From contig CAVPXM010000054.1 in the NCBI GenBank assembly GCA_963709405.1, positions 1-64,000 on the forward strand: a stretch of DNA of 64,000 nucleotides, read 5' to 3'. This document shows positions 1-64,000 of the stretch, one piece after another (positions within the stretch are counted from its first letter, which is position 1; every line of letters starts with the position of its first letter). The notes below the pieces were generated by a model, which saw nothing but the letters and a program-made list of their open reading frames with translations, was not told the origin of the DNA and did no database searches. Source of the DNA: an uncultured Nitrososphaerales archaeon. GTDB lineage: Archaea > Thermoproteota > Nitrososphaeria > Nitrososphaerales > Nitrososphaeraceae. The position numbers and the translations under genes were made by a program.

Positions 1-90
1 TTAGACATAGATCGAGTCGACTGACTAACTCTCACATACACCTGGCAAGAACATGTTTGCAAATACATAAACCTGGCTCCTACGGATGGA

Positions 91-739
91 ATGATGCATA
101 ATTTGGCTAACAACATTAACAATAATCAGCAGCATCCTCCTCCTGATCTGACAAAATTTTTCTTAATTATCTCACTATTTGTCATAGCCATATCAATTCT
201 TCCGTTTATTCTACTATTGTTGCATCTGAATATGGTCTAAAAAAGGATGATTTGCAGACTCAGTCTCTCACACACTTACTCAAATCTACGGATTGGTTAA
301 ATGACTATGAGGAACAGAAATTGGGAGAAAAAATACTTCAGGCTGAAATAGATAATGTGAATATTACATTACAAAATAATAATAACAATTTTTCAACCTT
401 AGATGTTACTCACAATCAAATTAACTTTTTTCTGCATAAATACCGGTCATATATTGATACACTGCATGCTAACAGATCAGTTGAAGGTTCATTAGCAAAT
501 CTACGATATAAAGTCGAAGCTGAGAATAGTGCGTATGAAAAGTCTTTAGGCAATATTTCTGAAACTTCAAAGATTATAACCACATACGAGCTTGTAACTA
601 TACTGTTAATAGTGGGTGCAGGATTAGGCGGCATTTAGAAATTGCAAAGAATAAGATGATCGGATATGCAGGATTAACTATAGGTGGTATAGGAGTAATA
701 ATGTTGTTATTGTTCTTGTTTATTGGTGTAACTGTATAG
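91..739 (+). pseudogene. Disrupted membrane protein (hypothetical)
   Basis: Hydrophobic N-terminus from ATG ~91, stop at ~238, ORF 252..638, then a frameshifted hydrophobic tail (EIAKNKMIGYAGLTIGGIGVIMLLL). Confidence 0.45.
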
Positions 740-1197
740 CTTGCAAACTATTTCATACATCTACTACAGGCTTTCACACAGAAGAAATATTTCTTTGTTG
801 ATAAGGTATGCGTGAATTAATGGATTTATTGGGACACAGGAATTATCCTGAACCAGTATCATATTATAATAGAAGTATAATATCTGTCTTTCTAAACAGA
901 TTGTCCTAGAATTTACGTACAGCAAAAGCTGGACATTCATATATAGGGGATGGAATTTTCATTATTATCATAACTCGAAGTATTGCTTTAGAAGCCGACT
1001 ACGTTATTGGTCTGACATAGAGTATTCCACTTCCTCATAATCTACGATAACAGTTGGATCTGGTCTCGGATGAAGAAAAGAGTTCTATAGAACAAGCAAC
1101 ACATTTTGTAATGTTGGTAACTAATGATAATGACTATCGATAATGTGTTAGTCTTGATTTAATTCGATGCAGTATTCTATTTGTGTGCTAAATATCT

Positions 1198-1590
1198 TCA
1201 CGTTTGCATGTTATATGTATCAATTATATTGTCTATCCTTTCCAATAGATCCTCATTTGAGATAGGCCTTCGTATAAAATGGCTTGCGTCTACCGTAGAG
1301 AAAATGTCCGTATAAGCGCCGAAGTAAAATTCGCCGGTTGAAATAAAACAGATCTCGATCTTTTTATCTATTTGTCTTATTTCTCTAAATAACTGAAATC
1401 CATGAATAGTCCTTGTTCTAATTCCCAGGATCGCTAAATCGTAAAACTTTGGTTTGAAATTTGTCAATACTGTTAAAGGATCATCATGTAGCTCAACTTC
1501 AAATGCGTTTACCTCTAATAGTACCTTTAATACTAAATTGTCGTGATTTTCGTCATCTACTATGAGGATCCTGTTAGTTCTAATCCTTCC
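1198..1590 (-). CDS. Stand-alone response-regulator receiver domain, atypical
   Basis: Frame extends upstream of the track ORF to RILIVDDE; DLAILGIR replaces the usual DLAILDIR; start codon unclear. Confidence 0.7.
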   Translation of the reverse strand, partial: GRIRTNRILIVDDENHDNLVLKVLLEVNAFEVELHDDPLTVLTNFKPKFYDLAILGIRTRTIHGFQLFREIRQIDKKIEICFISTGEFYFGAYTDIFSTVDASHFIRRPISNEDLLERIDNIIDTYNMQT

Positions 1591-2353
1591 TTTTCTTATA
1601 TTTAATATAGTATTAATCAGATTTATGTCAAGATCGATTTGAGGCTGTTGTTATCCTCATCTTATTTCTAATCTTAATAAATGAAAGCTTCATTCTGGTT
1701 CTCTCGCATATTTCATTAAAATTTCGGATTGTAATGAGACTCCTGTTGACTCGAGTTCTAATCATGACTCTTCGGATAAGATGGTTTGATCCTCCTCGCA
1801 TTTGTAATCTGGTAAGATATAACGATGAGTTATGTGATATCAACTTGAGTAATATTCATCTGTTTCATGGACTAAGATTATACACGACCTAGATATGCAT
1901 TATTCGTATATGATCTATATCGGAAATAGGTATGCTTTTTATATCATGTTAACATTATTGTGATATTAAATTCACAAGGTTTCACATACATAAACGATAA
2001 GCTTTAATATCGCATGGATGCTAACATGCTCAACGTGGTTATTTGTGATATAGGTTTTATCGATTATCTTTACTACTATAATTTTTAAATCTGGATATTG
2101 AGTCCTGAAGTATAATGTAGATATAATTTTGGAATAGCATTCATAGTATCGATAATTAAGAAATCATAATACCATCCCCATTCATTATTATAAATGATAT
2201 GAAAATATTTGGATCGTTTTCATTCAGAACTTCGATTAGTAACAATTCCGTTGGATCCGATGTAGGAATGTGAGTATGATTATTGGATTATTTTTAGATA
2301 TGAATTGTGTCAGTATAAGTAATTTTAAATTAAAGTAAAATCACATCTCAGGT

Positions 2354-2650
2354 TCAAAACAATTTTCTTCCATCAAACCAGTACTTGAGACATTCAAGAT
2401 AACTCAGAGCCTTCATCTTACCTGGATGTGAGTTTACAGAAATATTTAGATAACTCAAAGCAGATTTTATACTATCTAAGTTTTGATGTTCTATTGAAAC
2501 TGAATATAGACTTTCTGGTTCACTTATTTTAGCTATTTCTATCGTAACATCCGCGCTTCCATCGTGATTGTTGTTATGCCATAGATATAGCTCTCTATCT
2601 TTTTTGACTGTGATTATCAGAATTTTTTTCAGCTTTGACGCCTCTGGCAA
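2354..2650 (-). CDS. Hypothetical protein
   Basis: 98-aa ORF co-oriented directly downstream of 2682..3194. Confidence 0.45.
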   Translation of the reverse strand: MPEASKLKKILIITVKKDRELYLWHNNNHDGSADVTIEIAKISEPESLYSVSIEHQNLDSIKSALSYLNISVNSHPGKMKALSYLECLKYWFDGRKLF

Positions 2651-2681
2651 AGTTTGTAAAATAGATAAGAATTTGTTCAGC

Positions 2682-3194
2682 TTATTTTTGCCAATCAGAG
2701 ATTTTCTTAATCAGTAGTTCGACATAACTTTCAGCAGTATGATCCATTGTTGGTCGCCCACCCTTTAATACCATGCCTGAAGGTACTTGTGGTACTTGGT
2801 CATTATATTTTATCTGTAATGCAGGGATAGATCTAAAGTATTTCATCAATTTCCTAGTTTCTTCTATCTTCCTTTCGCACTTTTCCCTCCCTTTATCTGT
2901 TAAACAAATATATTCTATGTCACCTTTACGTTCTATTTCTACTAATCCTTTATTCTTTAATTCTGTGTAGATCCTCTTGGCGCTCCTAGTTCTATCAAAA
3001 TCTAAGTGGAGTAAATCTGCAACCTTCTTCAATCCATAGTAGTTTAAACGAGTACAATTTTGTCTAAGATCGTTATCCTCATCATCATTCTTAACAATGT
3101 CCAAGGTTATTGTCGGCCAATAATATGACAATATATCTAAGAGCAACAAAGTAAGAAGCGTACGTAGCCTTCTCTCCACGCAGTGTTTTACCAT
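2682..3194 (-). CDS. Winged-helix DNA-binding protein (hypothetical)
   Basis: LKNKGLVEIERKG...YICLTDKGR winged-helix wing signature. Confidence 0.55.
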   Translation of the reverse strand: MVKHCVERRLRTLLTLLLLDILSYYWPTITLDIVKNDDEDNDLRQNCTRLNYYGLKKVADLLHLDFDRTRSAKRIYTELKNKGLVEIERKGDIEYICLTDKGREKCERKIEETRKLMKYFRSIPALQIKYNDQVPQVPSGMVLKGGRPTMDHTAESYVELLIKKISDWQK

Positions 3195-3362
3195 TTAATA
3201 AAAGATAGAGATCTCCGGTTATGTCTAAGATGTCATTCTTATCGATTGGGATACATCTCCGCGCTTGATATGTGGTTAGAAAGTCGATATAGATAAGTTC
3301 TTCTTTATCATGCAACTGGTTTACAACTAAAATGCAGCGATACACCATCCACTCCGAACCTA

Positions 3363-4172
3363 TTGAGTTCAAGATGTATCTTGCCTTATAGGTATCAAAT
3401 GGAAAAAGAATACGTAAATAGAATAAATGAATTAGACATGCCGTCCTACAAAAGGGTAGCGAATTTTTATACACCTGACACGTCAGTCTCTGGACACACA
3501 ATAAGATGGATTTTTATTGCATCAGCAGTCCTAACTTTAGAAACTTTAATGGCCACGGACACATCGTTCAATCCATTAATCCAAATGGGTTTTGCGGATG
3601 GGGAGACAAATAATACACTCCTAACATATCTGAACTCTACCTACGGTGTTACTATAAAATATCCATCCAATTGGGGAGTCCAAAGCGGGATTAACAAGCC
3701 CAGTGACACTGTCATCGATGTTGCAGATATCTCACCACCGATTGCTTTGGATCCCAATGCAGTTGCTAACTTCCAGATAGGTACAGAGAACTTGGAGCCA
3801 ACTGATACTAAAAATCTTGACCTATATCTACGAAATGCTATCAATGCGTATAGATTCAATGCAACAGACTTTCATATTGATTTAGCCACAACAGCAGACA
3901 CGCAGCTTGCAGGAAAACCCGCTTATGTTCTTGTATTTTCGGATACATTCAATGGCTTTCCAATGAAGACAATGGTGATGGGTAAATTTGATGATAAGCA
4001 TCCCAGTGACAATAACGGTAGATTCTACTATGTGCAATATACTGCTGAAGCATCAAGATATGACCAGTTACTTCCTGCAGTACACCAAATGATCAACTCA
4101 TTCGAATTGTCAGACTCTGCAGAGAATATCATGCATGTTACAAATACTACAGAGGTAGGGAGCTCTAGTTGA
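3363..4172 (+). CDS. PsbP-like domain exported protein
   Basis: TYLNSTYGVTIKYPSNW, LAGKPAY, YYVQY...LLPAVHQMINSF; true start may be later. Confidence 0.7.
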   Translation: MSSRCILPYRYQMEKEYVNRINELDMPSYKRVANFYTPDTSVSGHTIRWIFIASAVLTLETLMATDTSFNPLIQMGFADGETNNTLLTYLNSTYGVTIKYPSNWGVQSGINKPSDTVIDVADISPPIALDPNAVANFQIGTENLEPTDTKNLDLYLRNAINAYRFNATDFHIDLATTADTQLAGKPAYVLVFSDTFNGFPMKTMVMGKFDDKHPSDNNGRFYYVQYTAEASRYDQLLPAVHQMINSFELSDSAENIMHVTNTTEVGSSS

Positions 4173-4206
4173 GCTTGCATAGGGAAATGAAAGGGGGCGC
4201 AATTTA

Positions 4207-4587
4207 ATGAGAATACCTAGACCAATCTATCTTATCCTTGCAATTTCGATGCTGGCTTTTACTGAAGGCCATGCAGCGCAAGCTCAGACAACATCTGGAA
4301 TAGACTGGATGAGTATATGTAACACCGTTTCAGGAGCTCTAATGCAACCATGTAGTGCATATGTGAATTCAGATGAGACGTTATCAACGGAAGGTGAGAG
4401 AGCATTTGGGTGCATTAGAAATGGTGTGTTAATGGCTGGAGGGGCTATGACACTTGGAGTACCTACGCCCATCATAATTGGTGGGTTAAGAACGCTTGCT
4501 GACCAGACTGGCTGCGGTAATATTGTGAACTGGAACCTAGTGAGCTTGGGTGATCTAAAGTCACTACAGAATCTACTTCCACATTGA
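4207..4587 (+). CDS. Small secreted Cys-containing protein
   Basis: Signal peptide ending AAQA; four Cys in the mature part. Confidence 0.65.
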   Translation: MRIPRPIYLILAISMLAFTEGHAAQAQTTSGIDWMSICNTVSGALMQPCSAYVNSDETLSTEGERAFGCIRNGVLMAGGAMTLGVPTPIIIGGLRTLADQTGCGNIVNWNLVSLGDLKSLQNLLPH

Positions 4588-5197
4588 AATGGAGTGAGAA
4601 TGCTTAATGTCCCTTAAAATCGACTGGCAAGTTAAACCTTGCTCAGCTGGATTTAGAAACAGGCAGATCTTGAAACTTCATTCATCAAGGAGTACTAAAT
4701 ATATCGAAAACGTAAGGATGCAGAGAAGGCAAATGATATGTTGCACGAGGCTGGGCTGAAATGAGACGATGTGTAGACTGTAACGCTATAATAACCAGTA
4801 ATTCACATTACATGCGTATTGAAGAGTTATTAGGCAAACCTATGGAGAAATGCTTAAGTTGCTTTATCGACTTCTTAAGTTTTATCGAGTCCTTGAACGG
4901 GGCTAAGCGACTCACGGCATGAAGAAAGTCCAAATACATAGAAATCTGTACGTGAACAGAGATATAACAAATCTAAAAGTGCGCGCCGGCTACAAAAAAT
5001 ACAATGATTATAATAAAATATACTGCCTGGATTCTCAAAATTGCCTATTAGCAGTTCAAGGTCTTGGTAAATACAAAATAAGGTTCACGATGCCACAGTA
5101 TAACTATAGCGAGATACTATCACTCAGTCTTGAAACAGCATTAACTAATCTGGAAAGTGGAGGAGGCAAAGTTCTCTTAGAGGAGATTGAACTCTAG

Positions 5198-5632
5198 ATG
5201 AACAACAATATATTTGCAGCAATGGTGTAGCTATCTTGGTCTTTACTACATTCACATCTAGCACTTTTGCACACGTATCAGATCAGCAACGCTTTAACGA
5301 TCGATATAACGCTGGCCAGAACTATGCAGCCTGTGATTATAACAATTGTGATGAGAGCTCATGGTTATGACACAGGTTGCCCAAATGATAAAAAGCACAC
5401 CTATGAATTCTGTCAAGGGTATTCACTTGGTTATAAGGCTGAGTGGGATTCATTAGCAGGTGAAACGTCATCGCAGCAACAGCAGTCTCAAAGCCAAGCT
5501 CAAGTACAAGATGGATCTAATGTCCGTGTTGATGGCAGTCACAATAACGTAATCATAGCCCCTAGACAGAGTCAGGAGCAGTCATCATCAAGTAGTGAAT
5601 CGCATTCTGGCAACGCCGATTATAGTAAGTAG
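5198..5632 (+). pseudogene. Frameshifted secreted protein with C-x5-H-x4-C-x2-Y-x2-GY-x3-W motif
   Basis: Signal peptide from ATG 5198 and the YNAGQNYAACD segment lie in other frames than GCPNDKKHTYEFCQGYSLGY. Confidence 0.5.
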
Positions 5633-5656
5633 ATGTGGGAATGTGAATAGGAACAA

Positions 5657-5903
5657 TTGAAAAAATTAGTAGTAACTAACCTAGCATTAGCCATGACTCT
5701 TGCATTAGCGATCTTATTCCAAGTCAATGCCGCACCAGCTGAGATCAAATGCCAATAATCAAGGATATTGGGATGCACAAAATGCGTATATGGATTGAGG
5801 AAATTTTGATGACTTTTGCAGCTTCGACCATTCTGATACCTATTGCTTTGATTACAAATTAGGCTATCGTGTAGGATGGACTGCGGCACAACTACTTCAT
5901 TAA
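5657..5903 (+). pseudogene. Degenerate paralogue of the preceding secreted protein
   Basis: Signal peptide, stop, then CSFDHSDTYCFDYKLGYRVGW from 5817. Confidence 0.4.
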
Positions 5904-6419
5904 ACGGAGAAATGAATAGGGAATTTCACCGAGAAAACTTGGGAATGGAAGTAGCTGGTTAGGCTCCTAGAAGGCGCGTAAGTCAGAGCAAGAAGTCAGG
6001 GCAGTCGCTGAAATTGTAGGTAATATGCGATCTGTTCTTAATTAGGAATAATACATTAACTAACCAGGATCTGATCATCTTCTAAACAATTCTTATCTAT
6101 AGCATGTAGTAACTGGCGCGCGCCCATAACTAACTGACATACAAAGTGTTATGTGATAATGTCCATTTATCATATTCTATACAGATAATGTCCCATTTTG
6201 GAAAATATGTCGACTTTCGGTTTTAATCATCTAGCTCCACGTAGATTAGAACGCACGACTAAGAGCGACGATCCTAGCTGGCGGACCACGATAGCTGAAT
6301 TCTAACTTATTAGCTTAAAATTAAAAGCAATATAATCAAGTCTTGAAGTCAGAAATAGATCTGGAGCCTCTGTCAGAGATATATAAAAATACTTTTGTGC
6401 TTTTATTATAATATTTCTC

Positions 6420-7072
6420 ATGGTTCAAATAGGTTCTCGCGCTTCCGAGAATACAAAGGAGATATATCAGTTTGAGAACTTGAGTAGACAGTTTTTAGAA
6501 GTTATTTCGGCAACTCAAGAAAAAGCTGATTTTTGTATAGATTACAGAGGATTATCTGTTCTAATGACTAATGAATCTTTGTTGAAGGTCACAATCGGGT
6601 TGGTAAATAAAGGCATAAGACTAAGATTCATCACCAAACTCACTCAAGAAAATATTTCATACTGCAAGCTGCTCATGAAATATAGCGTTAAAGGTCGATA
6701 CTAGATGGAAGCAAATATATGTTTTATGTGGTAAATAGCGAAGAAGAAAAACAAAAACAAGACCAAAAACAAATTATAGAGCAAATCTTATACAATGAAG
6801 TTAAACCATTTGTAGATGCTCAGCAGTATTTGTTTGACAATCTTTGTAGTAATGCCATTCATGCCAAAGAGAAGATAAGAAACATTGAAAGAGGAATTAG
6901 GGGCGATTTTATCGATACTCTCCAGAATCACTCTGAAATTCAAAAAATTGCCATGAGTCTTTTAGAATCAGCAAGCTATGAAATACTCATGTTATTTTCT
7001 ACAATTAATTCATTTAGTCGTGCAGATTACAGTGGAATACTAAACTCTTTGTGGCAAGCATCGCAGCGCTGA
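6420..7072 (+). pseudogene. N-terminal sensor region of a Nitrososphaera-type histidine kinase, split and truncated
   Basis: KGIRLRFITKLTQENISYCK and FVDAQQYLFDNL...AIHAKEKI motifs in two ORFs; no kinase domain follows. Confidence 0.6.
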
Positions 7073-7778
7073 ATTGATCGTCAAAGTAGCCGAATGTAAA
7101 AAGTCACAAAAGCAAACACAATGATTTATGTTGGTTCAAATCTCTGGCCAGCGTTAACAGAATAGTAGGTTAAAGACTTTCATAGTTAATACCCTAGCAA
7201 GATATTATGTGCAATTTTTAACTTATCGTTTAGATTCATTGATGAAGGAATTGTAACAAAAGAGACTAGATTGCAAGTAGTTAGATGGAACTTCTAGAGG
7301 TACTCAAACCAAATTCAAACGACTACTATTTATAGCATTTAAAATGAGGCACAGCAGATTTAAATTTTCAAGTAATGTTGTGGAGATGATCTGTAGCTAA
7401 TTATGACAGATACCTTGGAGATGCTGTCTGAATAATTCTTATCTATATAATGCATTATTTGGGGCGCCTCATGATAGAAATGCACTTGAATTTTAGGCGT
7501 CATAAGCAGACATTGTACTATAAATCAAATCTCCCATTTTAGAAATGCCTTTAGACAATGAAGGAGAGGGAGCAGTAGGACTTGTCACATATTCAATAGA
7601 GAATAATTTCTGAATTTGTGCACTATTCGCATGAATAAGATGAGTAAATCTTTGCTTTGCAGATTTACAGTAATTTGTAGAGAACAAGTGCAGACAATTA
7701 TTGCTACGCAGAAAAATAGAGTGTGTACTTATCTACCTTTTGATAAATCCCCCAATATGAGAATTGTCGTTTGGGCCA

Positions 7779-8105
7779 TTAATACCGTGTATTCCTATAG
7801 CTCCTGAATTGGATTTGACTCCGCCTGCTGCCTACAGTTCCACCATTTTCACCTGTACATTTTCCACCTGCAAACTTTAATGTACCTAGAGCTGTTTCAG
7901 TGTTTGCAGTTCCCTTCTTAGATTGACAATTTATGTCGTTTGTATTTGGGGTTATTGTTCTAGCAGCACTTTTTGTTGTTGTTACTGCAGATGCAGCATC
8001 TACTCTTTGTCCTACTGACGCCATTGTTACTAGTATTATGATGATCGTTGATACCGCTAGTATGCTATGAATCAGAGCTTTTGAATCTGGCATGAAGCAT
8101 TTCAA
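7779..8105 (-). CDS. Small secreted hypothetical protein
   Basis: Hydrophobic signal segment followed by a Thr/Ala-rich region. Confidence 0.45.
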   Translation of the reverse strand: MKCFMPDSKALIHSILAVSTIIIILVTMASVGQRVDAASAVTTTKSAARTITPNTNDINCQSKKGTANTETALGTLKFAGGKCTGENGGTVGSRRSQIQFRSYRNTRY

Positions 8106-8171
8106 GAGTTACCAGATGATGAAACTAGGAATTATTGTCTATATTGGCTAAAATTAGGAATAGAGGCATTA

Positions 8172-8405
8172 ATGGAAACTACACCACCAAGGAATATTAA
8201 AGACTTTGAGGAATTGAGATATGATTTACGAAATAATTATGATATGTTGGCATTAGAAGGCAAGTGTTCAAATTGCCATCCCTCAGCTGTACCGATAAAG
8301 ATAATAGAATATATGAATAGAGTAAGTCCTTCGTCAGACAATTTCATAGTTGCTAAATGTACAGTCTGCCATCAGAACCGTCAAATAGAACTTCCTATGC
8401 TTTGA
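8172..8405 (+). CDS. Small CxxC...CxxC zinc-finger protein
   Basis: KCSNC and KCTVC. Confidence 0.6.
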   Translation: METTPPRNIKDFEELRYDLRNNYDMLALEGKCSNCHPSAVPIKIIEYMNRVSPSSDNFIVAKCTVCHQNRQIELPML

Positions 8406-8525
8406 AGTACATGTGTAAGCTAACCACATGTTTCATAAATATTAATAATGTACTCTTCTTCAGCTGAAACAATATCAATAATCATTTTATTTGACTGCAT
8501 GTTATATGGATATGACTAAAATACT

Positions 8526-9668
8526 GTGAAAGAGTTACGAAGTATAAGCGCGATATTTGGAAGGGATAGTGGACAGTACGATGAAAGTGCTCTTCTTTAT
8601 CGAGACATCTTGGTTTATCCTATTAAAAATGCTAGGGAGAATGGAAATGATGCTGTACAAAATAGTAATAAAAATGCTGGTTCTATTACCTTTACGAGAT
8701 GGCAGATTGCTAAATGGTTAAGATCTAATCATAGTACATATGTAACTAGGTATGAAAATGGTCCATTACGCTCACCAACTGAGGAACTTGTGAGTATACA
8801 GAACACAATAAAGAGAAATATATATAGACTGGTCGAAATCGAATTATTGCAAGTAGTAGGCGAGGAAAAGATTCAGAAGGGGACTGGCACTACTCCCATC
8901 TACAAACATACAATATTTGGACTCTTTATTGCGTGGATCATCGAGTATCAGAATATTTACTATACAGAAATACGTGATATAGAGAAGGATCGAAATAGAA
9001 GGAAGATTGCTGCTGATGAAATATATAATGTGCTACAAGGTATATTAAAAAAGGGATATAGAACTGCCCCATCAACTTCTGTACTGTATTCTAAATTCTT
9101 TGAAATCTGTAAGGAACAAAATCTATTTGGCAACCTTATTCAATTAATGAATGTGATACTTCTCTTAGAAGACGACATAATCACAATGGAAAATTTTATA
9201 CACAGACTAATGGAATTTGATTTCAAGAATTCTGAAAATAGTAAGCTATTGTTTCATCTCATCTTATGGAATAGTTCATTGAATGCCCTTGATGAGCGTA
9301 CAAGAAATGTATTTCTGTATAACGTGAAGTTGGGTATTGAAAGAAAAGTAGAAGAAGAGCTAAATAATGTTGGCGGTTATGAGAGACTAAGGTTAACAGC
9401 ACTTCAACATTCAGAGATACTGGTTGTAATTGAAAGCAAGTGTACAAAATGTCCATTTTATATTCCTGCGGCATTGGAAGTTCCAATATACAAAAAGAGG
9501 ATGATATTAGCAAATATCGATTCTTCGAAATTATCTGGTCTAGCACTTCAAGTTTACAGGCAGGAAATGAGAGATACCTGTTTTGATATGGATCCTTCGA
9601 TATTACAGGCAAAATGTCCAGGCTGTAACACGAATAACTCTCTAAAGATACCGTTCTTTATTAACTGA
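8526..9668 (+). CDS. Hypothetical protein with wHTH-like N-terminus and C-terminal CxxC...CxxC
   Basis: 380-aa ORF; FTRWQIAKWL, LVEIELLQVVG...PIYKHT; KCTKC and KCPGC. Confidence 0.7.
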   Translation: MKELRSISAIFGRDSGQYDESALLYRDILVYPIKNARENGNDAVQNSNKNAGSITFTRWQIAKWLRSNHSTYVTRYENGPLRSPTEELVSIQNTIKRNIYRLVEIELLQVVGEEKIQKGTGTTPIYKHTIFGLFIAWIIEYQNIYYTEIRDIEKDRNRRKIAADEIYNVLQGILKKGYRTAPSTSVLYSKFFEICKEQNLFGNLIQLMNVILLLEDDIITMENFIHRLMEFDFKNSENSKLLFHLILWNSSLNALDERTRNVFLYNVKLGIERKVEEELNNVGGYERLRLTALQHSEILVVIESKCTKCPFYIPAALEVPIYKKRMILANIDSSKLSGLALQVYRQEMRDTCFDMDPSILQAKCPGCNTNNSLKIPFFIN

Positions 9669-9874
9669 AATTCGGATGTTCCACGAACTTAGGATAGAGG
9701 AATGTAACCTAAAATTGCCCCAATTATGACCTATACTAAATTATGACCAGTCTTGCATTATTGAAACCTGATCATTAGCATGAACTATACCTGATTAATT
9801 GCACACCACTTTATAGTGTTTAATGCATTCTCAATAAAGAAATTGTGATTCTGTCTTGGCGGCGGACACTGTTC

Positions 9875-10495
9875 TTACTTTACTTTATCAAAACGAGATG
9901 CGGCATCATCCCAGTTTACAACATTCCACCAAGCAGAAATATAGTCAGGCCTTTTGTTCTGATATTTGAGGTAATAGGCATGTTCCCATACGTCACATCC
10001 TAGGAGTGGGACTAAACCTTCTGTTCTTGGGCTTGTTTGATTTGGCATTGCCTTGTATTCTACTTTCTTGGCAGATGGGTTATAGACTAGCCATCCCCAA
10101 CCACTGCCTTGAATCAATGCTGTGGTAGAAGAGAATTTCTCCTTAAAGTCTGAAAAACTTCCAAAGGATGTGTTAATCGCATCAGCAATAGATCCGCCTG
10201 GTTGTCCGCCACCATTTTGTTTCATGTTGTTCCAAAATATTCTATGGTTATCAAATCCTCCACCGTTAAAGTTTATCGCACCTTTTTGATCTGCTGGAAC
10301 TTGATCAAGACTTGATAATATTTCTACGACGTCTTTTTCTTGAATTTCAGGAGAACATTTTTCAAGCGCTGCGTTAAGCTTGTCTGTATAAGTTTGATGA
10401 TGCTTTGTATGGTGTATCTCCATAGTTCTTGCATCAATATGTGGTTCTAAGGCATCGTAGGCGTACGGTAATGGGGGTAATTCATATTTTTTCAT
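9875..10495 (-). CDS. sod: Fe/Mn superoxide dismutase
   Basis: LPYAYDALEPHI, HHTKHHQTY, GSGWGWL, DVWEHAYY. Confidence 0.97.
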   Translation of the reverse strand: MKKYELPPLPYAYDALEPHIDARTMEIHHTKHHQTYTDKLNAALEKCSPEIQEKDVVEILSSLDQVPADQKGAINFNGGGFDNHRIFWNNMKQNGGGQPGGSIADAINTSFGSFSDFKEKFSSTTALIQGSGWGWLVYNPSAKKVEYKAMPNQTSPRTEGLVPLLGCDVWEHAYYLKYQNKRPDYISAWWNVVNWDDAASRFDKVK

Positions 10496-10728
10496 AGTTG
10501 ATAGAAAGCCATAGCCATAAATAAGTATGATGTTTACAAATCATATAATTTAAAGGGTCTTTATTTCGAAATCTCACTATTTTCACAACTAAATGAAGAA
10601 GAACTGAAAATCCATCAACACAATGAGGAATTAACTGTGCCCTCGTTCTAAGGATTTATGTTCTAGTGTCATTTATTTGTCTTACTGAAAATTGAAAGGA
10701 AGCCAGACGCTTGGCTGCTATAACTAAA

Positions 10729-11657
10729 GGTAATACCCAAGAACTTGGAACAGATAATAAGGGATAATTTCTAGTGCCCTATTCGTGATGCGTGCTTGAA
10801 TCTAGTCCTATAGAACTCGCTGGAAGTGTGACAAAAAGCCGCGTATATTTGCGTCATGCTAGATGGAAAGGAAGGAGACGATGTCCAAGATGTGGATATC
10901 GATTGTTGTACCATCTTAAAGATAAGAGGTTTGGATGCAAACGTTGCAGATACAAATTTGGAGAGTTGACAGGAACTTATCTTGGAGAGTTTTATTTCCC
11001 ACTTGATATACTAGTGCACCTCCTCTATCTCTATGCTCTTGGAGTACCAGTGTACAGAATCCGATTTTATGTTCCACTTAGCTTGGTCACAATAGAGAGA
11101 ACATTCAGAGTATTCAGACAATCAATCTACAATGAATCACTTCAGAAATTAAAGGAGCTGAAGAAGCTGTCAGGAGAAATAGAAATAGACGAAGCATTAT
11201 TTGGTGGACATAGGAAAGGAAAACGCGGATGGGGTGCAGAAGATAAAAGCCTGGTATTTGGAATATATCAGAGGAATGGCAAGGTCATCACATTTCCTGT
11301 ATCTGACAGAATACATGATACATTAATTCCATTAATTAAACTCCATACTAAGAAGGGTTCCTTGTATTATACCGATGACCATACTGCATATGCTTCATTA
11401 GATCTAATCGGAAAACATCAGATAATTGCTCATCGAATGGAAGAATATGTACGTGAAGATACTAGTCATATCAATGGTAATGAAGGATTCTGGAGTTATG
11501 CAAAGACCTGGTTGTATCATTATCGAGGAGTACCCAAACAGTACTTTCACCTGTACCTTAAAGAAATAGAATTTAGATTCAACCATAGGAACGAAGATAT
11601 CTTCCGGTTACTAGCTAAAATAATGGTAAGAACTGTTCCAACTTCTTAGGTATTACC
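10729..11657 (+). mobile_element. IS1595-family element, apparently intact
   Basis: 25-bp TIRs ggtaatacccaagaacttggaacag / ctgttccaacttcttaggtattacc (2 mismatches); 8-bp TSD TAACTAAA at 10721-10728 and 11658-11665. Confidence 0.93.
10792..11649 (+). CDS. IS1595-family DDE transposase
   Basis: CPRC...CKRC Zn ribbon, EIDE, YTDD, HINGNEGFWS, YLKEIEFRFN. Confidence 0.93.
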   Translation: MLESSPIELAGSVTKSRVYLRHARWKGRRRCPRCGYRLLYHLKDKRFGCKRCRYKFGELTGTYLGEFYFPLDILVHLLYLYALGVPVYRIRFYVPLSLVTIERTFRVFRQSIYNESLQKLKELKKLSGEIEIDEALFGGHRKGKRGWGAEDKSLVFGIYQRNGKVITFPVSDRIHDTLIPLIKLHTKKGSLYYTDDHTAYASLDLIGKHQIIAHRMEEYVREDTSHINGNEGFWSYAKTWLYHYRGVPKQYFHLYLKEIEFRFNHRNEDIFRLLAKIMVRTVPTS

Positions 11658-11829
11658 TAACTAAAAATGCTATAGGCATGCTTGATGACTTGACGCAGGA
11701 CAAACTGTTTCATATCATGACGTGGTTATGGCCTGTCGTATTAAATAAAATGGAGAAGAGGAAATGAATGCGTATATAATTTGATTTAGAGCTTGTCTTG
11801 CATCAAGACATACGGAATTATGTTAATAT

Positions 11830-12480
11830 GATACATAGGACAACCATCTTATTGCAGTAAGGATATCTAAAGCCATCATATTCGAGAAATATCTCGCATT
11901 CCACACAATGCTTACATCCCAAATCATAATAACTTGGTGATCCGTTGTTCCTTTTAGCTCTATATAGTTTACAAATATCTCTAGAAAACTTTTTCAATCG
12001 TTAGGTTTTCCTTTTTCTCATTATTTGTTTCGACAGTGACAAGATCGTACACAGATTTTAGAATTCTTGGTATAAACAGCCATCTTAACTCAGCTTAATT
12101 CAGGAGCAGTTGAAATTCCATCTAATTATATTCGTGGGATAAGGCTCATGATCTACTATGAATACTGACGATTCTGATGTGAACTGATTCAGTCTATCGT
12201 ACCATTTTAGTTTAATACCTTCTGAGACTAATTCGTCACTATTTACTATCTTAATTTTCATTTTGAAGGTATTGGAAATTATCTTTGCAATCTGTACAGC
12301 AGAACTGAGAAGGCTTGTTAGGATGACGTGAAATGTAATGTTGAACTTCTTTGGATTTTGCAGTTCTTGTAATTTCCTCTCTCCCATTTTCTGTAAGATC
12401 CGCATTTCTATTGCTGACTTTAGATCCATGGCTCAGATTAGCACTCGTTGCGCAATCACCGAGTCTTAATAAATATCTGT
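11830..12480 (-). pseudogene. Decayed inverted copy of sixA plus its small Zn-finger gene
   Basis: Nucleotide and protein similarity to 46003..46849 (YLLRLG, IAKIISNTFKMK, QFTSESS, HEPY; CVECEIFL), with frameshifts. Confidence 0.8.
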
Positions 12481-13150
12481 ACCTAAATGCAGGTGACTGT
12501 TGAGTAGCGAAGATATATTTATCGAACTGACCCGAGATGGCGGAGGAGTCACACTCCATGTTCCAAACGAAGTACAGATTGATGCAAAAATAAATATGAC
12601 CTCACCTAGTATCAACTTAATATATTATTATCAAATAAATTTGATATGCGCAAAGACTGAAAAATTCCTATATTTAACTATTGATAGAGTGCCTTAAGTG
12701 AACCTAGTATATTCGAATAAAGATGATGTAATTTGTTGCATAATTTGATGATAGATTATGCAAAAATATATTATCGATTTTGATTGAAAGCTGTTGTCAC
12801 CTTGGTGACTTTGCAATAGATATATGAGTATATAACTATATGACTATATATATGAATGAAAAACCGTTTGCAGTCATTTTTTATAGATAGAATCTATAAC
12901 TCCTGTTACCTTTTGGACAATAGTTGGTACTAATAAAAAATTAGGATCTGTCTTAGGAGCGGATGGTCTGCGTTAGAGACGATTATATACGAATTTTTTG
13001 ATTGTATACGTATCTTATGTCGAAAATAAAACCGCATCCGCATCGCAATGGTACGATTGAATCTTTAATCTCGGGTCATATATTCCAAGAACTTTCAGAT
13101 ACCGAGATATGTAGTTTGTAGCATTATTATTTTGGACATGTTAGATTCAG

Positions 13151-14063
13151 ATGATGCCACTCAACAAGTCATGGCATGATTACAATGAGTCATTAATTGA
13201 ACGTGGACGTATTCTTATGGATATTAGTTTTCTAGAATCTTCTAAGAGGGAGATTAAGAATATGAATAAAGGTAAGATTGGAGCTCCGTTTGAATATTCA
13301 CGTACTTATATCCAGTTTCTAGCATTTCTTAAGATTGGATTCAAGATCGCTTATAGAATTGTACAAGGAATCGTAAGAGGACTATCTGATTATATCAGGA
13401 TTGAAGAGATTCATTTTACACAGATCAGGAGAAGGATAATAAAGATTAAACCATCTGTAGGAAATCTAAATCTAGATAATGATGATAATGACAAGAAGCC
13501 GATAACACTGATAGTCGATCGATGCTTCTGGCCTTACTATAACAAAGAAAGGAGATTACATAGAACAAAAATGCATCAGGAAGAAAAAAGAGTTTATCAA
13601 GCTACATATTATTGCAGTCGATGCTAAATCGGACTAGATCATATCATTCAGAGTAACTAAAGGTAATGATGTTCATGATTCCAAAGAGTTTAGCTCTATG
13701 ATAAGAGAGATATCTAAGGAATATGATATTGACAAGGTTTATGCTGATAAGGCTCATGATAATAGGAGTTTTAACTTGTTAGACGACCTGAATATAGAAC
13801 CTGCTATAAATATTAGAAAAAATGCATCTACTATAAAAACAAAAGCATGTCCATTACGAGCAGAGGAGGTCGTCCTCATCAAGAAACTAGGATATGATGG
13901 ATGGAAACAGCTTAAGGATACAGGAAGAAGATGGATTGCAGAGATTGTATTTTCTTCACTAAAAAGAGTATTAAGTGAAGATCTACTTTCCAAGAAATTC
14001 AAAGCACAAGAAGTAGAAGCAGGACTAAAAGTAATGCTTTACAATAAATTCATTAGTCTATAG
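13151..14063 (+). mobile_element. IS5-family (IS903-like) transposase, disrupted
   Basis: SWHDYNESLIERG N-terminus, YADKAHD, RRWIAEIVFSSLK; frameshift near 13520 and an in-frame stop; element ends not resolved. Confidence 0.8.
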
Positions 14064-14506
14064 GCTGAAATAACTCTTCGTATTGGATACTGTTCGACAA
14101 ATCCCTTAGAATTGAGCTACAAGGTAATTAATTATATATAATTATCATGCCATTGATACTAAAAATATATTAATTTAGGTATTAACAATAAAAAAATTCA
14201 TAAATTCTTTACAAAGAGACGAGAGTCGCTGCTAATATCTGTTGTAATCCATTATCGACTCATACAAATTGCTAGGTATTAGTTATTAACTGACCTCTTG
14301 AGTTTGAAATCTGTCGTCATGCTGAAATAATATCAAGCGTTACTTGTAAGATAATTCAGAAATAAAGTCATTCAATGACGGTTTGAAACACGCCTTGATA
14401 AATAGTAGATTCGTGTTATGCGTTGACCGTTTATACCAAATCATGATTTTAAATCCGAATCCAAAATTACGCTACAGACTAATAATTAATATAAAATAAA
14501 ATAAAA

Positions 14507-14707
14507 ATGAAATCTTCGATATTTGAAGGAATCTGTACAGAATGTAGAAATCGATGTTTCGAGCAAAAACTCCTTTCAACTCATAAAGTAGTCAAAAACA
14601 AAGAGGATTCCAGACCGGAATATGTGGGCTTATCGATTCTTGATATTAAGATAAAAAATGAATGGATTCGAGTTGTACAAGAATATAAAAAGAGATCCCC
14701 ACATTAA
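14507..14707 (+). CDS. Small hypothetical protein with CxxC
   Basis: 66-aa ORF containing GICTEC. Confidence 0.35.
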   Translation: MKSSIFEGICTECRNRCFEQKLLSTHKVVKNKEDSRPEYVGLSILDIKIKNEWIRVVQEYKKRSPH

Positions 14708-15020
14708 GGTATGTTTTCTAACAACCCTTACTGATCTGACGAAATATGCAATTTATAAAGAAGAAGTATAACCTAGGAAAGGTGAAAGATATTTTGTGAT
14801 TAAACCAATTGAATATGTCGAACTGTTGCATATAGTTACCACAATTATAAAGGAAGCAAATCGTCTATAGAATAGAATAACCGATTTTTCACTATCATTA
14901 GCCATCATTTTCTGTTATCGATAACACATTCCTTGTTCCCAAATAGTTCTTTTCAAAACGTTTGAATTATCACTATTTGCTGTCATAAAAAATGATTCAA
15001 GATGAATATACGTCACTAGT

Positions 15021-15587
15021 GTGGTCATGTGCTTTCGGCTTTATCTTCAATACAAATTAACAAGCCACTTATATCATAGTTTAAACCTAAAAAAGCGCGG
15101 TGTAGGTATTGTGGGTGGAAAAGAAGATGACAAGAATAATGAAGATGAACTAATAAAAGATTATAATGCAATACTAAGAGAAAGCACTTTACTTACAACA
15201 GTCTCTGGTTTCATCTTCGGTTTTATTTTCAACACAACAATAAATACACCTAGGAATTTTACACCAATTGATAGTATTATTTTGATGTTTGCATTGTTTA
15301 CATCAACTTGCTCAATATGCTTATTCGTAATGCCTGTGGTATATCATAACCTTCAATATCCATATACAAATCTTGAAAAGTTCAAGAAAAGAAGTCATAA
15401 TTTTGTTGTGTTTGGATTGGTACCTGGGGCAGTAACTTTGTATTTGGGACTATTATTAGGCTTGAGGCTAGGATTAAAACTAACTGTCCCTTCTGAGAGT
15501 TATATTGACTATTTGTCTACACTTCTTGCATTTCTTCCTTTTGGGATTGTGTTTATCGCCTTTATGGAAAGGAAACGTAGGTTATAA
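15021..15587 (+). CDS. Membrane protein, DUF6328-like
   Basis: LRESTLLTTVSGFIFGF...MPVVYH; four hydrophobic segments; true start probably ~15111. Confidence 0.6.
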   Translation: MVMCFRLYLQYKLTSHLYHSLNLKKRGVGIVGGKEDDKNNEDELIKDYNAILRESTLLTTVSGFIFGFIFNTTINTPRNFTPIDSIILMFALFTSTCSICLFVMPVVYHNLQYPYTNLEKFKKRSHNFVVFGLVPGAVTLYLGLLLGLRLGLKLTVPSESYIDYLSTLLAFLPFGIVFIAFMERKRRL

Positions 15588-15907
15588 TAGCGTAATAAGA
15601 ATATCTCTATTTATCAAAATAACCCATGATTCCATTTAGAATTAGATCTGTTGTCATATGCGAAAGAAGATATTGCAAAGATATGCAAACTATTTGAATT
15701 TATCATAGATGAAACAGTGATCATGGGATTCGTTACTTAAAGCCTGGAGAGTTAGTTATTGTCAAAAATAAACATAAATCCTGTCACAATGTATCGATCT
15801 GGTCAAGTAACCATTAGCAAGTGCATGCACTTTCGAGAGTATCATTATGACACTTTTGATTTATTACATTGAAAAGGAAATATCAAAAAAGCTTGGAAAT
15901 CTTCAGT

Positions 15908-16132
15908 TTAAACTTTGTATTTCTCTAATTCCCAGAAAGTAATTTTCAGAGACTTCTGCACCATCGTATCCTTCTAGTTGCGATTTTGGTATATTGTACT
16001 CTTTGTGGTCTCCACTTGTAATTGCTACAGAATCCCTTCTATGGCATCCACATTTCCAGCACCTTGACCTTCCTTGGATCTTACATTATTATGGATAGTG
16101 GATTCCCAATCAACTACTGCATTTTCTGACAT
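15908..16132 (-). pseudogene. Frameshifted copy of the small protein at 58430..58660
   Basis: MSENAVVDWESTIHNNVRSKEGQGAGNVDAIEG, then frameshift. Confidence 0.8.
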
Positions 16133-16808
16133 TTTGTAACGTATAATTATAATGAAACTGGGTATTAAATGGGTATTATCTTTTGGTAAGTATCTACATA
16201 AGCGTAACTTTCTCATTTATTTACTTACAACTACCAATTATAGGTGGGGAAAATAACAGCGCAAATCCCAGCGATGGCCAAATGGAAATCGATTCTGCAT
16301 TAGAGGCTATTAATGCAAAGACGATGTTTGTTGAAACCGACGACCGAAAAATTGCTTATTTTTCGATGGGTAAAGCCTTCGCACTTTCCCAAAAGACCAG
16401 GCTTCTAGTTTTATTTGGTCTAGGTTAGAAAATATAAGACAAGGGTTGAGCAGTCGGGAATAAAGCCTATCAATGTTGAAATTTTAATGGATAATAGCAT
16501 CGGAATAAGTGATTCTTATTACTGGCAAACTGAAAATGAGATTCTGCAAGATTACCTAAAGGCGACCGATGCTCTCGTCTTGTCACGAGAGAAGCAGCTA
16601 AGCCATGGGTGTGGTGCGTAGGTAAATTTTGCAAATATCAAGGAGTTAACTTGGGATCGGGCGGAGGAATTCGAAGATCTCGATACATTAGAATTGCATT
16701 ACTTATTGTTATTGTTCCATCAATTATCGCTACTTATGTTCCTAAGTTGACAATACCTTTTTTAGCATATGGGAAGCTTGTTCGATCGCCCCTCTTGGTG
16801 CCGGATCA

Positions 16809-17655
16809 TCAGTAATTGTATTCAACATTACAAAGTCGTGAATGGTTCCATGATATCGAACTCACCCGAACACCTGCCTCCAATAGCTTCCGGGCATACG
16901 CTTCTCCTTCATCACACAGTACATCATTCTCTCCGTTGATGATAACTGCTGGCGGCAATCCATTGAGCTGTTCAACTGAAGCCTGAAGTGGAGAGACCGT
17001 TGGCGCTTTCAGATTTGTCCGATTTGAAGTGTAATTATCCCAGAACCACTTCATAGCATCACGAGTGAGCCAATATCCTTCTTGATATTTAAGGTAAGAT
17101 GGTGTATCGAAACTAGCATCAGTAACTGGATAAAAAAGCACTTGGAATGTAATAGGCGGTCCTCTGCGTTCTTTGGCAAGTAAAGTAACGGCAGCAGTCA
17201 TGTTACCACCTACACTGTCACCAACAACTGCTAGACGTGAAGAATTCACATTGATGTCTTGACCATTTTGTGCAACCCATTTTGTGGCTGCATATGCTTG
17301 TTCCAGAGAAACAGGATATTTGGCCTCAGGAGAGGGAGTGTAGTTAACAAAGACAACGGCCGCATTTGCCTTGCTAGCAAGCTCTCTTACTAATCTCTCA
17401 TGAGTATCAAACCCACCAAGTACCCATCCACCCGCCATGGAAGAACATTACAACGGGTAGAGTTTCATTGCGGCTATTTGAAGGTCGAACTATCGTTATA
17501 GATATCTCTTTGGAGTTATGGTCATCAGGAATGATAAGGTTCTGAATATCAGCTGGAAGTTTTTGGGCAGAATAACTAGACTGAAGTCCAGATAATACAT
17601 CACGAGCCCTGGCTGGCGACAAGGTATAAATTGGCGGTCCTTCCTTTTGTTGCAA
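16809..17655 (-). pseudogene. HSL/Aes-family alpha/beta esterase, frameshifted
   Basis: HGGGW oxyanion motif split at ~17435; GDSVGG nucleophile; ENDVL; truncated C-terminus. Confidence 0.85.
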
Positions 17656-17879
17656 ACTATCTAGTAAGGCTCGAGTGTTCTTTTACTCATAAATAAAATA
17701 AATTGGTACATGTTATTAGAGGTTTTGATTATGTCGACCGTGATTCGATGTGCTTCTTAGTCACTGTCATATCTGAATAGCCATTGGCAACCAGACCATA
17801 GGCAGTAATGCGTTTGCTGTCTAGAAAGGTTGACTGAGTACATTATTGTACTTCTAACTGCAGGTGTGATCCTGTAGTT

Positions 17880-18668
17880 TTGTTACACGGATGGCCAGAA
17901 ACGTGGTATGAATGGCACCATATAATGCCAACTTTGGCTAAAAATCATACTGTAATTGTACCTGATTTGCGAGGCCTTGGAGACTCTTCAAAACCATTAA
18001 CTGGTTATGATGGTAAAACCGTTGCTGAAGATATACATCAACTAGTTACTCAGTTAGGGTTTAAAAGGATATTCCTTGTCGGCCACGATGTGGGGTCGCA
18101 GCCAGCATATTCTTATGCAGCTGCGCATCCGACAGAGGTAACAAGGTTAGTAATTATGGAATATATTTTCCCTGGTTTTACTCCTCCTCAACTTGAAGGA
18201 AAAGTTTGGTGGTTTCCATTTCAACAACTACCTGATTTACCAGAAGCTCTTGTAGACGGAAAAGAGACAATGTATCTTTCATGGTTTTATCATAATCTTG
18301 CATATAATCCATCCGCAATCACACAGACGGATATCAACAAATTTGTTAACCATTATTCTGCCCAGGGTGGAATGCGTGATGGATTTAACTATTTCCGAGC
18401 ATTTCCACAGGATGCGATTGAAAATATGAATTACTCCAGGACTAAACTTGCGATGCCAGTACTGGCGGTAGGAGCAGGATACATCCCAGCATTTGGAGGG
18501 AATGTTACCATTAATTACGCCCTCTATGGTATGAACGCATTAGCCCAAAATGTCAGGGGTAACCAAGTCTCAAACTCAGATCATTGGATTCCGGAAGAGC
18601 GGCCAGACTTTGTAATAAAACTACTTGACAATTTCTTTGGTGGTAATACTACTAAAACTAGTAAATGA
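17880..18668 (+). CDS. Alpha/beta hydrolase (epoxide hydrolase-like), probably 5'-truncated
   Basis: LHGWPE, PDLRGLGDS, GHDVG, HWIPEERP. Confidence 0.85.
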   Translation: MLHGWPETWYEWHHIMPTLAKNHTVIVPDLRGLGDSSKPLTGYDGKTVAEDIHQLVTQLGFKRIFLVGHDVGSQPAYSYAAAHPTEVTRLVIMEYIFPGFTPPQLEGKVWWFPFQQLPDLPEALVDGKETMYLSWFYHNLAYNPSAITQTDINKFVNHYSAQGGMRDGFNYFRAFPQDAIENMNYSRTKLAMPVLAVGAGYIPAFGGNVTINYALYGMNALAQNVRGNQVSNSDHWIPEERPDFVIKLLDNFFGGNTTKTSK

Positions 18669-19059
18669 GTACTATCGGCTAACTCTGCAATCGTATTATC
18701 AACATTTTTTCATTCAATGACTTGCAGAAACCATTCAATCAATATAGTTAAATTGATAATAACTCCGCTTATTTAGCAGACAGATAAACATAAAGCCAGA
18801 GTTTCAAGCGTTATCTCTATCTGACCCTATCGTCTGTCCCTAGTAACGGTACGTCTACTAATCTGCAAAGTAGTGCTATTTCATACTGGCTGTTCCTCTT
18901 ACAAATATCTCTTGGACCTTGTTTCTGCGTCAATAGATCTTATCTTTTTTGGTCTATATTTGTGCTTACTTCCTATTATATCCTACCCAGAATATCAATT
19001 ACATGTAAATAGGCTTTAGTGAAAAATGATTATATAAAGCGAAAAATAAACCTGAATGG

Positions 19060-20955
19060 ATGAAAGCCGCCATTTTCGAAAAACCTGGCTTAGAGAATCT
19101 AAAGATAAAGCTGGACATAGAAGAACCAAAAATAACAGATCATGATGTGCTTGTAAAAGTTAAGATGGCTGGTATAAATCCAATCGATCATTTTGCAATA
19201 TCTGGCACACGAGAGACTAAGAGCCTATCCCAAAATTATCCTCCTGTAAATAAGAATACAACAACCAAACATACTAACGCAAAATAGCTTTCTAATTTCT
19301 TTTCATATCTAACTAAAAGTTTTCTGAACTTGTTGTGCCAGGAGTTAGTTCTTTCTACAACCCATCTTCTTCTTGTATTATGCTTACCGCTCTTTTGTTA
19401 TTGGTTGTTCGCCTCTATGTCGAATATTTGGTAAGTATCCTTTCTTGATAACTTCGTTTTCAATCTCCAGAAAGTCATATCCCTTATCAAGACAAAGGTT
19501 CTGGTTCTTTCTATAAATCTTAGAGGATGGTCTTTTAACTACGATATTATCCAGTGTATTTATAGCAGCCTTCATATCATGTGTATTAGCTGCAGTTACA
19601 ACAACAGATAATGGAATACCTTGTCCATCAGTTAATACATGATGACGTTTTGTTCCTAACTTACCTCTGTCTGTGGGATTAGGTCCAGTCATTTCCCCCC
19701 TAAAGGTGCCTTTATACATACACTATCAAGTGACTGCCATCTCCATTGGATGCCTACTATACCATCATATACTTTTAGGAGTCTAGTCCATAATTTTTTA
19801 AATACCTTAGATGTTGACCATTGTTGGAATCGTCTATGGCAGGTTGATCCAGAGCCATATTCCTTGGGCAACATCTTCCATTGACATCCAGTTCTTAAGA
19901 CATATAGAATGCCATCCAGTACCTTCCTAAATGATATTGCTGGACGTCCTATGGTATTCGCTGGTTTTTCTGAGGGAAGTATCAATCTTATTTCATCCCA
20001 TAACTTGTCAGGGATTCTTTTGACAGTTGGAAGATACTTGACTCTATCGTAAGTCACACTTATGAGAAAAACTCTCTCAAGCTATATGTCTATCTATTTT
20101 TGGGATGGGTTCTAAGCCAATACCACACATACCAGGAGCTGAAATAGCCGGAGAGGTAGAAAAGACTGGAAAACATGTAACTAGCATTAAGCAAGGTGAC
20201 AGAGTTGTAGTTTATGGGAGTATTTGATGGCACATGTGATATGTGTCTTAATGGATACGAAATGTTATGCAGAAGCGGTGGGATAATTGGTATTGTGACT
20301 AATGGCGGCTTTGCGGAATATGTTTCTGTTCCAGAGAAAAATGTGTTTAAAATACCGAACGACATAGAATGGGAATTAGGCAGCAAGTCTGCCTGTAACT
20401 ACCATTACACCATATCATGCACTAAAAGAAGCAGCACTTAAAGTAAATGAATCCTTGCTTATATTTGGTGCTTCAGGAAATACAGGTACGATGGCCATTC
20501 AGTTTGGGAAAAAGATGGGAGCAAAAGTTATTGCAGTATCTAAGAATGAATGGGTAAAAGATTTTGGAGCCGATTATATTATAGATAATTATGAAAAAGT
20601 AACTGAAAAAGTTAATGAATTTACTCAAGGTAAAATGGTAAATGTTGTTTTAAATTCTTTGGGTGTAGGGACATGGGATAGCAGCTATGCCTCTGTCGGT
20701 GTTAACGGAAGATGGGTCACATTTGGGGGTCTAACAGGCGCAGATGTTAAATTGAACGTTCAATCACTTTATTCTAATCAGGTAAAGTTGATAGGATCTA
20801 CTGGGGGTACCAGAAATGATTTCAAGGAAATCATAGATATGTCTAAAGAATTGAAGATCAGGGTATGGAAAAAGTTCAAGCTAGATGAAGCAAAAGAGGC
20901 CTTGCAGGCATTGTTTGCTAAGGATAGAGATGGTAGAATTATGTTAGAAATCTGA
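19060..20955 (+). pseudogene. Zn-dependent alcohol dehydrogenase (MDR family), interrupted by IS5 and frameshifted
   Basis: Removing the IS restores ...TRETKPIPHIPGAE; DGTCDMC...C structural Zn motif; GASGNTG; extra frameshifts near 20212 and 20378. Confidence 0.88.
19221..20112 (-). mobile_element. IS5-family element with two-ORF transposase
   Basis: TIRs gagcctatcccaaaa / ttttgggatgggttc; TAA TSD; ORFA (LRTGCQW) and ORFB (DKGYD) overlap at GGGGGGAAA; RRWVVERT lies after a further frameshift. Confidence 0.92.
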
Positions 20956-21208
20956 AACTAGTAGGCTACGTATTAATCAACTGAAGTCGATGCGAGCCTA
21001 TTACAATCGATTTCAAAAATCAAGCAAGATTTGGAGTAGATAGCTACAATTTAGAATTATCTTCTCTGAATCTAACAATGATATCATAATATCCATGTCC
21101 TTTCTCTCTGCAAGCTAAAAATGAACGCATGAGATATTTGGAGCATCAAGTGATTGAAAACATAGTGTGGCCCTAATTTTTAAATGGAAGCCTATGCTTA
21201 CCTAAATA

Positions 21209-22513
21209 ATGGCTAGTCTAGTAAAACAGCCTCCACTTTTTCCTATATTATTGGTTAATTTTGTAGGCACTCTTGGCTTTAGTATTGTTTTGCCTTTCCT
21301 AGTTTTTGTAGTTATGAGATTTGGAGGTAATGCCATAGTTTATGGTCTACTCGCCGCTACTTATCCTGCTTTCCAACTTATTGGAGCTCCACTATTAGGA
21401 AGATGGTCTGATATTTATGGAAGGAAAAAAGTTCTTCTATTAAGTAATGCAGGAACAGCAGTTGGTTGGATATTATTTCTTTTTGCGTTATTTTTGCCCT
21501 CTGAGAAATCTAGCATTGATCTTGCCTTCCTTGGAACATTTGTCATTGTTCTTCCTTTGCTTGTCTTATTTGTTGCCAGAGCTATTGATGGAATTACTGG
21601 TGGGAATATCTCTATTGCCAATGCTTATCTTGCGGACCTTTCATCAGATAGTACTAGGAGTAAAAATTTTGGAAAAATGGCTATATCTTCCAACCTTGGG
21701 TTTATCCTAGGTCCTGCACTAGCTGGAATTTTAGGGGGAACTATCTATGGAGCAATATTGCCAGTTCTAGCAGCATTAATTCTATCTTTGGTCACATTAA
21801 TTGTAATAGGCTTTCTATTAAGAGAATCCAAGCCCTCATCAGAAGAAATATTGGTTCCGCAAGAAGCAACCATCAGAAAGGTTTTTTCGCAGGAATGCAG
21901 AGAATGCTATTCGGATGTAAACACTAAAAAACCTAGATTGCAAGATGTTTTCAAATTAAACCATATTCCTTTTTTACTTGTATTATATTTTCTCATATTT
22001 CTTGGATTTAATATCTACTATGCTGCGTTTCCGACTCATGCAGCTAATGATCTAAAGTGGTCAGTAACACAGTTGGGAATATTTTATGCAGTATTAAGTG
22101 GAATAATGGTTCTGATCCAAGGTCCTGTCTTACGTAAAGCATTAAAAAAATTCTCAGAGGAAAAATTAGTCGTGATTGGTAGCATGATTTTAGGTACAAA
22201 TTTTATTTTATTTGCATCAAATAATATTGTCTCAGTCGGCAGTGCTGTAATACTATTTGCAGTTGGTAACGGTCTTATGTGGCCCTCTTTCATGTCCATA
22301 TTGTCGAGACGCGCAGGATCAAAACTTCAAGGAGCAGTACAGGGCGTTGCAGGTAGCTTTGGAGGCCTGGCGAGTATCGTTGGGCTATCTTTGGGTGGAT
22401 TTTTGTATAATTCAATTGGGGGAGCTACTTTTCTAATAAGCGCTGGAGTAATATTCATAGTATTTATCATGTCTTTTAGACTATTGAAGAATAGAAATTC
22501 TGATCTCGTTTAG
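21209..22513 (+). CDS. MFS efflux transporter (TetA/DHA1-like)
   Basis: GRWSDIYGRK motif A, RAIDG, GPALAG; about 12 TM segments. Confidence 0.9.
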   Translation: MASLVKQPPLFPILLVNFVGTLGFSIVLPFLVFVVMRFGGNAIVYGLLAATYPAFQLIGAPLLGRWSDIYGRKKVLLLSNAGTAVGWILFLFALFLPSEKSSIDLAFLGTFVIVLPLLVLFVARAIDGITGGNISIANAYLADLSSDSTRSKNFGKMAISSNLGFILGPALAGILGGTIYGAILPVLAALILSLVTLIVIGFLLRESKPSSEEILVPQEATIRKVFSQECRECYSDVNTKKPRLQDVFKLNHIPFLLVLYFLIFLGFNIYYAAFPTHAANDLKWSVTQLGIFYAVLSGIMVLIQGPVLRKALKKFSEEKLVVIGSMILGTNFILFASNNIVSVGSAVILFAVGNGLMWPSFMSILSRRAGSKLQGAVQGVAGSFGGLASIVGLSLGGFLYNSIGGATFLISAGVIFIVFIMSFRLLKNRNSDLV

Positions 22514-22788
22514 GAAACTCATTTGACATGATTCTTGCCATTATCTATGATGATTGTTATCCTATCCTTAAAAGAGCGCGAGAATTCTGGATTGCGCTAT
22601 GATCTTGTATGCAAAGAGATAGTTTCTTTTCTGAACCTTATTGAACTTATCGTCTGAATACAATCACTCAGACTACGAACCACTACCAATTTAGAATGTT
22701 CGAAAAGTAAAGGAATCAAATTAATCTGATTTAGTAGTAGTAGTAATAGGTTAAAGCTAGTTACTACTAATCCCATATTTCTAACTAC

Positions 22789-23136
22789 CTAACTGGTGTT
22801 CTTGGCTTGCCATCTTTGAAGATGGTTCCAGGCATATACTTCATAGAAAATGAAGTCTGCGCTGAGTAATACCGGTTCAAATCCTGTACCCATATCAGTC
22901 AAACTATATTCTACCCTGACTGGATACTTTGATACAACTCTTCTCCTAATAATTCCAAGTCGTTCGAGTTCACGTAGACGTTCTGTAAGAACTTTGGGTG
23001 ATATGCCTTCTATATTTTCCATGAAGCGATTAAACTGTGTATTACCCCTGAGAATTTCCCTTATGATCAGGACCGTCCATCTTTTTCCGATAATTCTAAA
23101 AGTCGTTTCAATTGGGCATGATTTTAGCTCTGGCAT
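22789..23136 (-). CDS. HxlR-family transcriptional regulator
   Basis: CPIETTFRIIGKRW, GISPKVLTERLRELE, VEYSLT; start reassigned to ATG 23136; C-terminus may be frameshifted. Confidence 0.88.
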   Translation of the reverse strand: MPELKSCPIETTFRIIGKRWTVLIIREILRGNTQFNRFMENIEGISPKVLTERLRELERLGIIRRRVVSKYPVRVEYSLTDMGTGFEPVLLSADFIFYEVYAWNHLQRWQAKNTS

Positions 23137-23260
23137 GTTATAGACTGATTCTATTATGGAACAGTTGTTTCTGTCAATCACTATTCTTTCACTCTCTAGT
23201 TGGTAACTAACTATGGATCTGGTTACGTGAGACTTATAAACTATACTTTTCATACTAGAT

Positions 23261-23710
23261 ATGGAAATGAAAGTCCTCACTGATTATTCAGAACAAATGC
23301 AATACAACAAGACGACCTCTCTCCTAATAGCTGCCCAGACATGGAGGCTATTTGGTATAGCATTTCTCTGGGGCATGACCCAAGGGCTCTTTGATCCGGC
23401 CATGGCAATACCAGACGGGGTCGGAGACATTTTGGTTGGAGTAACTGCGATCCCTTTCGCCATTTTTCTCTGGAGGGGCTATAGCTGGTCAAAGTACGCT
23501 CTTGTAGTTTGGAATGTATTGGGTATAGCAGATCTAGTCATGGCCGTCAGTCTAGGGTTTATTACGTCTCCCAATTTTGGCATATCTACGATGACAACCT
23601 TACCCTGGGTCCTCATTCCTACCATCGCGGTTCCTGCTACACTGGCGCTGCATGTCATAACATTATACCAGCTAAGAAATACACAGAATCTCCGGCCCGA
23701 CAATAGATGA
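23261..23710 (+). CDS. Membrane protein (hypothetical), divergent from hxlR
   Basis: QTWRLFG, GDILVG, WNVLGIADL, PWVLIP; four TM segments. Confidence 0.65.
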   Translation: MEMKVLTDYSEQMQYNKTTSLLIAAQTWRLFGIAFLWGMTQGLFDPAMAIPDGVGDILVGVTAIPFAIFLWRGYSWSKYALVVWNVLGIADLVMAVSLGFITSPNFGISTMTTLPWVLIPTIAVPATLALHVITLYQLRNTQNLRPDNR

Positions 23711-24190
23711 CTGCAGAATAATAATAAGCTAGAAATCCCCACCATCTATTTCTTTGTCTTTTGTTAATAGAATATACGTCATGCTTTTCCATATTGGATG
23801 AATTAACCTAATTGCATCATGAACTACTGTTACACAAGTAAATCTAGCTTGATAAAATAGCAGTACCAAATTTTTTGGTTTCAAATACAATATTCATTTA
23901 TACTTAGAAGTGATAGAATGAGTCTGCTACAAGGTTGGGAGCGACATTCATTTTTAATAAATGCATGCAAAAAATAGAGATGCTGGCTACTAGTAGTAGT
24001 CATTTTTGGTTTTCCTTCAGCTTTATCTTTAGTAAGCTTCTCTCAGCGCTAGCTCAAAATATTCTGTAGAGGTTATGCCTTTGTCGATAGGGATCTTTTT
24101 GGAGATCGTGCAAACTATTATGCAGGATGAGGAGATGCAGCAGCAGAGAATTCAATCAATGAATAGAATGGCAGTAATTGGAGTAGCAGG

Positions 24191-24520
24191 TTAGGTAATT
24201 GGGTGTGGAGAGCCTAAATATGGGAATGTTGCTAGCAGGTCTTGGTGAGGTCCGGCTTTGTCCGTGGTCACTCGTTCGTTGGTTAAAAAGGCCAGTTGGA
24301 TGTCAACAATGTCATCAGCCAGCTTCCGACTGTTGTGGTAGCCTTCAGAATTAAGAGTAATCGTAATCCAAGATATCCGGCAAAATGGAAAGAGCCGTTG
24401 TGTTTGACTTCTATTATCCGTATTCAATGTCAATTACTTGATAATCGACCAATTTGGTTCAGTCCACCTCCTTTCCAATCAGGATTTGGGTTCCCCCCAG
24501 TACGCAAAGCTCGGTAAGCG
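24191..24520 (-). pseudogene. DUF4331-like C-terminal fragment
   Basis: RKLADDIVD...DLLATFPYLGSPH with frameshifts upstream. Confidence 0.55.
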
Positions 24521-24577
24521 CATCAGACATGTCCGCCACTACTGTTGACAAATTCTTCGCCAGGCATTATTTTTCTA

Positions 24578-25150
24578 TCAGGCTTTCTTTGAGTCATAGT
24601 GAAGTAAAACTATACTGCAGTCGAATGCTATTGATCTAACCAGAGTGAATTTTTGAATCTTGTTCAAGTCTTTGAATATGGTCATGCCGTTTCCAATTGC
24701 GGCCGGATTGACAAACAGATGATATTCGTCAATTAGTCCTTCTCTAATCAAGGAAGAATCAAATGAAGCGCCACCACAAACGATGACGTTCTTGCCATTC
24801 TGGCTCTTTAGCTCATTGATTTCCTTCGCAAGGTCGCCTGTTGCAATTTCAGTATTTACCCACTCTGACTTGTTTAGCGTTTTTGTGAAAACAAATTTTG
24901 GGGTTTCTATCATCTTTTTAGCAAATGCATACCAGGGGTCATCAGGTTTGCTCATCACATCTGTCCAGTATGAAATAAAGCCCTCTGTCATTTTTCGTCC
25001 TAGCAGAATAGTGTCTACAGATTCCGTTAGCTCGTTTACATAACCTTTGAGTTTGTTATCCCAGTTCCAAACCAGCCAATCCATTTCACCGTTAGGTCCT
25101 GCAATGTAGCCGTCTACGGACATTTGCACTTGTAGTTTTAAGGTTCTCAA
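24578..25150 (-). CDS. Dihydrofolate reductase / RibD C-terminal family protein
   Basis: SVDGYIAGP, LLGRK, GGA, LIDEYHLFVNP...GNG. Confidence 0.9.
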   Translation of the reverse strand: MRTLKLQVQMSVDGYIAGPNGEMDWLVWNWDNKLKGYVNELTESVDTILLGRKMTEGFISYWTDVMSKPDDPWYAFAKKMIETPKFVFTKTLNKSEWVNTEIATGDLAKEINELKSQNGKNVIVCGGASFDSSLIREGLIDEYHLFVNPAAIGNGMTIFKDLNKIQKFTLVRSIAFDCSIVLLHYDSKKA

Positions 25151-25159
25151 GGTCTTCCA

Positions 25160-25430
25160 TCACTCCGCGTAGGCTTTCTTTAAGCCAGCTATATCAATTT
25201 TCTTCATTTGAAGTATCGCCTTCATGACTCTTTCGGATTTCTTGGCATCTTTGTCTTGCAACATCTTGCCCAAGACATTGGGAACGATCTGCCAGGACAC
25301 CCCAAACTTGTCTTTCAGCCAGCCACACTGTTCTAATTCTCCACCTTCCGAGAGTTTCTCCCATAACTCGTCTACTTCCTTCTGTGTGTCGCAGTGCACA
25401 AAAAACGATATGGCTGGCGAGAACTTGAAA
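25160..25430 (-). pseudogene. VOC/PhnB-family protein, 5'-truncated
   Basis: CDTQKEVDELWEKL, CGWLKDKFGVSWQI. Confidence 0.8.
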
Positions 25431-25957
25431 AATCACATAATCATACGTTTTGGCCTTGGATTGCAGCAATTGAAATGTTTGCCCAATGCCGAATTGATCA
25501 GCTAGAGGAATGTGACAATTTGCCTTCAACGATTACCTCTGGATGAGAACCATATATGCATGCGTATTATGGATGGATAAACCCATTACTGATGAGGCAC
25601 GTCGAGCTTTTCCTGTTTAGAAGTGAAATATCAAGTATAAGACGCGCTATTGCATGCATCCTAGTACTGATTATAAATATGTATCTCAGCGTCTTTGAAC
25701 GTATGTAAAATCGTCTTCATTAAGGCCAGGTCATTCAGCTTAATTTTTGAATTTCCTCCCACAACATGCCATAATTTTTCATTTATGTAGCAGTTTCAAA
25801 GGAGATCAAGCTCCTTTGAACGATATCGCTCTTACGATTATAAAGTAGTTTAGCGCGCATTACATTATACCCTCACTAAAATTGATGGATCATCTCATAT
25901 TGTATGTAACTCCTGCTAAAATAATAATAATAATAAATTTGAAAATAAATACAGGAT

Positions 25958-26470
25958 TTAAGATACGCTAACTTTCCCAACCATTGATGGATGAATTATA
26001 CAGTAATAGTCAAAACTGCCTGTTTTATCAAATGTATGACGAAAAGTTTGTCCTGGTTGAACATCCCCTGAATTGAATTCTGATGACGTTGATGTCACTG
26101 TATGTCCCTCACGATGATGATTAGTCCATGTGACTGTGTCTCCTACTTTAACCTCTATCGGATTAGGACTGAATGATTTTGAATGTTTTATCCCAACTAT
26201 TGTAACTTGGTTATCCGTCCCACGCCCTCCACTTGATGCTGCAGATTGATCATCTGCTGCGTTTTGATTATTGTCAGTAGAGCCTGAATCCGAGTTGGCA
26301 TTCTTGTGTTTTTTTGCAAATAATTGATTCTCTGAAGTGATGCTCAGTGCAATTATAGCCACAGTCAAAGCTGTTATTACTGTAACTATTTTTAGGTTCA
26401 CATTCCGTGGCATTCTAATCCAAGATGAACAGGTAATTACCAAATATTTGAAGTTTGGCAAAAATAGCAC
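25958..26470 (-). CDS. Exported plastocyanin/cupredoxin-domain (type-1 Cu) protein
   Basis: FSPNPIEVKVGDTVTW, HTVT, YYCIIHPSM. Confidence 0.92.
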   Translation of the reverse strand: MLFLPNFKYLVITCSSWIRMPRNVNLKIVTVITALTVAIIALSITSENQLFAKKHKNANSDSGSTDNNQNAADDQSAASSGGRGTDNQVTIVGIKHSKSFSPNPIEVKVGDTVTWTNHHREGHTVTSTSSEFNSGDVQPGQTFRHTFDKTGSFDYYCIIHPSMVGKVSVS

Positions 26471-26599
26471 AGAGCAAATAGATAGAAATGTGTATGCAAG
26501 GATATCTAACCTATTTGATTCAATTTTTATTTTTAGTATATATGTACGTGAGTAATTAACTAGATTATTGTTGGTTAATTGATTATATGGTTAATTAAT

Positions 26600-27200
26600 T
26601 GTTGTACTTGCACAGATAGGTTACATTATTAAGTACCTACATGGGTTACACTTTGCTGCTTAGTTCTTATACTTATGGTGGATGTAATTAATCTTTGTAG
26701 AAACATCTCTGATGGAGTAAGACCATTTATTCCTCCATGTTCTCTCGTTTCATTGTACGCTTTTATAAACATGTCATATCTTAGCTTACCATCATCTATG
26801 TTTGGTATATCTTTCTTCTATTGCTAGAAACTCATTTTTCACTATCTTGTTATATGCTTCTATTTTCCCTTGTAGCTGTGGGTAAGAATGAATTTGGTAT
26901 TTGCTTATCCTTTATCTGATTGTGTACAAGGAAATGTCTGAACATTTTGGATGTAAACTGCTTTCCATTGTCATGCATTATCTTTTCAGGCTTACCATTA
27001 ATGATTACTATCCAGTCCTCTAGTACATTGAGAACATCTACTGACCTCTTTCTTTTAGACCATCTGCTTGCTACTTTTCTTGAACAATCATCCAGACAGC
27101 TGATTATGTAATAATTCCTTTGACTAGAATTACCTAGATAGAAAGGGCCAAGGATATCCATCTGTACCATCTCATTTGGATGCCTCATTGCGAACAGTTT
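26600..27200 (-). mobile_element. Truncated IS481-family copy (3' half)
   Basis: End tgttgtact at 26600; QMDILGPF, CLDDCSR, HDNGKQF; highly similar to the 42961 and 59323 copies. Confidence 0.85.
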
Positions 27201-27500
27201 GTTCTTCCATCCATTATAGCAAACCCTCATTTTTCTGTATTTGTAAGTTAACCAAGATATTGACTGTTGAGCTATCTCTTCTGTTAGAAACACAACTCTA
27301 TCTGCCTTAGTCTTAGTGTATTCTCCTCTCACAAACACTTTTGCTGGTTTTGCATCTAAATCAAGGTCTTTTGCGAACTGATAATACTTCAACAGCTCTA
27401 AATCCACTAGCTGCCAAGAACATAACATATGTTTTTAATCTAATATCAGAACATGCATTTAGAATATCTGAAACATCTTCCTTAGATAATGCTTCCTTTA
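27200..27500 (-). pseudogene. Tyrosine integrase internal fragment
   Basis: EALSKEDV...LAASGFRAVE (catalytic Arg box), then RGEYTKTKADRVVFL after a frameshift. Confidence 0.7.
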
Positions 27501-27910
27501 CTAATCTATCAGACTATCCACCAGCATAAGGTATATTCACTGTATTTGTTCCAACAATGCCTAGCATATTGGAATTCTTGGGCAGAAATAATGTGATCTC
27601 CCTATAATCTATACCAGTTAGCAAATGTTCTCTAACTAAATTACTTTCCAAATTCCTTTTCTTGCAATATATTTCGTAATAGTATCAAGGCGTATCAAAT
27701 TCAAATAGTAGTATTGAGAATATATGTACACTCAATATTAACATCCAAAATCTTCAATAGCAAACGATTAATTAAGATAAGATCTTGGGTGATGTAGTAA
27801 CGGTTTCACGAAAACTGTATTAGAGGTTTTATTGTTATAACAGCTGTATATAATCATATGAGGTAACTATCGCAGACTGATCAACCATTGTATTTATTTA
27901 GAAGTTAAAT

Positions 27911-28262
27911 CTATTCGAGTGAGAAAAATCTTTCCATCATTTTTATTTTGGGATTGAAATTCTGTTTCGCCTCCACCATTATTTCATTATTTACATACCT
28001 TACGTTAATTGAGGATAATACACTTCGATATAAACTAAATTTCTTTCCATCCGATGTAATAATGATTTTATCCACTACAAGCAGTTCTTCCGTAAGTAAC
28101 CACTTTCTTTCTATAGGCATTTGTATAGGGGATATTCTTTTCAGTTATGATATCTCTAACGGATTTTGCTTGATTTCCGGTAGAATCTAAAATCTTAATC
28201 ATTTCATCATCAGCCACAGCAGTTAAAACTGCCTTTTTAACTCTTTGGCTTTTGATTATCAT
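27911..28262 (-). pseudogene. Winged-helix (ArsR-like) regulator, frameshifted
   Basis: AVADDEMIKILDS...KSVRDI...IPYTNAYRK in one frame; SDGKKFSLYRS in another. Confidence 0.7.
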
Positions 28263-28539
28263 TGTGCATTTTTTCCTTAATATTTATTCTTTATCATGTT
28301 TAGGATATTAATAAATCACTTGTGTCAATTTGCATTGATTTTTGTATATTAGTGTTAAATATCGAAAAGAACGTAGAAATTAACGTGTCTTGGCATCTAA
28401 TAATCTTGTTGTGAACCAAAATGAATATTTTGAATTTATATTTGATATTTCATTCCATGCATTTAATTATGTGAAATTCAGGAATATCATTGACATTACG
28501 TTTGTGAAAGAAATTCTATTTGACTTGAGAGGCTAACTC

Positions 28540-28749
28540 GATCTACTGGGATTAAATGAGAAAAATAGAAAATACACTGTCATGCTAGATTAGGAGTAAT
28601 CAAGATTCCATTTTCAGCAAATTCATGACATTTTTCACAAGAATCCAAAAAAACCCACACAGAACAGGGAACTATCATTCAGGTGCATAGCCTATAACAT
28701 GCACAGGCTAACAAATCTTGTCATTATTGTGATGATTTCTACATAGCTG
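28540..28749 (+). mobile_element. Possible DDE (IS5-like) transposase 3' remnant
   Basis: CIAYNMHRL C-terminal pattern, heavily degraded. Confidence 0.3.
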
Positions 28750-28850
28750 ATCTTTGGGTTCCTTGTAAGTATTTATACAATAATGACCTTGAATATTTCT
28801 TCCATGTTGAAATATATATAGAACTCCATTCCTAAATTCTGAAGTTAGCT

Positions 28851-29312
28851 TTGAAATTTGAAGAGTTTAAAGTAGGTCAATCATTTAAATCCAAAATTCT
28901 CATCAACGAGGACGAATTTAAACAGTACATTTCTTTTTCAAAAATAAAAAACATTTTGCATCGAAACCCAGAACTAGCCGCAAAGGAAGGAATTAAAGGA
29001 ACTCTTTTGCCTGGCAGATCTATACTTGCACGTGCCGAAGGTGAGATGACGCAGCTGGATGCGTTTTCTAACAACATCATGTTGCTTTATGGTATGGACG
29101 GAGATGCTAAATGGAATAATCGGAATACTAGATTTTTGGGAGAAGCTTATGCAGGAGAAGAGCTTGAAGTAGAATATTATGTCTCAGATAAAAGAGAAGG
29201 GAGCAACTCTGATAGTTACGGTATACTGTCAATTGATGTTCAGGTCAAGCGATTACGCGATGAAAAGCTTGTGATAGTATCACACAGTAATCTTTACAGA
29301 ATAAAAAAATAA
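28851..29312 (+). CDS. MaoC-like hot-dog-fold protein
   Basis: FEEFKVGQ, NILH, LLPG, RFLGEAYAGE. Confidence 0.7.
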   Translation: MKFEEFKVGQSFKSKILINEDEFKQYISFSKIKNILHRNPELAAKEGIKGTLLPGRSILARAEGEMTQLDAFSNNIMLLYGMDGDAKWNNRNTRFLGEAYAGEELEVEYYVSDKREGSNSDSYGILSIDVQVKRLRDEKLVIVSHSNLYRIKK

Positions 29313-29616
29313 AATAAACTACCTCCGTTGCATGAAACAATATATCTACATGTATTCAATATTGTAGAGTAAATTATGATGTTATTCAATCCTTAATAGG
29401 CGTATATTTTTTGTTGATAAATAAGTATTCCAAGTGAATTCATAATCATAGATTAGTTTAATCAATCGTAAGGATCGAGATTTTTTCCTGACTAGCAACA
29501 ATTCGACAATATTTTATTGATAGACTTGTGGGAAAATCACAAGAATCTTTTATTAATTCTCTCAGCTCCTTTTTTCTAACAAAAAAAACTTCTTTTACCA
29601 AAATCAACTTCTAAGA

Positions 29617-29655
29617 AGTACATCTTTATAGTACATGTTTATAGTACATCTTTAC
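29617..29655 (+). repeat. Three tandem 13-bp repeats AGTACAT(C/G)TTTA(T/C)
   Basis: agtacatctttat agtacatgtttat agtacatctttac. Confidence 0.85.
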
Positions 29656-29703
29656 AGATATGGATTTCTTCACGTTTAAGGGTATGTTTTATAGTATATA
29701 GTT

Positions 29704-29895
29704 ATGGGTCTATTTAGTATTATTCTAATAGTTGTAGTCGTTTTAGCAATCATCGGACTAGGATGGAAAATATTCTCATCGGGAGTGCTTAGTGGGTTTG
29801 AAAAGGTGATTAATCTAGGTCAACCGCTAGTAAAAAATTTAACAGACCAAGCAAGAAAATATGTTAATAATCCAGCTACCAAGACTACTAATTAA
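29704..29895 (+). CDS. Small single-TM membrane protein
   Basis: 63 aa; hydrophobic N-terminus ending IIGLGW. Confidence 0.65.
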   Translation: MGLFSIILIVVVVLAIIGLGWKIFSSGVLSGFEKVINLGQPLVKNLTDQARKYVNNPATKTTN

Positions 29896-30232
29896 CGTTG
29901 TTAGTCTTGGCAAGGCCAGTTCCTGTCAATTTTAGTCAAGGATAGTTGTACTTAGGTGTTATTCAAGTAATTTATTGCGAAATTACTTGGGCAAGATTTT
30001 AAAATATGTCTATTATGATTATATGTCATACATACTTCTTTATACTATCTTTTCAACTGTGATAAGCGGCAAATCAAAAAGATACATTTTGATTTTAGCC
30101 AATATATCCTAATAAATAGTAACGATACCAGTGTAAAGATCTTTTCATATATATATGTATTTTTTGCTAACTGGCCTAAATCTCAAAGTTAGTTAATAAG
30201 GTAGTTGTAAAAATCAAATCTAAAATCAGTAA

Positions 30233-31651
30233 TCAACTATTGCCGTCGTTATTATCTTTAGAAAATGCCCTCTTCCTTTTAATACTCGTTCCTATTTCAC
30301 GTGTGCCGGCTGATATAATTTCTATTAATCGTGCTTTCTTGTTTGAATCAGCTTTTGGTCGGAGCAATCGTCCAAGTCTTTGGATAAATTCTCTACTGCT
30401 ACCAGTTCCGCTGACAATGATTCCAACCTCAGCGTCTGGAACATCGACACCTTCATCCAATACCTTGGATGTGACAATGGCTTTATATCTTCCTTCCTTA
30501 AATCCAGATAAAGCATCTTGTCTTTCTTCTTTACCCGACTTGTAAGTTATAAATGGTATCAAGAATTTATCGGATATATCATACACTAACTTATTGTGCT
30601 GAGTAAATATAATTGTCTTACGCCCCTCATTTTCACCCAATATTTTTCTTAATTCTTCCAATTTCGATTTGCTATTTAGTGCGATATCTATTGCCCTGTT
30701 CCTAGCCAGTACAGTCTCTCGGGCAACTTTGTTTCTCCCAGACATCATTATTAGTCTTTGAAACGCACCGGCATGGGCCATCCGTAATCCTACTTTTTTC
30801 AATCCGATTTGATAAATACCAAACCATTTGTTATATTCCTCAATCTCTTCAGGTAGCATACTTACCTCTCTTCTTTCAATTTCATACAATGCTAGGTGTT
30901 TATTTTTTGCGAGGTCTTTGGGACGTGCTTCATACACTACACCACCAACAAGTCTTGGCAAATCTTTATGCATGTCATCTTCTCTTTCAATTGTAGCAGT
31001 GAGTCCCAAACGAAACGGAGAAGCGAATTGTTCAGCTATTGATCTGTAACCTGGTGCAGCTAAATGGTGGACCTCGTCAAATATCACTAAAGCGAATCTG
31101 TTACCAAGATTAGGAGCCCTTAAATATGCTGAGTCATATGTGGAAACCGTTATTGCTTGAATATCGTCTGACCCTCCGCCTAAATTTCCAATTTTAATAG
31201 TATCAGAATGTTGAGAAAAAAATTTCGCAAGTACAGACGTCCATTGATCCATTAGATCAATTGTAGGTACAATTACAAGTGATGAAGCATTTACCATTTC
31301 TATTGCCTTTACACCAATAACTGTTTTACCTGACCCAGTTGGCAATACAATACAACCTCTTTTATTTGCTTTCTTCCAACTGTCAAGTGCATTTGTTTGA
31401 TAATCTCTGAGAGATATGCGATCTGGACGAGCTAAACGAGAGTTTATTGAAATTTGAGGAGATGGTATTAGATCTAGGACTTTGTCATCATAAGATATTT
31501 CACTTTGTGTTAAATAATGTATAATATTTTGATAATACAATGCCTGTGCCCTAAAACTACCAGTTCTAGAATCGAATGTGGAAAAAGGGATATGGCTTAT
31601 GCCTGAGATCAGTATTGTACCATTATCGTACTTTAGTGTAATTTTGAGCAT
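30233..31651 (-). CDS. xpb: XPB/Rad25-like SF2 DNA helicase
   Basis: LRDYQ, LPTGSGKT, DEVHH, LTATIERED (RED motif), EGVDVPD, IQRLGR. Confidence 0.9.
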   Translation of the reverse strand: MLKITLKYDNGTILISGISHIPFSTFDSRTGSFRAQALYYQNIIHYLTQSEISYDDKVLDLIPSPQISINSRLARPDRISLRDYQTNALDSWKKANKRGCIVLPTGSGKTVIGVKAIEMVNASSLVIVPTIDLMDQWTSVLAKFFSQHSDTIKIGNLGGGSDDIQAITVSTYDSAYLRAPNLGNRFALVIFDEVHHLAAPGYRSIAEQFASPFRLGLTATIEREDDMHKDLPRLVGGVVYEARPKDLAKNKHLALYEIERREVSMLPEEIEEYNKWFGIYQIGLKKVGLRMAHAGAFQRLIMMSGRNKVARETVLARNRAIDIALNSKSKLEELRKILGENEGRKTIIFTQHNKLVYDISDKFLIPFITYKSGKEERQDALSGFKEGRYKAIVTSKVLDEGVDVPDAEVGIIVSGTGSSREFIQRLGRLLRPKADSNKKARLIEIISAGTREIGTSIKRKRAFSKDNNDGNS

Positions 31652-32023
31652 TTCATTTATAGATGTGTAGAGTAATTAGAATTCTTGTCTACCCTCAAAT
31701 TCTTCTCTTATTTATAGATAATCTATCGCTCTTTAATCAATGGGTAACTGATTGCTGCGTCAAAAAAGTACCGTGTTCGAAGCAAAAATCTTCTAAATGG
31801 TAACCATATAGCATGTTTGCAGTCTAACCTCCACAATTCTTGAGTAATTAGAAGCTAAGACTACTACTTGTATTTATAAAGTAAATTAACTGAAACGCAT
31901 ACTCTACAAAAATTGCTTTAGGATATATTCACGTTAGGTTTATTTCCAAATGTAACCAAAGTCATATTTGTATTCTATCTTAATTTCATCAGATTTGACT
32001 AACTAGATTGCTGTATTGAATCT

Positions 32024-33169
32024 CTAAGTGGGAATTTTGTTAGTTACTTCTTCCAATACTGGTAATGCTGATGAAGTTGAGCTTTTTTCGATAATTTCGT
32101 CTATTGTCTGATTCATAGCAGCTTCGGCAATATCACTTGAGTGTTCAGCAGTGCGTCTTATATCCTCTAAAATAAGTCTGATATTAATATTGCTCAGAGG
32201 ATTGCGAATAGTCTTCTTTTCTTCTTCTTTGTCTAACAATAAAATTATATCGTTTTCTAATGAGCGCAAGCTTTTTGCTCTGTCTACTGTTTTATCAGCA
32301 AGGGTGTAATCTCTTCGCAAAAAAGCTTCAACTGCATCGTTTAGAGCTGTCAAAGATACTTCACTCATTTTTTCTATTTTACGAAATATCTCATCTGGTA
32401 TTTTTTCCTTGATCTTAAGACAGCTGTCTGCAATTCCATAGGCGTGATCTGCAATTCTCTCAATGCTCTTTACGGCGACCCTGTAACTTAGGCAATCAGA
32501 TGGTTTCCTCAAGCCTATCTCTCGAAGAATCCGTTCGTTTTGAGATGCTATGACTAAATTTCTTAGGATATATAGACTGAATCTATCAACCTCATCATCT
32601 GACTTAATGACTCCTTGTGCTATTTCATAATTCAATTCAGCTAATGAAGATAGTGCATCTCTATGCATCGAGGAAGCTATCAAAAACATCCTTCTAACTG
32701 CTGTGTTGACAGATAGCTCTGGGATACTGATTAATATCTGAATAGTGATTATATCCGAGGCATCAGCAATTATTTCTGTTCCCACCAGATTTCTACGAAT
32801 GACTTCCCTGATAGCATCCCTCTGAATTGGATTGATTCTTCCTATTTTTGATTTAAGGTGAATGACACTATAGCCAGCTAGATATATAGATACTACTTTA
32901 CGCTTCAAAGAAGCAGAATCTTCATTTTGAAGTACAATAGCGGTGACTTCGTCAGAAGAACCACCAGATGCTGATGTCTTTCCTCTCCTGGGCTCTGGTA
33001 GTATGGATAATGAATTGTTTGCCTCGCGAATAATAACAACTGGATCTCCAGCCTTAAGATGCATTTCAGTTAACCATTTTTTCGGTAGGGATAAAATGTA
33101 AGTCGATCTTCCCGTAAACTGTATTTTACGTACTTCACTGTTTTTAGAGCCAAGATCGTAAGAGCTCAA
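32024..33169 (-). CDS. Archaeal phosphate-uptake regulator (AbrB N-terminus plus PhoU domains)
   Basis: RKIQFTGRSTYILSLPKKW; DDEVDR; IERIADH; IRRTAEH. Confidence 0.92.
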   Translation of the reverse strand: MSSYDLGSKNSEVRKIQFTGRSTYILSLPKKWLTEMHLKAGDPVVIIREANNSLSILPEPRRGKTSASGGSSDEVTAIVLQNEDSASLKRKVVSIYLAGYSVIHLKSKIGRINPIQRDAIREVIRRNLVGTEIIADASDIITIQILISIPELSVNTAVRRMFLIASSMHRDALSSLAELNYEIAQGVIKSDDEVDRFSLYILRNLVIASQNERILREIGLRKPSDCLSYRVAVKSIERIADHAYGIADSCLKIKEKIPDEIFRKIEKMSEVSLTALNDAVEAFLRRDYTLADKTVDRAKSLRSLENDIILLLDKEEEKKTIRNPLSNINIRLILEDIRRTAEHSSDIAEAAMNQTIDEIIEKSSTSSALPVLEEVTNKIPT

Positions 33170-33847
33170 TAGAAAAGGTAATATGTCGCACTAATAAACA
33201 TGTTATGGCAATCGTTCATATAGACCTATATACCTATAGTCGAACTATATAGACTATTTAGTCACAGCTTGTGTCGACTACAAATATTATGAGTAATGTG
33301 CAAAATATTTATTTTTTAGTAGGATTGTTTGTCAATTCTATTAATAGTTTTTTATATCTTACCACCGGATGGCACTCCACTGTACATTTCTAAAAGACAG
33401 GATTTAACAAGGTATGCATTTATTACGATGTCCTGATGCCCATCTCCTGGCAGGGTAATGTGATTTCTTATATTGTACTACTAAACCAGCTAATATTGCA
33501 TAACCGGTTTTTAAATTCAAAAATTTGGCCTTCGCAGGCATGTGAATATCTACATAAACAGATAGAAGATTGGATAAGACAAGGTGGGTTCCGCGAACAC
33601 CGCCCTGGATAGCGCAATTCTTTTATTATTATTTTTGCAGATCGGTTATAAATTCTCTGACTCCAGCTAGTCTAAATCTTCTAATTCTATTATTGAGAGT
33701 TAAGCAAATCTAAGAATTTCATATAGTACTGTCATACTATTTAAGGAGATAGCATAGGTTCCTCATAATTAGCTAGAGGATCTGTCAAACTATCAAGTCT
33801 ACCTTCGCGTGAAAATTTATAGTAAATCTCGTGCTCAAGTACAGATA

Positions 33848-33922
33848 TGCGAAGTGCGGGATTTGAACCCGCGATCCCGAGCTTGGGAAGCTCGTACCTT
33901 AACCAGGCTGGGCTAACTTCGC
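33848..33922 (-). tRNA. tRNA-Gly(CCC), no intron
   Basis: Acceptor GCGAAGT/ACTTCGC; anticodon arm CGAGC-TTCCCAA-GCTCG; T arm GCGGG-TTCAAAT-CCCGC. Confidence 0.95.
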
Positions 33923-34220
33923 AATATTCATTTTAAAATTAGAAGGCAAAAATAATAACGTTACGAATACAAAGAATGGTATTAGGTGAGCCTATAAACT
34001 CTGAATTGAGATGAGATTTTAACACTTTCTAATCCCATTCGATGTTGTTATTCGAATAATGAAGCGCTAATTATCATCTTACAGATAATATATCTATCTA
34101 GTTAGCGATATTATTGGCTCTTAAGCCATTCTATAATTCTATTAAGGATCGAATTATGCAAAAGATCTTCATTCTAGCGATATAAGAAAGTAAATTCTAA
34201 CACAATGATTCTAGGAAAAG

Positions 34221-34847
34221 ATGATAGACCTAGTTAGAGTAATTATTTATGATCCCTCTCTGATAAATAAACAATTGTTCAATTCAAATAAGGATGGCGA
34301 AAACACAAATAAACTCCTTGCAAAGCTTACCGAATTTGACACCAATATACGTGGAGCATATCTCGTTAATCTTATTTCTATCCGTGGAATAATCAAAGAA
34401 GTGATATCATATCATTTTTGTTCTGACAACGATGGGGATGATAAACGTAAACAATTCGTATCGGTGTTCCTGAACGATAGGTATTCATTTTCATTTGATA
34501 TTATTGACATACTTGAAGAAATCCTGAAGCATAATTACTCAGATTTAATCCAAGAATATTCGAAACTGATCAATAGACTCAAAGAGATGATTAAATTTGG
34601 AAATTGGTTATCCTGTTCAAATCTTGATATGTCCAAGGAATATCTAGCAAAACATGATTTTATGAATGAAGATAAAATCCAATTAGTATCTTACGATAAT
34701 ATAGGACATACAAATTATAAAGAAATAACGAAAACCGAAATGGACGAAAGACTAGTAGATTGTTTGGACATTTATCTAGCTCTTGAAGATATCAGGGCTG
34801 AGGTCAGAGATCGGGTGCTAACCGGTCGCAATAATAGATCTGCATAA
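34221..34847 (+). CDS. Hypothetical protein
   Basis: 208-aa ORF; no recognised motif. Confidence 0.65.
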   Translation: MIDLVRVIIYDPSLINKQLFNSNKDGENTNKLLAKLTEFDTNIRGAYLVNLISIRGIIKEVISYHFCSDNDGDDKRKQFVSVFLNDRYSFSFDIIDILEEILKHNYSDLIQEYSKLINRLKEMIKFGNWLSCSNLDMSKEYLAKHDFMNEDKIQLVSYDNIGHTNYKEITKTEMDERLVDCLDIYLALEDIRAEVRDRVLTGRNNRSA

Positions 34848-35264
34848 TGATTTGTGCAGTATAATCTTTAATGATTTAAGTTTAGTATAACAGTTCCGCA
34901 TAAAGATTCTAATCTTGTATTAGTTGTTAATTTGACGTAGGATTAAAAATAGTGATTTCAGGAATTATTAATACTACGTAAGATAACAGGCAGGCGTGAG
35001 ATTTTATCATAGACCCTTAAAATGATGAATTAATGAGTTGTGACTGACTTAAAATAGACGGTATTGATATTGTCTTTTCAAACCGGAGAGTTAAGTTCGT
35101 CTTAATTCACATGACTAATTGTGTCAATTTCACGTAAGACAATGATAGTAATCCGGGAATAAATTTCTTGTAAATAGTTCAAAGAATAAATAAAATGTAA
35201 TTGTCGATTTTATTCTAAACCATCGTAAGCCTCACTTTATATAAATCTGATTTTAATAATTGGT

Positions 35265-35378
35265 ATGGCCTATATGAAAGTCTGCTCAACCTGCAAAGGT
35301 GCTGGTTTAATACTATGAGTAGATGAAAGTAATATTAATAAATTAGTCATTGAGGACTGTCCAGATTGTAATTGTTGA
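35265..35378 (+). pseudogene. Tiny CxxCxGxG...CxxC zinc-finger ORF with internal TGA
   Basis: MAYMKVCSTCKGAGLIL*VDESNINKLVIEDCPDCNC; TTTATATA box at ~35236. Confidence 0.5.
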
Positions 35379-35556
35379 CACCAAGCTGTGTCGATAAGAG
35401 ATGCTTTTCATGGTTAACTTCTTGCAAATGAGTTCTACAAGAAGTCTCTTCGTCGTATAATAGTTAAAATATCAGGTTTATTTTAAAAATGTGGTGAATC
35501 CGTTTTATAATATTTATATAACTGGGATATCATAATAATATTACTTATTCTTTAAG

Positions 35557-36465
35557 ATGATGAAAAATTCAACTATATGTAAAATGTGTAATAAAGACGG
35601 TAAGACCATAACAGATCCTGAGTCAGGAGAAATCATCTGCAGTAATTGTGGTATGGTCATATTGGAAAATGCTCAGGAGAATCGTGCTGAATGGCGCGCC
35701 TTTAATGTAGACGAGGCAAAAACCAGAAGCCGTGCCGGAATGCCTATATCTTTGGCAAGGCATGATATGGGACTTGCTACTATAATTGGACGAGCAGATA
35801 AAGATGCCAGTGGCCGTGGATTGGATGCTTCCGTCCGTTCTACCATGGACAGGTTGAGAGCATGGGACTTTAGAACTCAGGCCTACTCTCCTGCAGATAG
35901 AAATCTGCGTCACGCATTTAGTGTACTTGAAAGAGTTAAGGACAAACTAGCTCTATCAAATGCAATAGTGGAAAAGACTGCTTATATTTATAGAAAGGCC
36001 CAGGAAAAAGGACTGGTGCGTGGAAGAACTATACCATCAGTCTTAGCTGCATCTGTTTATATCGCCTGTAGGGAAATGGGGACTTCCAGAACACTAAACG
36101 ATATTGCAGTACTTAATAATATCAAACGTAAAGAATTGGCAAGAACTACTAGGCTTCTAATATTGGAGTTGGACCTTAGAGTACCGATGATTGATCCAAT
36201 GAAATGCATTGCGAAGGTAGCTAATAGGACAAAGCTAAGTGAGAAAACGAAGAGGTACGCAATGAATATTATGAATCATGTTACTAAAAGTGGTATATCG
36301 GCTGGCAAGGATCCGATGGGACTAGCTGGTTCAATTCTTTACCTATCTTCCAAGAATTCAGGTGAGAATATAACCCAAATAGATATCGCTGAGGCAGCTG
36401 GTGTAACTGAAGTAACGATTAGAAACCGCTTCAAGGATCTGAAAAACCGACTCGATTTAAATTAG
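35557..36465 (+). CDS. tfb: Transcription initiation factor IIB (TFB)
   Basis: Zn ribbon CxxC...GEIICSNCG, EWRAF, GLVRGR, GKDPMG, GVTEVTIRNR. Confidence 0.96.
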   Translation: MMKNSTICKMCNKDGKTITDPESGEIICSNCGMVILENAQENRAEWRAFNVDEAKTRSRAGMPISLARHDMGLATIIGRADKDASGRGLDASVRSTMDRLRAWDFRTQAYSPADRNLRHAFSVLERVKDKLALSNAIVEKTAYIYRKAQEKGLVRGRTIPSVLAASVYIACREMGTSRTLNDIAVLNNIKRKELARTTRLLILELDLRVPMIDPMKCIAKVANRTKLSEKTKRYAMNIMNHVTKSGISAGKDPMGLAGSILYLSSKNSGENITQIDIAEAAGVTEVTIRNRFKDLKNRLDLN

Positions 36466-36614
36466 ATTTTTATTCTTTGTTTTTATTGTGAATATTTTGT
36501 CTTTTGAGAGCGAATATTATTAAAGCAGAGCTAGGTTCTTAAAGGAAATGACAACAATATGATTTTTCTGCAGAATTTTAGGTAGCGAGCAAGATCATAA
36601 TTACAAGTACCTTT

Positions 36615-37175
36615 CTACTTTTGTAAACGTCCACATTTGCTACAGAATTTGGCCTTTATTAAAATCTGATGATTACATACATTACATCTTTTATAATTCT
36701 CCAGGCCTGTTGTTGACTTTGTAGATTTTCTATCATACAAGCTTTGGTGCTGCGGTTTAGGTAATGTATACTGATCCTCCTCAATTTCACTTTCTCGTCT
36801 CGTATCATTTTTTCCGACATTGCCACCAATATTTATAAAGCCACCAATCCCGAAGCCTGAATTGGGGGCGGAAGCAGAGGCCAAATCAGGCAGCATATCA
36901 CCACCTGTCGAATCCTTCATTGATGTTCCCTTCTGGATAGCATTCTTCAGTTCTAAAAGAACACGGATCATAAGAAAATTCGCAGCTGAAAAAGAAATTA
37001 GATATGTCAAGAATTTAGAACAGAATTCAGTTTCACTCATTTTTCCTTCTTTATATTGTTGGTGTGATTCTGAAAAATGTCTATATAAGTTTAGTGTATC
37101 ATTATTTTGACTTTTCAATTTCTCTGATAATGCACCTAGGACGTCTACACCAAAAGACAATACTATTCTTATCAA
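36615..37175 (-). CDS. Zinc-ribbon domain protein
   Basis: C-terminal CNVC...KAKFCSKCG. Confidence 0.75.
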   Translation of the reverse strand: MIRIVLSFGVDVLGALSEKLKSQNNDTLNLYRHFSESHQQYKEGKMSETEFCSKFLTYLISFSAANFLMIRVLLELKNAIQKGTSMKDSTGGDMLPDLASASAPNSGFGIGGFINIGGNVGKNDTRRESEIEEDQYTLPKPQHQSLYDRKSTKSTTGLENYKRCNVCNHQILIKAKFCSKCGRLQK

Positions 37176-37823
37176 CGTGGGTACTTATTAATTAATTCAT
37201 TGACTGACCGCTTTTATATTTACAAGTATGAAAAAAGATCTGGAGAAGATGATAGCGATTTAGAGATCACTCCGGGATGCATGTGACCAAAATTAGAAAC
37301 GATATACAACTAGAATTGAAAAATGTGAATATGAATATGAATACATATATTCAAGCTAAATCTTGCCATCACCATGATCAATTGATATTTATAGTCCAGT
37401 AACTTTGCCACGCTTAAAGTATCATGAAAGGTTTTTATCTAATATTTCATGTTTGACTAACACTTGCGTACCTGGTATTCATGTCAGCAATCAAGAAATC
37501 TGATATTGTGTTTGACAGATTTACTAACTTTGAAAAACTTTACTTGACAGAAAAAATTCTCTTTATCAATACACTTTATCCATCTATACATAGCATCAAC
37601 AATTAAAAGTACTGGTTGGCTGATAATTGTGCATTATCCAGGTATTCGTGACCTGTCGACTTAAGACATGAACAATGATATTGGGCTTCAAGAAAATAAA
37701 ATTAGAAGGACTTACTACGGATTGTGAAATTTTATATAATGAATAATATCTGTTGTACACATCATAAAAAGATAGGTATCTTCTACGACCTGATCTGCGT
37801 GGAGTCGAACTAAATAATGTAAT

Positions 37824-37870
37824 TACATAGTTCTACATAGATCTATACGAACTCTATCCAGAACTAAGAT
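37824..37870 (+). promoter_or_regulatory. Phased CTA(T/C)A repeats upstream of pstS (candidate phosphate-regulon operator)
   Basis: Units at 37833, 37843, 37854 and 37864 (10-11 bp spacing). Confidence 0.5.
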
Positions 37871-37895
37871 AACTAGCTATATCTTATCAAAAATA

Positions 37896-39026
37896 ATGTC
37901 AAAATGCGTTATGAAATCTGTAGTAATTGTAATAATGACTTCATTACTACTAACGGGAATCGTAACACTCAGTATGTCTGAACGGTCGTATGCCCAGCTT
38001 CTTCCTAAGCAGATGCAGACGTCCGGTCAATCAAATATTAATGGTGCAGGTGCAACCTTTCCCTTCCCATTAATTGATACATGGCGAGTACAGTACCAGA
38101 AGGTCAAGCCAGATGTGAATATTAATTATCAGTCAATTGGCAGCGGCGGAGGTATTAAGCAATTTACGGCTAAAACCGTAGATTTCGGTGCTTCAGATGC
38201 TCCGCTTTCAGCTGCGGAAAGAGCAAAAGCTCCAGGCGCGGTACACATACCAGAAACAATTGGTTCTGTAGTAGCAGCTTATAATATTCCAGGCATTCCT
38301 GATAAGGGGCTCAAGCTTACTGGTCCAATCCTTGCAGATATCTTCTTAGGTAAGATAAAGAAGTGGAATGATCCACGAATTCAATCGTTAAACCCAGACA
38401 AGAAACTTCCAGCAGCTGATATCGTGACGGTTCACAGATCAGATGGGTCAGGCACGACTTTTGTATGGACTAATTATCTGTCAGATGCAAGTCCGCAATT
38501 CAATCAGACAATTGGAGCCTCCAAGTCAGTTCAATGGCCGACTGGTGTTGGAGCTCCTGGTAATGAAGGTGTGGCAAACGCAATTAAGGGCTCACCTAAC
38601 ACTATTGGATATATAGAATTGAACTATGCTCTACAAACTAAAACACCCTACGCATTTATCCAGAATAAGGCAGGCAAGTTCATTGAACCAACCTTAGAAT
38701 CAGTCAAGCAAGCCGCAGCGGATGTAGCTGCAAAAGGCTTACCAGCTGGAGATAAATCATGGGAAAAAGTGTCATTGCTTAATGATAACGGAAGCAATGC
38801 CTATCCTATCGCAAGCTTTTCTTACTTGCTTCTGCCAAAAGACCTGGGTACCAGTGCTAATATGAACCAAGCAAAAGCAAAGGCGCTGGTTGATTTCATT
38901 AGCTGGGCAATTACTGATGGACAGAAACTAGCATCAAATCTAGGCTATGTTCCACTTCCAGACCAAGTTGTCAAGCTTAATCAAGATACAATCAAATCGC
39001 TAACGTTCAATGGAAAACCACTCTGA
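37896..39026 (+). CDS. pstS: Phosphate ABC transporter substrate-binding protein
   Basis: GAGATFP, GSGGG, DFGASD, RSDGSGTT. Confidence 0.97.
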   Translation: MSKCVMKSVVIVIMTSLLLTGIVTLSMSERSYAQLLPKQMQTSGQSNINGAGATFPFPLIDTWRVQYQKVKPDVNINYQSIGSGGGIKQFTAKTVDFGASDAPLSAAERAKAPGAVHIPETIGSVVAAYNIPGIPDKGLKLTGPILADIFLGKIKKWNDPRIQSLNPDKKLPAADIVTVHRSDGSGTTFVWTNYLSDASPQFNQTIGASKSVQWPTGVGAPGNEGVANAIKGSPNTIGYIELNYALQTKTPYAFIQNKAGKFIEPTLESVKQAAADVAAKGLPAGDKSWEKVSLLNDNGSNAYPIASFSYLLLPKDLGTSANMNQAKAKALVDFISWAITDGQKLASNLGYVPLPDQVVKLNQDTIKSLTFNGKPL

Positions 39027-39271
39027 GCCGATACTAAAATCATGACGAAGCCATGATATCAACAACTTTTTTTACATACTATATAGACTATTATGATCTA
39101 TGGTATGACTATATGTAAATCTAATATAACCATGGATTCTTCAAAAATAACGGGCGAGTATTTACGGTAAGCGGATCTATCCATCTAAATACTGACATCA
39201 AGGAAAAGGTCTCGTCTTTTCTAGTAGGTGATGGGAAAAGAAAAAAAATTGGCGATAAATTATTTCATGGT

Positions 39272-40180
39272 GTGGTCATAGGTACCGCAGCTTATACATT
39301 ATTCATTATAGTTATTGTAATGATCTCAGTCGGTTTAGGGTCGGTGAAGATCTTTTCTTATGAAGGATTTATTGGATTTGTGACTGGTACCAATTGGAAT
39401 GCAGTTGAGGGCCGCGAATCCTATGGCGCTCTACCGTATATTATCGGGACGTTAATGAGTTCAGGAATTGCATTGCTCATTGGCGTACCTATGAGTCTAG
39501 GTATAGCATACTTTCTATCCGAAATGGCCCCTACTAAAGTAAGCTCGCCATTATCTTTTGTAATAGAATTGCTAGCAGCTGTTCCAAGTATAATTTATGG
39601 TTTGTGGGCTCTCTTTGTATTTAGATTCCTGATAAAAGACTGGATAGAAACACCATTGTATAATACCCTTGGACCCTATATACCATTCTTTAACCAGGCA
39701 CCATTTGGTCTTGATGTATTTACAGCAGGGATAGTTCTTGCGATAATGATCATTCCTATAGTCTCATCGATCAGTCGAGATGTCATGAGGGCTGTTCCAA
39801 ACACTCAAAGAGAGGCAGCATACAGTCTTGGAGCTACTAGGTGGGAGACAGCGAGGATTGCGGTTTTTCCTTATGGCAAGTCCGGCTTGTTAGGAGCTTC
39901 CATTTTAGGATTTGGCAGAGCGGTAGGTGAAACCATGCTCGTTACATTGATAATTGGAAACGCAATAGGCCCTGCAGCGATTCCAACTACACTTTTCTCA
40001 CAAAGCCAGACACTCTCAAGTTTGATTGCTAATGAATTTAACGAAGCATCTTCTGATTTACAGCTATCTGCTTTAATTGGTCTTGGAGCAGTCTTACTCA
40101 TGCTAACTATGATTATTAATATTATTGCAAGGCTTATGGTTTCAAAAATGGTAAAGGTAAGCCCAGGACAGAGGGAATAA
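39272..40180 (+). CDS. pstC: Phosphate ABC transporter permease
   Basis: ELLAAVPSIIYGLW, REAAYSLGATRWE, GRAVGET; frame is open further upstream. Confidence 0.96.
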   Translation: MVIGTAAYTLFIIVIVMISVGLGSVKIFSYEGFIGFVTGTNWNAVEGRESYGALPYIIGTLMSSGIALLIGVPMSLGIAYFLSEMAPTKVSSPLSFVIELLAAVPSIIYGLWALFVFRFLIKDWIETPLYNTLGPYIPFFNQAPFGLDVFTAGIVLAIMIIPIVSSISRDVMRAVPNTQREAAYSLGATRWETARIAVFPYGKSGLLGASILGFGRAVGETMLVTLIIGNAIGPAAIPTTLFSQSQTLSSLIANEFNEASSDLQLSALIGLGAVLLMLTMIINIIARLMVSKMVKVSPGQRE

Positions 40181-40185
40181 AAAGA

Positions 40186-41181
40186 TTGAATAACAATAAT
40201 GAGCATAAGGAAGAACAAGGGAAAATATCGAAAGATAAATCCCTTAGTACTAGTATTAGTTACAGACAGGTTTTTGATGACATATCATCGAAGCACACTT
40301 CCAAGCGTAGAATTACTAACAAGATTGTTAGTATTGTTGCCATAATTTTTGTTATTGGAGCCATAATCCCGCTAGGTAGTATTTTACTAGAAGTGATAAA
40401 AAATGGCATAGCAGTAATAAGTATACAGTTTCTCACGCAACCACCAGGTTCTGTTGGTTCTGGCAGCGGTGGTATCGGCCCAGCCATTCAAGGAACGGTA
40501 ATTACTGTTGGGCTAGCATCGTTAATTGGAGCTCCTATTGGAATACTTTCTGGAATCTATCTATCAGAATATGCTCCTGCCGGAAGTGTTAAGGGCGGAA
40601 GAGAAAGAGCAGTTCGTATCTTTGCCAATACTATTAGACTATTCAATGATGTTCTCACAGGTTTGCCGTCTATAGTTATCGGTATAGTTGGGTATGTGAC
40701 TATAGTCCTTGCTATCAACTCGTTCTCTGTATGGGCTGGAGCTTTTGCTCTTTCAATAATAATGATACCTATAATATCCAGAGTAACTGAAGAAACACTA
40801 AAGTTAGTACCTAATTCACTCCGTGAGGCTGGGTATTCTCTTGGTATTTCGAAATCAAAGATTACCCTTTTTATAGTTCTCAAAAATGCCAAAGATGGAG
40901 TACTGACTGGCGTTATCTTAGCCATATCAAGAATAGCTGGAGAGACCGCTCCTCTTATAATGACTATACTCGGCACGAGCCTGTTCTTTACAGGCCTCAC
41001 GGGTCCAGTTGATGCATTACCCTTGAGAATATGGAGATTGGCCTCACAACCATATGAATCTGCGCATGCTTTTGGATGGGGTGCTGCACTTGTCCTCATA
41101 CTCATGATTCTTGTTTTAAGCGCAAGTATAAGGATAATTGCCCACGGCAAAGGCATCAGAGTAAGAACTGAGACTATATAG
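40186..41181 (+). CDS. pstA: Phosphate ABC transporter permease
   Basis: GGIGPAIQGT, GLPSIVIG, RIAGETAP. Confidence 0.96.
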   Translation: MNNNNEHKEEQGKISKDKSLSTSISYRQVFDDISSKHTSKRRITNKIVSIVAIIFVIGAIIPLGSILLEVIKNGIAVISIQFLTQPPGSVGSGSGGIGPAIQGTVITVGLASLIGAPIGILSGIYLSEYAPAGSVKGGRERAVRIFANTIRLFNDVLTGLPSIVIGIVGYVTIVLAINSFSVWAGAFALSIIMIPIISRVTEETLKLVPNSLREAGYSLGISKSKITLFIVLKNAKDGVLTGVILAISRIAGETAPLIMTILGTSLFFTGLTGPVDALPLRIWRLASQPYESAHAFGWGAALVLILMILVLSASIRIIAHGKGIRVRTETI

Positions 41182-41276
41182 TATCCTGAAAGATCATTTC
41201 ACTACTTAGTCTATATTGTTCTATATGAATTATGTAGGGAATGCATAACTATAGCGTGGTTAGTACAGATTTGTAA

Positions 41277-42131
41277 TTGAGTAGTGGTGATAGTAATAAG
41301 GAAGTTACAAGTTATGCTCCAGAGCGGAATAATATTGATAATAATGAGGTGCTGGCACCAGCAACCACACAGGCTAACATCAAGCTATCAATTCGGAATG
41401 TTAATGCATGGTTTGGAAAAAAACATGCAGTGAAAGACGTTAGTTTGGATGTTAAGGAAAATAGTGTTACAGCTTTTATCGGACCTTCTGGATGTGGTAA
41501 AACAACTCTTCTTCGTTGCATAAATCGCATGCATGAGATGACTCCAGGAGGAAAATCAGACGGTGAAGTCGTGTTGGATGGTCTTAATATCTATGATAAA
41601 TCTTCGGATCCTGCCATAATAAAACGGCGTATAGGTATGGTTTTTCAAAAGCCTAATCCTTTTCCAACCATGAGTATATATGATAATGTGGCCGCAGGAT
41701 TGAAACTTAATGGTGTTAGGGATAAAAAGCTGATCCGTGATATCGTCGAGCAGAGTCTTGTGGAAGCTGCGCTATGGGAAGAAGTAAAGAATGAACTTCA
41801 TATGCCTGGAATGGGTTTATCAGGCGGACAGCAACAGCGTCTTTGCATAGCTAGAGCACTTGCCATGCAACCTGAGATACTTCTAATGGACGAACCAACT
41901 TCTGCTTTAGATCCAATTGCATCCTCTAAAATTGAAGAGCTTGTCCAACATTTGAAAGAACATTTGACCATAATTATCGTAACTCACAATATGCAGCAAG
42001 CAGCCAGGGTGTCAGAATATACTGCATTTATGTATATCGGTGAATTAATAGAATATGACCAAACCAAAGATATATTTAAGAATCCACACAAGGAATTAAC
42101 TGAAAAGTACATTTCTGGAAGATTCGGCTAA
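41277..42131 (+). CDS. pstB: Phosphate ABC transporter ATPase
   Basis: [36 protein letters not shown]. Confidence 0.97.
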
Positions 42132-42205
42132 AAATGTATGAAATTTATGCGAACGAAATGTCATGAAGAGTCTGATAACGATGTTTTATGGAATTGTAGT
42201 CATGG

Positions 42206-42865
42206 TTGTTGTGGCTTTTGGCTAGACTGCTAGATGTAGGTTTAGATCGTATTCGTAATATAATTACGGATATGGCTAGCCTAGCTGAAATCTCGGTGTT
42301 CTCTGCTTTAGAGGCGTATCAAAGCGAAGGCAATGCAAAGAAACACATTTTTGAGCAATCAGAAAAGCTCAAAATGCTACAAGACGAGGTAACTGATCTT
42401 GCAGTAGAACTGATAGCGCGCTATCAACCTGTTGCTACTGATCTCAGGTTTATCAAGTCTTGTATGGAAGTTGCATATGGATTTTCTAGGTATGGACGCT
42501 ACTCCTATGACATTGTAGATGTACTTGAAACGCTTGGGCCTTTATCGGGTTGTGATAAGTCTGCAGTTTCAGAAATGGCAATAACTGTCAGAAAAATGAT
42601 TCTACTAAGTGTAGATGCGTTACAGTCTAGAGACAAAACGGCTGCGCAGGATCTATATCAAATGGATGACACAGTCGATACTCTTTACAGAAAATATTTG
42701 CGGGAACTTGTTTCATCCCTATCAAAAAATAGTTCAGAAGAACCACGGTGCTATATTTCGAATTTACTTATTTTAAGATACTTAGAGCGAATTTCGGATC
42801 ATGCATGTTACGTTGGAGATTCTATTTATTATATCATAACTGGTACCTCTAGTCCCAGGAGATAA
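42206..42865 (+). CDS. phoU: Phosphate signalling protein PhoU
   Basis: RYQPVATDLR, DDTVD, YLERISDH. Confidence 0.95.
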   Translation: MLWLLARLLDVGLDRIRNIITDMASLAEISVFSALEAYQSEGNAKKHIFEQSEKLKMLQDEVTDLAVELIARYQPVATDLRFIKSCMEVAYGFSRYGRYSYDIVDVLETLGPLSGCDKSAVSEMAITVRKMILLSVDALQSRDKTAAQDLYQMDDTVDTLYRKYLRELVSSLSKNSSEEPRCYISNLLILRYLERISDHACYVGDSIYYIITGTSSPRR

Positions 42866-44057
42866 CTGCCGTTACTAAATATCTAGAAATAGTATATCAA
42901 TTTATTAACATCTATAAGCATGTGATCCATTGCTTGAGTACTGTCAATATCATAGTTAATTGTTGTACTTACACAGATAGGTTACATTTTTGATTACCTA
43001 CATGGGTTACACTTTGCTGCTTGTTCTTGTACGTACGGTGGATGTAATTAATCTTTAGAAACATCTCTGATGGAGTAAGGCCATTTATTCCTCCATGTTC
43101 TCTGGTTTCGTTATATGCTTTAACAAAGATATCATATCTTATTTTACCATCATCTGTGTTTGGTATATCCTCAACTGCTAAAAACTCATTCTTTACTATC
43201 TTGTTATATGCTTCTACCTTTCGTTGTAACTGTGGATAGGAATTGGGTATTTGCTTATCCTTTATCTGATTGTGTACAAGAAAACGTCTAAATATTTTGG
43301 ATGTAAACTGTTTTCGATTATCATGCATTATCTTTCTGGGCTTGCCATTAATGATTATCCATTCTTCCAGTACGTTAATAACATCTACTGACCTCTTTCT
43401 TTCAGACCACTTGCTAGCTACTTTTCTTGAACAATCGTCCAGACAGCTAATGATGTAATTCCTTTGACTAGAATTACTCAGATAGAAAGGTCCAAGGATA
43501 TCCAACTGCGCACCTGTACCATATCGTTAGGTCGTTTCATTGCAAACCTTTTGTATATTTTATTATTCCTTGTCTTACAGTTTAGAACATTTAGACCATG
43601 TCTCTTTAGTATCTTGTATAAAGTTCGAGTGCTTAATGAGATTCCAACAACCTTTCTTAATCTAAACTTGATCCTATTACATCCAAATCTCTTGGTTAAT
43701 CGTAGATCAAGTATTGTCTCCTGTATTTCAGATGTTATCTTCTTGTACTTGATATTATGAGGTCTTCTTGAGTTATCGGATAGACCTTCTGTTCCTTTAT
43801 GTTCATATCTCTTATTCCATTTGTAATACGTCTTCCTGGAGACACTATACTTTTTACAAATATTGCTTATGGTGTCACCAGTCCATTCTTTTTCGTGGAT
43901 TAGGTTGAATCTAGTTATGATTTCTATATGTATACACTTCCTGACAGCAGAAGTGTAACCCATGTCTGTAATCCATGTGAACTATTTTAAGGATTTCTGT
44001 TTTTCTTAATCTTAGTATAGTTCACCTCTGTTTACATACACATCCAGTAGTTTTTTC

Positions 44058-44177
44058 GGATAGTAATCCATTCGAGGCTCACCCTCACTACCGTCTTTAT
44101 CCATTTGTTAAGGAGATGCCACAGTTAGCTAATCGAGGCTTCACCCTCATACAGACAGTCGTGGTTAACACCTTAAC
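44058..44177 (-). ncRNA. Putative bridge/seek RNA of the IS110 element
   Basis: Two stem-loops with 11-nt internal loops around a shared UGAGG...CCUCG hairpin; loop segments match the insertion target and one element end. Confidence 0.8.
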
Positions 44178-44209
44178 TATAATGATAATAATAATTGAAT
44201 TAATCATCA

Positions 44210-45268
44210 TCATCCTAACCTCTCATACATTCGTCTTTCTTTCATAATCCAATAAGCAACCTTCAGCAATTTGGCTGCAGCAGCTACAGCAGCTTTAGAA
44301 TTACCTTTCTTTTTTGCTATTCTATAATAGAACTGAGCTATGTTACTATTCTTTTCAGTGCGAATATGTGCGTGAACACATTCTAGCATTATCCATCGTA
44401 AGTATTTGCTACCTGCCTTTGTTATGCTGCTTCCATAATGTGTTACTCCACCAGAACTATGTGTTGATGGTACTAGACCTGCGTACGAACACAAGTGGTA
44501 CGAATCAGGAAACCTATTGATATCTCCAATTTCACTAACGATTAACAAAGCTGAATAATATCCAATACCTGGAATCGTCATCAGTAATTTAGCGATCTCA
44601 TCTTCTTTAGCAAGCAGTAGTATCCTCTTAGATACAGTATTAACTTCATCATTCAACGATTTAATAACACGAAGACAACCATTAATTCTATAATCATCAT
44701 ATCCTTCTAGTTTATCCATATTCCTTCTGGTAAATGTACTGGTACGATCGACATCTGAGGCCTCTATACCCTTCATAAGCGTAATGCTATGTACCTTATT
44801 CTTTAGTTTAGTTCTCATTCTTACAAGTGCGGATCTATGCCTAACAATGTCTCGTAGTTCCATTATTCTTTTGTTTGGAACATAGCATTCAGCTATGTAT
44901 CCTCCTCTCAGTAGATCAGCTAATTTAACCGCATCAAGTTTGTCGGTCTTTATTTTGGCCGAGGCAATAGCTCTTGTCTTGGTTGGATTGGATAATCGTA
45001 TATCTAGGTGTCTCTTTCTCAAGCATTCATAAATGTTGTACCACATACCAGACGATTCCATTACGACCTTAGCGTTATTGCCTGGACTGAGACTATCGAA
45101 GAATTCATTCACTTTTATCAGGTTATTGTCTACTCTAGAATTATCCAGTACCTTTCCTTTTTCGTCAAGAACGGCTACCTGTAGATAGTTCTTGTGAACA
45201 TCCATTCCCACAAACATACTCTTCTTACATACGCTACCGTCTGCTTTAGACTTACATAATTCGTTCAC
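44210..45268 (-). CDS. IS110-family DEDD recombinase, intact
   Basis: VGMDVH, VMES, KTDKLDA, IPGIG, SYAGLVP...SSGG. Confidence 0.95.
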   Translation of the reverse strand: MNELCKSKADGSVCKKSMFVGMDVHKNYLQVAVLDEKGKVLDNSRVDNNLIKVNEFFDSLSPGNNAKVVMESSGMWYNIYECLRKRHLDIRLSNPTKTRAIASAKIKTDKLDAVKLADLLRGGYIAECYVPNKRIMELRDIVRHRSALVRMRTKLKNKVHSITLMKGIEASDVDRTSTFTRRNMDKLEGYDDYRINGCLRVIKSLNDEVNTVSKRILLLAKEDEIAKLLMTIPGIGYYSALLIVSEIGDINRFPDSYHLCSYAGLVPSTHSSGGVTHYGSSITKAGSKYLRWIMLECVHAHIRTEKNSNIAQFYYRIAKKKGNSKAAVAAAAKLLKVAYWIMKERRMYERLG

Positions 45269-45493
45269 ATATAGTTAGCTATAATGTCACCTATGTTAGG
45301 AAGTACAACAGCTAACCAAACCAATTTATCGTGTGCTATCCACAAGTACTATCATTGTATTTAGATTTCAATCTAAATCTAATAACAGCTTGCCACGACA
45401 AATAACTCGATACTAATTAACGTATTCTATATATTCTATATAGTAGTATATAGTGCTATTAGATATATATAGGTAGTTTGTTGATACTTAGAT

Positions 45494-45958
45494 ATGATAG
45501 AATCATCTACAGAAAAAATATTTCCAAAAGATAATAACGTAAAGATAGAGCAAACAAGGAGCCAAAATGATGATAAGATGGTTCAAAAGTCACTTACAAA
45601 TGAAACTGGACTTACGATTATTCAATTATCCCGACAGATTAAGGATCTTGACAAGAAAAACACAAGAATAGAAGAACTACTTTCATCTATCAAGAAAGAC
45701 ATTAAGAATGTAGTACTGGCCATAAAGGACAGTCAACAACTCGCATCAGACGGAGCAACTAGAATGAAGGAATTTCACGATCAGATAGCTCAATTACAAA
45801 TGCAAACACAAAAAATTGAACAGGTTATTAATGACGACTCTGTGTCTAAAAAATCAAAGAAAGTTAAGAAAGATAAGAAAGATAAGAAGCAGAGTAATAA
45901 GGAAAAGGATAAGAAAAGCAAGAAGAAAGCAAAAAGTATGAAGAAAAAACAGAAGTAA
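45494..45958 (+). CDS. Coiled-coil protein with Lys-rich C-terminal tail
   Basis: Heptad-like middle region; tail SKKSKKVKKDKKDKKQSNKEKDKKSKKKAKSMKKKQK. Confidence 0.75.
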   Translation: MIESSTEKIFPKDNNVKIEQTRSQNDDKMVQKSLTNETGLTIIQLSRQIKDLDKKNTRIEELLSSIKKDIKNVVLAIKDSQQLASDGATRMKEFHDQIAQLQMQTQKIEQVINDDSVSKKSKKVKKDKKDKKQSNKEKDKKSKKKAKSMKKKQK

Positions 45959-46002
45959 TCGTCGTATATACACGAAAGAGATATGCGGAGTCGTAATTCT
46001 GA

Positions 46003-46641
46003 TTGGAATTATATTTATTAAGACACGGTGAGTCAGCAAAAATTGCTGGTTTGAGCCGCGGATCTAAAGTCAGTAATGGAAATTCAGGCCTTACAGAAAA
46101 TGGGAGAAAGGAAATTACCAGAATTGCAAAATCAATAAAGAGATTCAATACTACTTTTGATGTCATCCTAACAAGCCCTCTCAATTCTGCGATGCAAACT
46201 GCAAAGATAATTTCCAATACCTTCAAAATGAAAAATAAAATAGTGATTTGTGAAGAATTAGTTCCGGAAGGTAATAAACTAAAATTGTACAATAGGCTGC
46301 ACCAGTTTACATCAGAATCGTCAATATTCATGGTCGGTCATGAGCCGTATCTCACGAATATAATCGATGGAATCATTTCGCAGCACCGAAACAGAAGCAA
46401 TACAACGAGATCAGTAGCAAGTAGTACAAGAGTGAAAGGTATGACAAGAGTGGGAAGAGGTATCGTCCTAAAGAAAGGGGGATTGGCCAAAATAAGGATA
46501 ATTTCAACTGCTCCTGAATTAAGAGGAGAGTTAAGATGGTTACTTACACCAAGGATCCTCAAATCCCTGTATGGAGAGTTCACCACGGTCGAAAAAATCA
46601 GGCAGAAAAAGGAAAACTCGGCCATTGAAAAAGTTTTGTAA
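46003..46641 (+). CDS. sixA: SixA-type phosphohistidine phosphatase
   Basis: LRHG, LTENG, TSPL, QTA, VGHEP, LKKGG, LRWLLTP. Confidence 0.88.
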   Translation: MELYLLRHGESAKIAGLSRGSKVSNGNSGLTENGRKEITRIAKSIKRFNTTFDVILTSPLNSAMQTAKIISNTFKMKNKIVICEELVPEGNKLKLYNRLHQFTSESSIFMVGHEPYLTNIIDGIISQHRNRSNTTRSVASSTRVKGMTRVGRGIVLKKGGLAKIRIISTAPELRGELRWLLTPRILKSLYGEFTTVEKIRQKKENSAIEKVL

Positions 46642-46849
46642 AGATATTTGTAAACTGTACAAAGCCAAGAGGAATAAGGCATCGCCAAGTTATTACAATT
46701 TGGGATGTAAGCGTTGTGTGGAATGCGAGATATTTCTCAAATATGACGGCATGAAATGTCCTTGCTGCGATCATATCTTACGAGTCAAGCCACATAACAA
46801 CATATCAAAAGGAAAATTGCTTCAAACTGTTCACTACATATTAAATTGA
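46571..46849 (+). CDS. Small Cys-rich zinc-finger protein
   Basis: CKDIC, KRCVEC, CPCC; overlaps the sixA end; start uncertain. Confidence 0.7.
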   Translation: MESSPRSKKSGRKRKTRPLKKFCKDICKLYKAKRNKASPSYYNLGCKRCVECEIFLKYDGMKCPCCDHILRVKPHNNISKGKLLQTVHYILN

Positions 46850-47478
46850 TAAATAAATAAGCATCGACAGGTATGAATTGAATAACTATCCTGCCAATCG
46901 CTATAGTTATGTCATTTTTTCACTTGCTCACGACTAATACTATCCTAGCACATGTCTTGAAATAGTCTCGAAGATTGTTGAGGAAAACTGGAACGAGTCT
47001 AGGTAGTGCTTGATTATCCTAAAATAGACTAAGGCCCAGATGATGACATCAGCGTATCCCAAGATGAAAGCCGCTATAGGAAAAGGCAAAGACCTACGAT
47101 TGGAGCTCAGGTCAAACAAATCAAATGGCACTTATCGGGTTACTGATGAAAAGGTAAGGAAACTCCTAGAATATCGGCATTCAATAGAGGATATGAAGTT
47201 GATACTCGACCCTGTGAGTTATTTGTTTATCTTTGATGCTATTAGAGTTGGAAAGAAAATTACGTTGACCTGGCAGCGGCGACGAATATCAAAAACACTT
47301 CCATGCCTTTCAGATACAACTCATCGAGTACTTCCTTGAGAAATATTCTACACTATACTGGCATGAAAGATTTGCAGTATTATGACTTTAACGATGGAAG
47401 CTTCGCATCAATCTGCTATTTGTCTAGATATACTACCAGCCCACCTGATCTCAATCAATTATTGGAAGTACATTCTAT

Positions 47479-47931
47479 TCATTTCAAGTCTTGTAATAGT
47501 GGTTGTTCTATTAGAGTTCTTATTATGCATAACAATTCTTCCGTCTCGATCGGCTTTAATACAAAATGCCTCTCTCCAAATTTTGGATAAACTTCATTTT
47601 TATAAATTGCGTAATCACTTAAATCAGAAAGAGCGGTGAGAAAACACGTAGTCACTGTCGGATCGTTTCTTTTTATCTTTTTATATAAATCAAAGCCATT
47701 CATTCGTGGCATTCTTATATCAAGAATCAATAAATCGTATGATCCAGCAACATACCTGTCTAGTGCCAAAGTAGGATCTGTAAATGCCTCTACTTTAAAA
47801 CTGTTCTCTTCTAGAATAAATCTTAATGACTTAAGAGAATCTGGTTCATCATCTACGATAAATATTGAATAATTCTTTTCATATGTATTTCGCGGCACGT
47901 CAGGCTTGCAATACAAATAGATTCTGTGCAT
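47479..47931 (-). CDS. Stand-alone response-regulator receiver
   Basis: IVDDE, LILDIRMP, FLTA, KP; start probably later. Confidence 0.88.
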   Translation of the reverse strand: MHRIYLYCKPDVPRNTYEKNYSIFIVDDEPDSLKSLRFILEENSFKVEAFTDPTLALDRYVAGSYDLLILDIRMPRMNGFDLYKKIKRNDPTVTTCFLTALSDLSDYAIYKNEVYPKFGERHFVLKPIETEELLCIIRTLIEQPLLQDLK

Positions 47932-48385
47932 ATTAGATTAAAAATGACCTTTTATTTTTTGTCGAAGGGATCTAAATACTTGTATATGGTCATATAGATA
48001 GATCAATAATCATGATAACAATTTGGCTTTTAGATTAAGTGTTTGCCTCTCACTTTGTCAGGTTGTCTTGGTAACTGATTTAATTCCCTTAAATCGTCGA
48101 CCTTCGTCTGTATATCTGCATCTTACCTTTCTGACTGGATGGCTGATGAACATTTAAAAATATTAGATAAGGTTATGGAATATTTCTTTCCCTAAATCCT
48201 TTTTGTAACATTTGCTGTAGTAAAGTCTTGGGAAAATAGGGGATTTTTTAAAGATGAATTGTTCAAAATGTTTCATATAAAATGTATTGCCTCTTTAAAC
48301 ACAGTCAACAGTTACACGGAGTTGTCCATATTAAATGATCTAATTTTAGCAGTCCTTATTGTTTATTAGTCAATAATATGAAATA

Positions 48386-48688
48386 ATGGCTAAAGAGGTT
48401 CGATTAGAAATGAATTGTGATTACTGCGGTCACCTGCTATCTGATCACGCTGTTAGTTATTATGCATCAGGACTGGTAAGAGTAAAGTGTTTTTTAGATA
48501 GTTTTGTAGATGAAGACAGAGTAAGATATTATAAGTGTAAATGTGAAGACATTTTGATAGATGTGAATTGGTATGATGATGAAGAAGGCTGGGATTATCA
48601 ATCACCAGATGAGATAATCAGGACTAGTCCATTCAAAACTTTAACAAATAATACTATAGATATCAAAAACGATCATCATATAGTGTAG
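48386..48688 (+). CDS. Hypothetical protein with CxxCxH...H...CxC
   Basis: CDYCGHLLSDH, KCKCE. Confidence 0.55.
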   Translation: MAKEVRLEMNCDYCGHLLSDHAVSYYASGLVRVKCFLDSFVDEDRVRYYKCKCEDILIDVNWYDDEEGWDYQSPDEIIRTSPFKTLTNNTIDIKNDHHIV

Positions 48689-48769
48689 GAGATTCTATGA
48701 TGATTAATTCACCTTCTACACCCCGTTATTTATTATTTAATTATCATTGATAAATAACTACTTTCATTT

Positions 48770-48915
48770 TAGCAGAAAACAATAGTTATTGATGATTCAC
48801 CAGAAATTGTTTTTAAAGCCATTATTGATCCATACGAGCTAACAAATTGGTTTCCAGATCAAGCTATTTTAGAAGCAAAGGTTGGAGGGAAAGTAAGATT
48901 TATCACTCTTAAGAA
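48770..48915 (+). pseudogene. SRPBCC/AHSA1-domain fragment
   Basis: IVIDDSPEIVFKAIIDPYELTNWFPD...VGGKVRF. Confidence 0.6.
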
Positions 48916-49508
48916 TACTCCCAAAAAATCAGAGGATCAGCTACACCAATTAAGATAAGTGCTCTGACATATTCCCAGTTAGATAATTTCTCATATTCAG
49001 ATTGAAATGTTTAGTTCTAAAGTACTGTCCTAGCCTTATTCTAAATTCTGTAAATGATGGATAAAATGTTAATACTAACAGATCATTTTTAGATATATTC
49101 CACCATGAACTATATCTTCAAGTCAATTCAGCTTCACCATGAACTCTGGTGATGCTGTTGGAAGATAGATTGGTTTTAGAGTATCTCTTTGTTCTTCAAA
49201 GTACTTCCTTACTTTGCGGGATTTATGATGTTGAGGTGCCTTATCCGAGAATAAGTAACATTTTGGGAATTTATAATGTATCTGTTTTAGGAATTCATAG
49301 AACGTATCCTCATCAAACCTTTCAAATTGTCTGAATAGCTGCTTTCCTTCAAGATTAATAGCACCAAATATACAGAAATTCCTGTGTGAACCTGTTATTG
49401 TAACTACAGGTCTGGAATCTTTATAGATCCATACTTTTCTAACAAGGCTGTCAAAGAAGAATGATTCATCCAATGATGCTGCGGTAAAATCCTTAGGTAG
49501 ACAATCTA

Positions 49509-51783
49509 TACTGCCTAACATAATTTGATGCAACTGTTGATGGTCTTGGCCAATACAAATTTAGCTTGAGGGCATTGTGTACCTAATCTGTTGGCGACTG
49601 GAGCTTTGAGCAACGCCTATAGAAATGAAAAAGACGCTGACCTAAGGGATTGAATTCTACTAAGTCAAGTGTCATATTTAATGTCGTCATACCATATTCC
49701 AAATGTTTTGTTTAGGTATTCTGATACCGCAGTTTTTTGTTCTTCTATATTTTCATAGAATCTATTCCCACACACATCTGATTTTATCTGCTGGTTTACT
49801 TTCCTTTCATTTGGATTTAGGTATGGTGCTTTCTTTGGTAGGTGAATAATGGTCAGCCAGTCTTTTTCTTTCTGTGCATTGATATAATTCCGTACCATTA
49901 GGCTTACATGGTATGAAGCGTTATCCCATATGAGTATGAGTCTTTTCCACCAATCACTTTTCATAATGTTTCTCTTGAGATTCTCCAGATGGTCAATAGT
50001 ACCTCGTAGAATTCATTCTATCATAGAAATCATACGTCATTAATTTCTCTTCAGGCCATAGCATGGATATATATGCGGAGAACTTCCTTCTACTTCCATT
50101 ATGTTCTATTTTCAGCTGCTCGCCTTCAAAACTCATGGACTTGTGAATACAAGGTTTCTGTGTTATGGTAGTTTCATCTTCAAATGCCATTATAACTCTC
50201 TTTTTTTCAGAGCTGATGCTACTTGCTTGTAGTTATCCACTCTCTTTTTCCCTTGTTCATAATCCTCTCCATGTAATAGTTCCAATTTTGGTCTTTTGCA
50301 TCTAATTCCCATATCCTTAGTTATTCTTTGTAGATGTTTGAAACTGATTGGAATATCAAGCTCATCTGTAAGACACCTTGCCAGCGACCTTAGACTCCAT
50401 GTATTCCTTAGATAACCAAAGATATGTGGATCGTTAAACAATGCTGATAGAATAATCTCTTTGTTTTCGTCTGTTATGCTGGACTTCGATCCACCAGGTT
50501 TCTTCATCCTTACTCCATCATCAATCCCTTTCTTAATGTATGCAGCAATCCACCTTTGTACAGACCTGCTGCTGACTCCGTGTTCATTTGCTATATCTTC
50601 ATAAGATCTACCTTCAACTTTTTGGAGTATAGCCAGTAACCTGCGGTATTCCTTTTTGTTATTCGTATTCTTCATAAATGACTTTAACTTGTTCTTCTGT
50701 AGTATGGTAAGTATGAGTTTGGAACGATGATTCACAGAATGAAAATATGATTTGTCCCAAGCTATAATTATTTCGAAATCTACGTTATGTAATGAATGAA
50801 TAACGACATAAACTTAGACACTTCACTTAGTAAGGCTTGTTAGAGAAGATAAGAAAGAAGCATCCAGTGTAGCTGAAAAGGAATTCCATAGATCTAGATG
50901 GTGGGCTTACAAATGGCTCAAGAGATTTGATAATGCTGGTTTGGAAGGACTAAAGAATAAGCATAGAAGTGGTAGACCTCCAGAAGTGTCAGAAGAAAGA
51001 TCTACCAAGATAAGAAAAGAATTGTCAGAAAATCAATCAGGATGGATGGTCGCTAAAGAAGTCATGAATTTGATATATGAAAGAACAGGAGTCAAATATC
51101 ATGAAGTTCATATCTACAGACTATTACATTGATGGGGTTTCAGTCCTAAAGTACCAAGAATGAAATTTGTTAATGCTGCATCAAAGCAAGAGAAAAACGA
51201 GTTTCGAAAAAGGCAAGAAGGATAATCTCACGAATAATTCAAGGCTTTACCGTCACAGTTATGGACGAATCCATCTTCATACATGATTTCTTTGGTTCGA
51301 AGGAAGATGTGGACTGCAGATAGATAGAATAAGACCAATTGTAACTATTACTGGATCACACCAAAGGACCTGTGTATTTGGTGCTCTGTGTATAGACGGA
51401 AGACAGTTCTTTCGTCAGTATGAATCCTTTAACCAATACACCTTTCTGGATTATCTCATACAATTGCAAAGAAGGTTTGGAAAACTAATATTGTTCATAG
51501 ACAGAGCACGTCAACATCACCGGTCCATCATGGTAAGAGAATACATAGAGCAAAACAAAGACGTTCTAAAAGTAATATATTTTCCAAAAGGTTCGTCTGA
51601 ATTTAATGCTATAGAAGAATGCTGGAGACAGGGAAAATATGATCTCTTGGTATCGAAATACTATCCGAAATTTGCAAATTTCAGACATACTATAGCCAAC
51701 TACTATAGAACAAGACGGTTCAAACTAGACATAGTCAAATATCTATCGAGGAGTGTGAGTTAGCGAATTAATGTTACTGAGTC
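49509..51783 (+). mobile_element. IS630 element B (middle), degraded
   Basis: TA at 49507-49508 and 51784-51785; degenerate TIRs; SGRPP, MDES, DRA..H, FNAIEECW with stops and frameshifts. Confidence 0.8.
49663..50827 (-). mobile_element. IS630 element C (inner)
   Basis: ~27-bp TIRs agtcaagtgtc... / ...gacacttcact with TA TSD; A-run at the ORF1/ORF2 junction; FEDE, WDNA..H, PYLNPNE; extra frameshift near 49995. Confidence 0.9.
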
Positions 51784-52444
51784 TAGTATTTTCTGTGCTC
51801 TTTTTTAAACTGCTTTTTCTCCTTTTGTGGTACAGTATTAACGTGCACTTTCCTAGGTACCTTCTGTTTGAATCCCCACTTATGAAGCAATGTATAGATA
51901 TAGATTTGATGGTAGTATACATTTCCTTCTTTTACTATCATTTCATTTACCTGTTGTGTAGTCCAGCCCTGTTTTCCTTCCTTCAGTTTCTTCCTTACCT
52001 TAAGAGCAACTTCTTTAGGTAACTTTGAGGGCCTACCACTCTTAGGCCTATTCTCTAGTCCGTTAATACCTTCCTTACGATATCTTGCAAGCCAATCAGA
52101 AGTCCATGTTCTGCTTCTGTGCAGCTCCTTTGCAACACGAGCTGGAATCATTCCTTCACCTTCGACTTTGAGAACAAGTAATAGCCTCTCCTTTAGTCCC
52201 GCTCGTGATTCCTTCCTGTACCAAGTTTCTAATTCTCCTTTACTGAGAGTCAAGACTCATTCAGGAAAGCAGATCAATGAACAAAGCTATATCTCTTCCT
52301 GTACGAGGAATATGACAATTCCATCAATAATATGTAAGTATACTTATCTTAATTGGTCTAGGTCTAACTACACAAGCATAATGATACGTGGATACGTTAG
52401 TCAGAATTATCTGGTACTATTGAGATATAATTTCTCTATTTATA

Positions 52445-53368
52445 TCAACTGATATTCATAATATTGAGAAACAAATTGTCGTTGCTATCTGAAAGATCTA
52501 CTTTACAATATTCTGCAAACTGTTCAAACTTTTTCTGCCTATCTTCGTATAAATGTTCGATAACGCCATGAATGGAGCGATCCTTGTGATGATTTTTCAG
52601 ATATGCAATGGTTGTATCATAGTCATGAATCGTGCCGAGCATATCTTGGACTTTTTCTAATTCTTGTATCAATTGAGACACTTTATCTTCATCTTTATTT
52701 TTGCCGTTTTCACCAATTGGTAAAAGTTCTAACAGATAACGAAGCTTTTTACAATCCTTTCGCATTTCATGCAATTCTGATATCCTCTTAGGAGAACTAA
52801 GTACTATAGGATAATTCCTTTCTATTGTATTGGCCAATTTGCAAACAGCATTATTAAATCTTTTCTCTAGCTTCGTTTCTGATTTATTGGTCATGTTACC
52901 ATCAAGTTTAGGAAGGCTTAATTTTCTTAAATCCAAAGCTATGCTCTTCGCTTCGCTGAGCGTTCTATTTCTAAGAGTTTTTAGCGACTTGAATATGTTC
53001 GTACTTGTTTGTGAGGACTGTAGCTGTTGTCCTGGTTTTGGTAAATGCTCAACAGGTACATATTTGGATAACATGTCGAAAATAATGTCGTAATCTCTTA
53101 TCTTGCTATTTATGGAAAAAAGTTCCTTACCTTTCGCTACAAATTCTTTCATTTTCTTTCTATTTCGGATTGCCTTTGGAAGTGATTGATAGCTAGCTCG
53201 TAGTCTTCTGATCGAGGTCCTAATATCATGAATGTGTTCCTCATTAGGATCCTTGAGATATACATCTAACCTATTGTTTACTCGTTGGATATTTCTCTCT
53301 GACTTGTCTAGATATGTCTTGGGATCAATAGCATACAAAATATTATTAATGGAAATATATTTCGACAT
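52445..53368 (-). CDS. CHAD-domain (polyphosphate-binding) protein
   Basis: IHDIRTSIRRLR, RDYD, LHEMRKDCKKLRY, QDMLGTIHD. Confidence 0.92.
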   Translation of the reverse strand: MSKYISINNILYAIDPKTYLDKSERNIQRVNNRLDVYLKDPNEEHIHDIRTSIRRLRASYQSLPKAIRNRKKMKEFVAKGKELFSINSKIRDYDIIFDMLSKYVPVEHLPKPGQQLQSSQTSTNIFKSLKTLRNRTLSEAKSIALDLRKLSLPKLDGNMTNKSETKLEKRFNNAVCKLANTIERNYPIVLSSPKRISELHEMRKDCKKLRYLLELLPIGENGKNKDEDKVSQLIQELEKVQDMLGTIHDYDTTIAYLKNHHKDRSIHGVIEHLYEDRQKKFEQFAEYCKVDLSDSNDNLFLNIMNIS

Positions 53369-53463
53369 AATGTAATTTATACGCGCATTTACAATATTAA
53401 TACCGCTGCACTTATAACTGTTGTCCAGGGGCCCGTCAGGCGAAAGACCATGGTGTACCCACT

Positions 53464-53733
53464 ATGATAGAGCGAGATGGTGTTGTCACAGGCTACGCAG
53501 CAGGTATTGGTATACTTGGTCATGCAGTCGCAAGGTCAAACCAGGAGCTGAAGGCATTGATTGCTAATGCGTCTGCAATTCTTGGTCCGGGTTTCTTTGT
53601 GCCTGCCCGGTACTACGAAGTAATAAATTGGTGCCTTGAAAATAGCTTTCAAATTGGCTGGCCTGCAGATCTGATGACCATAGGTCCCTATCAAGAACCA
53701 CTGGCGTCTTTCCTTCCATCTTTGGCGTATTGA
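53464..53733 (+). pseudogene. C-terminal fragment of a GNAT-type protein
   Basis: ERDGVVTGY, GHAVA, LMTIGPYQEP...FLPS; N-terminus missing. Confidence 0.55.
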
Positions 53734-53924
53734 AATTGTTATTGATCGTTCAAGCATACAGCCATGTCTTACGTGTTAGTTTAATGAAGCAATGTATCGA
53801 TGCATCAAGAATGGCAGCCCTAACGGTATTATTAATATATGATAAATTATAAAAATGGTTATTATGATGAGGTAGACGACCAATAAATGAATGGTGTATG
53901 GTCACCAGCCATCATATTGTTTGA

Positions 53925-54980
53925 TTATGATGATGAAGACGAAGGCATATCCATAGACATCATCATATTGTCTGATGAAGACGAAGGCATATCCATAGAC
54001 ATTCGCATCATTTCATCATCATCCTCCTCATCGCCGCTATTCATTGAATCGGATGGCAATGATATCAAAGCAGTTGCAGACAGTATTCCGAGGGCAATAA
54101 AACCTATACCCGTAATTCTTGCGATCCAGAGACCCCCTCTGGTCCATACTTTCTCTGTAAAGATGATTGCCGCAAATAATCCCATCCAGAGCACATTCAT
54201 CCATCCGAGTGCTACCATAGGTAGAAAATAAGGCCAACAACAGCCAAGACAGTATAGACCGTGATACATTCCCATCTTCAATGCTCCTGCTCTGCCCTTT
54301 TGCCAGCGTCTCATAAAGAAGCTGAGAGGAGATTCGCAATATCCAAGACACTTAGTTTTTAATGAGCTGAATTGATATATGCCGGCCACGATCAGTACGA
54401 TTCCATAAATAGTATTAGTCGATAATAGCTGTTGTTGTTGACTATCATTTAGTCCTAACTGTAGAAACAGTGTATCAAAGAAAAAGGACCAGCCAGCCAG
54501 TAGAACTATCCCTGTCAAGGCCCAGATAGCAAGATATGCTGATACAAAGAGAATGATATCAGGTGATTTTGATTTTGATTGCAATATGTTCCTCAATCTA
54601 TGATTAATATTACTCTTGTCTCCACCTCCTTCTGCGAGATGTCCTATGCCATTGTTGGTAATACTATCATAGTTGAGATCGTTGCTGCTCCTGTGATATG
54701 CCATTTGACTATTACTATTACTATTACCTAGATTATTGTTGGGAGCATTATTCATGCTAATAAGTCGATTATAAACAAGGATCATCTGTACTATAGCGGG
54801 GAACATCATAGCAGCCATTCCTGCTGTCCAAATTACCACAAATATAGATAGTGCTGCTGGATTGTGATAAAATGTCATCATGGATGACATCATCGCGTCA
54901 TATTGCCATATCGACACTAACCATGTCAACAAAGAAATCGATATTACGATTGCAATGATTATGAGAGCTGAGGTGTTCAT
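53925..54980 (-). CDS. DUF2182 predicted metal-binding membrane protein
   Basis: MAAMMFP, AGIYQFS.LK..CL..C, YCLGCCW, EK; Met/Asp/Ser-rich tail. Confidence 0.88.
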   Translation of the reverse strand: MNTSALIIIAIVISISLLTWLVSIWQYDAMMSSMMTFYHNPAALSIFVVIWTAGMAAMMFPAIVQMILVYNRLISMNNAPNNNLGNSNSNSQMAYHRSSNDLNYDSITNNGIGHLAEGGGDKSNINHRLRNILQSKSKSPDIILFVSAYLAIWALTGIVLLAGWSFFFDTLFLQLGLNDSQQQQLLSTNTIYGIVLIVAGIYQFSSLKTKCLGYCESPLSFFMRRWQKGRAGALKMGMYHGLYCLGCCWPYFLPMVALGWMNVLWMGLFAAIIFTEKVWTRGGLWIARITGIGFIALGILSATALISLPSDSMNSGDEEDDDEMMRMSMDMPSSSSDNMMMSMDMPSSSSS

Positions 54981-55114
54981 ATCATCTTATTTTTTTCGAG
55001 CTAGAATTTAGTACCACTGTCTATTTATCTTTCTTCTGCATTACAGTCACATTTCACCATCTAAGTAGGACTTCAATTTACGGTAATTCTCAGTTAAGGA
55101 TTCTGTCAAATCCT

Positions 55115-55834
55115 TTAACTGTTGTATTCGTCATGGCGGCGGACCCAGAATTGAGGGAAATCGTGACCGGCCTCATCCCGGCCCTTGGGAACTAGATCAA
55201 GGTAGTGATATGCAACATTTAACATATCGATGCCACGAGCATAAGCTGAGTAGGTGTGAAACACGCGACCTCTGGGGTCCTTGAAAAATACGCTGACTCC
55301 TTCTCGCTCCGGGCTAGGGCTTGGCTTGTAGCGTGTATAGTTGTAGAATGCTTCATTCCTGGCTAACTGTTCCTGTGTGAAAGACACGTGGTAGTCAAAA
55401 TTGAAATCTGTATCGTAGGAAGAGACCCACTTGAAATCCCATCCCATCCTCTTTTGGTACTCCGCAAGCTTGCTGTAAGGTGTCCGAGAAACAGCAATCA
55501 TGGTCATATCTCTTTGGTTCAAGTGCACAATAATTCCATTGAAATTGTCCGCCCAAAAGGAACAATGCAAACATCCTGCTTCCCAGCTTGGATCAAACAT
55601 AAAGTGATAGACTAATAGTTGGCTTCTTCCGTCAAAAAGTTCTGACAGGGTTTGTTTCCCATTCTGTCCCTCGAAGACATACTCTTTATTAACGGCCACC
55701 CATGGCAGATCACGTCGTTGCTGGCTAAGTTGATCCTGCAAAGTTGTGAACTCCTTTTCCTTCTTGAGGAGTGCTTTGCGAGCCTCGATCCATTCCTCAT
55801 CTGAAACAGTCTTATGCATAGCCGTTCTATTCAT
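55115..55834 (-). CDS. DUF899 thioredoxin-like protein
   Basis: LLKKEKEFT, RRDLPWV, LFDGRSQL..YHFMF, CLHCS, HTYS, LDLVPKGR. Confidence 0.93.
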   Translation of the reverse strand: MNRTAMHKTVSDEEWIEARKALLKKEKEFTTLQDQLSQQRRDLPWVAVNKEYVFEGQNGKQTLSELFDGRSQLLVYHFMFDPSWEAGCLHCSFWADNFNGIIVHLNQRDMTMIAVSRTPYSKLAEYQKRMGWDFKWVSSYDTDFNFDYHVSFTQEQLARNEAFYNYTRYKPSPSPEREGVSVFFKDPRGRVFHTYSAYARGIDMLNVAYHYLDLVPKGRDEAGHDFPQFWVRRHDEYNS

Positions 55835-55927
55835 GAAACAATAAAAACCATTGCTCCCCTTGGGGAGGTTTATTTATAAGAAATGAAATAGTTATGTAAT
55901 CTGCCACCCAAACCAAGACGGAACAAG

Positions 55928-56215
55928 ATGGAGTTATATAATGACATTCTCAAAGCCATTATGGATGAAATAACAAATGACGATGATCGTGTGGCAAAAC
56001 CTACAAGAGTACAGCTTCGCAGTAATCTTGCATACGATAAACTTGCTAGATATCTTGATGAGCTAGAAAGCAAGAAAATGATATTACAAAGCCCACTTAT
56101 GATAACCGAAAAAGGGAGAGACTTTCTACAAGACTATGATAGAATATCTAATTTTATCCTTGAAATGGGTATAAAATATTTAGATATGTTACATGATGAA
56201 ATGAGAGGAGTTTAA
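55928..56215 (+). CDS. Winged-helix transcription regulator
   Basis: ELYNDILKAI, SNLAYDKLARYLDEL, ITEKGRDFL. Confidence 0.85.
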   Translation: MELYNDILKAIMDEITNDDDRVAKPTRVQLRSNLAYDKLARYLDELESKKMILQSPLMITEKGRDFLQDYDRISNFILEMGIKYLDMLHDEMRGV

Positions 56216-56222
56216 AAGAAAT

Positions 56223-56849
56223 ATGGATACTAAAAACAAGAACGATTTAAAAAATTATCGTCCAATGAAATTTGTTGATCAAATGGAAAGAAATAAACAC
56301 ATTCTTCTTTTGTACGACGATCAAAAATATGCATACTGGATAATAGGTAGATATTTTCACAACGGGTTTGCAAAAGGGGAATCATGTATTTTCTATACGG
56401 CTGACAGACCTGAAATAATTGAAAAACAGCTATCCGCTGGGGGAATTGACGTAAACTTATTCAAACAGAAAAACCTATTACGGATTTATGAAATAGAAAG
56501 TTCAGATGATAATAAGCACGATATGCTTCATACTCTTAATCAGATACGAGAAGAATCCAAAAAAAGCATGAAAGCCCCATACAGATTCGTTGGTGGAACA
56601 ATAACGGATGTAGAAACAAAAGATGGAATGAAATTCAGCATTTTACTAGAAAAAACTGGGCATCAGCATTTTGATGAATTTAATTATTCTCAAATATGTT
56701 ATTACGATATCTCTAAAATAGAGCCCACAAGAAAACATGAATGGATTAGTTCACTTTTGAGAAATCATCACTATGTTATTTATGCATCAGAACCAAATAA
56801 GGCAGTAGCATTTGAAACCGTGTTACTTGAACAAGACGATAATATGTAG
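56223..56849 (+). CDS. MEDS-domain sensory protein
   Basis: HILLLYDD, GFAKGESCIF, RFVG, ICYYD, HHYVI. Confidence 0.75.
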   Translation: MDTKNKNDLKNYRPMKFVDQMERNKHILLLYDDQKYAYWIIGRYFHNGFAKGESCIFYTADRPEIIEKQLSAGGIDVNLFKQKNLLRIYEIESSDDNKHDMLHTLNQIREESKKSMKAPYRFVGGTITDVETKDGMKFSILLEKTGHQHFDEFNYSQICYYDISKIEPTRKHEWISSLLRNHHYVIYASEPNKAVAFETVLLEQDDNM

Positions 56850-57689
56850 ATCGTTAGGCGTACATACCTATTATACACTATAAACTGTGGATTACAAGTG
56901 AATAGACTCAAGGGGCTCAATGGTATTTCTTATTTAGCTTTTCTTTTTGAGATGTCATTTCATATCTCTATTTTCTGATCAATTGTCCGTTCGTATTATA
57001 GATGTCTCCTGTCAAATGTAATTCAGCTGCATTTATAGACATATAATAAAAAGTATTTATCCTAGCATAAAGGTACGTATGTATGTATTTAACTAATATT
57101 ATAACTAGACCTCTTTATCAATATAAATATCAATTTGCTATTTGTGAATCATGTTTTTGGTGTCCAACTGTATTTCATACATCAATAATAAAACAAGAGT
57201 AGGAAGAATATGTTTACCAAAGGAGCGGAACTTACGATCGTCTGGACAACAAGACGGTTTTAATTAGTCTATAAATGGACATAGACAATTTTGACTGAAG
57301 ATGATGTAATTGAATATTTGTTGCTATAGTCGCATCTACAGCCTCTGTGAACGTCACGTCGAGGTTGGATTCATTTTTACATCCACCAAATAACTCAGTA
57401 CATTTATGCCATCCGTGTTAGGGTGTCAATAAAACCCTCTTGCTTAGGATTATCTTCTATATCTATGAATAGGTGTCGAAGTAATTTTTCGACTCTTATC
57501 TTTGCCAAAATTATGCTTTCCCTGTTCGTAATTACAATCAGGGATCCTTTGCTTATGTCTTGCCGCATGCTTCCCATATAATACCATCATTAGCACAGTT
57601 ACTGTTACTGTTACAAAATTAGGTCTCATTTCTTGACGTGTGTTAGCTCGTAATGTTGAATCTCTTCTACACCAATTAAGATAAGTTCA

Positions 57690-58275
57690 TTTTCCGAGTA
57701 CATCAGGATTGATCAGTTGATCGTTTCTGTTACCCAATAAATCATGATATTGGTGAGTAATTCGTCTTTTGTAAACCTGTTTTCAATACCGCCCTGCAAT
57801 CGCTCCAAGCATAGAACTTTTCGACAATCCACGATACCAAGCCAGCTGGAGAATCGTTCAAGCCTAACACGATATATCCTTAATCCTTACTTATGGAAAT
57901 GGCCCTTATTATCGGCCATTTTTACTTTGAGCAACCATTCCGCCCAGCGACCGTCCGGCAATGATGATTTTTGTCAGCTTTAAAACCTCCGCAACATCTT
58001 TGACATCTTTGACATCTTTTGCCATCGATAAAATATCTGTTGCGCATGAACCTGTTGATAATCCAATGCCGTTGTAGTCGATAGTTATGACATTGGACTT
58101 TGAAGCTAAAGCGTCAAGGAAGCATGGATCCCACGTATCTTAATTTCCTCGAAATCGATTTACCATAATAATAGGCAAACCTTTACCAATCGAACGATAA
58201 GCAATTTTTCTGGCTGCCGGTTTCAACAAACTTCGTCTTTGTATTAACAGCTTCTAAAGAAGAATCGACATCCAT
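57690..58275 (-). pseudogene. Alpha/beta hydrolase remnant
   Basis: AYRSIGKG, WDP, GIG.STG, LGW motifs spread over several frames. Confidence 0.65.
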
Positions 58276-58429
58276 TGGACCGTCGCTGGGATTTATTATT
58301 TTGTTTTTCACGCTTATAATAATAAGTAACTAAGTAAATAAATCAGAAAGTTACAATTATGTAGTATACATACCAAGTGGTAACCACTAATTTAATATAC
58401 CCAGTTTCACTACAATTGTAGGTTACAAA

Positions 58430-58660
58430 ATGTCAGAAGATGCAGTGGTTGACTGGGAATCCATTATCCATAAGAATGTAAGATCCAAGGACGGCCAAGA
58501 TGCTGGAAATGTGGATGCAATAGAAGGAGGTACAGTAGTAATTACAAGTGAAGGAGACCGCAAAGAATACAATCTACCAAAATCGCAGGTAGAAGGATAT
58601 GATGGTGCAGAAGTCTCTTTGAAAATTACTTTCGGAGAATTAGAGAAATATAAAGTTTAA
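58430..58660 (+). CDS. Small acidic PRC-barrel-like hypothetical protein
   Basis: HKNVRSKDGQDAGNVDAI...YNLPKSQVEGYDG. Confidence 0.75.
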   Translation: MSEDAVVDWESIIHKNVRSKDGQDAGNVDAIEGGTVVITSEGDRKEYNLPKSQVEGYDGAEVSLKITFGELEKYKV

Positions 58661-58801
58661 ACTGCAGATTTCCAAGCTTTTTTTATCTTTCCTTTTCCAT
58701 CATTTTCTTGTTTTTCTGATCTGATTATAATATGTAAAGTCTATGAGAGTAGTTATGCTTTTACGAATTGCATAACTACTGGGACCAACAAAAAGTATCA
58801 C

Positions 58802-59098
58802 CTAACTGTTATTGTCTTTCAGCCTGGGCATAAACTCTAATTCTACTCCAAGCTCGTCATTATAATCAAATGTAAATGATTTATTTGTCAAGATAGGAAG
58901 ACTAGATAATTCATTATTATTTGCATTACACTGAGGACAGTTATTATGTGCTGGTATTCTAGTCTTATCAAAATAGGTTGCACACCAGTAACAGGTGTCA
59001 CATAAAATGAATTTTGGTGGTGATGATAGACAGCGATCTCTTGTTTTAGCAATTGAGCTTTGAGGTTCATAATTAGTTAGAGTTGAGCCTTTTAACAT
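58802..59098 (-). CDS. Small CxxC...CxxC protein
   Basis: LCDTCYWCAT, CPQC. Confidence 0.7.
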   Translation of the reverse strand: MLKGSTLTNYEPQSSIAKTRDRCLSSPPKFILCDTCYWCATYFDKTRIPAHNNCPQCNANNNELSSLPILTNKSFTFDYNDELGVELEFMPRLKDNNS

Positions 59099-59322
59099 TT
59101 ATTGCAAAAAATGCCAAATAATGGCATATAAATTAATTGTATAGAGTCTATGTGATTCAATACTGCAGATAGTGATCTATATACCATCACATCGTTAACC
59201 AGTAACATTCAATTTCCGAAAAAGAAGTCTAATGATTCTTCTCATTATTGAACGGCTAAACCAATCACTTTTCCCAGTCGCAAACTAAGCACGTTTCCAT
59301 TGGCAATAGAGGTATAATTACT

Positions 59323-60360
59323 TGTTGTACTTACACAGATAGGTTACATTTTTGATTACCTACATGGGTTACACTTTGCTGCTTGTTATTGTACATACTG
59401 TGGATGTAATTAATTCTTTGTAGAAACATCTCTGATGGAGTAAGACCATTAATCCCTCCGTGTTCTCTAGTTTCGTTGTAGGCTTTTACAAAGATATCAT
59501 ATCTTAGTTTTCCATCATTTATGTTTGGTATATCTTCTATTGCTAGGAACTCATTCTTCACTATCTTGTTATATGCTTCCACTTTACCCTGAAGCTGCGG
59601 ATAGCGATTTGGTATTCGTTTATCCTTTATCTGATTGTGTACAAGGAAATGTCTGAATATGTTAGATGTAAACTGCTTTCCACTATCATGCATTACTCTA
59701 TCAGGTTTGCCGTTGATCACTATCCAATCCTCTAATACATTAAGAACATCTACTGACCTCTTCCTTTCAGACCATCTGCTAGCTACTTTTCTTGAACAGT
59801 CGTCTAGGCAGCTAATGATGTAATTCCTTTGACTAGAATTACTCAGATAGAAAGGGCCAAGGATATCCATCTGTACCATCTCATTTGGATGCTTCATGAC
59901 AAACCGTTTGTAAGTTCTTGTTTTGGCCTTACACTTGAGGATATTAAGCCCATGTCTCTTTAGTATCTTGTATATGGTTCTGGTGCTTAATGAGATTCCA
60001 ATAACCTTTCTCAATCTAAACTTGATCCTGCTGTACATCCAAACCTTTTGGTTAATCGTAGATCAAGTATTGTCTCCTGTATTTCAGATGTTATCTTCTT
60101 GTACTTGATATTATGAGGTCTTCTTGAGTTATCGGATAGACCTTCTATCCCTTTCTGTTTGTATCTGTTATTCCACTTGTAGTAAGTCTTTCTGGATACA
60201 CCGTATCTTTTACAAATATTAGATACTGTATCACCAGTCCATTCTTTCTCATGTGTTAGATTAAACCTTGTATTGATTTCTATATGGATTCACTTCCTGA
60301 CAGCAGAAGTGTAACCCATCTGTGTAAGCTATAATGTCACCTATGTTAGGAAGTACAACA
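59323..60360 (-). mobile_element. IS481-family element, full length, transposase frameshifted
   Basis: TGTTGTACTT...AAGTACAACA ends; 6-bp TSD ATTACT at 59317-59322 and 60361-60366. Confidence 0.92.
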
Positions 60361-60978
60361 ATTACTACATAAATAAATTCGAACGCTTTATAGTTCTTCG
60401 TTACATAGGAAAAAGATACGTGCGTGGTGGCACGGATGGTGAATTACCGATTCTCCAGTGGTAGGGCTCCCTCGTCCTGGTACTGGAATCTGTGTATAAA
60501 TCTTCCAGAAAAAAGTTAAGCTCTCTACGTTCACGATCTTCTTTAAAAACAGAATCTCATTTTCCCATCTACAGATGCTTCTAAATGACGTACATTCAAA
60601 GATTTGACGGGCTAGGTTTCAAAACTGGAATGAAATTATGTGAATGGGCTATTCATTTAACGATTTGTAATTGCTTGTCATGATAACCTATCCACAAACT
60701 AGGCATGTGTCCACACACTCCCACCAACCATAAAATTGGCTTTTGGACATACTTGTCAATCAGCGACAAATACTGCTTTGTTGCATAATTCAGAAAGATC
60801 GTCATCTTGCAATGCTTTTAGTACTTCTCAGGAATAGGCCAAATGCGGATTACTCCTTTTTAGCTGAATGTTTCAAAGTTAGTTGACTAATATCGGATTC
60901 GTGCATCTATGTAAAAGTCCCTCCATGGCTAGCATATCCTACTATTATCTAATGCTGCCTAGACCAGTCTTTATTATC

Positions 60979-62042
60979 TTAGTGTTGGATCCTCTTAAGT
61001 TTTGTTTCGTATAGGCCAATCTTTCTTTCATTGTATAGTTTCTTGTATGTTAGCATATGCCACATTATAGTGCATATCTTATTTGCAACATGTGTTATTG
61101 CAATGTGACGCCCATGTCTTTTGGCCAGCCTTAGATAGAATTTCCTTAATCTACTGTCAGTTCTAGATGCAGTATTGGCTGCTTCAATTAATATCCATCT
61201 TACCTTTTTATTACCATCTTTCATCCTTCCCATATACAATGGGTTTCCAGATTGATGTACTGATGGACATAATCCAGCCCATGATACAAGTTTTTGAGGT
61301 GAACTAAATCTGTTAATATCGCCAATTTCAGATGATATCATCATTGCAGAGAAATAATTTATTCCTGTCATACTCATCAATATTTTAACTGATTCATTAT
61401 TTGATGCGTCTATCCTTTCTTTGATTCAATATTTTTGATCTCTGTAGTAAGAAATTCAATCTGCTCAATGTACTCATGCAGCAAAATCTGGTCATTGCCA
61501 GTTACTTTTAGATCCCTTAGCCATTGTAATCCCTTTATTCCAAATATCTTGGAATAATTAAAGTTCATATCATCATATTTATCAAGTAATGAATGTGTTC
61601 TATTAATTACTCTGGTTCTATCCTGTACCAAATTTGTTCTTAGCCTGAGTAATGACCTATCTCCTCTAGTCTCTCTGTCTGCAATGTAACATTCAGCTAC
61701 AACAAGATCTGATCTAAGTAGATGTGCAAGTGTTCTAGCATCAAGTTTATCGGTCTTTATTATTCTTGCCTCAGCAATGGCCTTAGTTTTCAAAGGATTA
61801 GCCAGTTTAACATCAATATTATGTTTCTCAAATGCCTGGTATGTCTTTAGCCAAAGGTTACCTGTAGATTCACAGACTGCTTTAGACATACCATCACCAT
61901 GCTTCCTCTTAATGGATGAAGCAAATGATTCAGCTTGTTCCAACGTATTATTGTAATTGGTTTCTTTGATTATGGAACCATTCGAATCCATTATACAAAC
62001 TACACAATTCCGTTTTCCAATATCTACTCCTATATAGTTCAG
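60979..62042 (-). pseudogene. IS110 DEDD recombinase, frameshifted near 61415
   Basis: YIGVDIG, VCES, KTDKLDA; SWAGLCP...QSG in the second frame. Confidence 0.9.
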
Positions 62043-62109
62043 TGATCCTTTCTTTTTCCTATGTGGTATCCTCTTTTCTCACCTCCTTCTCTTTTTTTCA
62101 GTATGGATA

Positions 62110-62225
62110 GCTGGACTAAGCTGCATACATCTATCAGAGCTCGAGGCTCACTTTGACAGGAGCTTGTAGGTACGCCCCATTCAACAGACTAGACCTATGT
62201 GGTCATGCACGATGAGGGGTCAGCT
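62110..62225 (-). ncRNA. Putative bridge RNA of the second IS110
   Basis: Loop CCCC..UCGUGCAU-GACC/GGUC-..UGUUGAAU-GGGG matches both flanks; second loop AUAGAU matches the element end. Confidence 0.75.
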
Positions 62226-62849
62226 AACCATATTGATTATAGAGGGCGACTTTTACATGTCTTTCAACAAAGCAACAAATACGACAGATTAAAATGGCTA
62301 TGGTTGGAATATTTGACGTCTCCTTAATTATAGATGTAAATTTCATATTTTTGTATCAGATTTACGTGTTCTAAACACAAACTTCAATCCCCAGAAGAAT
62401 TTGGATCGCAGAGTTGGAATCATACCTAGCGTGCCGCGATTGCTGCGGGCCGACACATCATATCTGATATTCACCACTAGCTATATGATGACATTGTTTA
62501 AGTTGGACTTACTGTTGCGTAACGGATAGACAATGAGAAATCAAAATTTAGAAAGATCTTTAAGTTTGGGTAATTCAATGACGAAGTTAATCTACCATCA
62601 CCTATCTGCTTGTCATCACAAAGAATTTTTGGACATTTCTTAAAATTATCTCAGAAATTACTATATTATTCGTATATGCACTTGATCTTCAGCTTTTAAT
62701 AATGCTAAGTCCGTAGTTATTGCATCTTCTATATCATTAATTGATCCATGTATAATAAATTTATAGGCCTTTGCACTTTTTGTGTTAGATGTGTATCACT
62801 ACGATCCGTATAGAAAATCCGAATCTCCCTTGAGGCCCGGTGGCATAAG

Positions 62850-62940
62850 CTCGCCGATTGTTCCGACAACGTATTCATGGTCGATTTACAGAATAATCGA
62901 ATACAAAAGTTCACACACACAAATAATGGTGGTTTTATAA
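62850..62940 (+). pseudogene. NHL-repeat remnant
   Basis: DCSDNVFMVDLQNNRIQKF. Confidence 0.5.
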
Positions 62941-63159
62941 CGAAGTGTTTTTTCTGCAATTAATCGTTTTCGACATTTTGATTTATCTGCCTGATAAAGG
63001 AAGATACTGAATCACGATTTACATATTCTGATTTCATTTGTGACAAATAATCAGTTATTATTGTCTACTTGATAGATGATAATGTTGATCCTAACAACAC
63101 TATAGATCTAATAATCTATATTGGTAGTGCCTATTAAAGTCGTTATGATATTCTAATTT

Positions 63160-64000
63160 ATGGAGATCAAACTAGATGATAAAGATAATTCAAAATGGTT
63201 GTCAAGACCAGACTCTAATTTGCAACCTCAATCTCAAAAATATAAAACACAGCAGAATATGAATTGTTCGCACAAAGATAGTCCAGATAATGATATTACT
63301 TATCATGACTATGTTGATAATAATAATACCAGTTGTTCCCTTTGCAAGAGTACGGCCACTATTTTTGATTCTAACACTGGAGAAATCATATGCAGCATTT
63401 GTGGAATGGTGATTCATGATTATATGGAATCTCTTGAGCCTGAATGGAGAAACTTTTCAGATCGTGGTATGGTGGAAATAAGCAAAAAAATTAGAACTGG
63501 CAGGCCGATCTCTCTTGCTCTTTATGATAAGGGCTTGTCGACTCATATATCATATTCAAATGTGGATGCAAATGGTGATACTATAAATCCAATACAAACT
63601 CCCATAGTAGAGAGAATTCGCCGTTGGGATAAGATCTCTAGCTTTAATAATAACAGTTCTGCCAGAAACCTGAAATATGCATTTGAAGTTATGTCAAGAA
63701 TTAAAGACAAGCTATCTTTAACTGATGCGGTAATAGAGAAAGCTGCATATTTCTATCGTAGAGCTCTCGTTAAGAAATTAATACAAGGCAGATCGATCGA
63801 ATCCATGGTCGTTGCTTCCGTATATGCTGCTTGCAGAAAATTAAATGTTCCACGAAAGCTTGATGAAATATCCGGAACCATAAATGATGATAAGGTATTT
63901 GCAGGTAAATGTTATCGTCTGCTATTAAGAGATCTAAAGATTCAAAATATTCCGATAATAGATTCAACCAACTATCTGTCCAAAATTGCAAGTAAGGCTA
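63160..64000 (+). CDS. tfb: Second TFB paralogue, running off the window end (absent from the ORF track)
   Basis: Open frame from ATG 63160: CSLC...GEIICSICG, PEWR, RNLKYAF, IEKAAYFYR, IQGRS, YAACR. Confidence 0.93.
   Translation, partial: MEIKLDDKDNSKWLSRPDSNLQPQSQKYKTQQNMNCSHKDSPDNDITYHDYVDNNNTSCSLCKSTATIFDSNTGEIICSICGMVIHDYMESLEPEWRNFSDRGMVEISKKIRTGRPISLALYDKGLSTHISYSNVDANGDTINPIQTPIVERIRRWDKISSFNNNSSARNLKYAFEVMSRIKDKLSLTDAVIEKAAYFYRRALVKKLIQGRSIESMVVASVYAACRKLNVPRKLDEISGTINDDKVFAGKCYRLLLRDLKIQNIPIIDSTNYLSKIASKA

Follow-up and report, generated by a model that had tools for sequence, protein, structure and literature searches.

Introduction

RNA-guided recombinases of the IS110/IS1111 family are under development as programmable genome-writing tools and, to our knowledge, have so far been studied in bacteria. 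Site-specific elements of the IS1111 family reportedly include IS4321 and IS5075, which Partridge and Hall are said to have described in 2003 as inserting in Tn21-family inverted repeats. The locus that we describe here shares with these two elements its membership of the IS1111 family, its site specificity and a natural target in the terminal region of another mobile element, but the targeted element is an archaeal insertion sequence (IS) of the IS481 family and, in genome G197, another element of the same RNA-guided family.

Two groups of experimentally described systems come closest. The IS621 bridge RNA, as described by Durrant et al. (2024, PMC11208160) and Hiraizumi et al. (2024, PMC11208158), has a target loop and a donor loop, both of them internal. 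The two strands of each loop pair with opposite strands of the DNA about a core of two bases, and the bases that follow the core guide on its 3' side are handshake guides, matching the non-cognate DNA once strands have been exchanged. The RNA predicted at the present locus would share these features. In those accounts the IS621 RNA lies in the left end, is 177 nt long and works with a CT core, whereas the present RNA lies 3' of the gene, is ~120 nt long and has the order of its strand matches reversed, its core is TA (TT in the target) with a handshake-like second base, and the element is known from sequence alone. The IS1111 seekRNA elements ISEc11, ISPa11 and ISKpn4, as presented by Siddiquee et al. 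(2024, PMC11187229), have in common with the present element a long non-coding region downstream of the transposase gene, subterminal inverted repeats, a GL-P----SG motif in a transposase of ~335 aa, and an RNA whose top-strand match lies 5' of its bottom-strand match, the two matches overlapping in the target. Their seekRNAs are given there as 82-96 nt, whereas the present RNA, from an archaeal host, is longer and, in its layout, consists of two near-identical internal-loop modules and an outer stem.

In the literature on bridge RNAs and seekRNAs and on IS110/IS1111 elements in archaea we found no paper describing this Nitrososphaeria RNA family, and mining studies that drew on bacterial and archaeal data (Durrant et al. 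2024; bioRxiv 10.64898/2026.10.21.760802) may include the RNA in their supplements. We propose that a Nitrososphaeraceae archaeon very probably carries an IS1111-type element of the IS110 family whose 3' end encodes a bispecific guide RNA composed of two near-identical modules.

Element boundaries and insertion site

The element was analysed within a window of 64,000 nucleotides, the whole stretch of DNA under study (Table 1). Its boundaries are fixed by ~38 uninterrupted copies of the flanking sequence in the same genome, in which the sequence left of 45277 is joined to that from 43971 downward, and contigs of runs X3 and X5 likewise join 43970 to 45277, skipping 1306 bases. Measured against the uninterrupted sites, the insertion is a clean one that shares at most 1-2 bases with its target, which makes it site-specific without a long target duplication; a second, truncated copy on contig C42 has the same insertion site. 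The subterminal inverted repeats are 7 bp long and stand a few bases inside each end, within the 7-17 bp of IS1111 elements, and the layout is also that of IS1111, with a short left end (58 nt from the left core copy to the ATG) and a long non-coding 3' end (238 nt from the stop codon to the right end). With its RNA 3' of the gene, its subterminal inverted repeats and a top-strand match 5' of the bottom-strand match, the element is of IS1111 type, and the same three features rule out a layout of the IS110/IS621 type. A TTTAA-like A/T-rich box precedes TTCACAT in every relative examined, and in the present element this box is a candidate junction promoter in the circular form.

Table 1 Coordinates of the element, its predicted guide RNA and the interrupted target in the window.
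Feature	Position	Strand	Remarks
IS1111-type element, whole	43972..45277	minus	1306 bp including left-junction core copy
Left subterminal inverted repeat ATGTGAA	45264..45270	minus	kept in relatives
Right subterminal inverted repeat TTCACAT	43975..43981	minus	kept in relatives
Left-junction core copy TA	45276..45277	minus	TA here in 14/14 left junctions
Right-junction core copy TT	43970..43971	minus	identical to TT of uninterrupted target
Left-end box AGACGGTAG	45234..45242	minus	same-sense copy of last 9 nt of loop 2 5' strand
A/T-rich box TTAAAATA	43983..43990	minus	just inside right end; candidate outward-facing archaeal TATA box
Recombinase gene	44210..45217	minus	335 aa from ATG (MFVGMDVHK); intact ORF
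Bridge/seek RNA (predicted), five helices	44058..44177	minus	covariance model R1, 131.5 bits
Helix P1	44177-44171 with 44113-44107	minus	
Helix P2	44164-44161 with 44122-44119	minus	
Helix P3	44149-44145 with 44138-44134	minus	
Helix P4	44102-44099 with 44061-44058	minus	
Helix P5	44087-44083 with 44077-44073	minus	
Loop 1 5' strand GACUGUCUGUA (target-binding, predicted)	44150..44160	minus	last 8 nt complementary to right flank
Loop 1 3' strand AUUAGCUAACU	44123..44133	minus	UAGC same-sense to left flank; UA = core position; AC(U) = left-end start
Loop 2 5' strand AAAGACGGUAG (donor-binding, predicted)	44088..44098	minus	weak, discontiguous pairing with left-end positions 3-5 (45275-45273)
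Loop 2 3' strand AAUGGAUUACU	44062..44072	minus	AUGGA same-sense to right end; UU = core position; AC = right-flank start
Interrupted target, left part	45278..45310	minus	5' end (from TGTTGTAC) of multicopy IS481-family element
Interrupted IS481-family element, right part	42969..43969	minus	leader; ATG at 43963; two ORFs

The host is archaeal, as had been supposed from the window alone: the small-subunit rRNA of the genome scores 1505.9 bits against the archaeal model, and the closest relatives of the recombinase come from records titled Nitrososphaeraceae or Nitrososphaerales. The organism is a soil ammonia-oxidising archaeon.

The interrupted sequence is a multicopy IS481-family element, entered in its 5' leader at a point 8 nt upstream of the start codon; its two ORFs each correspond to one half of the IS481 transposase model. 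On the plus strand the uninterrupted target reads tgtctgTAAgcta, so that the site first reconstructed as tgtctgTAgcta was one base short, and the TA core that the original prediction assigned to the target is in fact TT, the dinucleotide between the two guide matches; TA, the usual core of the family, is found in this element at the left junction only. A TA core at 43969-43970 was rejected because the uninterrupted sites carry one more T; the tgtctgTAgcta 12-mer occurs once in the genome, in an unrelated sequence on C4. Positions 2-3 and 3-4 past the right end were rejected as the core as well, since the left junction is TAAC in every element and the right junction varies; empty sites in genome G045, which show a single TA that stands on both sides once the site is occupied, likewise speak against a shifted core. 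Exact unoccupied sites (TAGCTTACAGACA) number 22 in the same genome, and in related genomes the copies number 19 to 24 or more, with some of them targeting the ends of other elements.

Recombinase

The DEDD recombinase, intact as first read, has an open reading frame from 45217 to 44210 that matches the Pfam domains DEDD_Tnp_IS110 (6.8e-27) and Transposase_20 (6.1e-24) and scores 245.6 bits against the NCBIfam model NF033542, 'IS110 family RNA-guided transposase' (cut-off 140). Its overall similarity to the IS621 transposase 8wt6_A is low (E 1.7e-14), yet the D, E, D, D and Ser positions are common to both, aligning with D13, E62, D104, D107 and S243 of the chain (D11, E60, D102, D105 and S241 in native numbering, by our own count with an offset of 2). 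In IS621 these are the residues named as catalytic by Hiraizumi et al. (PMC11208158). The SG motif of the protein is GLVPSTHSSG. An in-frame GTG upstream of the ATG, at 45268, appears in the ORF tool listing.

Predicted guide RNA structure

All the strings from which a two-loop RNA on the minus strand had been read were found at their assigned positions. Loop 1 (44164-44119) is CCAC / GACUGUCUGUA / UGAGG-GUGAAG-CCUCG / AUUAGCUAACU / GUGG and loop 2 (44102-44058) is GGAU / AAAGACGGUAG / UGAGG-GUGAG-CCUCG / AAUGGAUUACU / AUCC, so that the ~120-nt RNA consists of two near-identical modules, each built from a stem, an internal loop of 11+11 nt and a hairpin, UGAGG/CCUCG. It is near-symmetric, as proposed; its description as compact holds against the IS621 RNA but not against the seekRNAs.

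Folding and covariation bear this structure out. Across a 17-sequence alignment 96.5% of cells are paired, compared with 33-46% when partners are slid, and both sides change in 15 of the 25 pairs, compared with 6.0 +/- 1.7 after shuffling (a value reached by 0/500 shuffles); searching the whole class Nitrososphaeria gave another set, of 28 distinct sequences, which is 96.9% paired and has 115 double-change cells against 32.5 +/- 5.4, figures to be read with the bias toward the structure that comes from fitting the alignments (A3 and A4) to the model. RNAalifold returns the same five helices, which also appear in the single-sequence centroid fold. Both hairpins close with a U-G pair in 15/17 and 27/28 sequences, and because these pairs would read A-C on the other strand, they fix the transcribed strand. 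The outer stem runs over the stop codon in several relatives, and the RNA may be cut from the recombinase mRNA. Besides its occurrence across Nitrososphaeria, the RNA has weaker matches in Thermoplasmata and Archaeoglobi.

Guide matches and covariation with junctions

On the plus strand, the strings of the original prediction are placed at 43963-43970 (tgtctgta), 43969-43976 (taatccat) and 45276-45281 (tagcta). The chance of each guide match within the window was gauged as the longest exact match between an 11-nt loop strand and the two 30-nt junctions, in either sense, over 20000 shuffles. The 5' strand of loop 1 matches the right flank at 43970-43963 (minus-strand reading TACAGACA) over 8 nt, a length reached by 122/20000 shuffles, which upholds the proposed link between loop 1 and the tgtctgTA flank; its 3' side has a 9-nt match, reached by 113/20000. 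Within the latter, UAGCUA does stand where it had been described as complementary to the flank TAgcta, but the string is palindromic, so that by itself it does not distinguish complementary from identical.

Covariation of the guides with the flanks of other copies, the test set beforehand, was found for both strands of loop 1 and spans about ten guide families. The 5' strand fits its own right flank at 6.47/9 positions (3.95 +/- 1.21 for non-cognate flanks) and the 3' strand its own left flank at 4.14/6 (1.74 +/- 1.13). Compensatory change is seen, for example, between UGUCUGUA with TACAGACA in this element and UCUGUGUA with TACACAGA in L033, and L032, a relative in another genome whose protein is 88% identical, has a retuned 5' guide. 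The register of the 5' strand is off by one or two bases in the L062/L085 and L065 families, and L063 and L110 have no match. The junctions are borne out by sites in other genomes that have stayed uninterrupted (GAGCC-TA-TCCCAAAA and GTTGTAC-TT-ACACAGA). In all, uninterrupted sites back the target pairing in three guide families. Genome G197 carries 11 identical RNAs whose elements are inserted at AACTA-TA-TGTGAAT, within the left end of another element type, and whose guides are AAACUA-UA-AC and the complement of ATGTGAA.

The original prediction had also read the 1-3 nt by which both 3' guides cross the junction as handshake pairing. This stands for loop 1, where the dinucleotide equals left-end positions 3-4 in 12/14 elements, L063 and L110 with AU/AT among them; because these bases covary with the left end (AC versus AU), they are true handshake positions. 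It does not carry over in general to loop 2, where 6/15 elements, the present one included, have both of the corresponding bases in agreement with the right flank. Among distant RNAs of the UA-AA and UA-GA types the same comparison with the left end was uninformative, left junctions having been located for 3/15 loci only (10-mer, at most 2 mismatches).

The two strands of loop 2 behave differently. Between the 3' strand and the right end there is a match of 9-10 nt, and variants of the right end are reflected in the strand; its 9-nt match, reached by 92/20000 shuffles, agrees with the predicted pairing to the element end taatccat. The 5' side has a 4-nt match that 15705/20000 shuffles reach, which is not above chance within the window; across relatives this strand pairs with just 3-6 left-end bases, and positions 3-5 are paired in 10/13 elements. 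Two other partners for it were set aside: the left-end box at 45242-45234, which is a same-sense match and has the wrong polarity for a guide, and a downstream CUACUG, which is not kept in relatives. The cognate mean of 7.3 obtained for the left-end box by regex comparison is an underestimate, L036 and L039 having been mis-anchored.

Discussion

The analysis establishes the anatomy and boundaries of the element, the covarying RNA structure, the covariation of guides with flanks and the conserved catalytic residues. From homology to IS621 and the IS1111 seekRNA systems we infer that the RNA is made, is bound by the recombinase and directs a serine-linked exchange at a two-base core. Module 1 would read the target, its 5' strand pairing with the recombinase-sense right flank from the second core base and its 3' strand with the opposite strand of the left flank, and module 2 would read the element's own ends, its 3' strand pairing with the right end and its 5' strand weakly with the left end. 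The final bases of both 3' strands would act as a handshake, matching the partner DNA that arrives after strand exchange, and the 3' strands would therefore be fully complementary to the product junctions, left flank-TA-left end and right end-TT-right flank. The predicted circle junction would run from ...TTCACATGGA of the right end through T[T/A] to ACTATATGTGAA... of the left end.

How much of this design is at work in the present copy, and in which of its parts, can be weighed against three other readings. It is barely credible that there is no RNA, that the hairpin modules are DNA-level features such as a terminator or protein-binding repeats and that the flank matches arose by chance: the stability of the single-sequence fold is indeed not unusual (z -1.22; a 186-nt fold, set aside, has z -2.98 but takes in an unrelated A/U hairpin that follows the stop codon), and a scan of 43800-45500 against Rfam 15, which may hold no bridge RNA model, returned three sub-cut-off noise matches at E up to 10, but strand-specific G-U pairs and compensatory changes occur in all five helices, three of the four loop strands match the junctions at ~0.5% each in shuffles, guides and flanks covary, and homologous systems are reported as RNA-guided by experiment (PMC11208160, PMC11187229). 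Cover in RNA libraries, which would also leave room for this reading, amounts to one 233-nt contig, 90-95% alike, over 44101-44327, with strand and ends unreadable and in libraries that can contain DNA; the sequences searched (X1, X2 and X3) come from oligo-dT soil libraries in the form of Logan contigs and hold 7-13% of the sampled words, so that uncovered parts are uninformative. We regard it as unlikely that loop 1 is the sole guide and loop 2 a duplicated scaffold, with the ends recognised by the protein through the subterminal inverted repeats. The 5' strand of loop 2 lacks a significant match in the window, donor-binding bases are less clear in IS1111 RNAs in the account of Durrant et al. 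(PMC11208160), and the 3' strand fits its cognate right end at 7.33/8 and non-cognate ones at 6.21/8, a narrow separation because the element ends are conserved. Variants of the right end are nonetheless mirrored in loop 2, where a G-to-A change pairs CATAGA with AAUAGA in L033 and in G197 type C, and elsewhere CATGGA or CATGGG goes with AAUGGA or AAUGGG; UU or UA at the loop 2 core tracks TT or TA at the right junction, four types of pair are seen between left-end position 5 and the N of AGAC-N-GUAG, a variable base, and in the L065 family AUGGUU is complementary to the left-end AACCAT.

A real, though not our favoured, possibility is that the element is a relic, an immobile copy in which the RNA and its guides are genuine in design and the flank match records one past insertion. 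The 4.8-Mb assembly has one intact copy, together with truncated or degraded ones on nine contigs (C5, C30, C37, C42, C44, C60, C65, C69 and C93); the 22 exact sites stand unoccupied, and a second copy of the RNA, on C69, has broken stems and scores 64.6 bits versus 131.5. Yet the reading frame is open with every catalytic position conserved, the five helices and both ends are intact, L032 retuned its 5' guide in another genome, and site-specific IS are normally low in copy number.

A bolder reading, which we consider quite improbable when all its parts are taken jointly, is that archaea have a bridge RNA family of their own, distinct from others and built of two modules through internal duplication, to which this RNA belongs. 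Under it, the second core base would be a handshake base, mismatched before exchange and matched after; the sense copy of the loop 2 5' strand in the left end would be either a mimic with a regulatory role or what is left of an RNA that shifted from one end to the other; and the module of stem, 11+11-nt guide loop and hairpin would be of a kind that could have given rise to box C/D guide RNAs. The recombinase family has been proposed, in the preprint of Vaysset et al. (2024, bioRxiv 10.1101/2024.06.21.599552), as a relative of Nop5, the protein associated with archaeal box C/D sRNAs, and those RNAs, as described there, have a comparable topology of closing stem, two facing guide strands of ~11-12 nt and distal hairpin. 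Unlike them, the present modules have a UGAGG/CCUCG hairpin formed by an ordinary Watson-Crick stem that a U-G pair closes, and their guides would read DNA and not RNA; the likeness is topological only, and no K-turn or C/D sequence signatures were seen by eye in the RNA alignments.

Our findings support placing this archaeal element among the RNA-guided recombinase systems already known from the IS110/IS1111 family. It makes pairing rules readable from nature, with one site occupied and 22 exact sites empty in a single genome, and offers for testing a compact scaffold from mesophilic archaea, a two-module RNA of ~120 nt, together with a suggested design idea, a core base whose mismatch before exchange turns into a match afterwards. 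The RNA is the first concrete structure that we could find for the archaeal branch of the family, which is the proposed kin of the box C/D machinery. In biological terms, the locus may be read as a case, in ammonia-oxidising archaea, of a mobile element that polices or exploits a second one.

Element boundaries and interrupted target

The 335-codon recombinase gene is open, and its product contains DEDD_Tnp_IS110 and Transposase_20 domains and scores 245.6 bits (cut-off 140) against the NCBIfam model NF033542 'IS110 family RNA-guided transposase'. Aligned to the IS621 transposase (PDB 8wt6, E 1.7e-14), it has identical residues at the four acidic catalytic positions and the serine named by Hiraizumi et al. 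(PMC11208158); that serine falls within GLVPSTHSSG, the GL-P----SG motif of the IS1111 type. The nearest recombinase relatives, from records titled Nitrososphaeraceae or Nitrososphaerales, together with the score of the genome's SSU rRNA against an archaeal model (1505.9 bits), indicate that the host genome is archaeal. A second IS110-family gene in the window, of a different subfamily (~37-40% identical), is split; our covariance model of the RNA (R1) had no match at this gene, and TTTTACATAGATG downstream of it resembles the 3' regions of two distant relatives (L042 and L050).

Table. Features of the element and related sequences in the window
Feature	Position	Strand	Remark
Element	43972-45277	minus	IS1111-type
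Recombinase gene	45217-44210	minus
Two-loop RNA	44177-44058	minus
A/U-rich hairpin	44178-44214	minus	GAUGAUGAUGAUUAAUUCAAUUAUUAUUAUCAUUAU
Left-end box	45234-45242	minus	AGACGGTAG
TTTAA-type box	43983-43990	minus
Junction in public contigs	43970 to 45277
Soil RNA contig	44101-44327
IS481-family ATG	43963
Other IS481-family copy	60208-60360	minus
Second IS110-family gene	~60900-62036	minus	pieces 62036-61587, 61407-61033

Contigs from two public sequencing runs join the flanks directly, skipping 1306 bases and thus setting the element length at 1306 bp. Written in the direction of the recombinase gene, the sequences are ...GGTGACATTATAGC-TT-ACAGACATGGG... for the uninterrupted site, ...ATTATAGC-TA-ACTATATGTGAA... 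for the left junction and ...TTCACATGGA-TT-ACAGACATGG... for the right junction. The element has 7-bp subterminal inverted repeats (ATGTGAA and TTCACAT), with 58 non-coding nt 5' of the ATG and 238 nt 3' of the stop codon; such subterminal repeats with a short left and a long 3' non-coding region are the defining layout of the IS1111 group.

The insertion interrupts a multicopy IS481-family element in its 5' leader, 8 nt upstream of that element's ATG; when the genome to which the window belongs was searched, the two flanks adjoined each other at ~38 other places. Two ORFs downstream of the insertion (161 and 178 aa) each correspond to one half of the IS481 transposase model, a split that points to a frameshift or break. 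The target reconstructed in the original prediction was one base short, and the only genomic occurrence of its 12-mer is in unrelated sequence; the correct 13-mer has 22 unoccupied exact occurrences, in a genome that holds one intact and several broken copies of the element. The IS481-family element is highly multicopy, with a further copy in the window. Its short-leader variant, in which TTACA comes immediately after TGTTGTAC, has 10 occurrences and is the target of relatives of the L033 type, fragments of which lie on contigs C44 and C60.

An A/T-rich, TTTAA-type box directly precedes the right inverted repeat in all relatives inspected, and could be a candidate outward archaeal TATA box, driving the recombinase in the circle only. 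In the present insertion it lies ~23 nt upstream of the interrupted IS481-family ATG, making it a candidate promoter that might drive that gene.

A conserved, predicted two-loop RNA

Recombinase relatives in other genomes (43-88% identical) have the same RNA arrangement immediately 3' of the gene: an outer stem (GUUAAGG/CCUUAAC), a first module consisting of a CCAC/GUGG stem, an 11+11-nt internal loop and a UGAGG/CCUCG hairpin, a short linker, and a second one, built alike, on a GGAU/AUCC stem. R1, made from ten relatives, scores 131.5 bits at the window RNA, and its only other match in this genome is a degraded orphan RNA lacking a recombinase gene (L142, C69:12456-12576, 64.6 bits). A class-wide search found matches in 18 of 151 genomes, with at least 24 in one complete genome and 19 in another. 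Full-length matches lie beside distant recombinases in Nitrosopumilaceae (79 bits), another Nitrososphaeria lineage (~53 bits), a Thermoplasmata record (42 bits) and, weakly, an Archaeoglobi record (26.7 bits).

Among 17 aligned sequences, standard pairs occupy 96.5% of cells, compared with 33-46% in slid-partner controls, and double-sided changes occur in 15 of 25 pairs (shuffles 6.0 +/- 1.7; 15 reached in 0 of 500). In 28 distinct new sequences from the class-wide search, pairing was 96.9%, with 115 double-change cells versus 32.5 +/- 5.4. The alignments were fitted to R1, which biases them in favour of structure; despite this, the slid controls and RNAalifold, which returned the same five helices from the 17-sequence alignment, argue that the five-helix signal is real. 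Both hairpins are closed by conserved U-G pairs, which would be A-C on the opposite strand, indicating that the RNA is read in the recombinase direction. The outer stem overlaps the recombinase stop codon in several relatives, which suggests that the RNA may be processed from the 3' end of the mRNA. One 233-nt contig (90-95% alike) from an oligo-dT soil RNA library overlaps the RNA, although such libraries possibly contain DNA and the contigs carry no strand or end information. An A/U-rich hairpin between stop codon and RNA is found in the closest relatives only, with variable length; a contig of one run (X1) has a 6-nt insertion within it.

Loop 1 and target recognition

The 3'-terminal 8 nt of the window's loop 1 5' strand (UGUCUGUA) form the complement of TACAGACA from the second core base onward, and the 3' strand (AUUAGCUAACU) is same-sense to left-junction TAGC-TA-ACT. 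Guides were originally expected to covary with the flanks of other copies, and across about ten guide families they do: the 5' strand fits its cognate right flank at 6.47 of 9 positions (non-cognate 3.95 +/- 1.21) and the 3' strand its left flank at 4.14 of 6 (non-cognate 1.74 +/- 1.13). In this comparison the 5' strands of L063 and L110 had no right-flank match, those of the L065 family matched at only 5-6 of 9 positions, and those of L062 and L085 fitted only after a one-base shift. L033 has UCUGUGUA beside TACACAGA and GUGUAC beside TTGTAC; guides of three other relatives (L036, L039 and L163) fit the target GAGCC-TA-TCCCAAAA, of which the broken C69 copy carries a perfect complement. In two further genomes, empty sites confirm the junctions as assigned. 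Loop 1 is the predicted reader of the target. The C69 orphan is programmed for ATCCCAAAA, the target of relatives in three other genera.

The complete genome G197 (2.0 Mb, same order) has at least 24 RNA copies and three element types. In it, 11 identical RNAs come from elements inserted at AACTA-TA-TGTGAAT, a sequence that forms the left end of another type in this family; where that other type is intact, it supplies the empty sites. One RNA-guided element is here programmed against another. These type A elements lie inside the left end of type B or C, as tandem pairs ~1325 bp apart.

Loop 2, core and handshake bases

The loop 2 3' strand (AAUGGAUUACU) is same-sense to right-junction ATGGA-TT-AC. 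Its cognate fit to the right end (7.33 of 8) only slightly exceeds the non-cognate fit (6.21 of 8) because right ends are conserved. Where ends differ, the loop follows: AAUAGA accompanies a CATAGA end (L033 and type C of G197), GGG versus GGA tracks the element end, and UU versus UA tracks junction TT versus TA. The 5' strand (AAAGACGGUAG) had no significant match within the window. Aligned 3' to 5' with the left end TAAC-N-ATAT, it pairs at positions 3-5 in 10 of 13 elements; the variable base of AGAC-N-GUAG and variable left-end position 5 form four pair types (G-T, A-T, U-A and G-C), and the L065 family has 6-7 consecutive pairs. We consider this strand, with moderate confidence, a putative weak and discontiguous fourth guide.

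The last 9 nt of the loop 2 5' strand recur in the same sense in a left-end box, which lies ~36 nt in from the end and precedes the ATG by ~17 nt. The box has the same place in L033, L036, L062 and L065 and covaries with loop 2 in several families (e.g., AGACAGTAG, AGACGGTAA and AGATGGTTG); its polarity is wrong for a guide partner, a role that was ruled out.

The left-junction core is TA in 14 of 14 elements. At the right junction it is TA in 11 of 15, CA in one and TT in three, namely the present element and its two closest relatives; the uninterrupted targets of TT elements have TT. The loop 1 3' strand always has UA and then the first left-end bases, mostly AC, or AU where the left end begins AT (fit in 12 of 14). 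Here the loop 2 3' strand has UU and then AC, the first right-flank bases; in only 6 of 15 elements do both such handshake bases agree with the flank. With these core and handshake bases, each 3' strand is fully complementary to its product junction and has a one-base mismatch to its own substrate, the logic of the IS621 handshake guides, whose post-exchange pairing is reported to drive insertion (PMC11208160, PMC11208158). Should the core stay joined to the 5' part of each strand, as happens in IS621, one element could by analogy have two different core copies, TA at its left end and TT at its right.

Relation to known systems

In loop 1 the match to the top strand lies 5' of the match to the bottom strand, an order described for IS1111 seekRNAs (Siddiquee et al., PMC11187229) and opposite to that given for IS621. 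The system is predicted to work like IS1111 seekRNA and IS621 bridge RNA systems, and the element has the defining features of the family as far as sequence can test them. Vaysset et al. (bioRxiv 10.1101/2024.06.21.599552) counted 662 archaeal IS110 recombinases, and an archaeal element, ISHvo10, already has a place in a published tree. Our literature search found neither an archaeal bridge RNA structure nor the present RNA family described, although large mining data sets may include this family. Covariation solidly supports a predicted archaeal RNA family within the known RNA-guided IS110/IS1111 kind.

Follow-up and report, generated by a model that had tools for sequence, protein, structure and literature searches.

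A left-end box that co-varies with the fourth guide of the two-loop RNA in an archaeal IS1111-type element

The element, its insertion site and its recombinase gene

The window, which is the whole 64,000-nucleotide (64-kb) stretch of DNA that was analysed, belongs to a Nitrososphaeraceae MAG of 4.83 Mb in 100 contigs, whose nearest relatives among named records are Nitrososphaeraceae archaea, and contains an IS1111-type element of the IS110 family (Table 1). Its borders were placed on the basis of uninterrupted target copies elsewhere in the genome and of contig joints. Specifically, the two flanks of the element are contiguous at approximately 30 other places in the genome, and the joint 43970 to 45277 is present in 5 contigs of run X1 and 3 contigs of run X2, both of which are soil DNA runs. 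By motif count, the target context has 31 copies in the genome: 27 are uninterrupted, 2 are occupied (by the 1306-bp element and by a relic on contig C42) and 2 are others. The insertion is site-specific and without target duplication beyond the shared core, as in the IS1111 group. The element has inserted into the 5′ end of a multi-copy host IS; the first ORF of this IS begins at 43963, a distance of 7 nt from the insertion point. The element in the window is the sole full-length copy in the genome, and fragments of its relatives are found on contigs C5, C30, C37, C42, C44, C65 and C25. An end-to-end joint, as expected of a circular intermediate, was absent among the joints listed in four runs, which consist of contigs only, so that rare forms are lost.

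Table 1 Features of the element and its surroundings in the window.
Feature	Position	Strand	Description
Host IS	42969-43963	minus	HTH ORF and integrase-like ORF; approximately 30 other genome places
IS1111-type (IS110 family) element	43971-45276	minus	1306 bp
Right sub-terminal inverted repeat GTTCACAT	43975-43982	minus	8 bp, 4 nt from the tip
Inverted repeat GTGAACTAT / ATAGTTCAC	44016-44024 and 43978-43986	minus	Perfect, 9 bp
TATA-like box TTAAAATA	43983-43990	minus	Directly upstream of right sub-terminal repeat, pointing outward
Two-loop bridge/seek RNA	44056-44180	minus	Covariance model R1, 130 bits
D3, donor loop 3′ strand (AATGGATTAC)	44063-44072	minus	Identical to right-end tip sense strand ATGGATTAC, 9 nt
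D5, donor loop 5′ strand (AAAGACGGTAG), the fourth guide	44088-44098	minus	
T3, target loop 3′ strand (ATTAGCTAACT)	44123-44133	minus	Identical to left-junction sense strand TAGCTAACT, 9 nt
T5, target loop 5′ strand (ACTGTCTGTA)	44150-44159	minus	Complementary to right-flank sense strand TACAGACA, 8 nt
Recombinase gene	44213-45217	minus	335 aa; DEDD_Tnp_IS110 and Transposase_20
Left-end box AGACGGTAG	45234-45242	minus	Identical to D5 guide positions 3-11
Left sub-terminal inverted repeat ATGTGAAC	45263-45270	minus	Reverse complement of 43975-43982; conserved in relatives
Further uninterrupted target copy	~60256-60360		
Second, different IS110-family gene	61126-62036	minus	Two tblastn pieces, 37-45% identity

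The sequence at the insertion point differs between free and occupied targets. All 27 uninterrupted targets read AGCTTAC, and the left junction reads AGCTAAC in both occupied copies (45273-45280 in the window). The T3 guide of the RNA described below encodes AA, and the D3 and T5 guides encode TA; therefore, the two junction dinucleotides differ.

The recombinase has the domains of the IS1111 group, namely a RuvC-like N-terminal DEDD domain (PF01548, 94.8 bits) and a C-terminal Transposase_20 domain (PF02371, 84.8 bits). The longest ORF (44210-45268) starts with GTG inside the left sub-terminal repeat. Relatives align from residue 1 of a protein starting with MFVGMDVHK, and the Pfam domain begins at residue 3 of that protein; the start codon was thus assigned to the ATG at 45217. 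The sub-terminal repeats are 8 bp long, within the 7-17 bp of the group, and lie 6 nt (left) and 4 nt (right) from the tips. Approximately 240 nt of non-coding sequence separates the stop codon (44210-44212) from the right tip at 43971, in agreement with the downstream RNA of IS1111 elements.

Two further features were observed at the right end. The TATA-like box is a candidate junction promoter that, in a circular form, would initiate transcription within the left end; in the integrated element, the box faces the start of the host IS ORF at 43963. The right ends of relatives have A/T boxes (TTTAAAAA, TATAAA and TTAATA) at the same place. The perfect 9-bp inverted repeat forms a third hairpin that takes in the right sub-terminal repeat. 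A shorter stem (GTGAAA/TTTCAC), with changes on both sides, is present in the relative L032, and the hairpin was not seen in L035 or L049.

The two-loop RNA and the match of its fourth guide

The RNA folds into two units, each consisting of a stem, an internal loop and a hairpin. An alignment with six relatives gave a consensus structure of 27 pairs, 11 of which have compensatory changes, and was used to build covariance model R1. R1 matches downstream of related genes numbered 27 in 86 sources and 19 in 80 sources (genome and metagenome loci), and the RNA was found in 19 of the 151 sampled genomes of the class, including that of the element itself. An Rfam scan of 42000-47000 gave no match at E ≤ 1. 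Contigs of two soil RNA libraries (runs X18 and X19), which are 90-95% like the element, cover 44101-44327 and 44907-45278; DNA carry-over is possible in such libraries, and the contigs show neither transcription nor transcript ends. Genomes of archaeal ammonia oxidisers carry active-looking members of the group with clean two-loop RNAs, and genomes G135 and G100 have about 20 RNA matches each.

The organisation of the guides is largely that of bridge/seekRNAs. There are two internal loops, the strands of the target loop match each DNA strand across the insertion point, and one strand of the donor loop (D3) matches the right-end tip over 9 nt. The matches indicate that T5 and T3 read the target and that D3 reads the right-end tip in the known way, and that D5 is the guide that departs from it. 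A canonical right-donor guide would be complementary to the core and the left tip, and D5 can pair there only with ACTA (4 nt); the sequence-only reading had noticed that the 5′ guide of loop 2 does not match the upstream end.

That reading had instead matched D5 over 9/9 positions to a site about 35 bp inside the element, which our analysis confirmed. Measured from the left end, the box begins 34 nt into the element; 20 nt separate it from the left repeat, and 16 nt separate it from the downstream ATG at 45217. It falls within the 5′ part of the recombinase ORF, as had been stated, only if the longest ORF with its GTG start is taken; with the start codon given above, the box lies in the leader. 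The box was also said to have the opposite orientation to the other three guide matches, which is imprecise: it is opposite to T5 (antisense), its positional counterpart in loop 1, and to the expectation for a 5′ strand, and T3 and D3 are both sense-identical. D5 positions 3-11, which are identical to the box, are the same loop positions that T5 uses.

Within the window, the 9-mer AGACGGTAG has exactly two occurrences, 44088-44096 and 45234-45242; each lies in the element and on the minus strand, and together they form direct repeats 1146 bp apart. The 9-mer occurs 23 times on both strands of the 4.83-Mb genome, or approximately 2.4e-6 per position, which gives chance odds of approximately 1e-4 in the ~56-nt left-end leader and approximately 6e-3 anywhere in the element. 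Allowing for the choice of 9-mer, a chance match anywhere in the element is well under 2e-2. The complementary 9-mer was not found in the element. Resemblance of the site to a donor-left/core/target-right junction, as had been proposed, was not borne out. The flanks of the box match no half-site, neither the right-end tip nor the target, and, if D5 paired in the manner of T5, the dinucleotides in the would-be core position are CT, TT, CA and GT in four lineages, unlike the TA/AC of the element's own core region.

Co-variation of guide and box in related elements

The co-variation check suggested by the sequence-only reading was performed on homologous elements. D5 strands were taken from the R1 model alignments, and left ends were placed by the repeat and the conserved N-terminus. 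The 27 RNA matches with a usable left end gave 22 distinct guide/left-end pairs; RNA matches at contig ends, next to broken genes or without a gene (solo RNAs) have no usable left end and were not counted. Guide and box co-vary across these elements down to 47% protein identity (Table 2). From lineage to lineage, the hairpin-adjacent letters (TAG, TAA, TTGT and TACT) change jointly in D5 and box. This element and L032 share the same left tip, as do L035 and L200, while the D5 letters differ within each pair. As the tips are constant within these pairs while the letters of D5 change, D5 follows the box and not the tip.

Table 2 Same-sense matches between D5 and the left-end box in relatives.
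Element	Protein identity	Matched sequence	Match
This element		AGACGGTAG	9
L032	60%	AGACGGTAA	9/9
L035/L048/L192/L210	47%	AGATGGTTGT	10/10
L062			9
L200		AGATGGTACT	10/10
L201		GCGACAAT	8/8
L031 and L111	88-90%	box AGACGGTGA	7
L049, L197, L129			6
L113/L114, L205, L080, L033			5 or fewer

Among 16 elements of the well-scoring clade, cognate D5/box runs average 6.9, non-cognate runs 4.7 and reverse-complement runs 4.2. The comparison was repeated with 10 lineage representatives, for which L031, L111, L062, L033, L129 and L113 were dropped as near-duplicates and L080, which scores 4, was kept. The mean cognate run was 7.1, compared with 4.88 (SD 0.47) for permuted pairs and 4.1 for the reverse complement. 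One of 100,000 permutations reached 7.1 (p ~1e-5), a value that is indicative only, as the relatives are not independent and the lineages were picked by the analyst. Shuffled left ends of the 10 lineages gave a mean of 4.44 and a maximum of 5.3 in 300 shuffles. Chance, which had been left open, is ruled out by the recurrence of the match and its co-variation in homologues. The pattern that had been named as speaking against the box was a guide that matches the true end in homologues with no conserved internal match, and the opposite was seen. These comparisons indicate that the box is a conserved, guide-cognate part of the left end of the element.

Canonical complementarity of D5 to the tip, scored over the best 6-nt window with a shifted register allowed, reaches 6/6 in L048 and 5/6 in three lineages; the other six of the 10 representatives, this element included, score 4/6 or less. 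The box is located between the left repeat and the start codon in every lineage seen. Its spacing from the left repeat varies (14, 17, 20, 24 and 40 nt). The distance to the start codon is 6-31 nt in six lineages, and the box lies approximately 66-95 nt upstream of the ATG in four Nitrosopumilaceae-type lineages. As a separate candidate, the box was considered as a mere repetition of the left tip in inverted orientation (or of the right tip in direct orientation). The relation held in L048, was borderline in L197 and L205 (7/9) and failed in the present element, and this description was rejected; the inverted-copy relation (8/9 in L048) was found only in Nitrosopumilaceae-type elements.

Box variants are also present among relics in the genome, namely AGACGGTAA (C44), AGACGGTGG (C42) and AGACGATAA (C25), and a relic RNA on C69 has the D5 strand AAGACGGTAA; the relics lie on different contigs, and guide and box cannot be paired. 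A loose end at 45217 in run X2 belongs to the contig of a diverged relative that keeps the exact box in an otherwise different leader. The box of this relative and its neighbouring letters would match the D5 of L146 over 11 nt, a match that cannot be linked to one element.

The distribution of the feature was examined with a hairpin-anchored donor-loop search of L031-L190, which found 20 elements. Same-sense runs of at least 7 were present among these 20 only in L031, L032, L035, L111 and L135, and reverse-complement runs of at least 7 in L127 (8) and L150 (7), which are AT-rich cases. The D5/box feature thus looks clade-restricted, a variant rather than a general property of IS1111 elements. 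Structure-based extraction of loop strands replaced a simple scan, at 49 loci, for the longest substring common to the sequences on either side of the gene. That scan was dropped as too noisy: shuffles reached approximately 8 on average and up to 16, and many of the matches were those of T3 to the left flank.

Bathyarchaeia-type elements (L040, L041, L042, L122, L133 and L135) have a GC-rich left-end hairpin just before the start codon, and 5-8 nt in its loop are identical to the D5 of the same element (8 nt in L135). Another arrangement was observed in genome G100, where the right end of one element abuts the apparent left repeat of another (L200/L213; CACATGGAT then ATGTGAAT) and two RNA types recur approximately 1.3 kb apart at at least 8 places. 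This suggests a composite or nested pair that may spread together.

Possible roles of the box and comparison with known systems

D5 and the box are identical in sequence and guide register, are conserved and co-vary. The simplest reading of this relation is that D5 would form a 9-nt duplex with the box on its bottom (template) strand, because the match has the length and the register of a guide. The partner would then be DNA, with its bottom strand paired, and the purpose would be end recognition or synapsis. We tentatively favour a mechanism in which this pairing would dock the complex of recombinase and RNA on the left end. Within the donor loop, D3 would grip the right-end tip and D5 the left end, with the box serving as the clade's working "right-donor" site, displaced to the interior side of the sub-terminal repeat and onto the opposite strand. 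The RNA structure with its 11 compensatory pairs was counted in favour of docking, as was IS621, in which both strands of the donor loop bind donor ends (PMC13626964). Several points were counted against it. The variable spacing between repeat and box is a poor fit to a rigid place in a synaptic complex, and the match is imperfect in many elements (7 nt, 6 nt, or 5 or fewer). D5 and D3 would pair with one DNA strand, whereas the two strands of a loop in IS621 read opposite DNA strands (PMC13626964). Lastly, the bacterial IS4321 has no box and has a left-tip-complementary segment (n = 1).

The RNA-guided autorepression raised in the sequence-only reading is possible, and we consider it the less likely mechanism. 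By binding the box on its template strand, within the recombinase promoter or leader, the complex would block transcription, a negative feedback that would need no cleavage. A roadblock could tolerate the variable spacing from the tip, and binding without recombination is plausible at a site whose would-be core is not conserved. The location of the box between repeat and start codon in every lineage, within 6-31 nt of the start codon in six of them, also agrees with repression, but the four Nitrosopumilaceae-type lineages with the box far upstream of the ATG do not. Moreover, the literature search found no paper joining a bridge recombinase, a donor-binding loop and repression. The variable spacing (14-40 nt) and the leader position fit a repressor role almost as well as docking.

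A relation at the RNA level is rather improbable. The leader box and D5, having the same sense, would bind a common partner, which would be the recombinase (mimicry with translational feedback) or a hypothetical antisense RNA of the left end shared by both. All lineages with a match of at least 8 nt have it in the same sense, and in the Bathyarchaeia-type elements the 5-8 nt lie in a hairpin loop before the start codon, as translational operators often do; ISPpu9 provides a partial precedent (PMC12288879). However, the box of the present element is not followed by a hairpin resembling that of the donor loop, and mimicry predicts neither the register nor the length of a match that covers exactly the T5-type guide positions. 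A shared antisense partner is hypothetical, and the element contains no 9-mer complementary to the box.

Still less probable is a box with no present function, which would be a relic of an old end or of a duplication, or would follow incidentally from an inverted repeat that the left tip forms with interior sequence. The box region of L048 is an 8/9 inverted copy of its left tip, which beats all 500 shuffles, and imperfect matches are found in many elements. In the present element, however, the inverted repeat is 5/9 and 75% of shuffles are as good, and 7/9 or more is reached in only 4 of the 10 lineages. The co-variation down to 47% protein identity also speaks against loss of function, and the relic of an earlier end that had been suggested is unlikely, because joint changes of guide and box are seen in at least four lineages. 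Finally, a cryptic inversion or deletion site used by the recombinase is very improbable. D5 does lie in the loop that normally specifies the recombination partner, and the two 9-mers are directly repeated. However, the dinucleotides in the would-be core position (CT, TT, CA and GT) vary between lineages and differ from the element's own TA/AC, no half-site is matched by the sequences flanking the box, and no strand-changing joint is listed in four runs (weak evidence, as these are contigs only and rare forms are lost).

Irrespective of the choice between docking and repression, the donor loop has, on balance, probably been rewired. Both of its strands would read one DNA strand, at the right-end tip and at the left-internal box, resulting in a new geometry of end recognition or synapsis or in self-repression.

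The layout of the element is that described for the IS1111 group (PMC11187229; PMC11208160). The IS1111 seekRNA elements ISEc11, ISKpn4 and ISPa11 have a DEDD recombinase, sub-terminal repeats and a downstream RNA, as here (Siddiquee et al., 2024, PMC11187229). In their RNAs, the segment that pairs with the top strand precedes, on the 5′ side, the one that pairs with the bottom strand, and T5 and T3 follow the same order in the present RNA. Only target matches are described there, with the remark that end recognition may differ from IS110, and the sections consulted do not mention a left-end box. The present element differs in being archaeal and in having a simple internal loop as its donor loop.

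The bacterial IS1111 members IS4321/IS5075, whose targets are Tn21-type inverted repeats, have the same layout. The RNA region of the IS4321 copy L221 has a 9-nt target-complementary match and an 8-nt match identical to the right-end tip, and the sub-terminal repeats are 10 bp long. In this one element, same-sense matches within the initial 70 nt of the left end do not exceed 6 nt, and left-tip-complementary segments are present.

The bridge RNA of IS621 (IS110 group) has two internal loops with two guide strands each, one loop reading the target and the other the donor ends, and a short natural right-donor pairing, all as here (Durrant et al., 2024, PMC11208160; Hiraizumi et al., 2026, PMC13626964). 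Its RNA lies upstream of the gene and the guide order is reversed, unlike here, and its right-donor guide pairs with the core and positions 10-14 of the top strand at the tip. Compared with IS621, the full-length match in the present element is to an internal box on the other strand.

ISPpu9, also of the IS110 family, has a downstream RNA, Ssr9, described as having high complementarity to Asr9, an antisense RNA that pairs with the leader (5′ UTR) of the recombinase mRNA (PMC12288879). The sequence shared in ISPpu9 is tens of nt long, is carried in duplicated A/B boxes and acts via the antisense RNA (PMC12288879). By comparison, the shared sequence here is a 9-10-nt strand of a guide loop. With respect to repression, the guide RNA of TldR-type RNA-guided repressors, which derive from transposon nucleases, takes the protein to a promoter region without cutting. 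Their protein family differs from that of the present recombinase, and repression by the latter is hypothetical.

A left-end box for the fourth guide was not found described in the text of the literature searched, the IS1111 donor-guide drawings of Durrant et al. being outside that text. Work is under way to turn bridge recombinases into programmable genome-editing tools, and their rules of donor recognition come almost entirely from IS621. End recognition by IS1111-type elements is stated to be an open question in PMC11187229, and a co-varying box read by the fourth guide away from the tip provides a concrete hypothesis for it. Such a box may offer a new rule for donor design or a built-in RNA-guided off-switch. 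The co-evolution of D5 and the box suggests that the element is held or regulated in a way not yet described, which, if true, would be a new geometry of RNA-guided end recognition or synapsis, or the first RNA-guided self-repression in the IS110 family.

Follow-up and report, generated by a model that had tools for sequence, protein, structure and literature searches.

The question raised by this locus is whether a degenerate insertion sequence in an archaeal genome carries, in its own non-coding end, an RNA that specifies the site of insertion. The window, by which we mean the whole 64,000-nt stretch that was analysed, comes from an uncultured Nitrososphaerales archaeon of the ammonia-oxidising type. 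A sequence-only reading had placed an IS110-superfamily element with a 5' non-coding RNA near its right end. In agreement with this, the model of that RNA (covariance model R1) matches upstream of a recombinase with PF01548 and PF02371 domains. We propose that 60906-62266 on the minus strand is a decayed, defective RNA-guided insertion sequence of the IS110 superfamily, with a predicted bridge RNA upstream of its recombinase, and we put the probability of this explanation at roughly 85%.

The ends of the element were defined by comparison with uninterrupted sites. The exact empty-site 15-mer TCGTGCAACAAAGCA occurs 10 times in the same genome and, since the uninterrupted sites read this way, the core is CA on the plus strand (TG on the minus strand) rather than AT as originally proposed. 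The empty site predicted with an AT core, TCGTGC[AT]TTCAACA, has 0 occurrences in the genome. Among the 11 other copies of the repeat in the left flank, nine run without interruption from TCGTGCA into ACAAAGCA and then diverge; one of the remaining two reads ATAAAGCA and the other is truncated. [quoted passage not shown] When the empty TCGTG-CA-ACAAAGCA is set against the junctions TCGTG-CA-TCTATG and TCTTT-CA-ACAAAGCA, only the 2-nt core is repeated at both. T60906 and the TTCA at 62263-62266 are thus element bases and not flank. The two flank matches reported earlier have to be redrawn accordingly: the string tcgtgcAT is present at 60899-60906, but its final T belongs to the element, and UGUUGAA does match ttcaaca at 62263-62269, but this supposed flank spans the junction (TTCA from the element, ACA from the target) and is mostly element, with three target, two core and two element nucleotides. 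Two other copies in the genome, C18 and C44, are 95% identical to the window copy across the whole of 60906-62266. The sub-terminal inverted repeats described earlier were found as an exact 11-mer at both ends, and exact repeats of 12-15 nt are present in 11 of 12 close relatives scanned. The window copy has about 215 non-coding nucleotides upstream of the recombinase versus 73 downstream.

The site taken by the window copy lies in the terminal inverted repeat of a MITE of 141 bp, which has its tips in common with IS5-like elements. About 12 copies of the MITE are present in the genome, 93-100% identical and with both boundaries constant, and its end was confirmed as identical in contigs of one independent sequencing run. 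The tip TGCTYTGT-TG-CAYGA, found in the terminal inverted repeats of IS5-like elements and of their MITEs, serves as the natural target.

Table 1 Features of the insertion sequence and its target in the window. Guides, loops and RNA are predicted.
Feature	Position	Strand	Remarks
MITE, left 132 bp of 141 bp	60774..60905	+	left tip TGCTTTGTTGCATAATTC; right tip broken by the insertion sequence after ...GGATTCGTGCA
Core dinucleotide CA (TG on minus strand), recombinase-3' junction copy	60904..60905		2-nt overlap, element end versus empty site
Insertion sequence	60906..62266	-	1361 bp with one core copy counted; from empty-site comparison
Sub-terminal inverted repeat ATGTAAAAGTC, recombinase-3' end	60909..60919	+	11 nt; 3 nt from core
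Recombinase C-terminal part, other frame (Transposase_20, GLCPSVHQSG)	60979..61380	-	PF02371, E 6.5e-23
Recombinase N-terminal part (DEDD/RuvC-like domain)	61410..62063	-	PF01548, E 1.7e-28
Predicted bridge/seek RNA core, ~131 nt	62102..62232	-	model R1; closing stem 62232-62221 with 62113-62102 around both loops
Donor-binding loop	62119..62164	-	outer stem AGCU(C)/CAGCU; inner stem GAGC/GCUC
Donor-loop 3' guide AUAGAUG	62134-62128	-	equals element end ATAGA + core TG
Donor-loop 5' strand CUGUCAAAGU	62159-62150	-	pairs with GACA of other end only
Target-binding loop	62175..62219	-	outer stem CCCC/GGGG; inner stem GACC/GGUC
Handshake-like AA after target-loop 3' guide	62181-62180	-	matches first two element bases
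Target-loop 3' guide UCUGUUG	62188-62182	-	predicted guide
Target-loop 5' guide UCGUGCA	62212-62206	-	predicted guide
Sub-terminal inverted repeat, RNA-side end	62248..62258	-	6 nt (AAAGAC) from core
Core dinucleotide CA, RNA-side junction copy	62265..62266		2-nt overlap, element end versus empty site
MITE right terminal inverted repeat, final 8 bp ACAAAGCA	62267..62274	+	from uninterrupted copies; equals left-target half in recombinase-sense orientation

The RNA predicted in the long non-coding end is matched by model R1 at 62090-62244 on the minus strand with a score of 152 bits. Its target loop (62219-62175) reads CCCC-UCA-UCGUGCAU-GACC-ACAUA-GGUC-UAGUC-UGUUGAAU-GGGG, just as the sequence-only reading had it, and both predicted guides in this loop terminate in the core (CA and UG). 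The AUAGAU noted in the second loop likewise stands and forms part of the predicted donor-loop 3' guide. The match of CCUGUC to the other end, described from the start as partial, is so: in the subgroup to which the window copy belongs, the donor-loop 5' strand has 4 nt paired (GACA) and three A-A oppositions beside the core. The closing stem is present in the minimum free energy fold of the window RNA, and this single-sequence fold improves only modestly on shuffled versions (z -1.99), 7 of 200 of which fold equally well. For the outer stem of the donor loop, the alternative of CUGU with GCAG given by RNAalifold was not adopted, as AGCUG/CAGCU mirrors the target loop; the columns concerned are near-invariant, so that covariation cannot choose between the two. 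No handshake guide is claimed past the donor-loop 3' guide, where the next bases (UA here; UU, AU and others elsewhere) do not track the first bases of the target. Rfam gave no RNA-family match at gathering score in the window except for one tRNA elsewhere, and no relevant match at E ≤ 10 over 60850-62320. No promoter for the RNA was identified. The TATAAT at 62241-62236 was rejected as being too near the closing stem for a start ahead of it, the usual promoter-to-start spacing of archaea exceeding what this position allows.

Copies in the same genome can be compared with their own flanks. The 5' guide matches in both cases compared, with UCGUGCA facing TCGTGCA in the window copy and UCAUGCA facing TCATGCA in C18. 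The 3' guide matches at 7/7 positions in C18, C44, C60 and C61, at 6/7 in the window copy, which has one mismatch to its own target, and at 5/7 in C20, a copy 78% identical.

A covariance model from other copies had been suggested as a check, and we carried it to the level of the family. Matches to R1 were scored at E ≤ 0.01 when they lay upstream of a recombinase and on its strand. Such matches were found at 51 loci of relatives in Nitrososphaeria and Bathyarchaeia and at 5 loci of the own genome, where R1 has 7 matches altogether. At E ≤ 1e-5 the genome tally for the class is 12/151 with G000 included, or 11/150 without the unpublished G132. Among 53 distinct sequences, 95.6% of the cells of the RNA alignment are paired versus 78.8% in shuffles. 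Compensatory change is seen in 16 of 23 base pairs, with 203 cells changed on both sides, a level reached by 0 of 500 shuffles, and the closing stem has both-sided changes in all six of its pairs; the relatives in these counts and in those for the junctions below are not independent samples.

The junctions were then predicted from the RNA alone. The left-end 9-mer was exact at 28 of 53 loci and within one mismatch at 45, versus 1 and 104 (4.4%), respectively, of 2356 non-cognate pairings. The right-end 12-mer was exact at 17 of 50 loci and within one mismatch at 29, versus 1 and 19 (0.8%) of 2250 non-cognate pairings. The other right junctions (21/50) are 2-5 letters off the prediction; some of the mismatched elements reach further 3' than the searched region or occupy non-cognate sites. 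The handshake-like dinucleotide changes as well, to AG at L038, where the element starts with AGGAC. Judged by these sequence comparisons with non-cognate controls, the match between loops and flanks at the family level exceeds chance, and sequence and covariation support the claim that two internal loops match target and donor.

It is at the donor loop that the most serious alternative has to be weighed. The predominant RNAs of characterised IS1111 elements are described as 82-96 nt long with target matches alone (PMC11187229), and it is conceivable that only the target loop acts here as well, as a short seekRNA, while the protein reads the sub-terminal inverted repeats and the "donor loop" belongs to the leader as a structural or regulatory component. 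The poor pairing of the donor-loop 5' strand with its end in the window subgroup would fit such an arrangement, as would the strong conservation of the 11-15-nt sub-terminal repeats. Family-wide, however, the donor-loop 3' guide tracks the end of the element: AUAGAUG, AUAGGUG, ACAGGUG and AUGGAUG pair off with ends ATAGATG, ATAGGTG, ACAGGTG and ATGGATG. In most subgroups, changes in the spacer are accompanied by changes in the 5' strand (AAAGC:GCUUU, AACAC:GUGUU, AATAC:GUAUU), with 5-6 of 6 positions paired in register in 18 of 25 distinct combinations; a sliding-register control, which discriminates weakly, gave at least 5 of 6 paired in 19/25 cognate versus 231/528 non-cognate cases. The inner stem of the donor loop moreover shows compensatory change in all four of its pairs. 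We consider it unlikely that the donor loop has no guiding role.

The target loop bears on a second alternative. All copies in the genome have 6-8 nt in common beyond the ends drawn in the sequence-only reading, and these nucleotides look element-like at first sight. If they were part of the element, the loop-flank matches would be an artefact of wrong boundaries, and the internal copies would be DNA-level structures or repeats bound by protein, without any guide RNA. Yet the uninterrupted sites are proof that these common bases belong to the target. The target guides also follow very different flanks in distant relatives (CCAAAUG, UAGUUUG, ACUUCUG), and, on the recombinase strand alone, stem pairing survives by way of G-U and compensatory changes, which makes such an artefact very improbable. 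Least credible of all is a cis-acting role for the conserved structure, as a leader that, for instance, controls translation of the recombinase, its complementarity to the junctions being incidental: the RNA does lie directly upstream of the start codon, with the purine-rich GGAGGUGA between it and the gene, but nothing in the role of a leader would make two segments of the loops covary with sequence beyond the element. We thus return to a bridge RNA with both a target and a donor loop as the preferred explanation.

The recombinase of the window copy is frameshifted, as had been claimed, with PF01548 and PF02371 in two frames owing to a 1-nt deletion near 61417 relative to C44; contigs of two sequencing runs have one extra base at 61417. 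In the alignment of copies, the start ATG of C18, C20, C80 and C6 is ATAGG in the window copy. Because of the frameshift and the lack of an ATG at the family start, the window copy is unable to act alone. No intact copy was seen in the 91%-complete assembly and every copy looks defective: C18 has several frameshifts, and C44 has an open frame but is without an ATG and has a truncated 3' end. Intact relatives occur naturally, one of them with a 358-aa recombinase (P0001) that is 92% identical. The C44 recombinase is recognised by NCBIfam NF033542 ("IS110 family RNA-guided transposase") with 225.8 bits versus a cut-off of 140. Chains of the IS621 structure align to the recombinase with E 6.5e-8 in blocks YIGxD, E(S/A)TG, KTDxxDA and (Q/E)SG, for which the window ORFs carry VDIGK, CESTG, KTDKLDA and HQSGN. 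By this alignment, the blocks probably hold the IS621 catalytic residues named in PMC11208158. The phmmer score against IS621 is 35 bits; that for the IS5075 transposase, from a different program, is 73 bits (E 2e-11), with 25% identity over residues 139-347; as pairwise scores, these give no more than a hint of a place in the IS1111 clade. Three RNA-library runs contain 7-19% of the words sampled, in the form of contigs that are 90-99% alike. The contigs are oligo-dT/cDNA metatranscriptome assemblies, which are unable to show where an RNA begins or ends and may include DNA; neither their cover nor the gaps in it bear on a small RNA or on the habitat.

On the pattern of IS621 and the seekRNA systems of IS1111 elements, an intact relative would be expected to work as follows. 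The element would excise as a circle joining ...ATAGA-TG-AAAGAC..., and the ~131-nt RNA would be transcribed from the region that precedes the recombinase gene, on the strand of that gene, and fold into a closing stem bearing two stem/internal-loop/stem modules. Of the guides in the target loop, UC(G/A)UGCA (5') would pair with the recombinase-sense strand over the core and right target (TG-CACGA) and U(C/U)UGUUG (3') with the other strand over the left target and core; the AA that comes next matches the first element bases in the fashion of a handshake guide. In the donor loop, the 3' guide would match the 3' end of the element with the core, and the 5' strand would pair with the bases that adjoin, on its outer side, the sub-terminal repeat at the other end. 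The DEDD/serine recombinase, presumably bound to this RNA, would then exchange strands at the TG/CA core, duplicating no target sequence past it. The likely chemistry, like the making of the RNA, is modelled on those systems.

How does the element compare with known systems? The domain order, PF01548 then PF02371, is that of the IS110 superfamily, albeit with the two domains in different frames in the window copy, and sequence and covariation point to the RNA with one target loop and one donor loop that characterises it. The long non-coding end with the RNA upstream of the recombinase, in relatives as in the window, is that of the IS110 group. As in IS621, the RNA is on the recombinase strand and has two pseudo-symmetric stem/internal-loop/stem modules (PMC11208160, PMC11208158), the 2-nt core forms part of both guides of a loop, the 3' guide is followed by a handshake-like extension of 2 nt, and the recombinase is of the DEDD + serine type. 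Unlike in IS621, a closing stem encloses both loops, the core is TG and not CT, and the sub-terminal repeats are 11 nt long here and 12-15 nt in close relatives, compared with 2-3 bp or none in the IS110 group. The guide order is also reversed. In the IS110 group, IS621 included, the guide for the bottom strand comes first, 5' of that for the top strand (PMC11208160, PMC11187229), whereas here UCGUGCA, as the 5' guide, is the complement of the recombinase-sense TGCACGA.

In these latter respects the element resembles the IS1111 seekRNA elements (ISEc11, ISPa11, ISKpn4; IS4321/IS5075), which are described as having sub-terminal inverted repeats of 7-17 bp, an RNA in which the top-strand match precedes the bottom-strand match, and no target duplication (PMC11187229). 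A preference for the terminal inverted repeat of another mobile element is shared as well, going by the title of a reference on IS4321/IS5075 in PMC11208160. It differs from them in its archaeal host and in having the RNA upstream, not downstream, of the recombinase. The motif GL-P----SG was rejected as an IS1111 marker, as IS621 itself shows GLTPRRYESG in the alignment, and the nearest relatives on bacterial plasmids, with no R1 match and no convincing sub-terminal repeats, are no help in classifying the clade. The second IS110-family gene pointed out nearby (44210-45268) is there, about 17 kb off, but is unrelated and has no match to R1. To call the element an independent archaeal bridge system was an overstatement: an archaeal system it is, but as one decayed copy of a widespread clade, represented by 473 stretches in genome contigs, and the combination of sub-terminal repeats with an upstream non-coding region was already noted as a rare exception in ISMtsp17 (PMC11187229). 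The same paper lists ISHvo10 and ISAcp5 as having non-coding regions on both sides and leaves the RNAs of all three unanalysed; in the literature searched we met these elements only there and in its preprint.

Bridge-RNA catalogues (Durrant 2024; bioRxiv 10.64898/2026.10.21.760802) likewise mined bacteria and archaea with covariance models near PF01548+PF02371 genes and took guide-flank covariation as evidence. The archaeal clade and its layout go unnamed in the text on Fig. 6 of the former and in passages from the latter, and we found no description of the clade or of an upstream IS1111-type RNA in the literature searched, although supplements may list the clade (Supplementary Fig. 2 of PMC11187229, Supplementary Table 5 of PMC11208160, cluster tables of 10.64898/2026.10.21.760802). 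Large catalogues of this sort are already in existence, and the known mechanism is unchanged; what is gained is a tested case, in which a hand-read resemblance has become exact boundaries, a core, a target and an RNA model. It may be of use for the relation between the IS110 and IS1111 layouts, for archaeal annotation (an RNA without an Rfam family) and for compact recombinases from mesophilic archaea. The layout itself is a mix, with long sub-terminal repeats and IS1111-type guide order combined with an RNA upstream as in the IS110 type, so that the clade keeps a bridge-type RNA in an arrangement fitting neither textbook subgroup. More tentatively, and with the balance somewhat against it, the Nitrososphaeria/Bathyarchaeia clade might represent a distinct third bridge-RNA layout, with the polarity of IS1111 but the recombination site on the far side of the RNA gene. 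On the circular intermediate, such a layout would amount to IS1111 circularly permuted (tnp - site - RNA versus tnp - RNA - site), and the clade would be specialised in parasitising the tips of inverted repeats in IS5-like elements and MITEs. If so, the clade could be an intermediate in, or an independent repeat of, the RNA "translocation" between IS110 and IS1111 postulated by Durrant et al.

The boundaries of the element were examined in the genome it comes from (G000; 100 contigs, 91% complete), where it has 22 matches: two long copies on contigs C18 and C44, each 95% identical, and the remainder fragments. The sequence common to all copies (Table) runs 7-8 nt beyond the ends assumed in an earlier sequence-only reading on either side. 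The 106 nt to the left of 60905 are part of a different repeat, and 9 of 11 other copies of that repeat run on as ...GGATTCGTGCA+ACAAAGCA, diverging only afterwards; one of the others reads ATAAAGCA and one is truncated. The uninterrupted site TCGTGCAACAAAGCA occurs 10 times in G000, but the empty site previously predicted, TCGTGC[AT]TTCAACA, has 0 occurrences. Set against the uninterrupted site, the junctions read TCGTG-CA-TCTATG... and ...TCTTT-CA-ACAAAGCA, and therefore T60906 and the TTCA at 62263-62266 belong to the element. The core is 2 nt, CA on the + strand or TG in recombinase orientation; the empty site has a single copy of it and each junction has one, with no further duplication. 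The AT core and odd TT right junction read earlier vanish under these boundaries. Two remnants elsewhere in G000 (C21:214022-214066 and C44:8071-8100) have lost all but the terminal 30-45 nt of the RNA-side end, consisting of the sub-terminal inverted repeat (sTIR), AAAGAC and the core, and this piece still adjoins the target half ACAGAGCA. They appear to be leftovers of internal deletion; the opposite side of the C21 remnant resembles an IS5-type tip.

Coordinates of features in the window
Feature	Position	Strand	Detail
Element	60906-62266	-	IS110 superfamily
Sequence common to G000 copies	60899-62274
Recombinase	60979-62063	-	IS110 superfamily; two frames
PF01548 match	61410-62063	-	E 1.7e-28
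PF02371 match	60979-61380	-	E 6.5e-23
Predicted RNA	62232-62102	-	~131 nt
R1 match	62090-62244	-	sole match, filters off
Target-loop 5' guide	62212-62206	-	UCGUGCA
Target-loop 3' guide	62188-62182	-	UCUGUUG
Donor 3' guide	62134-62128	-	AUAGAUG
Interrupted MITE	60774-60905 + 62267-62274		141 bp
rve-type IS	59314-60364		~1.05 kb
rve/rve_3 integrase-type ORF	59334-60038	-
Second IS110-family gene	44210-45268	-	352-aa ORF
PF01548 match in second gene	44783-45211
Flanks of second gene	43700-43971 + 45274-45315		equivalent to 60056-60327 and 60324-60360
tRNA gene	33848-33922	-	sole Rfam match at gathering score within window

The interrupted MITE has about 12 copies in G000, and its two tips share the sequence TGCTTTGTTGCA(T/C)(A/G)A. 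There are 60 occurrences of the pattern TGCTYTGTTGCAYRA in the genome and, since the outer 5 nt differ, each of them marks a repeat-family boundary. These families include a 1.0-kb element (C48:40304-41304) whose ORF carries DDE_Tnp_1_5 and DDE_Tnp_1, a domain pair that we take to mean IS5-like. The C18 and C79 copies are inserted in the variant tip TGCTCTGT-TG-CATGATCCATTAGG, and a metatranscriptome contig (place 60902) holds a further copy in an IS5-like tip. With copies in MITE, variant and IS5-like tips, the insertion point therefore falls within terminal inverted repeats that belong to other transposable elements, at a depth of 8-10 nt. Nested insertions are seen at C79:11484-13371 (L103), where an IS5-like 1-kb element holds the 141-bp MITE at 11981-12121 and, in its right tip, a truncated IS110-type copy at 12629-13371.

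The second IS110-family gene of the window is enclosed by a copy of the rve-type IS (~1.05 kb), which has > 50 full or partial copies (75-91% identity) across G000 contigs. The flanks of the gene correspond to neighbouring segments of this IS, and thus each of the window's two IS110-family elements is located in another mobile element. R1, the covariance model of the predicted RNA, gives no match at this gene in a search of the window.

A related copy on C44 has a single 364-codon recombinase frame, which scores 225.8 bits against NCBIfam NF033542 'IS110 family RNA-guided transposase' (cut-off 140) and matches structure chains of IS621 (E 6.5e-8) and ISCro4 (E 2.9e-5). In the IS621 alignment the blocks YIGxD, E(S/A)TG, KTDxxDA and (Q/E)SG line up; as motifs, they would correspond to the IS621 active-site residues named in PMC11208158. 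Two defects break the window copy. Near 61417 it lacks a base that C44 has, and this base is present in contigs of two sequencing runs; moreover, at the position of the recombinase ATG used in copies C18, C20, C80 and C6, the window copy has ATAGG. The family is abundant: of 3000 candidates, 1047 proteins pass E <= 1e-3, and there are 473 confirmed stretches on genome contigs from Nitrososphaerales, Nitrosopumilaceae and Bathyarchaeia MAGs. Three relatives (L034, L052 and L080; 43-66% amino-acid identity) are on MAG contigs labelled Gemmatimonadales, Kaiserbacteria and Poribacteria, for which mis-binning of archaeal contigs or transfer may account; the predicted RNA is also present at L034 and L080.

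Copies share a foldable region between the element-end repeat on the RNA side and the start codon. R1 was built from alignment A2 (5 own-genome copies and 12 relatives) and has five helices: a closing stem, a target loop (outer stem CCCC/GGGG, inner GACC/GGUC) and a donor loop (outer AGCUG/CAGCU, inner GAGC/GCUC). The model matched at 56/56 selected loci (51 relatives', 5 own-genome) with E <= 0.01. Searched against 78 relatives' loci at E <= 1, R1 gave 54 rows, 53 of them on the recombinase strand directly upstream of the gene. It matches 7 places in G000, and the runner-up in the window has an E of 1.3. At E <= 1e-5 it is found in 12 of 151 sampled genomes of the class, counting G000 and the unpublished G132. 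In the 56-sequence alignment (53 distinct rows), whose fitting to R1 biases it towards the structure, 95.6% of cells are paired compared to 78.8% in shuffles, 16 of 23 pairs change on both sides (203 cells; matched by 0/500 shuffles), and slid registers pair at 34-55%. The donor loop outer stem is near-invariant and hence uninformative on covariation. Folded by itself, the window RNA reaches -41.3 kcal/mol (z = -1.99; 7/200 shuffles equally good), and this fold contains the closing stem and the target loop. Matches in RNA libraries were assembled contigs only, which cannot reveal a small RNA.

The 5' guide of the target loop is complementary to TG-CACGA (core and right target in recombinase sense), while the 3' guide is identical to left target plus core (T[T/C]TGT-TG) and the AA after it is the element's first two bases. 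The two loop-flank matches noticed in the sequence-only reading are thus genuine, though mis-parsed. UCGUGCA+U is the guide plus one element base, and UGUUG+AA is 3 target nt, core and handshake.

Within G000, two polymorphic guide positions track two polymorphic target positions. The 5' guide agrees with its own flank at 7/7 positions both in the window (UCGUGCA, TCGTGCA) and in C18 (UCAUGCA, TCATGCA). The 3' guides of C18, C44, C60 and C61 each match their own flanks at 7/7, that of the window (UCUGUUG, TTTGTTG) at 6/7 and that of C20, a 78% copy (UAUGUUG, TCAATTG), at 5/7. For the family, junctions were predicted from the RNA alone and searched without assumed boundaries, using other loci's guides as controls; L070 and L071 were left out of the 56 because the alignment gave no 7-nt guide, and further loci were left out where flanking sequence was missing. 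The left junction word (3' guide + 2 nt, 9-mer) was found exactly at 28 of 53 loci and with <= 1 mismatch at 45, compared to 1/2356 and 104/2356 for non-cognate guides. The right word (donor 3' guide + reverse complement of the target 5' guide, 12-mer) was exact at 17 of 50 loci and within one mismatch at 29, compared to 1/2250 and 19/2250. Since targets differ widely among subgroups (CCAAATG, TAGTTTG, ACTTCTG and, at L039, a GTT microsatellite), the signal is not merely the inheritance of one target. L038 has AG as its handshake-like pair, and its element starts AGGAC. Junctions were off by >= 2 letters at 8 left and 21 right ends; some of these elements reach further 3' than the searched span (L043, L046 and OZ241884 copies L062, L064 and L065) and some occupy sites unfit for their own guides (L031, L036, L077). 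L039 itself (OZ242041.1, Nitrosopumilus MAG; around 1033-1073 and the 3' junction) lies between (GTT)n and (TGTGGTTG)n runs, and its target guides GUUGUUG and CCACACA both fit the adjoining simple repeats.

The donor loop has a 3' guide with the sequence of the element's 3' terminus, ATAGA, plus core TG, and in relatives guide and terminus change together (AUAGGUG, ACAGGUG, AUGGAUG). The donor 5' strand pairs in register with the spacer of 5-6 nt that separates core and sTIR, at 5-6 of 6 positions in 18 of 25 distinct combinations with wobble allowed; the sliding control for this strand is weak (>= 5 of 6 paired in 19/25 cognate vs 231/528 non-cognate). In the window subgroup the spacer is 1 base longer (AAAGAC) and pairing is limited to UGUC:GACA. 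The partial match of CCUGUC noted earlier was thus correctly seen.

We propose, at a probability of roughly 85%, that the element is a copy, now decayed, of an IS that a bridge/seek RNA guides to the tips of the inverted repeats in IS5-like elements and MITEs. Judged by sequence, its mechanism would be RNA-guided. What the sequence-only reading observed is confirmed in part, and its interpretation is supported in part. Large surveys have been published, namely Durrant 2024 and bioRxiv 10.64898/2026.10.21.760802, the latter with a clustering of 181,180 bacterial and archaeal intergenic sequences next to IS110. The article texts searched contained no analysis of the RNAs of ISMtsp17, ISHvo10 or ISAcp5 or of the element's clade.

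The element has the features of the IS110 superfamily, and its subgroup was considered by layout. Its RNA is upstream, as in the IS110 group (downstream in the IS1111 group), while its sTIR of 11 nt compares with none or 2-3 bp in the former and 7-17 bp in the latter. According to PMC11187229, a few IS1111-type elements have a non-coding region upstream (ISMtsp17) or on both sides (ISHvo10, ISAcp5); IS1111 members carry the top-strand match 5' of the bottom-strand match, and ISEc21, an IS110 member, has the reverse order, with the bottom-strand guide 5'. The target loop of the element, with its top-strand guide 5', has the guide order of IS1111; in the IS110 group it is the bottom-strand guide that comes 5'. 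In IS621, as given in PMC11208160 and PMC11208158, each loop has a 5' guide identical to left flank plus core and a 3' guide complementary to core plus right flank; 2 nt after the latter serve as a handshake guide to the other DNA. On the opposite strand, the guides of the element have exactly this IS621 geometry, handshake included.
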